Below are positions 1-64,000 of a stretch of 64,000 nucleotides of DNA, piece by piece. Source of the DNA: the human T2T-CHM13v2.0 reference genome, Homo sapiens. The stretch lies in assembly GCF_009914755.1 (NCBI RefSeq), contig NC_060925.1, one strand, 5' to 3'. Position 1 is the stretch's first letter, and every line of letters begins with the position of its first letter. The notes under the pieces were generated by a model. It was not told the origin of the DNA and made no database searches. It was given only the letters and a program-made list of their open reading frames with translations. Made by a program: the position numbers and the translations under genes.

Positions 1-2423
1 GCTATTCACTTTCTCAGGTAGGTGTCTCCCTCTGACTGCTCATCCCCTTCTTACAGAACCTGCCAGACCCCTTTTCAGGGAGTCTTCTGCAGACAGATAG
101 ACAGAGGGAAGAGGGAGCCTGCCCCAACCCAGAGTTGATTGAATCCAGGTTGGACACTGAGTTCCCCCCACCCCCACTAAGATGGGCCTCTCTCATCCTC
201 TTTTGTGGAATTTGAACGAAGAGACTCACGTAATTTCCTCTGGGGTCTTGAAATATGAAGGGATTTAACACAGAGACGGGTGGGAGGTGGGCAGCCATGT
301 TGGATTTTCCATAGAGAAATGAGGACATTGTGTCTACAGAGAGACAGACACACACACATAAGGCAGATGGGGGCAGAGATGCAGAGATGAGCTCAGCAGC
401 CCTGAATCAAGTGGCTTAACAGACCCCTGTCCTTGACTCTCCAGACCCCAGTTGTGGTCCCACGTGGGGCCTGCTGCATGCCCTGTCGTTGGGTTCTTTG
501 AGCTACCCTTGTAGCCTCCAAGAAATCCACTTTGCCCTGAGCTAGGAAGAACGGTTCTTGTGCCAGGTGATTCTGGACTGAGACACCCTATACCCTGCCA
601 ATGCAGGAGGCCAGTGTGGGATTCCGGAGCCCCAGGTGACACATAGCTTTCCTCCTACCTTAACCCAGCACGCATTCACTGACTCTTCCCACATGCCAAG
701 CATGCGGCGAGAGGCTGGGACACGAGGCGTGACACACACCCATGCACATGCTTTCTCTCAATGCCCGCTTCAGTTCCTAAAGAATGAGGAAATAACAGAA
801 TCACTTCCCTTTCATCAGTTGACATCAGCATTCCTGTTTTTGTGACATTCTACGTGTCTCCAACATCTGTGATGGCAGCGCCCCAGAAAGGGATATAAAC
901 TGGGAAGTGGGTGGAAGTGACAACAATAGCCTGAATTTATATGCTTCTCCCTTAAACAGGTGGATCTGGGGGAAATATTTTGAGCTCCATTTAATGCAGA
1001 GCCAAGTGGGGATAATTTGATTCCTTTTGCTTCCTCAGATGCGGTTTGCAGAGGGAACTTCACAGGCTCTCTGGGATTGCTCACATTTGGCAGCTAAAGT
1101 GGAATCACCAATCCAAAATACTCACCCCAGGCGTGGGGTCACTCCCAGTGGCGGAGATGCCCTGCATTTCCATTGCCTGGACTGAGGAACAGATGAAAGG
1201 GGAACCACACCAGGGTGGTGGCCTGGGATGTGCCTACTCCCTAAGCCAAGCTTCTCTGTCCTGAGTGGGCTTAGGGTCCCCTGCAGCGTGGGTGTTAAAT
1301 GCTGCTTCCTAGGCCTCACCCTCAGAGCTTCCAGTTCAGTCGAGTCCAGGTCCCTAACCTGTCGTCGTCCAATTGATTTTGATCAGGTGCCCCATGGCCC
1401 CACTTTGAGAAGCAGATCGAGTCCACCTGTGCATCTTCCCTGTTGTCCCTAAAAATAAGGCTAAAAAAAGGCACCAGTTCAAAAATCCAGTTTATTTGTT
1501 TGAAGTTCAGGTTTACAGTTCCTCCAATTCTCAGATCGCAGAAGAAGCATCTGGAAGGAAATGACCCCTGCACCCACCACACCCCAACTACAGCCAAGGG
1601 AGTTCACGCCCACAATCTCTGGGCTCCTTCCACGGCAGGGAAGCCTTTGATTCTGCACCTACCCCTTGAGTCTAGAGGTCATAGGCAGCCAGTGGACATT
1701 TCTGGGTTTTGGGTCAGCTGCAGCTGCATTCCTGGGCGGGGGCTGTGTGATGTGCTGAGTGTGTCTTGGAAGGGTCGCTGGAATTCACTTACCTGGGATG
1801 CTGCTCCTAAACACCCCTTTTCCAGCTGCGGCCGGGGTCACCTGCAACATCAGTTCAGCCACGCAGGTGATCCAACCGGCTTCATTTCACCCATCCTCGC
1901 TAGAATCTCAGTTTAACCAACAGAGCTCCAGTGTTGTTTTCATGACAAACCCCCCATCTTAAGTCAGGGTCTGGTAAGTGGCCCCTGCCTTGATTCCTAG
2001 GCTTGAGTTTCCTTCTTGATAATCTGCCCATTCTTTAGTTTTCCCAAGGCTGAGACTCTACTTTCCTATCTTCAAAAAACTTCTCCCTGGGGACAGAGTC
2101 TGCTTTTGTAGACAAATTTTGTAGACATCGAATCCTGCTGTCTGCTGGGTGCCCCTGTCACCATGCCCTGCCTAGGTGACGTGATATCACCTTTGGGGTT
2201 CCCAGTTTCTCACCACCTGCCTGGATTGCCCCCTGTGCAGTAGCCAGTCTCTAGAGCCACCCTCTACCCACCTGGCCTTGCTTTCTACCATGTTTCCCCA
2301 CCCAGTCCACCTTGGGACTGTTCCAACTTGCTCCTGGCAAAGGGCTATTGAGTTTCTAGGTCTCAGTCCCTCTTCACCAGGCTTGTCTAAGGCCTAGTTC
2401 CAACAGATTTAAAGGCAACTGGA

Positions 2424-2750
2424 GGCCAGGATCATTGGCTCATGCCTGTAATCCCAGCACTTTGGGAGACCGAGGAAGAAGGATCATTTGAACTCACGAG
2501 TTCAAGGCCAAGCCACTCTGCTTCTACAAGAAAAAACAAGAAACAAAAAACAAAAAACACACACACATTAGTCAGACGTGGTAGTGTGCCTGTACTCCTA
2601 GCTACTTGAGAGGCTAAGACAACAGGACACTTGAGTCCAGGAGATGAAGGTTGCAGTGAGCTATGATTGCACCTCTGCACGCTAGCCTGAGCAGCCGAGT
2701 GAGACCCTGTCTCCAGAAAAAATAAATAATTTAAAATAAAAAATAAAAAT
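2424..2750 (+). mobile_element. Alu (old, AluJ-like), small left-arm deletion and expanded A/CA linker
   Basis: GGCCAGG...GCCTGTAATCCCAGCACTTTGGGAG start, GGTTGCAGTGAGCTATGAT right arm, A-rich tail. Confidence 0.93.
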
Positions 2751-3179
2751 CTCCCAGGGGTATAATTGTTTCTCACTTAGCTTCTAAACTGGATTGAAAT
2801 ATGAGTCAGGGCTCTTGGTTAGAAAACTAGTACCCCTGCTATTTAAGCAAAATATAAGGCTTTGTGAAGAAAAGAAAACATGGGGGTGAGAAGCAGAGAG
2901 GAATGAGTAGAAATAGGGAGACTGGTGGCTATTTCCCCACAAATCTTAGATTGTATCCTGGAATCTTTCCTTTCCTACTCTTTGGATCAGCCTGGGCTCT
3001 TAGAAAACATCCTGAGGCACTGTCCTCCTGAGTCCCCCTAGGGTGACTAAGCAATTGGAATGCTTCTGCTGCTTCCCTGCTCTCAGCCCCTCTGGGGTCG
3101 CATGCGCCATCTGGATGCTGTTCTGCCATCCACTCTGACAGCCTCTTTGTGCCTCTCTGCTCTTGGTCCCCTGGGAAGC

Positions 3180-3425
3180 AGTGTAACGTGGGTGCTGAGA
3201 GCATTCACACCAGTGGGGTGGTTTCAAATCCCAACTCTGCTACTTATCACCTGTCTGACCTCAGGGAAGTCACTTAGTACCTCTGACCTCAGTTTCCCCA
3301 CCTGAAAAGGAGCGTATGTTTGGCATATACTTATGAGGGTGCTGTGAGGATTAAATGAATTAAATATGTATAAGGTTCTTGGAACAGTGCCTGGCCCATA
3401 GCAAGCACTATCCCGTATAAGCATT
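3180..3425 (+). mobile_element. MIR SINE
   Basis: Core TTCAAATCCCAACTCTGCTACTTA...CCTCAGTTTCCCCACCTGAAAA...GTGAGGATTAAATGA...AACAGTGCCTGGC. Confidence 0.85.
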
Positions 3426-5324
3426 CTTTATGATTATTGTGGCTCTCTCTCCATTCTAGTTAATTTTCTCATCATCTTCTTTACTACCCAGTCTGGTCTG
3501 CATGCATTCCCATAAGGTTTCTATAATCTCTTTCACCTCCATTCATAACACTGCAACATCTTCCTCAATTTCAGCTCGATTCTGAGCCCACCTCCTCTAA
3601 TGTGGAATCCACACTTTCCTAACAAGCAAGAGAGTAGCCATTTTTACTAGGGATCCTTAATCAGAGTTAATATTTACTCAAGATTTTAGTGAAGCTTCTA
3701 CTATCTGGACTGTCAGATTTGGAGTCAAAGGTGGTGCCTGGGTTTCTCTATGCTTCTCATGTCTTGCCTGATACTGGGCAGCCGGTGGCATGCTCTCTGC
3801 AAGCACTGCTTCCCTTCACTGTACACTCCAGAATATCCTTTGCATGTGCTAGGCTGTATGTCTACTAGGTGCATAGTTGGTTTGGCCAATAGCTAGACCG
3901 TCATTTAAAGACTGTTACATGGAGCACTCTCTGACTGTGTGATTGCCATGACTGCATGATGGAACTGTGAGACAAAAGCGAAACCCTGTCCGTAATGAAG
4001 AACCCCCCTAGAAGAAGCTCTTCTTCCAAGTCTATAAAACAAACCCATCTTAAGTTGGTTACTAGGGTCCAAAATTCCAGGACTTTCACCAGAATACTTT
4101 ACAGATCAAAGTTCAGTAGGAAAATTTAATAAAGCTACAGCCTCGGGTGTGATTATTCTCAAAGCATGACATTTACATCAGTTCACCAAAATCTCCCCTT
4201 TAGGCCACAGCGTTTCAGTAATTCGGGTCTTTAGTAGGGGAGATAATATTTTTTGCCATGCTATAAGATGTTTTCTTTTGGAGGTATATATTTTCTGCAG
4301 TGAACACCAAGAATGTTAAAGGGCCATCAATTTAACTTTGATTTCATGAAGTGTGAGGAAAGTGGCAGCAGGCTGCGGCACTTTTGCCAGGGGGTGGCAA
4401 TTAAGCAGGTTGAGAAGGGACTTGAGCAAGGCAGGGACTCACTCTGAAATGAAATTACTGGAATTTGCTCTGTCGGAACTGTGATTCATGCAGAGATCTG
4501 AGAAGCAAGCCTGAAGACTAATGAAACTACCTTCCTTTAAACTCCAAGCTAAGTAGCTAACAAGCCCTCTCTACCTTGTTGGTAAAGTCAGATGTTTTTT
4601 CAGCTTCATCACAGAAGGTGTCCCTGATAACTGGTTCTACAATACTCCATGTTGATGGAGAACCTTCATTTTCCACTTATCTGCATATTGATTGCATAAA
4701 CATATGTCCCCTAGGGAATTTGTAGTGGCAGTAAACTTCACAGGCTTCCTTACATATTTATAGCTGGAAGAAAGGCCTCAAGGGAGTGTTGTACCTTGAT
4801 TGAGGTGCCCCCCTGGAACTCCAGGCTTATTGGTAGGACCACTGAATTCCAAGACTAGTGTCTCAATTCGGAAGATACAGGATTTAGCAGTCCAACGCTT
4901 TTGATTTCAAAAGACTAATTTATTCACTGATATTGGGAGATCAGCCTAGGAACTGGCGCTGGTGATTTATCTGAAACATCATTCCCTTTCTGGACAGGAA
5001 GTACAAGAGGCAAATGAAATTATGGATCAAAAGTTATAGTGTGTATAAAAGAGTAAAAATACTTGGAAATTGTTAAGGGAATATTTGTTCCAACTAATGT
5101 TCTCTTGGACCCAAGGTGTCATAGTATACTGTATACACAGTTACTGTATCACACTTTTGTCTCTCTTTCCTGCTCTATTATTATATCCTAAGGTCAGAGT
5201 CTGGGTCTTGTTCAGCTTTGTGTCTCTAGTGCCCACAGCAGAGTCAGCACTCACTAAAGGCTTATTAAATAAAAGCTGAATTAAAGAAGGAAGGCTTTGT
5301 TTTCGATCTTGAAAAATAAGTTAG

Positions 5325-6440
5325 TTTCAGGGCAGTGAAATATTCTGTATGATACTGTAGCATTGGATACATGTCATTATAGCCCATAAAATGTACAACA
5401 AGAGTGAACCCTCATGAAACCTGTGGACTGTGGGTGATGGTGTGTCAAGGTAGGCTAATGAATTACAGCAAATGGACCACTCTGGTGGAGGATGTTGATA
5501 GTAGCGAAGGCTGTGCAGTGTGTGGGGACTGGGTATACATGGGAATTCCCTGTAGTTTCCACTCGATTTTCGTTACCAAGCTAAACTTGGGTCTGCTTGC
5601 CCAGCATGCAGAAAAAGCTAAACATTGACACCTGGATTTGCAGTGAGAGAAACTGAGGCATTTATTGCAGAATGCCAAGCAAGGAGAATCAGGCAGCAAA
5701 TGCTTAAGATCCAACATCCCCAATGGCTTATAAGCAAGGGTTTTTAAAGGGAGGAATGTATTTCAGGAAAGCAGAAGTTACAGGCAAAATCATAAATCTA
5801 TACATGAAAACTATATATTGGCTTGGTCTAAGAAGGCACGATATCTTGAAGCAGGGGATTGCAGGTCATAGGTGGATTCAGAGATTCTTTGATTTGCAAT
5901 TGGTTAAGGAGGCGAGGCTTTGTCTAAAATCTTGGGGTCAGCAGAAAGGAATGTTAAGGTCTGGCCTGGGGGTGTGACTCTCTCCAGGCCCCCCAGGAAG
6001 AAATTTAAAACAAAGAACAACTGTCAGAGTTCAGTCCTCAGTTCCCCTTTATTTGAGATCTATGTGACGGCAGTCAGTATTTTCCATCTGGTGGGGGGTC
6101 CTGGTTTCTGAAAAACAACTCTGAAACATATGTTAAGATGTTGTCTTTAGCTTCTATAGGGAACCAAACATCTTGTGACTAACTTACTTGAGCGGGTATT
6201 AAGCTTATTATTCAATACCTTCATGCTTAGTGGGTTATTCACTTATTTTCCAAGTCTAGGTGTCTGGAATTTAATTCCAAGCTAGGTGCCTTGAATTTCC
6301 CTTGAGAGGACTAAAGATTTTTCCTTTATTTTCATGCCTGGGGGATCTGGAGGGCTCTAAGTGGGGTCCCTGCACCATCTCGTTTCGCTGTGAACCTAAA
6401 ACTGCTCTAAAAAATGAGGTCTATTTAAAAAAAAAAATAA
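5325..6440 (+). mobile_element. L1MC1-like 3' end, split by the LTR at 5571-6382
   Basis: GGCAGTGAAATATTCTGTATGATACTGT...GGATGTTGATAGT; resumes GCTGTGAACCTAAAACTGCTCTAAAAAAT plus polyA after the LTR. Confidence 0.8.
5571..6382 (-). mobile_element. ERV1-class solo LTR (MER39-like)
   Basis: Reverse complement begins (C)GAGATGGTGCAGGGACCCC...GCATGAAAATAAAGGAAAATCTT...GGAAATTCAAGGCACCTAGC, the same 5' motif as the LTR at 41151; TTTT/TTTC flanks. Confidence 0.75.
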
Positions 6441-7427
6441 GCCAGATTTCAAAATGGAGTGATGGTGAGTGAAGTTATTCAAGGCAGAGAGGACATCATG
6501 AGGCAAAATACTGAGGTGGTGGTCCTGTGTGGGATGAGGATTAGAAACACAGACTCCAGAAAATTAGTGACGTTCCAGTTTGGCTTCTGGAAACTATATA
6601 TGTAAGGGGAATCATGAGAGCTAAGAACTGCAAAACAGTTCAAGGAGAGAGGATGAAGGCCTGGGATAAACTAAAATCTTCAACTTAGTTGAGTGGGCAG
6701 CAGGGAGTCACTGAAAGCTTCTCAGGGTACATTGCAGCAAGGATTAAAGTTGCTATTAAATCTGGGTCAAATTGTTAGATTCCTTTATTTCATCTAGGTT
6801 AGTGATCTCCAATTGCACTGCATCAGTTACTCCCTTCAGGTATAAACAGCAGAAGCATCAAATATATTTGCCTAGAGTCACAATGAGTTGTACACCTCCT
6901 CACTATTTCCTCACTCTACATTCAGATAGTTTCAAAACAAAAACTTACTGTGATTAGACTCAATGGTTTTTTTTTTATTATTACTTCCCCCTACTTTTGC
7001 CTTTTTCTTTTAGCTTCAATACAACATCTATCCCAGATCCCTCCCACAGATGTGCAGTGAAGGAGGTAAGAGCAGAGATCTGGTTAAAGAAGGCAGGATG
7101 GGGGCAATCGGCATGATGCCCAGGAAGCTCTACAGCTCTTAAAGAGACAGCAGGAAAAATGCTTATCTAGAAATTTCCTCATGCCAATACTCCTTATTCC
7201 AGGGAACTGCAGAGAGGATAGAGAAGTCACCCTCAGTCATAAGAGGAGCTCGCTCTTAACCGTCACCAGGGAGAGGCACTCTGAAACTGGTTGTCAGTGA
7301 GATTCCCTTCTGACCAGATCCTCTCTTTGGGCTGCTGAGAACACCCACTTTATGGGAATACCATCTTATAGTAAAGGCACCAATGAGAATGCTTTATGTG
7401 GGCTGGGATGATAAATTCAGATAGTAT

Positions 7428-8204
7428 TGATATGGTAGAGGGGCAGGGAAGTGATGGGAGGAGAGGGCTCCACCCCCAGGCCTGTGACCACAGACCTAGG
7501 TGAGGACAGGCATTTCTGTTTTCCTGTCCAAATGTTGCATTTTCCAAGACCCCCTTGGCCCACCATGCCCCCATCCTGTGCCTAGAAAAACCCTGAGACC
7601 CTAGAGGGCAGAGACACAAGCAGCTGGACATCTAGAGGAACACACTGGCAGAAGAGCACACCGACAGGCACTGGCAGATGCCGTCAGGCCATGGACCAGT
7701 GGAACAACATGGAGTTTGGCCAGGGCGGTCAGATGAGAGCCCCGCTGCTAGGCTGCCCGACTCCAGGGTGAAACCACCACCTTCCCACTCCATCCCCCTT
7801 CTGGCTTCCCCTTCCACCTCACTGAGAGCTACCATCACTCAATAAAACATTTTGCACCCATCCTCCAAGCCCAAGTGTGATCCAAGTACACCAAGGCAAG
7901 AAGCCGGGATATAGAAAGCCCTCTGTCCTTGTGATAAGGCAGAGGGGTCGAATTGAGCTGATTAAACCAAGCTGCCTACAGATGGTGAAAGTAAAAGGGC
8001 ACACTGTAACATGCCCACTGGGGCTTCAGGATCTGTAAACATTCACCCTAGACGCTGCGATGGTGTCGGAGCCCACACTCCCCATGATCTGCCCACCTAC
8101 TCTACCTGCTTTCCCCAGGGGTTTTGAGCAGTGGGGCACTGAAGAAGCGAGCCACATCTCCATCGCATGCCCTGGAGGGGGACAAGGAAACTTTTTCCAT
8201 TTCG
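7428..8204 (+). mobile_element. ERV1 solo LTR (LTR1/HUERS-P2-like)
   Basis: TGATATGG...GACCTAGGTGAGGACAGGCATTTC...AATAAA...TTTCG; 4-bp TSD GTAT at 7424-7427 and 8205-8208. Confidence 0.8.
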
Positions 8205-9244
8205 GTATGGAATGCTGAGATGGTAGGAAAGACAGGTAATTACTGTAGCATTAACCTGGAAGCACACAGAGGAGATGGTGAAAGGAAACAGATTGGGTAA
8301 ATAATAATGCTAGCAACCAGCAGTCCATTCTATTGCTTTGCGATATTTCCTAACTTTCTCTCCATGGGATTCTCACCATTGTGGAGACCCAGTAAGAAGA
8401 GAAGGGGGTGGTTAGCACAGTGGTTCCTAGGTCAGGAAGAGTTCTGGAGAGGCTAACATTTGAAATGATACTAATGCAATAGCTGAAATGTAATAAACTC
8501 TGCCAATTCCTGTTCAACGGGCTTCACCTGGATTACCCCTCACTGTAAGGCAAGTTCTATTATTAAGTCCCTTCCAGAGGTGGGGACACAAGATAAAAAG
8601 AGGTTATGTAACTTACTTACTGATGTTTACAAGGTATGTAAATAGCAGATCCTGTCTGTCTATCTCCAGAAACGGTGCCACTCATACTGCTGAAGAAAGA
8701 GCTGGTACAGAGAGAAAGGTGAAATGGGAAAACATAGGCTGTCTTTGGACAGCTTCTTCCCAGATTGTTTTTGGGAAGCATTTTGGTTTGGCATTCTCCC
8801 AAAATGCTTTTCAAGACCCTTTATATAAAAACAAAAGTCTCTTCCTTGACTGTTTCTGTTCCTGGTTCAAACTTCCACAGCCTCATCCATGCCTTATCCT
8901 CTGTCTATGAGTCACACAGCATGCATACCAGGGCAGGTGGCTATCTTGGCTAAGGACACAAAAACATAGGCAGAAAAGGTCGATCCATGTGCCTGTGTGT
9001 ACATGTATGTATGGTGCATTCTTGCAGGGCAGGGAGCTGCACTCTGCCTTAGAGACTGGGATGGGCTGTGTAGGTGGGTAGTTCAAGGCCAACTAGTTCT
9101 GGAAGGCTGTTTTGCTTTGTGTTTGTTTTCCTTTTGGAAAATGTCAAGTTATTTAAACTTGACCCACAATCACTGATAAAAATCTTATAAAGTATTTTCC
9201 TCTGAAAGCAGATAGCATTTGGCCAGCCACTCTTGATTATACTA

Positions 9245-9866
9245 TGTTGCAGGGAAATGAAAAATGACTTTCTTCCACCCCTCTATGTTCCTTGGCTGGG
9301 CTACGAATTAAATTGACATGAGACAGATGAACAGGAGAAAAAAACATATTTAATTACGTACATACTTATGGGATTCTCACAAATAAGAGACTTAAAGAGG
9401 GTCAGATGACTGGGGCTTATGCAGCTTCCTGAGATACAGAAAGGACTAGGGGATTGGGGCTTAGGGCTTATGGAGTGGGGGTGGTGACTCAAGTTATGGA
9501 AGGGTTAGGGGAGGAAATGTATAGTGAACAAAGGTTGACTTGCTATGCAGATAAGAAGACTTTCAGGTAATAAAAGTTGTCTCTGAGCAGCCTTCACAAG
9601 ATTAGGTGATTGGTCTGTCTGGGCATGGTGTCAACCTCCAATCTTTCTCTTCTGTGATCTGAATTAATCTTCTCTGTTTGAGAAGATTCCTAGGGAAAGG
9701 ATTCATGACAATTGAGCTCCTTTTGCAGGATCATCTTTAGGCAGGTAAGGGGAGCTCAGGGAAGCCACTGCCTGCATCTGCTAATATTCCCCCAAGTGCC
9801 CTCACTTCAAAGTAAGCAGCATACTGAAGTGTCATATCTTGGGGTGGCATTTCCTGAACTCCTTCA
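9245..9866 (-). mobile_element. ERV1 solo LTR (MER34-like)
   Basis: Reverse complement starts TGAAGGAGTTCAGGAAATGCCACCCCAAGATATGACACTT and ends ...CAACA. Confidence 0.7.
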
Positions 9867-11654
9867 ATGTATATACCCTTCCATGATACAGGATAGTTAG
9901 GTGTGGGCAGGGTGAGAGCTCAATGCAGAATTGAGGAATAATATGATTGCAGTTATGAATAAGGCCTCCAGATCCAGGACCTCCCCATATTCCCTCCCTT
10001 AAGGGCCTTAAGGGTCTGTTATTCTGTTTCCCTTTTCATTCAACTATCAAGAAAATTTAGTGTTTTCAAACGGGCTAAGGAGAGACTCTGTGGGGAAAGA
10101 AACCCTTTGACCGTCCAGAGACATCTCCAGATTGCCCAAAACGTGGCAGAAATAAATGGTATTATTCTTGGAATCAGTCCTAATGTTCACCAATCAAAGA
10201 TTTTAAAAGTCTTAAAAGAGCCATGGGGTAGGCTAATGAGGTACCTAAGAGAAAACAGCATGGGCATGTTTTGAGTCAACAATATGAACCAACAAGTCCC
10301 TAGGTGCAACATTTGCCATATCATCTCCCTGTAGCAATGTGAAAGAAAGTAAAGTTAGGGACTATATTCAGAGAAATAAGACCATGACCAAGGCCTTTGC
10401 TTCACATTGCTGCCTGTGAAGCAATATTCTGCCTGTGTGCAAATATTGCCACAACCCCTAAATGGAAGCACTTAGGAGACAGAATTTACCAACACGCTCC
10501 TCATCTTGGGTGGAGTCAGGAGCTGGGTCAAGTAAGGATGGGAAATGCAATGGAGCACCAGTGAAGGCCTCAAAGGAAAAGAAACTATGCAAATCACATG
10601 GATTTGCATGGCTGGAGGAGCTCTAGGGCTGTCATCCTGTTGGAAAGACCTTAGACTTGGAGGCACAGAACACAGATGAGTTGCCTGCCCACTCCCTCAG
10701 TTCTCCCAAAACTGCTACATAGCCAGAATCTTCTAGATGCAGAGAGGTTAACTTATTACATACTGTGAATGCCTTAGGTTGTGCATTAGGACTCAATTTT
10801 TTCCAGGGAGGTCCCTGGTTGAGAAATTGCCTTTTTTTTTAAGTGTCAATAATATTATTTATTAAGGAAAAATCAACTTTTCAAAACTCCAGGGGCCCGG
10901 TAGGGATGTTGACCTGCAAGTTGGAGGAGGCCATTTCAACAAATACAGTATGCACAAGCATTATGAGGGATGCAGATGTGACTGGGATCGTATGAAGCCT
11001 GTTTCTGAGATTCTGGTAAGATCAGCTCAAAGCCCTCATCCAAGCCCCATGGAGAGTTGGTTGCCTCCCTAAGATTTCTGTGGTTTCCCAAGGATTTTGC
11101 CTTCTCTGATGCCTTTGGCCCCAGCAGCCTATCTTAACAGAATACTTGCCATCCACTTTGTGTCATTTAGGTCTTTATTTCTACCCTAGTGTTGATAAAA
11201 ATATGGGACTCATAGTCTTTTCTTGAATTACTCAAAACCCTCATCTGATGTCTTTGTGTATGCAGTGAACTTACCTGGAAGCAACATTAGCAACTGATGA
11301 TTAAATATCAGACCTCTATAGCCTAAAATAGCTTTGTCTACCCATCAGGTGGCCAGCCCTCTCTGCCATCTCCAGTCCTCAGAGCCCTCCTTCGTATGCC
11401 TAGCTTTCAGCAGTCATACTGCCCTATACTCGGCTCAGAGCCTCTCTTTATACTCAAGGACTCCATTCAGCTCAGGCTTAGAGATGACTGCTTGAAATAG
11501 AATGATTATTTTCACACTAGGCACCTCTTTCCTCTCCAGGCTGTGGTGGAGAATCTGGAGATGTAATTTCTTTCCAATGACGTAAGATAGATAAAATGAT
11601 TTCTGTCTTTAAGAGCCTTAAATCCAGTTGGAAAATCATTTAATAATTAATAGG

Positions 11655-11870
11655 TTGTATGGAAAAAGAATACGGTCAGAGTTAGAGACGTGTACTCAAT
11701 CTTCCAGTGCTGCCCTGATAAGCCAATGACCTTGGACAAGTTACTCATATGGTTTCTCACCTGTAAAATATGGATTCTATCATGCAATGTTGAGAGCTGT
11801 TATAAATGTGAAGCTATATGTTTAAAATGGCTAACACAGTGCTGGCATCATGGCACGCAGTAATGAAGTC
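11655..11870 (+). mobile_element. MIR SINE
   Basis: TGACCTTGGACAAGTTACT...TTTCTCACCTGTAAAATATGG core. Confidence 0.65.
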
Positions 11871-12487
11871 CAGAAATTTTTATTCATTCCTAAAATACCT
11901 GTCATGCAGTAGATGAATATTAAGTGTTAGCTACCTTCTTAAGAACAATATCTTAAAAGTTAAATAGAACATCGGCAACATATGAGATGGTGTGAAATAA
12001 AATGAACATGGAGGAATTCTTTTCCTCCAAAGAGTGTGATTTTGTTTAAAAGGCCTCTGAAATAAAACAAGAATGCATTCCACAGGAGGGCTTAAAGACA
12101 AAACAGTTCTCCATGTCTCCTTGTTCAGCCCAACAGGTTAACTCAGCATTTCTCTGGTGTATAGTATAGTGCCTTTGTGCCCAAAGATCATATTGCACAT
12201 AAACATTTGTAAGCAGTGGGTCATACTTCAGGAAGAGTTGTGAGGTAAAGGAAGCAAGCACTTGTGGAAGAGGGTGATGTAAACATTTAGAAACACTTAG
12301 ATAGGGACTTTGGGCAAACAAAGAGAGGAAAGGAGAGAATTTGAATGATCCCATGAGCGAAGTGGAAATGATGCAAGTATAATCTCGTATATTTTCTAAA
12401 TGTCGGAAAGACTCATAAGTAAAACATCTTAGAGAGATGAGAGTCCATTGATTTTTATAATTTACTTTAAAATTTACCTACAGGAGA

Positions 12488-12532
12488 CGTATTAGGGTTC
12501 TGTAGAGGGACAGAACTAATAGGATATATATA

Positions 12533-12571
<39 letters not shown>

Positions 12572-13014
12572 ATATATATATATATATCCTGTATTCCATA
12601 TAAATATATATATATATGAGTTTATTAAGTATTTAGTATTAATATTAAGTATTAACTTACACTATCACAATGTTCCCACAATAGGCTGTCTGCAAGCTGA
12701 GGAGCAAGGAGAGAGAGTCTGAGTCCCAAAACTGAAGAACTTGAGGTCTGATGTTCAAGGGCAGGAAGCATCCAGCATGGGAAAAAGATGTAGGCTGGCA
12801 GGCTAGGCCAGTCTCCCCTTTTCATGTTTTTCTGCCTGCTTTATATTCCCTGGCAACTGATTAGACTGCCCACCAGATTAAGGGTGGATCTGCCTTCCCC
12901 AGCCCACTGACTCAAATGTTTATCTCTTTTGGCAACACCCTCACAGACACACCCACGATCAATACTTTGTATCCTTCAATCCAATCAAGTTGACACCCAG
13001 TATTCACCATCACA
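12488..13014 (-). mobile_element. MLT2A (MLT2A1-like) 3' LTR of HERV-L, with internal (TA)n tract
   Basis: Minus strand starts TGTGATGGTGAATACTGGGTGTCAACTTGATTGGATTGAAGG, preceded by PPT AAGGGGTGGACT; AATAAA at 12621-12626; (TA)n about 12522-12617. Confidence 0.92.
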
Positions 13015-16000
13015 AGTCCACCCCTTGTCAACTTGAACCCATACGCATCTCCTGAGATCATACATGATCTTCAAATAAAGACAATAATAAGGTCATAATT
13101 ACACCTAACATAATACAACTATCCTTCGTACAACCAGAAATGCACTGATCCCCAACCCAAATCTGTTACACAAGGTTAACAGTACTTAAATCCTGATATG
13201 AAGTCAATAAATCTTATGTTTTATTGATGTTTATTGATGTTTCCACATGATAAAGAAAAAGGAAATATATTTTCATAGTACAATTGTATAAGTGCACAAA
13301 CATGTTTTTAGCAAAAGAAGGAGGAAATACTCATGACAATTAAAATCCCCATTTCTGTAGCTGGTCACGTGGTTGTAGCTGGTATTGATGACTACCTTCT
13401 TCTACTACCCATTCTGTATTCCCTTTGTCTTCAGCAAGCACCTCAGCAGGTCGTGGTTTTTTCCTGGTGGAGTGACCCAAACCTTAATTCCTGAGGGGTC
13501 TGGGCCATTTGCAGTTCTGCCAGGATTTGGCTGTTGTAGTTTCCCATAATCACAGGGCATGGTAATACTAAGAGATGCCCTAATGGATTTCCTGAATTCC
13601 ATGTATACTCTTCCTTACCTCCATTGTGGAGTAGCACACTGATTTCATCGTGATAGTCTGGGTCAATCACCCCAGCCAACACTATAACTCCCTTCTTAGC
13701 CTGTTGACTTAAAGGTAGGAGGAGTCCAAAGTGTCCAGGTGGCAATCTTAACTTTCAGTGTAATAGAATTGCTGTTGTGTCTCCTAGTGGCAGAGTTCCT
13801 CCCTCTGGAACTAAGACCTCTAGGCCAGCAGAATGTACTGTTGTGGGAACAGGAAGCAAAAACTTTGGTAGTGAATCACTAGGGGTGATGGTGAGGGTGC
13901 AACTTGCACTTCCACTCCTTGATTCCTGGAGTCATGAATCCTGGCTACGGGAGAAACAATACCATATATTGGACGTTGATTCAGAGCATACACAGCCTTC
14001 TGAGAACTTTGCCAAAGCCCTGCAAAGTATTATCACCTAGTTGATGTTGTAATTGTGGCTTCAAAAGGCCATTCCACCATTCTGTCAATCCAGCTGCTTC
14101 AGGATGATGGGGAACATGGTAAGACCAGTTAATTCCATGAGCATGAGCCCACTGCCACACTTCTTTAGCTGTAAAGTGAATGCCTTGGTCAGAGGCAGTG
14201 CTGTGTGGAATACCATGACAGTGGATAATGCATTTTGTTAGTCCATAGATGGTAGTCCTGACAGAAGCATTGCAAGCAGGATAGGCAAGCCCATATCTGG
14301 AGTAAGTGTCTATTCCAGTGAGGAGAAACCTCTGGCCTTTCCATGATGGAAGAGGTCCAATATAATCAACCTGCCACCAGGTAGCTGGCTGATCACCTCG
14401 AGGAATAATGCCATATCAAGGGCTGCTGGCCCTTTATTTCTGCTGCTGGCAATTTGGACACTCAGCAGTGGCCATAGCCAGGTCAGCCTTGGTGAGTGGA
14501 AGTCCATGTTGCTGAGCCCACATGAAACCTGCATCCCTGCCACCATGGCCACTTTGTTCTTGGGCCCGTTGGGCAATGACAGGGGTGACTGGGGAAAGAG
14601 GCTGAGTGGTGTCCACAGAACGGTCATCCTATCCACTTGATTATTAAAATCCTCCTCTGCTGAGGTCACCCGTTGGTGAGCACTCACATGGGATACAAAT
14701 ATCTTCACAGTTTTTGACCACTCAAAGAGATCCATCCACATACTTCTTCCCCAAATTTCTTTGTCACCAATTTTCCAATCACACTCTTCTAAGTCCCTGA
14801 CCATCCAGCCAAACTATTGACTACAGCCCATGAATCAGCATATAATTGCACATCTACCCATTTCTCCTGCCATGCAAAGTGCACAACCAGGTGCACTGCT
14901 CAAAATTCTGCCTACTGGGAAGATTTCCCTTCACTGCTGTCCTTCAGTAATGTCCTAGAAAGGGGCTGTAGTGTTGCAGCTGTCCACTTTTGGGTGGTCG
15001 CTGCCTATTGTATAGAACCATCTGTGAACCAGGCCCTAGTCTTCTTTTCCTCTATAAACTGATCATAGGGAACTCCTCATGAGGCTGGGGAAGAGAAGGC
15101 AAGGTGACAGGAGTGGAGATCATGGGCATTTGAGCCACTTCCTCATGTAATTTACTTGTGCCTTCAGGACCTGCTCGAGCCTGATCACGTATATACCACT
15201 TCCATTTGATGATGGAATGCTGCTGCACATGACCCACTTTATGGCTAGATGGGCCAGAAAGCTCCCAGTTAATGACAGGCAGTTCAGGTTGCATGGTGAC
15301 TTGATACCCATAGTCAAACGTTCAGTTTCCACCAAAGCCCAGTAACAGGCCAAGAGCTGTCTCTCAAAAGGAGAGTAGTTATCTGCAGAAGATAGCAGGG
15401 CCTTGTTCCAAAATCCTAACGGCATCCACTTTGATTCACTTATGGGAGCCTGCCAAAGGCCCCAAACAGCATCCCTATCTGCCACTGACACCTCAAGCAC
15501 CATTAGATCTGCTGGGTCATATGGCCCAAGTGACAGAACAGCTTGCACAGCAGCTTGAACCTGTTGCAGAGCCTTCTCTTCTGGACCCCACTCAAAACTG
15601 GAGCCTTTCAGGTCACTTGATAAATGGGCTGAAGTAACACACCCAAATGAGGAATGTGTTGCCTCCAAAATCCAAATAGGGTTACTAGGCATTGTGCCTC
15701 TTTCTTGGTTGTAGGAGGGGCCAAATGTGGCAACTTATCATTCACCTTAGAAGGAATATCTCGAGAGGCCCCACAACACTGGAACTCTAGAAATTTTACT
15801 GAGGTAGAAGGTCCCTGAATTTTAGTCAGGTTTATTTCCCAACCTCTGGCATACAAATCTCTCACCAATAAGTCCAGTGTGTTTGCTACTTCTTGCTCAC
15901 TGGACCCAATGAGCATAATGTCATCAACGTAATGCACCAGTGTGATATCTCATGGAAACAAAAAGCAATCAAGGTCTCTTCTAATAAGATGATGACAGAA

Positions 16001-17576
16001 ACCTGGAGAGTTGATATATCCTTGAGGTAGGACAATAAAGGTATATTGCAGGCCTTGCCAGCTGAAGGCAAACTGCTTCTGGTGGGCCTTATGAACAGGA
16101 AAGGAAAAAAAGTCATTTGCCAAGTCAATGGCTGCATACCAGGTACCAGGAGATGTATTAATTTGCTCAAGCAATGAAACTACATCTGGTACAGCAGCTG
16201 CAATTGGAGTCACCACTTGGTTAAGCTTACGATAATCCACTGTCATTCTCCAAGATCCATCAGTCTTCTGCATAGGCCAAATGGGGGAGTTGAATGGGGT
16301 TGTGGTGGGAATCACCACCCCTGCATCCTTCAAGTCCTTGATGGTGGCACTAATCTCCACAGTCCCTCCAGGGATGTGATATTGTTTTTGATTTACCATT
16401 TTTCTAGGTAGAGGAAGCTCTAATGGCTTCCATTTGGCCTTTCCCACCATAATAGCCCTCAGCCTACCTGTCAGGGACCCAATGTGGGGGTTCTGCCAGC
16501 TCCTAAGTATGTCTATGACAATTATGCATTCTGGCACTGGGGAAACAACCACAGGATGAGTCTGGGGACCCACTGGACCCACTGTAAGGTGGACCTGAGC
16601 TAAAACTCCATTAATTATCTGACCTCTATAAGCCCCTACTTTAACTGGGGGACCACAGTGATGTGTTGGGTCCCCTGGAATCAATGTCAGCTGAGAGCCA
16701 GTGTCCAGTAGGCCCCAAAATGTCAGATCATTTCCCTTTGCCCAGTGAATAGTTATCCTGGTAAAAGGCTGGAGGTCTCCTTGTTCCTCAAGGGGACCCA
16801 GCTTTCCCTTTATTCAAGGGATTCTGGGTCTGTAAACTGGCTCAAGTCTGGAAATTGATTGCGGGGCCTTGATTCTCTGTTTTTATAATTCAAATTAGTC
16901 TCTTGTCCATTCGACCTAGAAGTTTACTGCTTGCATAAATTAAGCAGGAATGCAGTGGGCTTCCTATCAATTTCACTTCTAGGAACACCATGATTTATTA
17001 GTCAATGCCAGAGCTCTACACGAGTCAGAGTATTCTGATTGCCGCTTTGCTTCTGCTGTCCATTACTGTAGCTACACCCACCTTGCCTTTGACGCTGAGT
17101 GCCGCCACTTGGCCCCTGCCACCTCGGGATCCAATTATTCCCATTGTATTTAAATTTTGCAGTTGAGTGACTGTGGTTCCCACTGTTAGATCTGACATAC
17201 AGAGAAAAGCAATTACAGGGCTCGTGAAAGATGCAGGTGCTGCCTTCACAAATTTGTTTCACAAGGCATTGGTCAAGGGTATATCTTCTGGACCCTCCCA
17301 GCGGGGATAAGTAGGTCTAAAGTGGCTAATCCACCACACCATCCCAATCTCCCTAAGCCTTTGGATCCCTTCCTCTACATTAAACCAAGGGAGATCAGGC
17401 ATTTCCAGCTCACTCACAGTGGGCCATCTTTTAATCTGTATTTCAGCTAACCCAGCAAATAAACTATTAGAACTTTTTTAAGTCCTCAAACTGCAACATT
17501 AAAAGTAGAGTCCCTACTTAGTGGGCCCACATCAATAAATTCAGCCTGATCCAACTCTATGTTCCTTCCACCATTA
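13015..17576 (-). mobile_element. HERV-L internal region (3' gag, pro, RT, RNase H, IN, dUTPase), frameshifted and 5'-truncated
   Basis: Protease LLDTGS (about 16691-16711); RT WRMTVDYRKLN, IDLANDFF, LPQGY (ORF 15950-16684) and HYVDD (ORF 15608-15937); IN zinc finger SGHGG...CPNC (14434-14616); dUTPase PPGHFGLL...GVIDPDY (13443-13745) after IN, as in ERV-L; no env. Confidence 0.95.
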
Positions 17577-20500
17577 TGAAAGCAGACAGAGAAAAATGAT
17601 ATACTACCTACAGAAGAACACCAATTCAAATGACAGTGGATTTTTCATCTAAAACCACAGAGATCAGAAGAAAGAATGCAACATTTTTTTTCAAGTGTTA
17701 AAAGAAAAGAACTGTAATTACAAATTCTATATCTGATAAAATTATCCTTCAGGAATGAAGGGGAAATAAATTCTCAGATGAAAGAAAACTTAAGGAATTT
17801 GCTGCTCATTGACCTACCCTTAAGCAATGGCTGAAGAAAGTCCTTCAATCAGATGGAAACAATAAAAGAAGGAAGCTTAGAGCGTGAGGAAGGAAGAAAG
17901 AACAATGAAAGGAGCACAAGTACAGGTACATACAACAGACAATTCTTTTCCTGATGACTTTTTAAAATCATATGTGGTGACTGAAGCAAAAATTATAACA
18001 CCATTGGATGCTAAAAACAATGATACTTAAGAATGGGAAAGGTAAAAGAATTTAAATAGCAGTGAAGTTCAAACTTCACTAAAAATGGTAAAATGTTGAT
18101 ACCAGTAGACTATGGTAAGTTTCATATGTATATTATGATAACCAGAGCAAGCATTAGGAGCAACCACACAGAAATAGACAAAAAAAAAAAAAAACTATGC
18201 ATGAATTAAAATGTAATCTTAAAAAATATGCAAGTAATCCACATGAAGGCAATAAAAGACAAACAGAAAAATGAGGCCTAGAGAAAACATATGAAAAATA
18301 AATAATAAAATGGCAATTCTATCAATAATTACCTTGAAAGTAAATGCTCTAAATATATCAACCAAAAGACAGAGATTGAGAGAAAATTTTAAAAACATGT
18401 CTCAAATATATGCTGTTCACAGAAACTTATTTCAACTTCAATAATATAGATAGATCAAAAGTAAAAGGATGGAAAAAGATATAGCATGCAAACATTAAAT
18501 TTTCCTAAAAAGCAGGAGATCCTGTATTAATATCAGATAAATTGGATTTTAAAGAAAACTTACTTGAGAAAAGGAAGGACATTACTAAATCATTAAAGAA
18601 TCAATCCACCAGGAAGACGTAATAATTCTAAAGGTGTATGCCCCAAACATAGATTTTCTAACTACGAGAGGCAAAAACTGACAGAGCTGAAAGGAGAAAT
18701 AGATAAATCCACAGTAATACTTGGGGATTTTAACCCTGCCCTCTTGGAAAGTAATGAAATGACTAGTCAAAATATCAATAAAGATGTAGGAGATCTAAAC
18801 ACCACAATCAACCAACTGAACCTAAATCGCGTGGATAGAACACTCTATCCAGCAATAACAGAATATACTTTTTTTTCAATTTTCTATAGAACATTCACCA
18901 AACTAGTTCATATCCTGGGCCACTACACAAACTTCAACAAATTTAAAATAATTTAAAACATGAGTTTGTTCTCTGATCATAGTGGAATCAAACCAGAAAT
19001 CAGTAAGAGAAAGATAACAGAAAATATTTAAACAGGTGCTAATTAAACAACATGCTTCTAGTGATTCTTAGGCCAAACAAAAAATCTCAAAGGAAATAAC
19101 AAATATATAAAATTAAATAAAAATATTTAAAAACATCAAACTTACGGGATGCATCTAAAGCAGTGCAGAGAGGGGAATTCGTAGCATTAAAGTGCAAATT
19201 AGTGTTAGAAAGGAGGAGAAGTCTCCAACCAATAATTTAAATTCTTACCTCAAGAAACTTGAAAAAAACAGACCAAAATAAACTCAAAGCAAACAGAAGG
19301 AAGGAAATAGCAAAAATAGCAAAAAGTTACTGTAATGCAAAACAGGAAAACAAGAGGGGAATGCAATGAAACAAGAAGTTGGTTTTTTAAAAAAAGAATC
19401 AATAAAATTAGTAAACCTCTTGACAAAAATAAAAAACAAATAAGTAAAAGAGTAAACCTCTGACAAAAACTAAAAAAAGAGAAGGCATATATTATCAATA
19501 TCAGGAATAAAACAGGGAATGTCACTACAGATCTTGCAGCCATTGTGAGTGTAATAAGAGAACATCACGAGTGAAAAAAACAAGTTTACACTCATGTATA
19601 CAGCAACTTCGAATAAATTAACCTGTTCCTTAAACAAAACTCTAGTACCAAACTCAACCAAGATAAAATAGATAATCTGAATAGTTACATAACCATTAAA
19701 GAAACTGAAGTTTTAATTTAAAATTTCCTGAAAAAGAAATCTCCAGCCCAGATGGCTTCATTAGAGAATCTTAACCAAATATTCTGTAGAAGAATAAAGA
19801 AGAATTAATGCCCATGTGACACAATCTCTTCCACAAAATAGAAGAGGGGAGAATAAGGCTGGGAGCAGTGGCTCACACCTGTAATCTCAGCATTTTGGGA
19901 GGCTGAGGTGGGTGGATTCCTTGAGCCTAGGAGTTTGAGATCAGCCTGGGCAACATGGCGAAACCCTGTCTCTACAAAAAATACAAAAATCAGCCAGCTG
20001 TGGTGGCACATGCCTGCAGTCCCAGCTAACACACACGCACGCACACACACACACACACAAAAGAAAAAGAACAGAACATTTCTCAACTCCTTTTAAGGGG
20101 CTAGTATTAACCTGATACTAAAACCAGACAAATGAAGTACAAAGAATAAAAACTCTCATGAGAAAACAATGTCTTTCATGAATCTGATGCAAAAATCCAC
20201 AACAAAATATATTAGCAGATTGAATCCAATCATGAACAATGACCAAGTAAGATTTATTCTATATATGCAAGGCTTATCCAATGTTCAAAAATCCATATTA
20301 CACAATACTAATCTGCAATAAAATAAGAAAGAGTTATTGACACACAACATCCTGGATGAATCTTCAGGGAATTATGCTTAGTGTTAAAGGCCAATCCCAC
20401 AAGGTTTCATACTGCATGATGTCATTTGTACAATACTTTTGAAATGACAAAATTTTAGAAATGGAGAACAGATTAGTTAGTGGTTGTCATGGGATAGGGA

Positions 20501-20633
20501 TATGGATGATGGGGTGGGAGAAATGTTGGTGTGATTCTGAAATGGAAATGGGAAGGATCCTTATGAAACTGTTGTATATCTTACAGGTCTTGGTGTGTAC
20601 ATGAACCTAGAAGTAAACATTGCATAGAAGCAA

Positions 20634-20673
<40 letters not shown>

Positions 20674-20895
20674 AACAAAACACCACCCCTGACAGGTATA
20701 AATAAAACTGGGAAAACCTAAATAAGATCAGCTAATTGTATTAATGTCAATATCCTCATTGAAATATTATACTATAGTTTTGAAAAATATTCCCATTGGG
20801 AAATTGAGTGAAGGAGACGTGTGGTCTCTCTGTATTATTTCTTATGACTATATGTCTTTCTACAATTATATCAAAACAAAAGTTTAATTAAAAAT
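17577..20895 (+). mobile_element. Old L1 (L1MD-like): ORF1 3' part, endonuclease region, internal deletion near 20300, 3' UTR
   Basis: ORF1-type GCAGACAGAGAAAAAT...ATTCAAATGACAGTGGATTTTTC; ORF2 EN remnants (GDFN, YTFFS...TFTK...ILGH in ORF 18744-18956); 3' end TCTCTGTATTATTTCTTATGACT...AAAAGTTTAATTAAAAA. Confidence 0.85.
19857..20070 (+). mobile_element. Alu truncated early in the right arm, followed by a CA-rich tract and A tail, inside the L1
   Basis: GGCTGGGAGCAGTGGCTCACACCTGTAATC...GCAGTCCCAGCTA then (CA)n. Confidence 0.88.
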
Positions 20896-21095
20896 ACCAA
20901 TCGATCATATTTAAGTGAGAATTTTTTTTCAAAGCATTAAAATAAAGAGCTCATATATTTACTCTTTGATCATTCATTGCTCTAGTTGAGGGTCTCTGCC
21001 CCTCCTTCTTCCACAATGATCAATGATCTCCTTCCCATCAAACATTCAGAATTAGACTGAAGAATAATATGCAGTATAATTTTGTCATTTAGAGA

Positions 21096-21408
21096 TTTGT
21101 TTTGTTTTATTTTTGTTTTGTTGAGACAGGGTCTTGCTCTGTCACCCAGGCTGGACTGCAGTGGCACGATTATGGCCCACTGCAGGCTCGAGACTTCCCA
21201 GGCTCAAATGACCTTCCCACCTCAGTCTTCCGAGTAAGCTGAGACTACAGGCACATGCCACCACGCCCAGCTAATTTTTTTTTAAATTATTTCATTATGG
21301 GGCCTCACTCTGTTACCAGGCTGGCCTCAAACTCCTGGGCTCAAGTGATCCTCCTACCTTGGCCTCTCAGACTGCTGGGATTGCAGGCACGAGCCACCGC
21401 ACCTGGCC
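21096..21408 (-). mobile_element. Alu (AluJ-like)
   Basis: T-rich tail, GAGACAGGGTCTTGCTCTGTCACCCAGG...GAGCCACCGCACCTGGCC. Confidence 0.93.
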
Positions 21409-21869
21409 CATTTTGGGTTTTGTGCCCTTCCTGAGCAGAAGTGGTGAATTCATTACTACTCCACCCAATATCTAAAGCTATTCAGTGCCAGTTGAATCCA
21501 ACAACATTTTACATTTAAAGAGAATCAATAGCATTGCTTCTTGTTTTGTTTTCTACAACTAGCTTGCAATTAGAAGATAACTTATAACAATTCTAAAAAC
21601 TTTTTCTGTTGATAATAGTTATAATCTTATTTAAACAAACCTACTGCATACAAATCTGACTGTCCCCAAAAAAGATTTTATATGATGCGAATTTCCTTTC
21701 GAATAGAATTTAATACTTTTCATTATAAAATAAATAGTGTGGTCAAATGTGATTATAACAAAGTGCTATTTATTTATCAATGGGGATTATATGATGAAAA
21801 GTAGATCTGGATTGTGTTAATAGAGGTATAGTCCCAGGTACTCTTCTGCAAGAACTTTGCAAAGCGATA

Positions 21870-24282
21870 TAGACATTCCTCAACTTATGATGGAGTTATA
21901 TGCCAAGGAATCCCTCATAAAAAATATCATAAGTCAAAAATGCATTTAATACACCTAACCTACCAAATGTCATAGATTAGCTTAGTGTACCTTAAATGTG
22001 CTCAGAACACATACATTAGCCTATAGTTGGGTAAAATCATCTATCACGAAGCCTGTTTTATAAATATAAGTATTGAATATCTCATGTAATTTATTGAATA
22101 CTGTACAGAAAAATGAAAAACAAAATCGTTGTTTGGGTACTCACCATTAATGTACACAGCCTAAAGCACACTGGGTGTGAAGAGGGTTTTATGCATTGAA
22201 CTAAAATTAATTGCTGGATAATGGGGATGCTACAGTTACAGGGTCATCACATTTCTCTCTCTCATGCTGAGGCTTGAGAATAGCTGCTAGAAGACAGTGG
22301 GGCATTGACACTTGTTGATGGTTTGGCAAGCATAGAGCTCTTCAGGAAGATAAGTTTTAACTGTGCAGTTCGTTTCTTCTTTTCTTTATATGTTTCTCTA
22401 TAGCAAGCAAGAGCATCCTGCATCTGCCTGTCAGCACTTGAGAATCTCTGGTAATGGACGTCCATTTCTTCTACCATTCATAAGCCACTGCTGAGAGTAG
22501 CCAATGCCTCCACCAGTTTCTTTGCTGTAAACTTTCTTGGTGCGTCAGGTGTAACTTACTTTTCCTCTGCCTCAATTTCATTCTTTCTTTCTTCCTCAGT
22601 CTGATCAGTTTCTCCTTGGGAAGCTCTTCAGTCCCAATGCTGACAAGCTCACGAATATCCTCTTCATCACTGACAAGCTCACGAATATCCTCTTCATCAG
22701 CCTCCAATTCTGGCTGTTCCCCAAGCACTAATATTGTTAGTTACTATTTCATCAAGAGCAGAATCTTTGTTAAAGCCTTTGAATGCGTTTACACACGTCT
22801 TCAAAACTTTCCTCCAAATGCCATTCATGCATTGTTGTGTGATGGCTTCTCATGCTGGAGCAATGTTTCATGCAGTATTTAGAATGTTAAAACCTTTCCA
22901 AAACTCTCAGAGCGTTCGGTCAGATTCAGTCTCTTTAACAGCCTTTGCAAATATTGGTTGTAAGTAGCATGCTTAGAACACAGCTATTGTGCCTTGGTCC
23001 ATGGGTTGAATGAGTGCGGCTATGTTCAGAGGTGGCAAATATACAACCTTTACATCAAGATGGATGTCACCGGATAAGCTATGGAGGACCTGGAGCATTG
23101 TCTAAGATCAGAGCAATCTTGAATGAGATGTTGCTTTGCCTACAATACTCTCTTGCCTGCAGAATAAAACACTTCAAACCCCAGTCTTTAAACAATGCTG
23201 ATGTCATCCAGGCTTTCTTGTGATGGCAGTAATAAACAGGAAATGGATGCTTGTTCACATTCTCAAATGCTCTGGAGTTCCCTAAGTGGCAGATTAGGAA
23301 GGCTTTAATTTGAACCCTGCAACATTTTGACCCAAAAGCAGCATTCCAGGGTATTTGAATGCCTTGAATCCTGGCATTGTCTTGGCCTGTTAATATACAT
23401 ATGCACCAGCATATGCTTCCAGAGCAAGCTCATTTTATTGACATTAAATATTTATTCTGGCAAACATTTCTCATCCACAATTATCCTATGGAGCTTGTTC
23501 TTAAATACTTAAGGACCTTCAGTATTGGCAGTTGCTGCCTCACGGCTGAACTTCACATTATGAAAATTATGATGCCTTTTGAAGTGCTGGAACCCGCCCA
23601 TGACTTGCTATAAGCATTTGCATATGGGAAAGATCATAGGAATGCTCTTTTAGTGTATTGAAAAGAGTTCTTGCCTTAGACTGGATCATCGGTAGGCTAA
23701 GCAGTATGTGCGTCTGTATCTGGTCTTCCACTCACGTGACAAGTAATTTTTCCAAATCGTCAATCAGCCCAGCTCTTTTCTTTGTGGTAACAGTAGATTT
23801 GACTGATGCTGATGGTTCCACTGCATCACAAATTTGCTTGTTATTCCTTAAGATGGTCGTGGCTTTCTAAAGTCCTAACTCACGTAAGATGGCCATTGCT
23901 GGCTTGCTGTCTCCAAACTGGGCAATTATTTGGAGTTTTGGCTCAAGAGTAATTGCTTCTGCTTTTTCTTCTCCCCAGATATAGATGGATGTTTTGCAGA
24001 CATGATGGGATGCGAAAATTAAAAACACAATAGTCCAAAAAACACGGGAACACAGTACACTGTAGAGTATCAGTTGTTTGCCCTTGTGATAGCATGGATG
24101 ATGGGGACCTGTGGCTCACTGTTGCTGCCCAACATTGCAAGAGAGTATTATACTGCATATCACTAGGGAAATGCTCAAAATTTTAAATTCAAAGTATCAT
24201 TTCTACTGAGTGAGTTTCATTTTTGCACCATCATAAAGTTGAAAAATCATAAGTTGAATGATTCTAAGTCGGGGACCATCTG
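21870..24282 (-). mobile_element. Tigger4 (Zombi) pogo-family DNA transposon, about 2.4 kb, with decayed transposase
   Basis: TA flanks (21868-21869, 24283-24284); degenerate TIRs (T)AGACATTCCTCAACTTA / TAAGTCGGGGACCATCTG; minus-strand DDE motifs ILDNAPG (about 23085-23110) and LIQPMDQG (about 22991-23015); C-terminal ORFs 22262-22728. Confidence 0.9.
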
Positions 24283-24347
24283 TATACTCTTATCTTAAGC
24301 AGGGCAGTAACCAACCCAAAGAGGCCCCAGAACAACTAGCTCTAGTC

Positions 24348-24976
<629 letters not shown>

Positions 24977-26555
24977 GTTCTAGGTCATGAAACAGCCTGT
25001 TAAATATCAGCCCAGCTTCTGGAAAGAAAAACTAAGGAATTAAACTTGGTTCCAGTGATGTTAATGTGCATTTGACAACATAAAATCTATTCAGGTAGCT
25101 TGTCAAAAAATTAGCAAGAAATATTTTTGTAGGTACAAAACGATACGTTTCATTAAGAGATAGTAATGAAATTCATGTGAGTGTACCTATATGTATATAT
25201 TATAGATGTATGTGTGTGTGTGTGTGTATGCTTATATTTCTTCCCCCCATAACCCACACTGAGTAAATACACAACAATGGGAATTATTTTCATGTTCCTG
25301 TCTGCAAGTAAAGGGTTAATCTGTGGACTATTAATTGCTCCTGAAATCCAGTCTGGAGCTGCTGCTGACACCAAGGAAATATTCTGCATTTATATTCAAA
25401 GCTGACAAACCTTGAGAAATCCTGCTGCTGGAAATGTGAGTAAATGTGCTTTCATCTGCAGTTTCTCTTTACCGTGCAGCTTGGAATGTGAGTACTGGCA
25501 TCGTTGGGCACTGTCAGTCACCGCAACTGATTCAGAGTGAGACTGTAATTGAGTCAGAGAACTTCAGATGATGGTCTTAGGAACGATGCCATCTTTTTAC
25601 CCACCTGAGGGGAATCTGTCCTTCTGAATGGAGCTATTTATTCTATTCCTTGGTCATCAGCTGTAAAGTTTGGGCATCATTAGAGATGACAGTGATTCAC
25701 CTCCTTCAGTGGTATGTCGAGGGCCAATGGGAATTGTCAAAAAATCTAGGTGATTTTAATTTAAGATGAAAACTCAAATGTACTTCAGAGCCCATTTTCA
25801 TTTTGTCATCCTTAGTTTTGAGAAAACTCCTTAGTATTATGCTCACTGTTTTTGGAATTTTCTTTTGTAGCAGCGGGTGGCTGCATTCCTTCACTTAAAG
25901 GCATTGTAATGATCCATTGTGTAATTTTATGGCCAAATAGCTGATAGAGATAAAACTTCTCATGAGTAACATTATCATACTGCCATTTGTTCCCAAAGCT
26001 ACTTCTAAAACTTATTTTTAACCTTTGTCCCCTAAAACACTCTCTCACACTATTTTCTGCATATCCCCAAGAGACAATAATTTTGTACAAAATTTTCCTA
26101 CGGGTAGAAAGTGGATAGACTTTTTCAAACTACATGAGCCTCACCTTCCCCCTGAGATTCTGATAAGTTTTCTCCCTCCAGACTTTGGGAATCCATTTGT
26201 TTGAATGTAGGGGTTTGAATCACATCACTCAAGATTCTGTATGTCTCTGATTCTTAGATTTCTCCATGACACTTATAGTGATTTACTGCAGACTATTGAC
26301 TCATTTTTTTTCTTTTTACCAAGTCACTAATGCATGTACAGTTTGATACCAGGATAAAGAATGACATAATTTTCTTTCATTAAGAGTTCTCATTGGCCAA
26401 AGTCAGAAAGAAAAACAGAACAAAATGAATGTCTGCCTGATGCAAAATGCTAATCAGGGTCCAGGGAACTCAAAACAAATTAGACCAACTTCTCAGTACT
26501 CTGAAGAGGCTACTAGACCTTATTTCTACTTTTGCAGCAGAAATGTGGGAGATCC

Positions 26556-26870
26556 AGTTTGAGACCAGCCTGGCCAACATGGCGAAACCCTGTCTCTACC
26601 AAAAATACAAAAAATTAGCCAGGTGTGGTGGTGGGCACCTGTAATCCCAGATACTCGGGAGTCTGAGGCAGGAGAATCACTTGAGCCCGGGAGGCGGAGG
26701 TTACAGTTAGCTGAGATCATGCCAGTGCACTTCATGCCAATGCACTCCAGCCAGGGCAGAGCAAGACCCTGTCTCAAAAACAAACAAACCAACAAAAACC
26801 CACAAAAACAAACAAAAAGACAAGAAAAGAAAAATGGAAAAAACAAAAAAACAAACAAAAAAAAAAAACA
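26556..26870 (+). mobile_element. 5'-truncated AluS-like element with long A-rich tail
   Basis: Begins AGTTTGAGACCAGCCTGGCCAAC; TSD AGAAATGTGGGAG(A/G)TCC at 26539-26555 and 26871-26887. Confidence 0.92.
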
Positions 26871-27500
26871 AGAAATGTGGGAGGTCCTGGGGAGGTTAGG
26901 AGGAGAAGCACAGTGTGGTTGGCCTTCCCAGCAATCATAGGCACTGGATTTCCTTCCTGGAAGTAGTCCATCCAACTTTGACCCCCATTTCCAGGTTATC
27001 TCAGAATACCAGCGACGTGTTCAGTGTTTAAGTAGGAATATCATTTGCCATGGGTGGAGAAACAGGCCTAAAGAAGATAAATTCCGATCCAAGCCATACA
27101 CTTAGCAGGGAGAAGACTCAAGGTAGCAATCACAATTGTCTGCCCTCATAGGTTGCCTCTCTTCCTCCCTCCTCTCAGGGGGTCACTCACTGAGAGAGCA
27201 GCATGGGCCAAGCCACATGGGAACCCAGCAGGATGCTGAATGCTGGGGTGCACTGCCCAGCTCTGCCTCTAGGGCTGAGGCACTCATTTGTTGGCTGAGC
27301 TGCTGTTAGATGGAGGAGGTCGGGTCTTCTCCCAAGGGACAGTGAGCATCCAATGACTGCTTGATGAGGAGGATATAAAGAACTGGCACTTGGTATGAAG
27401 AATTGGCATTGGGCCTTAAGGCAGGACAACTCTGAAGGGTCCTCCAGGTCCCTGAGGATTAGCTGAGGCCTTTGTTGTGAATGCATTAAGAGTAAATCCC

Positions 27501-27836
<336 letters not shown>

Positions 27837-28214
27837 TTAAATTCCTACCTCACCACATTTCTCATTCCTGTGAACATAGTCCCCTATATTCATCCAAATT
27901 AAGGATGCTCCCCAATAAACTTCCTTTCTGCAGAAAGGAAAGAAAAGAAACTGGAAAAAACTCTGAATTGCGTCAAAAACAGCTTCCTAAGGAACCACCA
28001 AAACAGGTCAAATAATAGCAATTATCTGGGAATGGAGTTTTGAGGCTGAAAATCTTTGCAGGACTCCCCATTACTTTCAGGATAAGATGAAAAGTCTATA
28101 CTGGGACACGTAAAGTCTTTTAGGGTCTGGTCCCTGCCTAAATCCCCAGTCTCTTTGGCTGACAAGCTACTTAATGTTTAGACTGACCCTATTTTGTCCC
28201 CTCCAGTGGCTGCC

Positions 28215-28500
28215 AGGCTCCTGTTTTTCACCTGATTGAGAGCTTTTGTTTTCAAAATTATTGTGCAGCTGGGGAGGGAGGATAATAAGGAATAGGGCAA
28301 ATTAGAGCAACACAAAGCTCACTGTTCTTACTGAGATTCAGCTCTTTTTCTTGAGAAATGTTCCCTGGGTTGCTGCAAGTGTTTTGTTAAGTTCCAGAGT
28401 TCTGGAAGTGGGAATTCCTACCATTTTTTGCCAGTGTTCTCATTGCTTTTATAAAGGATGAGATTTTCAGAAGATCTTATTCTGTCATTTTTACTGATAT
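28215..28500 (-). mobile_element. Old L1M 5'-end fragment
   Basis: TTTTGCCAGTGTTCTCATTGCTTTTAT...GATTTTCAGAAGATCTTATTCTGTCATT resembles the reverse of L1MC/MD 5' termini. Confidence 0.55.
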
Positions 28501-29018
28501 CCAAACTAAGTTTTAAAGAGTGAATAGAGGAGAGGTTTGTTATGGCAAAGGTGACAGCTTGGGCGAAAAAAAAAAAAAAACAGATGGGAGAAAGTTTGAC
28601 ATATGCAGAAGCACTGCAAGCAGCTTGGAATTGCTGGAACATAAAGTTGAGACAAAGGAGCACAAGGAAAAAAGTTTGAGGAGGCAGGCAGTTGTCAGAT
28701 AATGAGTGGTCCATGTGCTACATTTGAAGATGTTTAAACTTTTTTTGTCTCTCTCAGCTGTTTTCCTTTCAGGGCCAATTTCAAACCTCAGTGATTGCTG
28801 GAAGCCGGTATAGCCATGCAAACTCACAAGTTTTGAATTATCTGATACTAGTAACCTTCCCCTCACCATCTAAGCATTGTTCACCTATGGTCAACACTTC
28901 TATATAATTATCTCTTTAAAATTTCTAAATGCATTTTTAGCTAGCTGAGCCTAGCATTCAATACCTATCACTGCATCAAAAATAAATGGGCAGTATTTGT
29001 AAGACCTCTATTAACTGA

Positions 29019-29115
29019 TTACTGGAGACTATTGAGAAGTGCTCCCATGTTCTTACTGGAGATTATTGAGAAGTCATTACTGGAGATTATTGAGAAGTGC
29101 TCCCATGTTCTTACT
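29019..29115. repeat. Compound local tandem repeat
   Basis: TTACTGGAGA(C/T)TATTGAGAAGT x3 interleaved with GCTCCCATGTTC x2. Confidence 0.95.
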
Positions 29116-29499
29116 TTGGGGTATAACTCTTGATGATACAACTGTACCAGTAAGTGTTAGTTTGGAAAAATAGAAACCATTTTAGGTATTTTCACTAGGA
29201 GGAACTTAATATGAGGACTTAGAGGTTCATATAACCATTGGATATGTTGGAAGATTGAAGATTGAGAAGGCCCCTGGGGGCTTTCAGTGAATCCAAAAGT
29301 GGAGTGGTCATAAGAGGCCATCCTAGATGATCTTAGCTAACTGCAGCACAAGCGAATAATTTTCAGGGAACCCCCGGGAGCCACTGGCAATCCCCACATC
29401 TACCAGTTGCCAGTGCCTACATTCTTGCTTAGCAACTAATACAGGAGAATAGTGACGTATCTTCTGTCTGTGAAACCTCTTGCAAACACCTCATGTTGG

Positions 29500-29960
29500 T
29501 AGCCAGGGGGTGCTTGCTGCTGTACACTGAGATCTCCATTCAGCAATGAAGGACTTACCTCTTAGCTGCTGGGAGTGTTACCAGATGAAATTCTTCAGAT
29601 ATCAGCTATCTTTAGAAATTGCCCTCTGCCAAAGTTCAGAACCACCTTTCTCAAGGCCATGTTCTCTTCTCAAAGAAGCCTACCTTCAACAAGTGGTCAG
29701 TGTAAGGATATAAAGGTCCCAACTCAACCCAACTCAGGACATTTCTGAAGAGACAGCCCAGCTTCGGAAATCCCCATAGGGCTTGGTAAAGTCTGTTTTG
29801 TATCTCAGAACACCTGGGTCTCATCACAGAACAACTTCTCTCTCTGTCCAGTCCTGCTTCCTTCACTTTTTCCACAAGCCTTGAGCCTAAGGGACCTCCT
29901 CAATAAACTGATTATACACTAATCTCCATCTCAGACTCTACTTCTAGGAAGAATGCAAAT
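29500..29960 (+). mobile_element. LTR16-like ERVL LTR (probable 5' LTR of the adjacent relic)
   Basis: 3' portion CCTGCTTCCTTCAC...CTCCTCAATAAAC...CTAATCTCCATCTCAGACTCTACTTC matches the LTR16 pattern. Confidence 0.65.
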
Positions 29961-32582
29961 GGCAGCAAGGTCAGCGATCTAAGAAAGCAGAGGCAGGAGC
30001 TGGGTCACCCTATGGCCAGCTGGCAGTGAGGGCCTCATCACAGGTGCTAAATCCAGCATGGAGAGTCCCTGGCCCAACCAAGCAGTGCAATTGTTAAAAC
30101 ATTCTTTGGGGGTTAACAAATAATACATCAGCAGAAGAAAATGCATTCATTAGTGTAATGTTTTACATGTTCAAAAAATATGGGAAGAGAGAGTAATTAT
30201 AGGAACAATTGAATTGGATGTCTGTTGTTTAGGGGAATTAAAGATTTGGGGAAAGATAATAAAAGGCAAACAGTGATTAATCAATTAAACGCTAGGAATA
30301 AAAGCCAGAAGTCCTTCTTGGTAGGCTGGAAAGAGACTGTTATCTCCTGTAGGTAGAGGGCACAAACAGCTGAGAACCAGGTCTAAATTTTAATCATGAA
30401 AATAGCAAGTTTCTGGAGGTTATTATGTTAAGTGAAATAAGCCGGGCACAGAAAGACAAATATCCCATATTTTCTCTCATATATCGGAGCTAAAAAATTG
30501 ATCTCATGGAAGTAGAGGGTAGAATGATAGACACCAGTGTGTGGGAAGAGTTGTTTGTGTCAGGGGATGGGACGGGGGCGATGAATTGAGGTTTGTTAAT
30601 GGGTGCAAGCATACAGTTAGATGGAAAGGATAAGTTCTAGTGTTTGTTTGATAGGGTGACTATAGTTAACAAAAATATATTGTATATGTCAAAAAAAAAG
30701 CTAGAAGAGAAGATTTGAAATGTTCCCAAAACAAAGACATGATAAATGATTGAGGAGATGGATATCTTAATTACCCTGATATGATCATTACACATTCTAT
30801 GCATGTATCAAAATATCACATGTACCCCATAAATATGTACAAATATTAAGTATCAGTTATTTAAAAATCTTTTAAAAAAGAAAATAGCAAGTTCCAGAGA
30901 AAGTATAACTCTCAATGGACAGGTCTACTATACCAAAAATAGGGCACTTCTGGGGAGAGATTGGGTCCTGAGATATGGGAAGGGGACATCTTGGTTGATG
31001 CACTCAAAAATCTTGAATCCCCCAGTTCCCCTGAATGATTGGACCAACAGAAGTAGCCCACTTCTCTGAAGATGATGCAGAGGACTCGGCCTTGCAGAGC
31101 AACAAATACCCCTCTCAAGATCTTACCTCCCCTCCTGGCCGCCAGAACGATAACTAGGGTTAAGTAGCAACACAGTCCATCAAGGAATGCCAGTCTTGCT
31201 TCGGAAGGGAAGGATTCTTTTCTGAAGTAGCTATAGGGCATAGTCAACATGTGCCAGCTGGAACCAGTGCAGTAAGTAATGGATGGGATTCTGAAGGTTC
31301 TGAATCCAGGGGAGCAGACCATAAAATTGATTAGAGAGAGTTTATCAGTATGAGGGCACACTGCCTTAATCCAGACAGAGATTAATACTCTATCTTGGAC
31401 CCCAGGAGATAGTTCTAACAGACCATCAGGGTGGCTCCTAGAACTATGGAAAAAGTGATGGCTCATGCTAAGAGGAAATGCTAGAATTGCCAATGCCAGG
31501 TGATAGAAGGAGTGATCAAAGAAGTGGGCATGCCAGACTATATAAGGCCAGAAAACCCTCTAGATGACTGTGGACTGTGGGAGAGCCTGGAAGAGCCTAC
31601 ATTTACCAAAGGAAGAAGGAATGTACTGGTGAGAGGGTCACAAGCATCATCAAGAAATTCAGTATTGCTTCTCCTCTTCTGTAGGCCAGGGCCAACTGAA
31701 GAAAGATGCTGTCAGAAAACTGGGCTCACTGACATCAATGTGAGTGACAGGATCCCCAAACAATAAAGGCTAAGTGGCAGTGCTTCACCATCAGAAGCAA
31801 GGCACAATTCTAATAACAAGCAGTAAGTCTGGAGCATCAGCCAAGGGGGCTGGCCCAACTTGAGTATGACGGTGATTAATAGAACCTTGTCCCCAGAGGA
31901 AATTTAGGTGAGTAGACAACAAAGGTTTTTCTCAATCTATATATTTAAAAGAAATAATGAATGGATAATCAGGACATGGAGGAAAGCTTCCACACAAAGT
32001 CATGATCGCTTACCCCATTTCTGGACTGGAGCCAGTTTTCATACCTGCATTTCATTCATTCTAGGGGAAATGACCCTGCAACACCATAACAGTGTGTATA
32101 GTAATGACTCTCTTGGTGCTTCTGTAAAGTTACCTATGTTCATTTCTTCTGGAAACCATACATTGAGAAAAGGGGAAGAGCCAAGCATATCTAAGACTGT
32201 TGGACACTGGAATTAAGTTAGCGCTGATGTCCAGGGACCTGATGCATCACCATGCTCCTGCCCCAGTTGAGAGCCAGGACATATGGGGGCCGCTAATAAA
32301 TGGAGTTCTGGCTCAGATCAGTCTCACAGTAGGTCCACTGATTGTGCAGATCCTCCTGGTAGTCATTTGACTGATTCCTGATTCAATAATTGCAATAGGA
32401 ATACTTTGTATTTGCCTAACCTCCATTTTGCTTCCAGTGGCATCACTGCTATTGTAGTGGGGAAGGTCAAATAGAATCCTTTGAAAGTGTCCAACCCCCT
32501 GGTCAAAGTGGTAAAGTCAAGGCAACATCACCTCCCTGGGGGTAATGGCAGAGATTACTGTCACCCTTAAAGAGCTGGCATC
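29961..32582 (+). mobile_element. Ancient ERVL (HERV16-like) gag-pro-5'RT relic
   Basis: Protease TTGGACACTGGA (LDTG, about 32200); INGVLAQISLTVGP and VGKVK...QHHLPGG...EITVTLKE are homologous to the HERV-L ORF at 15950-16684; gag-like ORF 31500-31766 (YIRPENP...FTKG.RN.LV). Confidence 0.8.
30412..30879 (+). mobile_element. 5'-truncated L1MA 3' end inserted into the ERVL gag
   Basis: CTGGAGGTTATTATGTTAAGTGAAATAAGCC...GTACCCCATAAATATGTAC; perfect 14-bp TSD GAAAATAGCAAGTT (30398-30411, 30880-30893). Confidence 0.92.
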
Positions 32583-32966
<384 letters not shown>

Positions 32967-33059
32967 TTAATATGCTATAAGCTAGTTACTCTGGAGACCT
33001 TTTGTAATTGACCAAAATTCTCTCTATCCATAGCTAAAGTCTTTCACTAGCCATTAAAT

Positions 33060-34470
33060 GTTGGCTTTCCTTAGGGTTTTGTCCTAGGCACCCTTTTCCA
33101 CTCAATAAACTCTTTCTGGATGGTCACTATTGCTAGATGGTTTCAAGTACTAACTGTGGGCTAGTATCTCTGTGACTCATACCTTTAGGTTTCCAAAGCA
33201 GGTGGGTCCTATGAGCTCTAGACACACATATCCAGTGCCTATTATCAGAAGCCTCCTAGTCATCCCAAACTCAATATGTCCAAAATTAAACATATGATCT
33301 TCTTCCAGTAAAACAAATGAAACCAGGTTTCCTCCAATGTTCCTTTACTTATTACAGCACTTACATCCATCCAGTTACACAAGCTAGAGATCTATGTTGC
33401 TACGTCCTCCCTGCCTCCCTCAATCCACATCTAATTGTCCCTAGGTTCTGTCATGTTAATGTTAAATATCTCTCGAATCCATCCAGCTCTCTCTGTGCCC
33501 ACCACCACCAGATACCCTGAGCTACAATTGTCTCCCAGCTGCTCTCCCTGTGTGTATCAAGGCCCTGTCCACCCCATCTTCACTATAGCAGGAGGGAGAT
33601 AGTCAAAGGCAAATCTGATTATTTCCCTCCCACCAGCCTCTAAGATGACCCCCAATGCTCTTGTCTCTTGGTATCCACACCCTTGGTAATCCCCTCCCAC
33701 ATTGTATCAGAGTAGGTCTGTGTTTCCCATAGATTTTGGTAGAAATAATGGAATGTCACTGCCAAGATGAGGTTATAAAAGCCCTTTCCTGTTGGGCTGG
33801 CTCACACTCCCTCTTCTTACTTGCTCTGGGGGATATAGCTTCTCTGGGGCTTACAGCGGTTCTATGCTGAGTGGCTGTGCAGAGAGGCCCACAAAGAGGA
33901 ACAGAGACCTCCTGAGTGATTCTGGAAGCAGATCTTCATCCCCAGTCAAGCCTCAAACAATGGGAGCCCCCGGTGCAATGATTGAAACCTCTTGTGGGAC
34001 CCTGAGCTAGAACCACCCAGCTAAGCCATACCTGAATTCCTAACCCTCAGAAATGGCATGATATAATAAGTATTTGTTGTTTGAAGCTGCTAAGTTTTGG
34101 GGTAATTTGTTACATCACAAAAAATAAATATCATCCAGTGATTTCCCAAAATTCTTTAACGTGGCTCTCAAGGCTCAATATGATCTGACCACTAACTATA
34201 ATGTCTGCACTTCTGCCGCCATCTCCTCTCTGCCACAGACTGTACCTAGACTATCCTTCCGCCAATACTGTTACCACTCTGCACACACCGTTTCCACTGC
34301 CAGGAATGTGCTCCTCAGATTTGTTCATCAAAGTTAAAATCTACTTCCTCACATTTCAGTCCAAGCCCCTTCATGGAAGGCTACTTTTGTCTCCCAAATG
34401 ATTAAGTCAAATCCTTCTTTTATAAGCCAGGATGGCCCCATTCACTTCTCTTTGAGGGCACTTGCCTGGT
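33060..34470 (+). mobile_element. L2 fragment interrupted by a MaLR LTR
   Basis: CCAAACTCAATATGTCCAAAATTAAAC, CATCCATCCAGTTACACAAGCTAGA and other L2-type motifs. Confidence 0.65.
33630..34130 (+). mobile_element. MLT1 (MLT1F-like) MaLR LTR
   Basis: CTAAGATGACCCCCAATG...AACCACCCAGCTAAGCC...GCTGCTAAGTTTTGGGGTAATTTGTTAC. Confidence 0.8.
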
Positions 34471-34474
34471 TTAA

Positions 34475-34650
34475 TGATAGCTAATACTTATTGAGGAATT
34501 ACTATGTGCCGGCACAGTCCTAAGTGCTTTGCATAATGCATATAAACCCTCACAACCATCCAGCAAAGTGCCCCCACTTTACAGATGAAGAAACTGAGGC
34601 ACAGAAAGGTCCAGAACATTGCTGAAGGTCACCCAGTGAGTATGCAGATT
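34475..34650 (-). mobile_element. MIR SINE
   Basis: TACTATGTGCCGGCAC...TTTACAGATGAAGAAACTGAGGCACAGA. Confidence 0.8.
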
Positions 34651-36454
34651 TACATATTCTTGTGTGTTTATTTGAGTGCATCCATTGCTCCAGGAAACTG
34701 GATGCTCCATCATGGCAGACACCTCTTCTTTTTTTGCTCACAGTGGCCCTAAATCTTCTTTCCTAACTATCCCAATCGTATAACCATGGAGTTGTCAGGG
34801 AACCTAGGAAAGGCCTGAGTTACAGAATTTCCATGGGGCAAGGAACAAACAGACCCTTTAGCCCACTTTGAGATTTGGACATACAAAGGTCAAACTGTGT
34901 GTGGACAGGGGCTTCTTTTATGTGACCGGCTCTTCTGTTCCTTCCCTCTCTGCTAATACAGTCCTGCTGTTCTAAATGAACTCCAGAATAGCACAAAGTA
35001 CAGGCAAGGAAGGTTTTCAGGAGGGAATACTGCCAACCAGGCAGGACTAGAGTCCTAGACATTTCCTCTCTGGGCAGCAGGAGCACATTTCATCAATGGC
35101 TGGGGTGTGGAGCCTTGGGCCAAAGGCTGAGGCAGACAGACTTCCAGGAGGATGAGGCCATCGCCGGAAGCCAACGCCCAGGACCCCACAGTCAACCCTC
35201 TGCCACTCAGGTCCTGCCAGACAGGAGCAGCAGGCACAGTCACCCAGGCAGAAGAGAGGATGGTGCACAGGGAGGGCATAATGCCAGATGGTGGAGCCGG
35301 ACGAATGGCCAGCCAGCTGGCACCAGCCTAGTGCCAACTGTTAGTAGAGACCAAGCAGCACAGTAGAAGGTGGGATGTGGGGTGGCTCACCCCAGCTCCT
35401 CCCAGGGTGCTGGGGCTGACAGCCTGGGGTCCACCCTGGTGAGGCAGGACCCTCTCCTCCTCATACTGTGCAAGGAGCTCTGATCCTGGGTTCATAAGAC
35501 GTTGGTTCAAACCCAACTGCATACTAGCATGTGACCTTGAGCAAATCACATTACTGTACTTGCTCTAACTGATTGGGCAGCTGCCATGAGAACAAATTAA
35601 GTTACATATATAGAGATGGTTTGCTAACAGCAAACTACAAATGAGTATCTACAGGGTGGCTATGACACTCCAAACACTCATCAATTGTTTTCTGTTTGCA
35701 GTCTACTTTTGAATACTAAAAGTGTGGGCCCACCTAAAGGGATTACAAAAGTATAGACCTGGTTCGCAGCAGTTACAGCTCCATCAGTACTGCAATTAAC
35801 AGGGGCTCATGGTCTTTGTCAAAGCGGGCCTGGTCTTGCCATCGGTCCAGTAAACCTTCTCCCTGGGCCCGTCTCTGGCACTCACTGTTCCCCTTTTCTC
35901 ACTCATGCCTGTTGCCGGAGTAATGTCCTCTGGCGATGGCTCTGGCCACATTGCGAAGCCTTCCCTCTTCACCCTCCCAACAAGTTTATCTCCATACACT
36001 CCATTCCCTTCTGCTTGGGGCCCATTCACACAAGCCCTCCCTGACAGATGTTAGAGTTAACAGTGTGTGTACTGAGTTGTAGCAAAAAATAAATTTAAAC
36101 ATGGATCAAAACTGGGCGGCTTGCTGAGGAAGTGTTTCCAATCCACCTGGGCATGCCACGTTTTGTTTGAACTCATTGGCTTCCACACCGGCTGTGTGAT
36201 GGGGACATGCCACCCTAACCTCTCTGTGGGAATGCCAGGCAGACAGACGCAGAATGAGCTCCAAGGGCCCTGCTGGTAGTGCTCAGTCTTGAAAAGGTCT
36301 AGCGGTTTGAGTCTCTCTTCAATGAGATACTCTAGATTTTGTAACTCTGCAAAGTTTTTATTGATCTAACATAAGTCCATTTCATCTAAATGGTTATGGT
36401 TTCCCAGCTGTGAGCCAGATATTGTGCTAGAAGCTCATATAGAAATAGGAACCA

Positions 36455-36565
36455 GGCTGGGTGTGGTGACTCGTGCCTGTAATCCCAGCACTCTGGGAGG
36501 CCGAGGTGAGGGAATCCCTTGAGACCAGGAATTTAAGACCAGCCTAAGTGAGACACTGTCTCTAT

Positions 36566-36604
<39 letters not shown>

Positions 36605-36653
36605 AAAGAAAAAAGAAAAGAAAAAAGAAAAGAAAAAAAAAGAAGAAAAGAAA
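36455..36653 (+). mobile_element. Alu monomer (FLAM-like) with long A/(AAAAG)n tail
   Basis: GGCTGGGTGTGGTGACTCGTGCCTGTAATCCCAGC single arm, then a run of more than 30 A and AAAAG repeats. Confidence 0.88.
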
Positions 36654-38109
36654 GGGGACCCAGATACAGCCCTGCCTTCAAGGAGCTTACACACTGTACT
36701 AGAACGGTTTCCAAAGTAATGAGTAAGTTGTCTGGGCTGTACTAGAAGGCTCTACAGAGTAGGCAGCCTTTGAATAGGTTCCTAGGGTCTTAAAGAATAG
36801 TCAAGAATGCTGGGGCAGAGTTTAAAAAGACATAGGGCATGAAGGCACACACAGCTGGGCCATGGTGGGTGTTCTGGGTCAGCCTAACTCTGTCAGAGAT
36901 GCTTCAGGAAACTTCCCAGCCAAGGCCTGGGCAGAGGAGACAGCTAACCCTCAGCTCCAGCTAAGTGTCACCATGTGGAAAGCAGGCTCAGCTTGGCCTC
37001 CTCTCTGAGCTTTCAAAAGATGTTAGCAATTCAGATTTCACACACACACACACACAAAAATTCCTTGATTTTTCATTGTTGGTGACCAATTCAAAGAAAA
37101 AAATGGCCATTTAGGCCAATTGCAACAGATGCTGTGGTGCCCCAAACACAGCCAGTCATCTTCCAGCTGCTCTGAGCATCGTGCTTCCTTCCCTTTCCCC
37201 AGCCTGCATTTCCCTTCACCCCTGCTCTGCCTCTCCCCTTCTCCAGCCTGCATATTTCTTCCTTCACCATCATAGGTGTTTCTCTCTTTTTCAAAGACAG
37301 TTCAGTAGAGTGGAACTGTCACAAGTTTTGAAGCCAGCCATCCTAGTAAAATTTCAAGCTGCCATTTACCATGTGATTTTAGGTAGGTTTTAGGTAGGTC
37401 TTGTTCTTAATGTCCTAAATGGGCAAAAGTGGGTAAGAATACCCACACCACAAAGTTGTTGCAAGATTACATGACATCAGGTCCATAAAGAGCTTGAAAC
37501 ACGGGTGCATAGTGAGTCTCCCTGCCCCCAGTTTGCTTCTTTTGTTTCATTTCTTCTTCCTCACTTTCTCTGTTGATTAGAAGAATTAGGCAGAATAAAT
37601 GCTACGTAAAACACCAGATAAAATTTTCTTTACATTGTATTTTAAGAAAAACATGAAATTATATAACATAGTTTTTTATCTACATAGATTCTAATTTTTC
37701 TCTCTTTTTTTTTTTTTTTGGTATTTCATACCTATAAATTAGTGGGCAAAATTCCCAGTAAAGAAAGTTGTCATCAGAAGCCAAGAGTGTTCCAACAGTG
37801 GAGAGCCCTTGCGCCACCCAATGAAGTTACACCATGCACACCTGGTGAATCATAGCTTCCCTCCCAGAGGCTGTGTTCTCTTTACTTCCTAAGAAGCAAT
37901 GGTGCATTCTCAAGAGCAATGAACATGAAGTAACGCAGAGCACATGCCAGACATCTGATCCTTCTGGCCATAGGTGCTGAGTCAGAGATAGAGCCTGGCA
38001 CACCTCTTCTATCGTATTTTTCCATTTTTAATGTGCAAAGTGAGGTGCTATGCTAAAATCCTGTTTTCTTCCAAGTGTTTTATGAGGCTTGCATATGCAC
38101 TCTGAATCA

Positions 38110-38270
38110 TCATTTGATTTGGTTTATTACAAAGGATACAATTCAGAAACAGCCAGGTGGAAGAGATGCATAGGGCAAGGTGTAGGGAAGAGGCATGGAG
38201 TTCCCATGCCTCTCTGGGTGCATGACACCTCCCAATACCTTAATGTGTTCACCAATTTGGAAGCTCCACA
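38110..38270 (-). mobile_element. MER21-like LTR fragment
   Basis: TTTATTACAAAGGATACA...GGAAGAGATGCATAGGGCAAGG...GTGTTCACCAATTTGGAAGCTC. Confidence 0.6.
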
Positions 38271-38517
38271 GGTGTTTCCTGAAGTTCTTCCAAAGCCAGG
38301 CCCCAGGCCCTGCCTCTATAGAACTGATCTGTCACCTGAGACTCCAAGTGCAGCCCAGAGGAGGTATTTGGAGCATCAGCTTGAAATTCTGTAGCTAGAG
38401 TTCAGAAGAGTAGGGTGTCAAACAGGAGCTAGAGAGAGGAGTTGCCTGGCTATGATGCTGGAAAAGAGGAAGGCCTGGTTAGGGTTAGTCCATTATCCAA
38501 TACAAGGAAATTCGTTT

Positions 38518-39500
38518 TGAGAAATAAAATTAAATGCTAAGCCCCCCAACCTACTGAAAGGACCATCTCTTGGTCAAGGGGACCACAGAGCAACCTTGAA
38601 AACTGGCTTCTCAGCCATGATGGGATGGGAGATCAGACAGACCTAGTTATACCTGCTCCTTTGCTAACCACAAATAGACTTCCGTCCCTAAAGGCTGAGC
38701 AGATACCAGCCCTTTCAAATCCACCACTGATACCAACAAACTGTCTAACACTTCCCCTCCTTTTATGCCTCATAAGAGACTCAGCTACTCAGAAGGCTGA
38801 GACTGGAGGATCCCTTGAGCCCAGGAGTTCTGGGCTGTAGTGTGCTATACCAATTGGGTGTTTGCACTAAGTTTGTCATCGATATCGTGACCGCCTGGGA
38901 GTATGGGGCCACCAGGTTGCATAAGGAGGGGTGAACTGGCCCAGGTCAGAAATGGAGCAGGTAAAAATTCCTGTGCTGATTAGTAGTGGAACGTGCCTGT
39001 GAAAAGCAACTGCACTCCAGCCTGGGCAACATAGTGATACCTATCTGAAAAAAAATAAACAAATAAATAAATAAGAGCCCATCAGCCACCCAGTGGTTAT
39101 GACCAATCTACAGAGAATTTCACATCCTCTGCTTTACCTTTTGATGTCAGAGGGCTGACACCTTCAACCCCAGGTCATGCTAACGCCACCATTATTTGTA
39201 CATAGGACGAATGAAGGGGCCTGAAGCTCCACTGCACATGTGCATGTTTCTCTTTTCATGAATATTCATGATCCCTCCCATAGCCTATTGAATATGTATA
39301 TTTGACCACTCCATTCAACATAATTTTTTTTTCCCTTTGCCCCTCCCTCAGAGTGCCTATTTCTGGCTTCTGGCTTCTGGCTTCTGGCCAGAGGCTACAT
39401 TTCCCAGTCTGCCAGAATGGCCACCTGCAGGCTGCAACCCTTTATGAGAAATAAAGCTCCCTTTTCTAAATTTATGAACCTCATCATTTTTCAGTTGACA
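38518..39500 (+). mobile_element. ERV1 MER4-group solo LTR (MER50-like, tentative) carrying a 7SL retrocopy
   Basis: TGAGAAATAAAA...CTAAGCCCCCCAAC start; AATAAAGCTCC...TTCAGTTGACA end. Confidence 0.75.
38780..39070 (+). pseudogene. 7SL (SRP RNA) processed pseudogene, 5'-truncated
   Basis: Contains the S-domain absent from Alu (GCACTAAGTT...CCACCAGGTTGCATAAGGAGGGGTGAACTGGCCCAGGTCAGAAATGGAGCAGG); A-rich tail; TSD ATAAGAG at 38772-38778 and 39071-39077. Confidence 0.95.
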
Positions 39501-39589
39501 ATTGTATGGGCACTGGGGAGCCACTGAAGGATTCTTTACTAAGAAGAAACATATCAAACTGGGCTTCAGAAAGATTATGCTGACTGCAG

Positions 39590-40487
39590 ATGAATTAGAT
39601 AAGACCCATACTGGGCATCTCTTGCTTGGATGATGCAGTAGCCTTCTAACTGGGCCTCATGCATTCACCTTTGCCCCACTTTAACCGAGCCTCAAATCAG
39701 CAGCCAGAGAGATCCTGACAAAATGTGTTAGGTGTGATTGCCAAGGCCTCTGAGGATGCCTCCCTTGTGGTCATGAAGGCTAATGTTTTTTCTACAGCCT
39801 TAATCCCTGTGCAACCTCCCTTAACCCTGTCCCCCCACTGCCCTCTCCTCGCTCCCTCCACACTGGTCACGCTCACATAGCCACCTGACCCCCTGCCCTT
39901 TCTGCAACCCATCGCCAGGCTCTCTCCTCATATTGTTGCACTTGCCCTTCCTGCTCTTCCCTCACCTATCACAGCACTGCTACCTCCCTCCTTCAGGTCC
40001 TCACTCAAGTGTCACCTCCCTAGGGAGGACTGCCCTGGCCGCTTTCCGTAAAATCACACTGTATGGCAGAAGCACTGAACAGCAATAACTTAAGCATATC
40101 CTAAGAATGACCCTCTGATCTGAGACGTATGTGTGTTTGTAGTTCCAAGCTACGAAATCCAAGAGTGGCCAACCTAGAGATTCACTCCTTATCTATGAAG
40201 AACATCCTAGTCCCTGGCCCATCCCTTGGAATGCAGGCTGTACAGCGGATCAAGGCCCTTTGTTTTGGTTGAAATGGAGGCTGCTAGGCAGAGGTTGATA
40301 AGTGAAAATGCTATATAAACTGCATGCTTTTTATAAACAGTAGCAGTTTTCCTGTCCAGCCCACCACCTCTGGATGACCCTGTGTATAAGTCCTCAATAA
40401 ATCTTATGTCTTGTTTGCTGGCTCCAGGTTTGTTTTTTGGTCTTTTGAACACTGTGCCATCAGTATTGGAGTAAATAGAGCTTTGCA

Positions 40488-40520
<33 letters not shown>

Positions 40521-40945
40521 CACACACATGAACTCCCCACTTCATAGCTGGGCTGCAGAGCATCATGGCACCTGATCCAAGGAGCAAGCAGGTTCTGAAT
40601 GGAGCCCTTGCTCCACTTGCCAAGGAATGTCCAAGTGTGGATTGCATTCCCCAGAGGAAGGGTGCTTTGACTGAGCATGAAGGCCAAACTATATCCTGCA
40701 GGAAAAGGGCACTGTTTTTTTTTATTTGTCTAGAATCTGCCTCATCCTGCATTCCATCCTCCTCCCTTTTACTTATCATCACCTTACATGTTATGTAGTT
40801 TATTTCTTTACCTTGTGTGTGTCTGTCTCCCCTGCTAAAATGTAAGCTCCATGAGTTTCAATCAATACTGTTTCTCCAGGGTCTAGAAAAATGCCTGATA
40901 TGTAGTAGATGCTCAATAATATTTTTGAATGGATTATGAGTGAGT
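39590..40945 (+). mobile_element. L2 3' fragments interrupted by an LTR47-like LTR
   Basis: GCAGTAGCCTTCTAACTGG, CAGCAGCCAGAGAGATCC, terminal ATGCTCAATAATATTTTTGAATG. Confidence 0.7.
40060..40492 (+). mobile_element. ERVL solo LTR (LTR47-like)
   Basis: TGTATGGCAGA...GCAATAACTTAAGCATATCC...GTGAAAATGCTATATAAACTGCATG...CTCAATAAA...CACA; CACAC on both flanks. Confidence 0.78.
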
Positions 40946-41150
40946 AGATGGAAGGCAGAAAGGTAGGAGAGAAGGAAGAAAAGAGAGGAGAGAGACAGAT
41001 TAGAGGCAGGGAAATGCAGTCTATGTTCATAATTTATACGAGAGAGAATAATAACTAAGGTGGTGATACAACTGTTTTGAGTATAATCTTGTTTTCTCTG
41101 ACCCTCTCCAGCAAATTGTATCACCCAATCAATCCCTGTAAACCTCTGGG

Positions 41151-41913
41151 TGAGACAGAGGAGGGACCCCCTCTTTTAGGGGCCTACAGACCCCAAGCAT
41201 GGAAATAAAGGAAAATCCTGAGTTCCTTCCCGGGAAATTCCAGGCACCTAGCTAGCCCTGAGAAGTAAATAAGTAACCTGTTAAACAAGAAGGTAAAAGT
41301 AGCCTAAAACAATAGCTAAAGAAGTTAGAGTCCCAGAGATGTTTGCTCTCCCTATGGAAATTAAAGATAACATCTTAACATATGTCCCCGAGTTGTCTTT
41401 CAGAGGCTGGGACCCCCACAGGACTGATCCACTGGCACTTAGACCCCAGATGAGGGGGAAGTGAAGACTAAACTTTAACTATGGCTCTTTGTTCTAAGGT
41501 TCTTCCTAAGGGGCTTGGAGACAGTCACTACCCTAACATTTTTCTACTGACCCACAATTTTCAAACAAAGCTTCTCTTCCTTAATCAATTGCAAATCAGA
41601 AGATCTTTAAATCTACCTCTGCCTTGCAAGCCGGTGCTTCAAGATATCCGCACTTTTAGTCCAAAACCAATGCGTAACTTTAATGTGTTGATTGATCATT
41701 TTGCCAATAGTGTCAGCTCTCCTGAAATTTACCCCTCCTTTAAAAACCCTTACCTGCAAGCCATTAGGGAGTTTGGGTCTATAAGCCTGAGCTGCCCTGA
41801 TTCTCCTTGCTTGATGCCCTACAGTAAATGCCTTCCTATCACGGCAGAAACCTCCGTGTGAGCGCCTGGTTTCATTGCACCGGGCGAGTGGATGCCGGAT
41901 TGGTTCTGTAACA
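41151..41913 (+). mobile_element. ERV1 solo LTR (MER39-like)
   Basis: TGAGACAGAG...GGGACCCC...GCATGGAAATAAAGGAAAATCC...GGGAAATTCCAGGCACCTAGCTAGCC; ends GGTTCTGTAACA. Confidence 0.78.
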
Positions 41914-44419
41914 CGAATATCACCATGCCCAGGACAGCGACTCCAAATTTCTACTGTCCTCAGTTTGATATGGTTTCTCTTTGGGCTTTGTGTCTGTTAT
42001 TTCATTCTCTCGGTCCCCAGTTGTTTTTTTCATTTTAAAACCCATTTTTAACATCTCGCCCTCATTTCTCTCATTTGAATTTTCATTTAAGCCCAAGTGA
42101 TTTTCTAATAGCTTGAGTCCCTTATTGAGTCATTTGTCTCAGAGCCAAATGCAGGGATGATGGCTCCGCTTCCTGTCTGTGTGGTTTAGCCGAGAGGCTT
42201 TTGTTTATGAGCCTGGGGTGCTGAGCAGTTTAAGAAAGTGCCCTTGGGCTGTGACTGCCCTGCCATTCTGAAGCGGTGAGCTCTCCTCATTGAAGAGAAG
42301 GGAGAGGCCTCTCCTGGCTCCTCTCTCCCCGCAACCAAAACACTTGCAATCTGGGTGGCAATTGATGCAATAAGGTTCACAGGTAAAAAGCTAACCAGGC
42401 TTTGACTTTTAAATGAAAGCCCCGTTCTGAAATGGAGCACAGCAGGTGGGCAGGAGCTGCACTCCTTTCCAAAGCTGTCACACATCTGTGCAGAGGCATG
42501 GTTTGGTGTTTTTTTTTTTTTTTTTTTTTTTTTTTTTGTAATCAGCAACAGCAGCAGCAGCCTGGGAACCACTCTGTACCTGCTGCTCAGGCTTAGCTGC
42601 TTCTCTGCAAATTATATTCAGTGGGAGGTCATTTTCTTGTTAGGGAGGGCCTGTGGGGGGGGGTTTCCCTGTCTCTAGGGACCAGCTTTGGAGACAGAAC
42701 ATTGCATTCCCCACCTGAAAATCCCAAATATGCATTTTCTACTTCTGAAAGGAAATCACTGTCCATGAAAGCTAAAAACACCCACTGTCCAGAAAATAAT
42801 ACACACATATGCATATGTGTACATATATAGAAATAGATAAAAGATGTATAATTGAATAATATATAGTGAATAGTATATTAATAATTAATAATAAAAATTA
42901 GTAATATATTATTCAAATTTGTCATCTAATTCATCCACCAATATAAGTTCTTTAAGATAAAGGATAAAAATTATGGTGACTGTACGTGTCTCTTCTCCTT
43001 GAGGTATTCAGGATCGGGTCGTTGTGGATTGGAGGATCCATGGGTAGATTTTTAAATTCAAAACTGGGGGCTAAGGCAGCTGTCTGGACAAACCCAGATT
43101 AATACATTAAAAATAAATAAAACCCAGAAGTGACTGGAATTGCCTTACTTGGAATGGCATGGTCTACATTTGCTGTTTTGTCAATGGAGAGTGAGACCGG
43201 GTATTTTCTAAGCTTCCTGGTCTCCCAGGAGAATTTTGTTTAGTTATTTAAATCGCAGCTTTTAAATTCCTGGCCAGCTGCCCAAAAGCTGTATTGTTGG
43301 ACCTGCCTTTTGTCTTCTTCATAACTATGCTTACCCTCACAGGATCTTTAAGAGTTAAGGAATTGTCCTTCAGTGAGTTTTGGTCAAAGGAGGCAGAACC
43401 TGGAACTCAACATCAGCCCTTTCAGTGGGGCTTAGGCAACTTTCCGGATGGGAAGAGGGCTTACCCCCAGCGGTCTGTGTGTAGCTCTTCAGGCTGAAAT
43501 GCCTGTCATCTGCTACAGATCAAATGCAGGACTAATTGGCACTCCTGAGCCAACTCATTTTTGGATGAGTTTCCTTCTGATGTTTCAAAGCATCTCAAAA
43601 GGCTCTTCTATAAATGATTCTCAAGGATCTTCGCAGAGAGAGATTAGTCTCTTAACTACAGTAGCAATAGGCTTTGGTCCAGATTTATAACCACTCTGTC
43701 TTTCATATTGAATACTGAAATCTAGGTTTAGTTTAATTTCTTCTAATTCCTTTTCAGTAACGTATCTTAGAAGCTTAACCAAAAAGAGGAGAATGAAGAA
43801 GGAAATCAACTCATTTGCCACTGTCAAAACAGTTATAAGGCGAAAGATTCATATGGTCTGAAGAGAAACCAGAGAATAACATAACTTAAAAATGATTTCA
43901 GGCACGTGCAAATGGGATAATTAACAAATATATCAAAATGAATGGGGGAAATTCTAATGCTGTAAGCTAGAAATTTCATGAAAACATGCCTGCAGAGAGC
44001 AAACTTTTTTTTTTTTAAGAAAGAAAACCATAATAATTATCATAAGGTCACTACCAAGTGCCAAACATCAGGCTGGATTTTTTAGAGGCACTAATGTATC
44101 TAATTTCCATGAAGCTTTTTCAAAGTAATTTCAAAGTATTCTCCCCATTTTACAGTAGGGGAAACTGAGACTCAGCAATATTAATTGACTTACCCAATTG
44201 ATGGATAGTAGGTAAATTTGAACCCAGGGCTACTCAGCTCCAAAGTACATATCCTTTCTATTTACATAGCTGTCATTAAAAAAAAAAATCTAACAACGAT
44301 AATGATGGCAATGATAACTCTAAAAATGTGTAAGATAAGAAATTTGAAGCACAATTATTTACAAATATTTTATACTTTTAAAAGACTATTCATTTCAGGT
44401 TTCTGAATGTCTGTATAAA

Positions 44420-44650
44420 CATTAAACAATAGAATTTTCTGCAGTGAACATAAATATAAAAATTTTCTGCAGTGCACATAAATCAGGTAGTCACAAGATA
44501 CAGAGAAATACTAAGCACTGAAATTGTGTTTTATGTGATCGAGTATCTCAATTCTTAATTTTATTTCATTTTGAATAATTAATAATTAATTATTTAATTT
44601 CTATTTAAATAACCACATGCTGTATGCCTAATGGATCAGGCAGCACCAGA
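44420..44650. mobile_element. MER3-like hAT MITE with an internal 23-bp duplication
   Basis: AATAGAATTTTCTGCAGTG...AAATAACCACATG; AATTTTCTGCAGTG(A/C)ACATAAAT occurs twice. Confidence 0.5.
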
Positions 44651-44992
44651 TCTACATATTTATAATTATGATGCTCAAAGACAAGTTCAGAAAGAGGAAA
44701 TTTTAATGCAAACATAGTGCCAAAGTTGATATTTTTCGTTAATATCATTAATGAAATTCCTAGAAAATAGATGAGTCTCATGTAATTGCAGACTTACCCA
44801 TGGGTGAGTCTTTATATTTATACTGTGGATTGAGAGTTAGTTCTCATAATGAATTCCTACATGCCATCAATGCCCAAATGGATTTAGGATACAATTTTAA
44901 TTCTCATGTCTACAATTCTCACGTTGACAAGGGACACATTTTATTTTATAATAGTAAATTTAAATATGGCAGAGGAAAGGATTTTTTTTTCA

Positions 44993-44993
<1 letters not shown>

Positions 44994-45038
<45 letters not shown>
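44994..45038. repeat. (CA)n microsatellite
   Basis: Pure CA run of about 22 units. Confidence 0.95.
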
Positions 45039-45040
<2 letters not shown>

Positions 45041-45152
45041 TCCTGAAAGACTTTTTTTTTAAATTATAAACATACAATCCAGATTCCAGTTATTCTAAAA
45101 ACCAAACACTTTTTTTGTTGTTGTTCTTTATTTTGTAATGTATGATAGTGTG

Positions 45153-45527
45153 TGATGTGGTTTGGCTCTGTGTCTCCACCCAAATCTTATATCAAACTTT
45201 AATCCCCATATTCCCCATGTGTCAAGGGAGGGACCTAGTGGGAGGTGATTGGATCATGGGGGCAGCTCCCTCTTGCTGTTCTCGTGATAGTGAGTGAGTT
45301 CTCACGAGATTTGATGGTTTTATAAGTGTTTGACGGTTCCTCCTTTGCACATACTCTCTCTCCTTCTGCCTTGTGAAGAAGGTGCCTGCTTCCCCTTCTG
45401 CTGTGATTGTAAGTTTCCTGAGGCCTTCCCAGCCATGTGGAACTGTGAGTCAATCAAATCTCCTTTGTTTCTAAACTACCCAGTCTCAGGTGGTTTCTTT
45501 ATAGCAGTGTAAGAATGGATTAACACA
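45153..45527 (+). mobile_element. MaLR solo LTR (THE1D/MSTA-like)
   Basis: TGATGTGGTTTGGCTCTGTGTC...GTGAGTGAGTTCTCACGAGAT...CCCAGCCATGTGGAACTGTGAGTC...TTTATAGCAGTGT...TAACACA. Confidence 0.92.
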
Positions 45528-45536
45528 ATATGTGAA

Positions 45537-45970
45537 TTTCATGCGCGTCCGTGTGAAGAGACCACCAAACAGGCTTTGTGTGAGCAACATGGCTGTTTAT
45601 TTCACCTGGGTGCAGGCGGGCTGAGTCCAAAAAGAGAGTCAGTGAAGGGAGATAAGGGTGGGGCTGTTTTATAGGATTTGGGTAGGTAAAGGAAAATTAC
45701 AGTCAAAGGGGGTTGTTCTCTGGTGGGCAGGGGCGGGGGTCACAAGGTGCTCAGTGGGGGAGCTTCTGAGCCAGGAGAAGGAGATTCACAGGGTTAATCA
45801 CGCAGTTAAGGTGGGGCAGGAACAAATCACAATGGTGGAATGTCATCAGTTAAGGCGGGGCAGGGCCTTTTCACTTCTTTTGTGATTCTTCAGTTACTTC
45901 AGGCCATCTGGGCGTATACGTGCAAGTCACAGGGGATGCGATGGCTTGTCTTGGGCTCAGAGGCCTGACA
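45537..45970 (-). promoter_or_regulatory. HERV-H 3' LTR (434 bp) with LTR7Y-like central U3
   Basis: TGTCAGGCCTCTGAGCCC...GCGCATGAAA; polyA signal AATAAA at 45596-45601; U3 has CATTCCACCATTGTGATTTGTTCCTGCCCCACC. Confidence 0.93.
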
Positions 45971-48900
45971 TTCCTGCCTTCTTATATTTATAAGAAGAAT
46001 AAAACAAAATAGTGTTGAAGTGTTGGGGTGGCGAAAATTTTTGGGGGGTGGTATGGAGAGAGAATGGGCGATGTTTCTCAGGGCTGCTTCAAGCGGGATT
46101 AGGGGCGGCGTGGGAACCTAGAGTGGGAGAGATTAAGCTGAAGGGAGGTCTTGTGGTAAGGGGTGATATTGTGGGGATGTTAGAAGAAACATTTGTCGTA
46201 TAGAATGATTGGCGATGGCCTGGATAAGGTTTTGGATGAATTGAGAAACTAAATGGAATAACAGAAGGAGAAAAATAGGTATAAAAGGTCTAAGAATTGG
46301 GACGACTCAGGATATCTGATTAGAGAGTGCCTAAAGAGATTCAGCATAGTCCTGCCAGCAAAGATTATTTATTTACTTCAAGAGTTAAGAGTGGCAGTCT
46401 GGGGATAGCATCAGGAGATATCAGCTGTGACGGCTTGGAAACACAGTGTAAACCGGCAGTGTAAACAAGAGCAGGGCATGTATGAGTAGTTGAGAACGGT
46501 GAATAGGAGAGTATGACTAGATAGAAGATAGTAGGGATGACAAGTTTTTTGGGGCACAGTCTAAGTTGGTCTGGTGTCTGGAATGAGACTGGGGCCTAAT
46601 AAAAAGGAGCAACTATACAGGAGCTTAAATGGGCTGTACCCTGTAGCATTCCGAGGACAGGCCTGAATTCTGAGAAGGGAAAGTGGTAAAAGTATTGTCT
46701 AGTCCTTTTTAAGTTGGTAGCTGAGCTTGGTGAGGTGTGTTTTTAAAAGACCTTTAGTCCGTTCTACTTTTCTTGAAGATGGAGGACCGTAAGGGATATA
46801 AAGGTTTCACTGAATACTAAGAGCCTGAAAAACTGCTTGGCTGATTTGACTAATAAAGGCTCGTCTGTTATCAGACTGTATTGAGGTGGGAAGGCTAAAC
46901 TGAGGAATTATGTCTGACAGAAGGGAAGAAATGACTGCAGTGGCCTTCTCGGACCCTGTAGGAAAGGCCTCTACCCATCCAGTGAAAGTATCTACCTAGA
47001 CTAAGAGGTATTTTAGTTATCTGACTCAGGGCATATTGAGTAAAGCTAATCTGCCAGTCCAGGGTGGGGGCAAATCCTCGAGCTTGATGTGTAGGGAAGG
47101 GAGGGGGCCTGAAGAATCCCTGAGGAGTAGTAGAATAGCAGATGGAACACTGAGAAGTTATTTCCTTGAGGATAGATTTCCACGATGGAAAGGAAATGAG
47201 AGGTTCTAAGAGGCGGGCTAGTGGCTTGTACTATAGTATAACCTGCCTTTGCTGGTGAGTGGCGATTAGGCCTGGTGGAACCGCCAGCAATAAATCAAGC
47301 GTGATCAGGGTGAGGAACAGGAAAGAAGGAAATTTGGGGAAATGGGGTGAATGTCAGGTGGATCAGAGAGATACAGTCATGGGGGTCAGGTGTGGTATCA
47401 GGAATAATGTGGGAGGCCAGATTGAAGTCTGGGCCAGGAACAACGGTAATTGTGGGAGACTCAACAAAGAGTGAGTACAGCTGAAGGAGCCAGGGAGCAG
47501 AAAGTATATGTGTCAGGTGTGAGGAAGAAAATAGATTTTGGAAGTTATGAGAACTGTAGAGAGTGAGTTGAGCATAGTTTGTGATTTTGAGGGCCTCTAA
47601 AAGTATTAAAGCAGCGGCAGCCGCTGCACGCAGACATGAGGGCTAGGCTAAAACAGTAAGGTCAAGTTGTTTGGACAGAAAGGCTACAGGGTGCGGTCCC
47701 GGCTCTTGTGTAAGAATTCTGACCGCCCTAACCATGCCTAGGAAGGAAAGGAGCTGTTGTTTTGTAGAAGGTGCTGGGGTTTGAGAGATCAGTCAGACAC
47801 GATTGGCAGGGAGAGCACGTGTGTTTTTATGAGAATTATGCCGAGATAGGTAACAGATGAGGAAGAAATTTGGGCTTGATTGAAGTAATGGGGGCTGTCT
47901 GTGAAGCTTTGCGGCAGTATAGCCTAGGTAATTTGCTGAGCTTGATGGGTGTCAGGGTCAGTCCAAGTGAAAGCAAAGAGAGGCTGGGATGAAGGGTGCA
48001 AAGGGATAGTAAAGAAAGCATGTTTGAGATCTAGAACAGAATAATGGGTTGTAGAGGCAGGTATTGAGGATAGGAGAGTATATGGGTTTGGCACCACGGG
48101 GTGGATAGGCAAAACAATTTGGTTGATAAGGCGCAGATCCTGAACTAACTTGTAAGGCTTGTCTGGTTTTAGGACAGGTAAAATGGGGGAATTGTAAGGA
48201 GAGTTTATAGGCTTTAAAAGGCCATGCTGTAGCAGGCAAGCGATAACAGGCTTTAATCTTTTTAAAGCGTGCTGCGGGATGGGATATTGGCGTTGAGTGG
48301 GCTAAGGGTGATTAGGTTTTAATGAGATGGTAAGGGGTGCATGATCGGTCACCAAGGAGGGAGTAGAGGTATCTTATACTTGTGGGTTAAGGGATACAAG
48401 AGGAGGAGTCAGTCAGAGAGCCCTGGGCCAGAGTTCCCGGGGCTCTGGGAGTGGCTGCCAGGTGAGTTGAACAGTCCGATTTTCAGTGGGGTCCCACATA
48501 GATGGGACGCGGCTTAGGAGGAATCCTGGGCTGCGGGCATTCCTTGGCCCAGTGGCCAGATTTCTGGCACTTGTAGCAAGCTCCTGTGGGAGGAGGTTCT
48601 GGAGGAACGCCTGGCCGCTGCGGTTCAGGCGTTTGGAAGTTCTTGTGTGCTGGAGATGTGGCTGGGGTTTGTCTCACAGTGGAGGCAAGGAATTGCAACA
48701 TTTTCTATTATTGTACACCTTGAAGATGGGTTAATTAAGTCCTGTTGTGGGGTTTGAGGGCCAGATTCTAATTTTTGGAGTTTTATTTAATGTCGGGAGC
48801 AGATTGGGTAATAAAATGTATATTGAGAATAAGACGGCCTTTTGACCTTTTAGGGTCCAGGGCTGTAAAGTGTCTCAGGGTTGCTGCCAAACGAGCCATG

Positions 48901-49687
48901 AACTGGGCTAGGTTTTTATATTTGATGAAAAAGAGCCTAAACGCTATCTGATTTGGGATAAAGAAAAAGGAGCATTAACCTTGACTATGCCTTTAGCTCT
49001 AGCCACCTTTTTAAGAGTAAATTGCTGGGCAGGTGGGGGAGGGCTAGTCACGGAACGAAACTGTAAGCCGGAGCAGGTGTGAGGAGGGGAGGTGATAAAA
49101 AGATTATAGGGTGGAGGAGCGGAGGCTGAGGAAGAATTGGGACCTAGCTCGGCCTGGAGAGGAGCAGCCTGGGGAGGAAGGGACAGGTCAGATAGGTCTG
49201 TAGAAAAGGGAGATTAGAAAGACTCAGCGATGCTTGGGGTTGGTACTGAGGAGACAGGTGGGAGGGAAAGAAGGAAGGTTTGGGACAAGTTGCACTGGGC
49301 ACAGAGACTAGGAAGGGACTGATGTGTAAAAGAATGCCTGGACATCAGGCACCTCAGACCGTTTGCCTATTTTATGACAAGAATTATTTAGATTTTGCAG
49401 GATGGAAAAATTCAAAGTGCCATTTTCTGGCTATTTGGAACTACTGTCAAGTTTGTATTGGGGTCAAGTGGCATTGCAGAAAAAAATAAGGCATTTAGGT
49501 TTTAGGTCAGGTGTGAGTTGAAGAGGTTTTAAGTTTTTGAGAACAGAGGCCAAGGGAGTAGAAGGAGGAATGGAGGGTGGAATGTTGCCCATAGTGAAGG
49601 AAGCAAGCCTAGAGAAAAGAGAGAGTAGAGAAATGGAGGGAAGGGGTTTGGGGGTTCTTACCTTCCAGAAAAGTGGGAAAAGGGGTT

Positions 49688-49857
49688 GGGGCGCAGAGAT
49701 AAGAGGTCGGGGCGTGGAAATAAGGGATTGGGGCGCAGAGATATAAGAGGTTGGGGCACAGAAATAAGGGATTAGGGCACAGAGATAAGAGGTTGGGGCG
49801 TGGAAATAAGGGATTGGGGCACAGAGATAAGAGGTTGGGGCATGGAAATAAGGGATT
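49688..49857. repeat. G-rich 42-bp tandem repeat x4 in the HERV-H leader
   Basis: GGGGC(G/A)CAGAGATAAGAGGTTGGGGCGTGGAAATAAGGGATT units. Confidence 0.93.
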
Positions 49858-50305
49858 GGGGGTTCTTGCTCCATAGAAAAGCAGGACTTGCCACTAAGGG
49901 TGAAGGAGAAGGGGTTGAGGGATACTTGCCCCTCTCCCAGAAAAGCAGAGAAGGGGTAGAGACAAGGAGAGAAGGGGTTGAGGTACTTGCCCCTTTCCCG
50001 GAAAAGCGGGACTTGCCGCTAAGGGTGAAGGACCAAGACAGGCTTCCCTGAGTGGTCTGACACCCTTGAAACGTGGGTGTATAATCAGAGAGGCGTCCCT
50101 GCAATGATTAAACACCAAGGGAAGGCTGCCTTCCCAGTCCGTGACCGGCACCAGAGTTTTGAGTCCACGGATAAAACGTGTCTCCTTTGTCTCTCCCAGA
50201 AAATGAAAGGAATTGAAATTAAGAGAAGGGAGAGATTGAAGAGTGGAAAGGAGAAAGTGGTTGAGGGACAATGAGAAAGGTTGGAGAAGAGAGTAAGAAG
50301 AGGCC

Positions 50306-50314
50306 GCTTACCTG
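50306..50314 (-). promoter_or_regulatory. HERV-H major splice donor CAG|GTAAGC
   Basis: Minus strand TTAAATCAG|GTAAGCGG, about 145 nt downstream of the 5' LTR, the usual position of the HERV-H donor. Confidence 0.8.
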
Positions 50315-50437
50315 ATTTAAAATTGGTGAGATGTTCCTTGGGCTGATCGGTCTGAGGACCTGAGGTCATAGGTGGATCTTTCTCATGGAGCAAAGAACAG
50401 GAGGACAGGGGACTGATCTCCCAAGGGAGGTCCCCCG

Positions 50438-50455
50438 ATCCGAGTCACAGCACCA
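50438..50455 (-). promoter_or_regulatory. Primer binding site, tRNA-His
   Basis: TGGTGCTGTGACTCGGAT, one C>T from the His PBS TGGTGCCGTGACTCGGAT. Confidence 0.95.
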
Positions 50456-50457
50456 AA

Positions 50458-50909
50458 TTTCATGCGCGTCCGTGTGAAGAGACACCAAACAGGCTTTGTG
50501 TGAGCAACATGGCTGTTTATTTCACCTGGGTGCAGGCAGGCTGAGTCCAAAAAGAGAGTCAGCGAAGGGAGATAAGGATGGGGCTGTTTTATAGGATTTG
50601 GGTAGGTAAAGGAAAATTACAGTCAAAGGGGGTTTGTTCTCTGGCGGGCAGGAGTGGGGGTCGCAAGGTGCTCAGTGAGGGTGGTTTTTGAGCCAGGATG
50701 AGCCAGGAAAAGGACTTTCACAAGGTAATGTCATCACTTAAGGCAAGGACCAGCCATTTACACTTCTTTTGTGTTGGAATGTCATCAGTTAAGGTGGGGC
50801 AGGGCATATTCACTTCTTTTGTGATTCTTCAGTTACTTCAGGCCATCTGGGCATATACGTGCAAGTCACAGGGGATGCGATGGCTTGTCTTGGGCTCAGA
50901 GGCCTGACA
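50458..50909 (-). promoter_or_regulatory. HERV-H 5' LTR (452 bp), canonical LTR7/LTR7up-like promoter
   Basis: Two ACAAAAGA SOX-type motifs (plus-strand TCTTTTGT at about 50765 and 50815), TATAAAA at 50587-50593, adjacent PBS. Confidence 0.93.
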
Positions 50910-50959
50910 GTGAAGATACGACCTCCAAGATGTTATCAGAGAGACTCTGACCCACAATC

Positions 50960-51768
50960 GCTCAGATAGGTTACATTTCCCCCCTGTGCAGGGGAAGCTA
51001 TTTCTGCTTCATCCAGATCCCTTTCCTGGCTGTCACCCATCCCTCAAATGCTGTGAGTGTTGCCTGCTAATGGCTGAAAGCTGTCCCTTCTCTAAAGAAT
51101 GGCCATGGAAAAATGGGAACCCCTAGCCCAGGAGATTACACCTTCCTACATTCCACCCTCATTCATCTTTAGGGAATGACAGGCTGATGGAGGAGCAGGT
51201 TCCAAAAGACCAATCTCCCTAGTCAAAGTAGAACCAATTTTATGGTGCAATTCTTGCTCCAGAGCTTCCTGTAGGATCAGGCTGTTGGTAGTCTCCTGCT
51301 GAGACTATATCTTTCCTTAACTCCTTGTCATAGTCTATTCTGGCTGCTATAATAAAATGTCATAGGCTGGGGGGTTTATAAACAACAGAAATTCATTGCT
51401 CACAGTCTGGAGGCTTGGAGAGCCAAGATCAAGGTACTGGCATACTCAGTGTCTGGTAAGGGCCCACTTTATCATAGGTGGTGCCTTCTCTGTGTCCTCA
51501 TATGGTGGAAGAAGTGGACAAGCTTGCTTGGGGCTATTTTATGAGGGCACTAATCTCATTTCCGATGGCCCCACCTCCTGCTACCATCACTCTGGCAATT
51601 ACTTTTTTAACATGTGAATTTTAGAAGGACACGAATATTTAGACCATCACCCTCCTCCTCGGTCCTATCTTACTTCCCCATCCCTTCCCCAGATACCACA
51701 AGCTCAATAAGTCACATGCACCTGAATCCTTGTCTCAGGTCCTGCTTCTAGGAAACCTGCCTAAGACG
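50960..51768 (+). mobile_element. LTR16C-like ERVL LTR split by MLT1A
   Basis: CCAGAGCTTCCTGTAGGATCAGGCTG and terminal GAATCCTTGTCTCAGGTCCTGCTTCTAGGAAACC...CCTAAGAC. Confidence 0.7.
51326..51651 (-). mobile_element. MLT1A-like MaLR LTR
   Basis: TGTCATAGTC...GCTGCTATAATAAAATGTCATAGGCTGG...AGACCATC; TSD CTCCT. Confidence 0.82.
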
Positions 51769-52088
51769 CCATCTCAAGGACCTGAGTTATTTGCATGACC
51801 GAGAAGTTGCCTGTCAATGTCTGGGCTCACATGTTCCTCCTCAGAAAAGTATAGAAGGTATTTTCACTAATAAGCTTTGAGAAACAGTAAACTTTTGTTT
51901 TTTCTTTTCTGTGCAAAAATTTATCTAAGACATTCCAGAGGCAAAAGGGTTATGTGATATCACCACAGCCTAGATTTAGAATACAAACCCAACTACAAAA
52001 TTGAGGCTGTCACTCCTGCCTAATCAGTCAAAATGGAAGTGGTCAATTGGAGTAAGTATATATTCTGGCTACAGTACAATTTAGAGAG

Positions 52089-52672
52089 GCATAATGGCTA
52101 ATTTTATGCATCAACTTGACTGGACCACGGGGTGCCCAGACATTGGGCTGACCATTATTCCCATGTGTCTATGAGGGTGTTTCTGGATGAGATTAGCATT
52201 TGATTCAGTAGACTGAGTAAAGCAGATTGCCCTCCCTAATGTGGGTGGGTCCCATCAATAAGTTGAAGACCAGAATAGAACAAAACAGCTAAGTAAGAGA
52301 GAATTCCTCCTGTCTAATTGATTGAGCTGGGATACTGGTCTTTTTCAGCCTTTGAACTTAGTTTAAAACACTGGCACTTCTTGGGTCTTGAGCCTGCTGG
52401 CTTTCAGACTGGAACTTACACCATCCACTTTCCTGGCTCTCAGGCCTTTGGACTCAGACTGGGAGTATCCTATCAGCTTTCCTGGAGATTTGGCTTGCGA
52501 CTATAGATCTTGGAACTTCTCAGCCACATAAACTCATGAGCCAATAACTTATAATGAATGCCATTTTTTATCTACATGTATTCTATAACCAGATAGATAG
52601 ATTGATTGATTGATCATCAATCATAGATAATCTCCTATTGATTGTGTTTCTCTAGAGAACCCTGCCTAATAT
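52089..52672 (+). mobile_element. MLT2 (MLT2D-like) solo LTR
   Basis: ATGGCTAATTTTATGCATCAACTTGACTGG...GGGTGTTTCTGGATGAGATTAGCATTTGA...TCTAGAGAACCCTGCCTAATA. Confidence 0.85.
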
Positions 52673-53577
52673 AGAAGGTAAATTTTACATAAGCTGATTG
52701 TTTAAGATTTAGATTCAATAGAAAAGGAGGCAAAAGAGTACATAGCAGGTTTTATATATAAAGTTATGATAACAACATCTCATTTCTTAAGCATACAAGT
52801 ACACACATGCACACACACACACGCACGCGCGCGTGAAGGGCTTAGACCAGAGGAAAGGAAATATGCATTCTGTATGTCCTGTGTTGGCCCCAGTCCCACT
52901 GACTATTAAACAAGAACAAAAGCACTTATTTAGAATATACAATGATTTGGTAGAAAACAAAGTGTCAATTTATTCATCCATATTGAGAAATAAAACCATC
53001 AAGCAGATTGGATTCTGATGTTTGCTGTTCAGTTTATTCTACCCCTGCAGGCAAATTTACAGGGGAAACTAAATTAAAACTAGGATCTTTTATTGTCTGA
53101 GGAGCAGAAGGGATTTGGATGACTCTCCACGCAGAAGTCACTCATCTATGACTACCTGACTTTCCGCTCTTCCTGTAGGGCATGCCAGCTGCAGAGTGGC
53201 TTGGACCAGGCCTCTCTCCCCTGAGCAAGGATAGAGGCCCCTTGCCAGCAGGAGCCTCTCTCGTTGTCATTTTTCCGGACTTTCTTGGCTGGCCAGCTCC
53301 CTTTTGTCTAACTGCCATATTTTATATGTTTTTTCTGTAACTTTTTTTGGTCTTGTTTATTTTTTTATGATGTCAAAGATATATGATCATTTATAAAATC
53401 TTTGGACGAAGTAACAATTTCTCACCACCTAGAGATAATCACTGAGAAATGAGAGCAAAGTGAGTACCTGCCTTGTAGTGAAGAATAAAGGAGCATGCAT
53501 GGAATTGAGGACATTGCCCAGGGCATGGAAGAGCTCAGAATTATCTTTCTCATACCTTTTTAAATATTCTTATATCA

Positions 53578-53792
53578 AGTTTCAGCAAACTTTTTCTTTA
53601 AATAGCCGGATAGCAAATAATTTAGACTTTGTGGGTCCCATGGTCTTGCAACTACACAACTCTGTCACAGTAGTGTAAATGCAGCCACAGATACTGTGTA
53701 ACGAATGGTTGTGTCTGTGTTCTAATACAACTTTATTTACAAAACAGCCCGCATGCCACCTTTGGCCCAAGGGCCATAGTTTGCCAACCTCT
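53578..53792 (+). mobile_element. MER58A-like hAT MITE
   Basis: CAGCAAACTTTTTCTT...CAACTTTATTTACAAAACAG...GGCCATAGTTTGCCAACCTC. Confidence 0.8.
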
Positions 53793-54079
53793 AATCTACA
53801 TCATCATCTAAAATGGCTCCAGAGTAAATAATGTATTTTATTATTAAGAAAAACTTTTATTTTCTGGTAAAATAATTTACAAATGCTTCTCTCTTTGCTT
53901 TTCAAATGTGCCTTTTTTTCAGTATCAGGATCAATTTATAAATAATTGCTCAATATAACTTCTGGGTGTGCTTCAGGCATGAGAAGTGGGGCATGTTTCC
54001 TGATGGCAAGTGTTGACAGAACATCTACTCGGGCAGAGTGTGCCCAGTGACCCAGCCATCTGTCCTCTCAGAATGCACC

Positions 54080-54500
54080 ACACGGGTTTCCTAGAATGCA
54101 TACACAAGGGTATTCATGGCAGAATGGTGTAATTCCCAGGAGCTGAATGCAATCCAAACACCTGTAGAGTTAGAAAGGATAAATTGCATATTATAACATA
54201 AAATATTATACGGCAATGACAAAGAACTAACTACAACTGCATGCAACAGCATGGACGCCTCTCACAAACATAATGCTGAGTGGAAGAAAGACAGCATGCA
54301 AGCAATTTGATTTTATTTTCATACAGTTCAAAAACTAATCCATGATGTTGAAATCACATAAGTGGTTTTCCTTGGGAGAGAGGTAGTTAGTGGCTAGAAA
54401 GGATAGGAAAGGGCTTCTGGGGTGCTAATAATCTATTAGTCTGGGGACTGATTTCACAAGCAAATTCACGTTTATGAAGGTCTATTTAAATGTGTTAAAA
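54080..54500 (+). mobile_element. Old L1ME-like 3' fragment
   Basis: CATGCAACAGCATGGACGCCTCTCACAAACATAATGCTGAGTGGAAGAA. Confidence 0.6.
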
Positions 54501-55039
54501 ATTACAGCAGTTATTTTAACAACTACCTTTATGAAAAGAAAGCCACATGGCAGTCACTGTGCACTTGACACCAATTGTCTATGTCATCCTCACAAAACTC
54601 CTCCAAGGTGTTTTCTCAGCCCCATTTTATAATGAAAACCAAGGCTCAGAGAGGTTAAGAAACTTGCTCAAAGTCACACAGTTAGTGAGTGGCTGAACTT
54701 GATGGTATTCTGCAAACAGACACCAGGATAAAAATATACAGCTTTAAGAAATCAGTCTATAAACTGGGTATCCTAGTGGCACCATGTTATGAGATTTTTG
54801 AAGAGGGAGAAATCTTGGAGATGAGAGACGGAGGTGACACCTGTGCTGTGTTGAGAGGCAGGAGGAAAGAAGGAGGTGTATGCGCAAGGCTGAAGCGCCT
54901 CAGTATCTAAGTACCTCCCCCTCCCCTTCAGTCTGTACTGCCACAGTTCAGACAGGGGGATTGGAAACAGAAAGGTTTCTCCTGCTCAGCTCATTGATTC
55001 CCTTTCAAAATATACACCAGCTCTAGCATGGCTCAACAC

Positions 55040-55089
55040 GGAAGCAATGATTTCTTCTGGAAGGAAGCAATGATTTCTTCTGGAAGGAA
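55040..55089. repeat. Perfect 23-bp tandem duplication
   Basis: GGAAGCAATGATTTCTTCTGGAA x2 plus GGAA. Confidence 0.95.
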
Positions 55090-56488
55090 CCAATGGTTCC
55101 AGAATGAATCCACGCACAGACATGGCCTCTGTGGCTATGGTCTTAGATGTTACATTTGTAATCAAAGCAGAAAAAGCCCTGACTCTGGGTGAATAAATAT
55201 GGATAAAAACTAAGAAATCCATTTAACCAGTCTTCTCTAGAACTACTATAGGTCCAATTCTGTCCATTGGCCCCTCCTCTCTCCTAGAAACTCGTATTAA
55301 AGAGTCAGTATTTGCAAGCTTGGTGCTAGACACTACAACATCTTATTTTTTTAAATGATGGTCTCAATGTAACCTGGCTCATATAGAAGCTTGTGGAAAT
55401 ATTCATATGTCCCCAAATAGAAATAGGAGAGTCTATGACCCAATAAACAAATACTGCAAAAAACTTGTAACTTTGAAATAAAGTGTATCTGCAGCACAAG
55501 CAGTAGAACTTGAGAATTTGCAACATTTATCTGAATCCCTGAAGGTATCAATAAACTTTTATATGGGGCAAACAGTCTAGATGCTAGAAAATATACACCA
55601 TAATGTTTTATGTTTTATTTAGCTTCAGTACATAAATCCCCCCGGTCCCCACAGACAAGTACTGGTGGGCTATGACTTCCGGCATTTAAAGGGATTCTCA
55701 GACATTTATCTTAGCCATTCCAGTGTGATGCTTTCTCTCTTTATTGTGGTATCAGTTACTTCGGGCTTTGGGGAATTTGTGATTGCTGTTTTCAAAATTC
55801 TCTTTGCAGAATTTAATGAAGTCAAAATTATACAAAAGAATCATTTTTGAGAGAAGTGAGTCATCTATGTTCTCTATCCGAAGTGCACATAGAAATCCAT
55901 TGCTTTAATTGTATCTTCTCTTTCATACTGGTTTGTTTATGTACATATATGCCAGCAAAGAAATAGCTATTATGGCTGTAAATTGTGCCTGATACGAGAT
56001 TAATAGCTATAAAAATAGTCCTCGAGGGAATTAGGGGTCTGGTTTAACCATCTCTGTAATGTTCCTACTTCAAGAGCAATATTTCACGGGTGTTGTAAAA
56101 TTTATAAGACTATATTCACGAGGTCTGCTTGGTTCCAACTAGACAAGACTGGTTGTTTATCTTAGCATTCAGTGTCTAATAGGAGCTGCCTTCATGATAT
56201 TCCAGGTGTCACAATAAACACACGGTACGAGTGTTTATAGAAGCTGTACTCAATACTGGATCACAGAGCTTACTCTGAAGGTGAAGGAAGAGATCAATAA
56301 AAAACTGCCCTCCTCCTTCAATAATGACTCAGGAGGGCAGAGGAGGGTAGCCTGGACATGTTGGGGGAGGAGAGGGTCAGGTCATCATAACTGCCACTTC
56401 ATTAACCCCCCACAGGCTGGAGAGGAAGGGGGAATGGAATATACGCTATGTGCCTCTCATTTTTGGGCTGAAGGCATACAGCTAACTC

Positions 56489-57022
56489 TACTGGTGTGCT
56501 GAGACAGCTTTTACCAGCTCTCAGGAGCGTATTTCTAAATTTTCAGAAATTTTGTGAGCCTGTTGTTCAACACTGCCTTTATGAAAAATTGAATCATGCA
56601 AACTTACAATTAAATAAAATATACTTAACAAAATTAATAAATGCTCAAAATTCTGAATTTCCTAATCATTGTGCTACATTTTACTATTATCTATGCTTAG
56701 TCTTTATCTACATCTCTTGTCTATAAGATGGAAATACTGAAATGGTATGCAACTGGACAACTGTACAAATTTTCCTGGTTGTACAACCGCACAGTCAGGA
56801 AAATCAGGTTGGTAGCTTGTCCCTTGCTGGGAGTATTTACACCACAGAAACTGGCAAATACTACATCTCTTGGTGTGTGTGTTTGGTGTGGGATAGCCAG
56901 TTAAACATATTCCATTGGTCTATATGTCTGGTTTTATGCCAGTACCATGCTGTTTTGTTGCTATAGTTCTGTAGTATGATCTGAAGTCAGGTAATGTGAG
57001 GGAGTTTACCAGCACACCATAG
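56489..57022 (+). mobile_element. MER63-like hAT element with a 96-bp L1-derived insert near its right end
   Basis: TGGTGTGCTG...AATTTTCAGAAATTTTGTGAGCC...GGGAGTATTTACACCACAGAAA...TTAAACAT|insert|TTACCAGCACACCA. Confidence 0.8.
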
Positions 57023-57354
57023 CCGAATCCCCTTTTTGCTGTGGTTTTTTTCCTAACACCCTAGTTGCTGATCACAATCGCCACTTGTATCCCCTCCTCA
57101 CTTTCTCTGCCATTCTCTGGCTACCATTTCTTGGAACAGTTGAACAGGCCTTCCTGCTGTGGTTAAAGGAGAACCAAAAGAAGGAAAGATGAAAAGATGG
57201 TTGCCATCTTCCATGTGGCCCTTCATAGTGAGGTAGCAGACTGGCAGGACTTATTTCCTGGTCCCAACAGGATGAAATAAGGAAACTGGCTAGAACCAGC
57301 ATATGGCACTGAAGGTAACCTCTGGTTGCCCTCACTGCTCATCGGCACTCACAC

Positions 57355-59225
<1,871 letters not shown>

Positions 59226-61461
59226 AAGACACTCCCACCAGCGCCATGACAGTTTACAAATGCCATGGCAACACCAGAAGTTAACACCTATTTTCTAAAG
59301 GTTTCTGGATAACTTGCTCCTTAATTTCCTTGCAATTAAAAAGTGGGTATAAATACAGCTACCCAACAGCCTATGGGTTAGCCTTGCTCCTGAAAAAGCA
59401 GCCACTCTGCTGTACACTGCTGCTTCAATAAACCTACTTTCCTCCACTGTCAGCTTGCTGTTGAATTCTTTCCTGAGTGAAGCCAAGAACCCTCCCAAGT
59501 TAGGCCCCACTTTTGAGGCTCACCCGCCCTGCCTCATAAATGTGGATTAAATTCCCATTATTAGTGTCCACTGTTGTCATCCCAAGGCCTGTATGCCTCC
59601 TCCTGCCCCACTCTTCCACCCACAGCCCCTCTCTTTCTGCATTCCCATGCCCTGGAGAACCTCATACAACACTCTGGTTTTGGGGCAGAGGAAGCAGGAG
59701 AGCAGGAAACAGCAGAAAGAGCATGGATACAGGTGTCAGAAAACCAGGATTTTTGAGCCAATGGTTTGCCACTTTTTAGCCTGTGATAAGTCACATGCAC
59801 TGTGTGAGCTCTATTTTCTCATCTGAAGAATGATGTGAGAGTAATATCTTCCAAGCCTACCTTATGGAGTGCTGTGTAATTTGGTGCAGTAATGAGTACA
59901 TGAGAAGGTGATCCATAAACAACCACTTTTACATTTCTGGGTCTTCAATATGTCCCTGTTAAAAAGTATTTTTTGAATACTCTACAGAAATAACAAGCAC
60001 TAACTGAGTTTTGTTGAGCATCATAAAATGTTAGAACTAGAAGAAATCTTTCAGATAATCTATCAATGTATTGTTCAGACTTAAGGAAAATCCCAGATCT
60101 GCCTCAAATCTTGCCCTCTCAGAAACTATTTTACATAAAACCAAAAGGCTTATTTGGAACCTTTGTGTCATGAGAAACAAAGACTCATTCAGTTCTTTCA
60201 GGAGGAAAAATAGAGAGAGTAGGTTATTACAAAGGCACACATGGACTGTGGAGGTGAGAGCTCATGGAAATAATAGTAACACTGATAATAGCACTTTAGT
60301 GCTTTCTATGTTCCATATATTATTTCTTTTCATCTTTGCAACAAACGTATGAATTGTGTTCTACATTTTCCAATTGAGAAGACAGAGGCTTAGACAGGTT
60401 AAATATCTTACACCATTGCACAGCTATGTTGTGCCAAACTGAAATATGAACTAGGGTCTCCAGAACTGTGCTTGTAACTTGTATGACATGTTCTTCCATG
60501 AACACAAACTTCAGGGCAGCTGGTCCCCTGGGAACCAGTGCCAGGAAGGGTTTGCTGAATGACACAGAGAAGCATGATCTCTCTCTTGTAGCATCTGCTT
60601 CTCTATCAGCTTCTGTGCTGTCCTTTGCTCCCAGGCTTCTAACTTCAGCTTGCTGGACTATAGTGATGACTGCAGCTCCAACAGAACTTGTCCTTTTATT
60701 AACTCAGTCTCTGGGTTTTCTAATTTCAACTGCCAAGAGTGAATTCACATTGGTCCTGCCCATCCTTTCTAGCCTGGCCATAAGTTAATTTCTGGATTAG
60801 GTCTCTGTTCCTGCTCCAATCAGCTGTGGGCATGTGGCCTGGAATAGCATGTTTTGTACACCCATTCTTTTATTTGACCTCCTAGAGCTTCTCATATTCT
60901 TCCTTTTTATAGCTATTTGTATATTCATTTTAACTTCTCTTCTTGACAAAAAGAACCAAAAGTACCGACTGATTCAGCTTTGTTTCCAGCATTTGACACA
61001 GTAGCAGGTGTTCCAGGAGGGTTAGTTGAAGAGGTAAACTATCCTTTGGCATATGGAGAGGCCAGATCTACACTAGTGAAGATAAGTGTATAATTTAAGT
61101 AGTAATCCAGGGAATTGAAGGATTTATTACTTTGCTTCAATTCTTTGTTTCAGTGAGAGAATAAAATTATTGGTCTTTATTATTTAGATTATTGGGTCAA
61201 TTTTCAGTTTTACTTGACTGATATCCATTTGGTGCAAGACATCAAGAGTAAGTTTTTTTTTTTTTGGCAATAGTCAGGGTATATCAATAACCCAGAAAAG
61301 AGAAGCAACCGCTGGTGTCTCCTAGCCCTCAGGTGGTTCTGGGCTAAGCAGGAAGGAGCACACTTACTTCTGCTAACTACCTCTGGTTCTTTCCATCTAG
61401 GCACACAAGAAGACTTCCAGACACTCTTCGCAGTCATGTTGGGAACATGTGATTAGTCAGA

Positions 61462-61895
61462 TGTCTTATTCTGTTTTTTGTTGCTTATAACGGAGTACCT
61501 GAAACTGGGTAATTTATAAAGGAAACAAATTTATTTCTTACAGTTCTGGAGGCTGAGAGGTCTAAGGTCGAGGGATTGAATCAGGTGAGAGACTTCTTGC
61601 CAGTGGGGACTCTGAAGAGTCCTGAAGCAGCACAGGGCATTGCATGGTGAGAGCACTGTGCTAATGTGCCAGCTCAGGTCTCTCTTCCTCTTCTTATAAA
61701 GGCACCAGTCCCACTCCCATGATAACCCATTAATTCATTAACCTATCAAACCATTAATCTATGAATGGGTTAATCCATTCATAAATGCAGATCCCTTATG
61801 ACCCCATTACTTCTTAAAGGCTCATTCCCTCAATATTGCCACAAAGGGGATTATGTTTTGACATGTATTTTGGAGGGGATATCCAAACCATAGCA
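61462..61895 (-). mobile_element. MST (MSTB/C-like) MaLR LTR nested in an older MLT1-like LTR (about 61300-62175)
   Basis: TGTCTT...ACCTGAAACTGGGTAATTTATAAAG...CTTACAGTTCTGGAGGCTG...CCAAACCATAGCA. Confidence 0.82.
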
Positions 61896-62289
61896 TCAAG
61901 CCAACAAACCCTGAGTAGAAGTGAGGGGAGTCATCTCCCTTCAGAGGAAATTAAAAATGGATCTGAGTATTCTATGCCCCTTCTCTTCCCTACCACATTA
62001 GTGGTGGAGGCTACCTGTTGAGATGGTAGAGCTGCAACGTGAAAACATACCCTGGAGAGTCACCTGACATGTGCCTTACTTTGTGTGAGCAAGAAATAGA
62101 CCCTGGTTGTTCTAGTTTTTGAGATTTGGAGGTTAATTTGTTACCAAGGAATACCATCACCTTTCCTGAGGAATACCAGCTTTCTAAACTATCAACTCAT
62201 AGCCCTGGCCTGACCCGGACTTGCTCAGAGGCTACCTTCCCCCATTCAGACCCTGTTAGGGTGGGTAGCTCAGTGACTGTCAAGTAGCA

Positions 62290-62475
62290 GTCATGGTGAG
62301 CACAAGCTTTGAATTAGATCCACCCAGATTTGAATCATCTTGGATACTTCGTAGCTACAGACCTTTGGGAGAGTTAAATTCTCTGTACCTCTTTTTTATT
62401 TGTTTGTAGAAAGGAGGTGACACAGTGTCACAACTCATGAGGCAACTCATATGGATAAAATGAGAAAATGCATAC
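62290..62475 (+). mobile_element. MIR SINE (others at about 44100-44240, 54560-54700, 59720-59900, 60300-60470)
   Basis: Degenerate MIR core motifs (GATTTGAATC...GACCTTTGGGAGAGTTA...ATAAAATGAGA). Confidence 0.55.
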
Positions 62476-64000
62476 TTAGCCTGCCTTCTTTTAGTTTAGA
62501 GTCCTTCCATTTCCCTTCATGTCTACTATGTTCCATCTCTCTTAAAGTCACCCAATGCAGGGACCATCCCTGCATTGCATCCCATAGTCTCTACTAGCAT
62601 AGTTACATGCACCTACTACAATTCTGCTGAATTAAGTTATACTTAACTTAATTAAATTGGAAGATGAGGATGACCTGGAAACCAGCTTTAGCAATGGCCG
62701 GTCTTGACAAACCCAGATACTAATTGATGTAGCCACACTTTGGTTCTGCAGTGGCCAGGTGATATGGACATTCCAGAAACATTTAACAATTTATTTGCAA
62801 GCTCACCATGACTTTGAAGTGATATATTGTTCTGCATAAGTGTTCATTGAGTGACTCTAGCCTTAGTGAGGGTTCTTTATCCAAAAATCATCCTTTGGGA
62901 TTAGATATTGGGCCATCATTGAATGTTCTGGTTCTTCTATAGATGATCTTATAAAATTACAAGACTTGAGTCCAAACTTTTATCCCACATAAGCATTTTT
63001 AAGATTATGTAGGGTAATAATTAGTTTCTGAATAAATTGTGGGTGTGGGTGTGTTGGCTTCATGAGGCCAGATGTTCCCTAACAGTCACACTTGATACAT
63101 CTAGACAGTTTCCCCAGAGCATCTCACAATTTTTGCATTCACTCCAGGTAGTTCCAAAAAATGACCTCAGTTCTGCAGATTTCACTTTTAGAAAAAAACT
63201 AGACTTCCATATGTTTCCTAAATAGGAATGGAAAAATAACAGGCAAGAAATTACATGTGTGAGAAAAAGTAGTTAAAAGTCTCCTATTAAAAAGCAAAAG
63301 TAAATTTCTTGAGGCTTTAATTAAACAAGATATCAAGCAAAAAATCTTAAGTAAACTATAACCTTTAAATATTCATTTTCAAAGGAAATCCAGATGTAGC
63401 AATAGATTTGTACAAAATTCCTCCTAGCCATATATTCTGACAAACTTTGTGTCCTCAGAGCCGGTCTCATATTATGTATGGCACTAAAGGTATCTTATAC
63501 AAGTGCCATAGCTGATCTTTGAAAGAGCACCCTTTTGATATGCATTCAAGATGTAACTATTGTCTTCTACTAGATAGTGGTAAGAACCCAAAGCATTTCT
63601 CCTGATTTTTCCCCTAAAGCCTTCAACCACTGGATTTGGAAGAAAGACATTGAAAATATCATTTCCACACAACGTACTGCACTCAAGCAACATTCAAATC
63701 CAAGTCCATTGGGATTCCAGTCAGAAGCCATCAGCAGTGGCCTAAATGTGTTGGGACCTTCTCTCTGCTCTGAACAGATGTGGTTAGAACTAACTAGATG
63801 TTAGGTCTTTGAGAGTCCAATGACGAGGACACTTGTGGAAAAAAAAGCACTCACATGACGAGAGTCTAATGAAAAATGAAACTCCCTGCCTCTGCCCTCC
63901 ATTTCATTCATTTCATTTGTGCTTTTATGAGAACTCATGTTTATAGGGAAGCTTCTGTTTGCTTCAGCTCCTGGCAGCTGCTTTTGTTTCTCTTCCTAAT

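What the first reader, a model, noticed from the sequence alone, without database searches (positions are those of the whole stretch)
45713..50810. One HERV-H provirus with two different U3 cores: LTR7-type 5' LTR and LTR7Y-type 3' LTR
Seen: both LTRs lie inside one GTGAA TSD. Outside a central block they differ at only about 5 positions in about 275 bp, and both carry CCCAAGACAAGCC near the U3 start, where I recall CCCAAGC(C/T)AAGCC in the consensus. The central blocks (3' LTR 45713-45870, 5' LTR 50633-50810) are structurally different. The 5' LTR reads CAACACAAAAGAAGTGTAAATGGCTGGTCCTTGCC...CCTGGCTCATCCTGGCTCAAAAA (two ACAAAAGA motifs in the LTR). The 3' LTR reads CACCATTGTGATTTGTTCCTGCCCCACC...GATTAACCCTGTGAATCTCC...GGCTCAGAAGCTCCC (one ACAAAAGA). 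Established: LTRs are identical at integration, and LTR7up and LTR7Y U3 modules are tied to different embryonic stages (primed pluripotent versus cleavage/morula/naive). Inference: a tract of about 160-180 bp was replaced by ectopic gene conversion from another HERV-H subfamily, or by recombination between copackaged genomes, swapping the regulatory module of one LTR. One element may therefore hold two stage-specific promoters/enhancers.
Basis: partly seen in the sequence, partly recalled or inferred. Interest (0 to 1): 0.82.

Follow-up and report, generated by a model that had tools for sequence, protein, structure and literature searches.

The report
HERV-H provirus with mismatched LTR cores
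One human endogenous retrovirus copy carries two different regulatory cores in its two end repeats, most likely because a short stretch of its downstream repeat was overwritten from a related copy after insertion; the process is known and this is a clean example of it.

Summary
A minus-strand HERV-H provirus (window 45537-50909) lies between identical GTGAA duplications. Its LTRs differ at 5 of 277 flank columns but at 55 of 177 central columns. The 5' LTR is LTR7up1 throughout. It has the second AAAAGAAG copy that Carter et al. 2022 tie to SOX2/3-dependent activity.

The 3' LTR is a mosaic. Its central 157-258 bp is LTR7u2-type: 53 of 54 diagnostic columns, 97-99% identical to 39 other scored loci. 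The sequence downstream of that tract keeps 7up states. Both LTRs share a near-private base: the exact 21-mer occurs 3 times in the genome, and 2 of those are here. The internal region groups with 7up proviruses.

Best reading: ectopic gene conversion of the 3' LTR after integration. The donor and the date could not be determined.

"LTR7Y" fits only the older naming, because the 7y/7b block-3 insertion is absent. Recombination between copackaged genomes would not make the two LTRs differ. The stage contrast is weaker than proposed, since 7u2 is reported as epiblast-restricted.

The split 7up1/7u2 call for this locus is already in Carter's supplementary table, though I found no discussion of it. 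LTR gene conversion is documented. This is a new member of a known kind, of modest interest.

The parts
45532..45536 (.). Target-site duplication GTGAA, 3' side of the provirus
   Evidence: Read directly. It is identical to 50910-50914.
45537..45970 (-). 3' LTR, 434 bp: a mosaic of a shared left part, a 7u2-type central tract and a 7up-type right part
   Evidence: Alignment and diagnostic columns. The hg38 annotation calls it LTR7u2.
45713..45869 (-). Minimal converted tract (157 bp), 7u2-type block 2b and neighbouring U3. The outer limits allowed by informative sites are 45691-45948.
   Evidence: 53 of 54 diagnostic block columns carry the 7u2-core state. The tract is 97-99% identical to 39 other scored loci. 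It groups with 29 7u2-core LTRs with SH-aLRT 100. It carries 2 private substitutions.
45971..50457 (-). Internal HERV-H region, about 4.49 kb. A purine-rich tract abuts the 3' LTR at 45971-45983. An 18-nt primer-binding site lies at 50438-50455, two bases after the 5' LTR.
   Evidence: sequence; the last 1200 nt is 90.5-96.3% identical to 7up-LTR proviruses and 87.7-94.1% to 7u2-LTR proviruses; the tree places it with 13 7up rows. Reading the primer-binding site as tRNA-His type is recalled, not tested.
50458..50909 (-). 5' LTR, 452 bp, LTR7up1 throughout
   Evidence: 56 of 56 diagnostic columns carry the 7up-core state. It is listed as 7up1 in Carter Supplementary files 1, 5 and 6. The core tree gives SH-aLRT 100 with 29 7up-core LTRs.
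50633..50808 (-). 7up-type central block of the 5' LTR, the counterpart of the converted tract. It holds the second AAAAGAAG copy at 50763-50770.
   Evidence: The 8-bp motif and its role are taken from Carter et al. 2022 passages.
50910..50914 (.). Target-site duplication GTGAA, 5' side of the provirus
   Evidence: Read directly.

Best explanation
An LTR7up1-type HERV-H provirus integrated here with two identical LTRs. Later a central U3 tract of its 3' LTR was overwritten by non-allelic (ectopic) gene conversion from an LTR7u2-type LTR elsewhere in the genome. The tract is at least 157 bp and at most about 258 bp.

The 5' LTR keeps the 7up1 module, including the duplicated block 2b with the 8-bp AAAAGAAG SOX2/3 motif. 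The 3' LTR now carries the 7u2 form of block 2b inside 7up1 flanks.

Shown: the mosaic structure, the sister flanks, the 7up affinity of the internal region, and the abundance of possible 7u2 donors. Inferred: the mechanism, its direction, and any regulatory consequence.
For: - **Intact duplication and sister flanks.** GTGAA is present on both sides. The flanks differ at 5 of 277 columns and the block at 55 of 177.
- **Shared derived variants on both sides of the tract.** Both LTRs have A at position 22, seen in 0 of 58 sampled LTRs; the exact 21-mer occurs 3 times genome-wide, 2 of them here. Both also have A at position 325 (6 of 58) and T at position 361 (7 of 58).
- **Diagnostic columns.** I compared 29 7up-core and 29 7u2-core genomic LTRs. 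The 3' LTR has the 7u2 state at 53 of 54 block columns, but the 7up state at 2 of 2 right-flank columns, where 29 of 29 7u2-core copies differ. It also has T at position 335 (24 of 29 7up copies, 6 of 29 7u2 copies).
- **Core tree.** The 5' LTR groups with the 7up-core copies and the 3' LTR with the 7u2-core copies, each with SH-aLRT 100.
- **Right-flank tree.** The two LTRs are each other's nearest rows and lie on the 7up side of a 98/96 split.
- **Internal region.** The last 1200 nt falls in a clade of 13 7up-LTR proviruses and 0 7u2 rows, support 82/93. The first 1200 nt is 91.5-92.1% identical to three of the four 7up proviruses aligned at full length (the fourth 85.5%) and at most 87.6% to 7u2 ones.
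- **Donors are plentiful.** 39 other scored loci match the tract at 97-99%.
- **Independent assembly.** hg38 gives the same split call.
- **Known process.** Ectopic conversion among human LTRs is documented (Trombetta et al. 2016, abstract read).
Against: - **Weak flank test.** The AU test on the 176-column right flank does not reject placing the 3' LTR with the 7u2 copies (p 0.425). Only 2-3 sites decide it.
- **The junction is not unique.** A 7u2-core provirus at C1:65.52 Mb has both 7up-like right-flank states in both of its LTRs, and two more 7u2-core LTRs have one of them.
- **No left-flank information.** No diagnostic site exists in positions 1-101, so the left breakpoint is only bracketed by the shared A at position 22.
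- **Modest support for the internal clade.** It is not starred (82/93). The AU rejection of "7u2 rows plus this provirus" (p 0.0005) is confounded because the 7u2 rows are not one clade in the free tree.
- **No donor identified.** The tract's two private substitutions were found in none of 39 other scored matches.
- **No ape or pangenome sequence was available**, so neither the ancestral state nor the date is observed.
Confidence: 0.8

Rival explanations
1. The direction is reversed. The provirus originally had 7u2-core LTRs of a variant lineage with 7up-like downstream states, and the 5' LTR core was converted to 7up1 type.
For: Such 7u2-core LTRs with 7up-like states at positions 300 and 307 exist: both LTRs of the provirus at C1:65.52 Mb. 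The AU test does not reject the 3' LTR right flank grouping with 7u2 copies (p 0.425).
Against: The internal sequence at both ends is closer to 7up proviruses. T at position 335 is the 7up-majority state. The C1:65.52 Mb copies lack the three shared variants of this provirus.
Confidence: 0.07
2. The LTRs already differed at integration, through recombination between copackaged 7up1 and 7u2 genomes or an intermolecular plus-strand transfer during reverse transcription.
For: Carter et al. 2022 invoke template switching between copackaged genomes for the subfamily mosaics (passage read).
Against: In the standard model both U3 copies are made from one minus-strand template, so recombinant genomes still give identical LTRs (established knowledge). 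An intermolecular plus-strand transfer would exchange a whole LTR, not an internal patch with shared near-private variants on both sides.
Confidence: 0.04
3. It is a chimeric element made by crossover between two proviruses, or an assembly chimera.
For: HERV-H elements are known substrates of ectopic recombination (search listing only).
Against: The duplications match. The 3' LTR returns to 7up states downstream of the tract. Both flanks share near-private variants. hg38 and T2T-CHM13 agree on the split.
Confidence: 0.02

Closest known systems
Ectopic (non-allelic) gene conversion among human LTRs (Trombetta et al. 2016, Sci Rep; abstract read)
   Same: A short patch in one LTR is derived from a paralogous LTR elsewhere, leaving a patchwork.
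   Different: That study used Y-chromosome LTRs and polymorphism data. Here the patch swaps a subfamily-defining regulatory block in an autosomal HERV-H provirus, and the donor is not identified.
Mosaic block evolution of LTR7 subfamilies (Carter et al. 2022, eLife; section 9 and passages read)
   Same: The block exchanged here includes block 2b, the block whose two forms (the 7up/u1 duplication and the b/c/u2/y form) distinguish subfamilies in that paper.
   Different: The paper describes exchange between lineages that then amplified, ascribed to template switching. Here a single integrated copy changed one LTR only, and no progeny were detected.
Intra-element LTR homogenisation by gene conversion (Kijima and Innan 2010, cited in Thomas et al. 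2018; passage read)
   Same: DNA-level conversion acting on proviral LTRs.
   Different: That process makes the two LTRs of a provirus more alike. Here conversion from an outside donor made them less alike.

Membership tests
HERV-H provirus | Two LTR7-family LTRs in the same orientation, bounded by a short identical target-site duplication | tested here: met
   LTRs at 45537-45970 and 50458-50909. GTGAA on both sides.
HERV-H provirus | Internal region homologous to other HERV-H internal regions | tested here: met
   1200-nt ends of the internal region align at 82-96% to the DNA next to other LTR7 copies.
HERV-H provirus | Primer-binding site of tRNA-His type | not tested
   An 18-nt site lies two bases after the 5' LTR. 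Its tRNA match is recalled only.
LTR7up1 (Carter 2022) | Block 2b as a duplicate of 2a, with the 8-bp AAAAGAAG insertion | tested here: met
   In the 5' LTR AAAAGAAG occurs at positions 90 and 140. The 3' LTR has only the first copy, so it does not meet this feature.
LTR7up1 (Carter 2022) | Subfamily states along the whole LTR | tested here: met
   The 5' LTR has the 7up-core state at 56 of 56 diagnostic columns and is published as 7up1. The 29 comparison copies were chosen by core similarity, so 7up1 and 7up2 were separated only by eye against Supplementary file 7.
LTR7u2 (Carter 2022) | Block 2b of the b/c/u2/y form, without the 7y/7b block-3 insertion | tested here: met
   The 3' LTR has the 7u2 state at 53 of 54 block columns. 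Comparison by eye with Supplementary file 7 agrees. It is published as LTR7u2.
LTR7u2 (Carter 2022) | 7u2 states downstream of the block | tested here: not met
   0 of 2 fixed right-flank columns carry the 7u2 state, so the 3' LTR is a mosaic and not a plain member.
LTR7Y (Carter 2022 sense) | Block-3 insertion shared with 7b, and absence of the GGCCCTGCCCC segment | tested here: not met
   By eye against Supplementary file 7, the 3' LTR lacks the insertion and has the segment. No alignment to the consensus was run.
Ectopic gene conversion tract | A discrete divergent patch between near-identical flanks that share derived variants | tested here: met
   55 of 177 versus 5 of 277 differing columns. 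Shared A at position 22, plus A at 325 and T at 361.
Ectopic gene conversion tract | An identified donor paralogue | tested here: inconclusive
   39 other scored loci match equally well, at 97-99%. None carries the tract's 2 private substitutions.
Ectopic gene conversion tract | The unconverted ancestral state seen in an ortholog or another haplotype | not testable with these tools
   No ape or pangenome sequence is held.

The most novel reading that the evidence does not exclude
Conversion of a 3' LTR at the DNA level may be a route to new LTR7 subfamilies. Progeny U3 is copied from the parent's 3' LTR, so a provirus driven by an intact 7up1 5' LTR but ending in a 7u2-core U3 would give offspring with a mosaic U3 in both LTRs. 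This locus would be a preserved intermediate of that route. It would offer an alternative to template switching for some of the block exchanges described by Carter et al.
Probability: 0.12. Interest if true: 0.55.

Novelty: new member of a known kind. Interest (0 to 1): 0.3.

Why it matters
The locus is a natural experiment. Two LTRs share flanks and chromosomal context but differ in the block that Carter et al. showed is needed for 7up promoter activity in pluripotent cells. Comparing their chromatin state or reporter output would isolate that block's effect.

It also shows that LTR-LTR divergence dating and subfamily calls based on one LTR can mislead for individual HERV-H proviruses. It does not change what is known about mechanism.

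Tried and rejected
- **Genome-wide census of heterotypic proviruses.** This was not possible. Pattern search counts 549 7up-type block sites but lists only 100, and DNA searches score only 40 matches. Of those 8, 7 have a 7up-type partner and 1 has none in range. Adding the pairs visible gives 20 homotypic proviruses against this one. The sample is biased and small.
- **Donor search**. No locus stands out.
- **AU tests**. The quick-search tests were uninformative because the constrained trees scored higher than the free tree. The careful right-flank test does not reject the rival placement. The internal-region test is confounded.
- **Literature.** Searches found no paper that discusses a 7up1/7u2 heterotypic provirus. 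I read only passages of the 2025 Mobile DNA review, of Thomas 2018 and of Gemmell 2016.
- **Independent point mutation** is rejected as the cause of the block. It includes two multi-base indels and matches another subfamily at 53 of 54 columns.
Full report
**What is there**

The window holds a minus-strand HERV-H provirus of 5373 bp, at 45537-50909. Its 3' LTR is 45537-45970 (434 bp) and its 5' LTR is 50458-50909 (452 bp). GTGAA flanks it on both sides, at 45532-45536 and 50910-50914.

A pairwise alignment, counted, gives 5 differing columns out of 277 outside a central block. Inside the block 55 of 177 columns differ, including an 8-nt and an 11-nt indel (Fisher p 7e-20). ACAAAAGA occurs twice in the 5' LTR and once in the 3' LTR.

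**Which subfamilies**

The window is T2T-CHM13 chr1:231.6 Mb. I matched it to the hg38 tables of Carter et al. 2022 (eLife, PMC8912925) using three things: the element's size, its distance of 111.5 kb from a neighbouring 7up1 provirus, and the private start of its LTR.

- Supplementary files 1, 5 and 6 list chr1:232229629-232234999 (minus strand) as 7up1, on the basis of its 5' LTR.
- Supplementary file 2 lists the same element twice. One row is an LTR7up1 "one LTR plus internal" entry (232230061-232234998). The other is an LTR7u2 entry of the same kind (232229628-232234547). In other words the 3' LTR was re-masked as LTR7u2.

The mismatch therefore exists in print as a table artefact. In the passages and sections I read I found no discussion of it.

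I also compared both LTRs by eye with the published consensus alignment, Supplementary file 7.

- The 5' LTR follows 7up1 throughout.
- The 3' LTR follows 7u2 from just after position 101 to about position 258 of that LTR. It then follows 7up1 where the two consensuses differ.
- The 3' LTR is not 7y in that paper's sense. It has a segment that the 7y consensus lacks, and it lacks the block-3 insertion that 7y shares with 7b.
- The paper states that 53% of old LTR7Y annotations became 7u2.

**Test against genomic copies**

I searched the assembly with each core. In each search 40 matches were scored, out of 2175 and 1448 candidates, and the 39 non-self matches were 97-99% identical. From these I took 29 LTRs with the 7u2-type core and 29 with the 7up-type core.

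- **Diagnostic columns.** Fifty-six alignment columns separate the two groups at 80% or more in each. The 5' LTR has the 7up state at 56 of 56. The 3' LTR has the 7u2 state at 53 of 54 block columns and a private base at the other one. At the 2 right-flank columns it has the 7up state, where 29 of 29 7u2-core copies differ.
- **Further right-flank sites.** Both LTRs have T at position 335, which is seen in 24 of 29 7up copies and 6 of 29 7u2 copies.
- **Shared variants.** Both LTRs share A at position 22 (0 of 58 others), A at 325 (6 of 58) and T at 361 (7 of 58). The exact 21-mer around position 22 occurs three times in the assembly. Two are these LTRs, and the third is a single LTR of another chr1 provirus.
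- **Left flank.** Positions 1-101 hold no site that separates the groups.

The tract is therefore at least 157 bp (45713-45869). The informative sites allow at most about 258 bp (45691-45948).

**Trees**

- **Core tree.** The 5' LTR falls with the 7up group and the 3' LTR with the 7u2 group, each with SH-aLRT 100.
- **Right-flank tree.** In the careful search the groups split at 98/96. Both LTRs lie on the 7up side and are each other's nearest rows.
- **Limits.** The AU test does not reject placing the 3' LTR with the 7u2 copies (p 0.425). The flank evidence rests on a few sites plus the shared variants. The quick-search AU tests were uninformative.

**Which LTR changed**

The internal sequence decides this better than the LTR flanks do.

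- The last 1200 nt before the 3' LTR is 90.5-96.3% identical to 17 proviruses with 7up LTRs. It is 87.7-94.1% identical to 12 proviruses with 7u2 LTRs.
- In a tree that segment falls in a clade of 13 7up rows and no 7u2 row, with support 82/93, which is not starred.
- The first 1200 nt is 91.5-92.1% identical to three of the four 7up proviruses aligned at full length (the fourth is 85.5%). It is at most 87.6% identical to 7u2 ones.

The element is thus a 7up1 provirus whose 3' LTR was the acceptor.

One caution applies. A junction search found a 7u2-core provirus at C1:65.52 Mb whose two LTRs have the same junction states. Two more 7u2-core LTRs have one of the two states. These copies lack the three shared variants of this provirus, but they keep the reverse direction possible.

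**Mechanism**

Both U3 copies of a new provirus derive from a single template during reverse transcription. Recombination between copackaged genomes therefore does not predict different LTRs (established knowledge). An internal patch is present, both of its flanks remain sisters, and the duplication is intact. That pattern is what ectopic gene conversion produces. Trombetta et al. 2016 report conversion as common among human LTRs (abstract).

The donor cannot be named. The best matches differ from the tract only at its two private substitutions, and none of the 39 other scored matches carries either one. Two private changes in 157 bp suggest the event is old. With so few events I attach no date.

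**Function**

Carter et al. show that the 8-bp AAAAGAAG motif in block 2b is needed for 7up1 promoter activity in iPSC. The 5' LTR has it and the 3' LTR lost it.

Their Supplementary file 1 scores the insertion as a whole, not each LTR:

| Call in Supplementary file 1 | Value |
|---|---|
| RNA | 0 |
| Top-septile GRO-seq | 0 |
| SOX2 | 0 |
| NANOG | 1 |
| KLF4 | 1 |
| FOXA1 | 1 |
| KAP1 | 1 |
| ZNF534 | 1 |
| H3K4me3 | 1 |
| H3K9me3 | 1 |
| H3K27ac | 1 |

The hub's annotation places two RefSeq enhancer features over the 5' LTR and none over the 3' LTR. 7u2 is reported as epiblast-restricted and 7up as epiblast plus ESC. The two modules therefore overlap in stage rather than contrast sharply. 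Any separate activity of the 3' LTR is inference.

**How unusual it is**

- After re-masking with the finer library, Carter's counts of "full" elements fall from 964 to 735, and "truncated" elements rise from 362 to 802. This fits many proviruses receiving two different LTR names. Most of these may involve near-identical subfamilies; that is my inference.
- I cross-checked by eye all 86 one-LTR 7up1 rows against all 55 one-LTR and 62 two-LTR 7u2 rows. Ten pairs overlap. Only two of them have a whole LTR of each kind at the two ends: this locus and hg38 chr14:50893163-50896881.
- In my own biased sample, the 20 proviruses I could pair were homotypic. Twenty more could not be checked.

**Verdict**

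The feature is real and well delimited. It is best explained by a known process acting on a known family. It is useful as a natural control for block 2b and as a caution for LTR-based dating.

Noticed in passing
window 50808 (5' LTR position 102): The hg38 copy of this 5' LTR printed in Carter Supplementary file 6 reads A where T2T-CHM13 reads T. This is the first site that separates the 7up and 7u2 cores. It may be a plain SNP or a one-site exchange with the 3' LTR.
   Followed up: no
hg38 chr14:50893163-50896881 (Carter Supplementary file 2; not in the window): A second provirus is listed with a whole LTR7up1 at the 5' end and a whole LTR7u2 at the 3' end (offsets 450 and 490 bp). It may be another case of the same kind.
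   Followed up: no
L035 (C9:111847184) and L053 (C5:18545712): These are 3' LTRs with 7up-type cores whose adjoining 1.2 kb of internal sequence groups with 7u2-LTR proviruses in the tree. The partner LTR of L053 is 7up type. They may be further chimeric proviruses.
   Followed up: partly
G000 C1:231504159-231509539, 111 kb upstream of the provirus (outside the window): A neighbouring full-length 7up1 provirus on the plus strand. Carter Supplementary file 1 scores it as transcribed and SOX2-bound in H1, unlike the provirus studied here.
   Followed up: partly
window 49680-49871: About nine tandem copies of a 21-bp unit lie inside the 5' part of the internal region.
   Followed up: no
L061 (C1:65520300-65526600): A 4.4-kb provirus whose two 7u2-core LTRs both carry 7up-like states just downstream of the core. 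It is either an early-branching 7u2 lineage or a transposed mosaic.
   Followed up: partly
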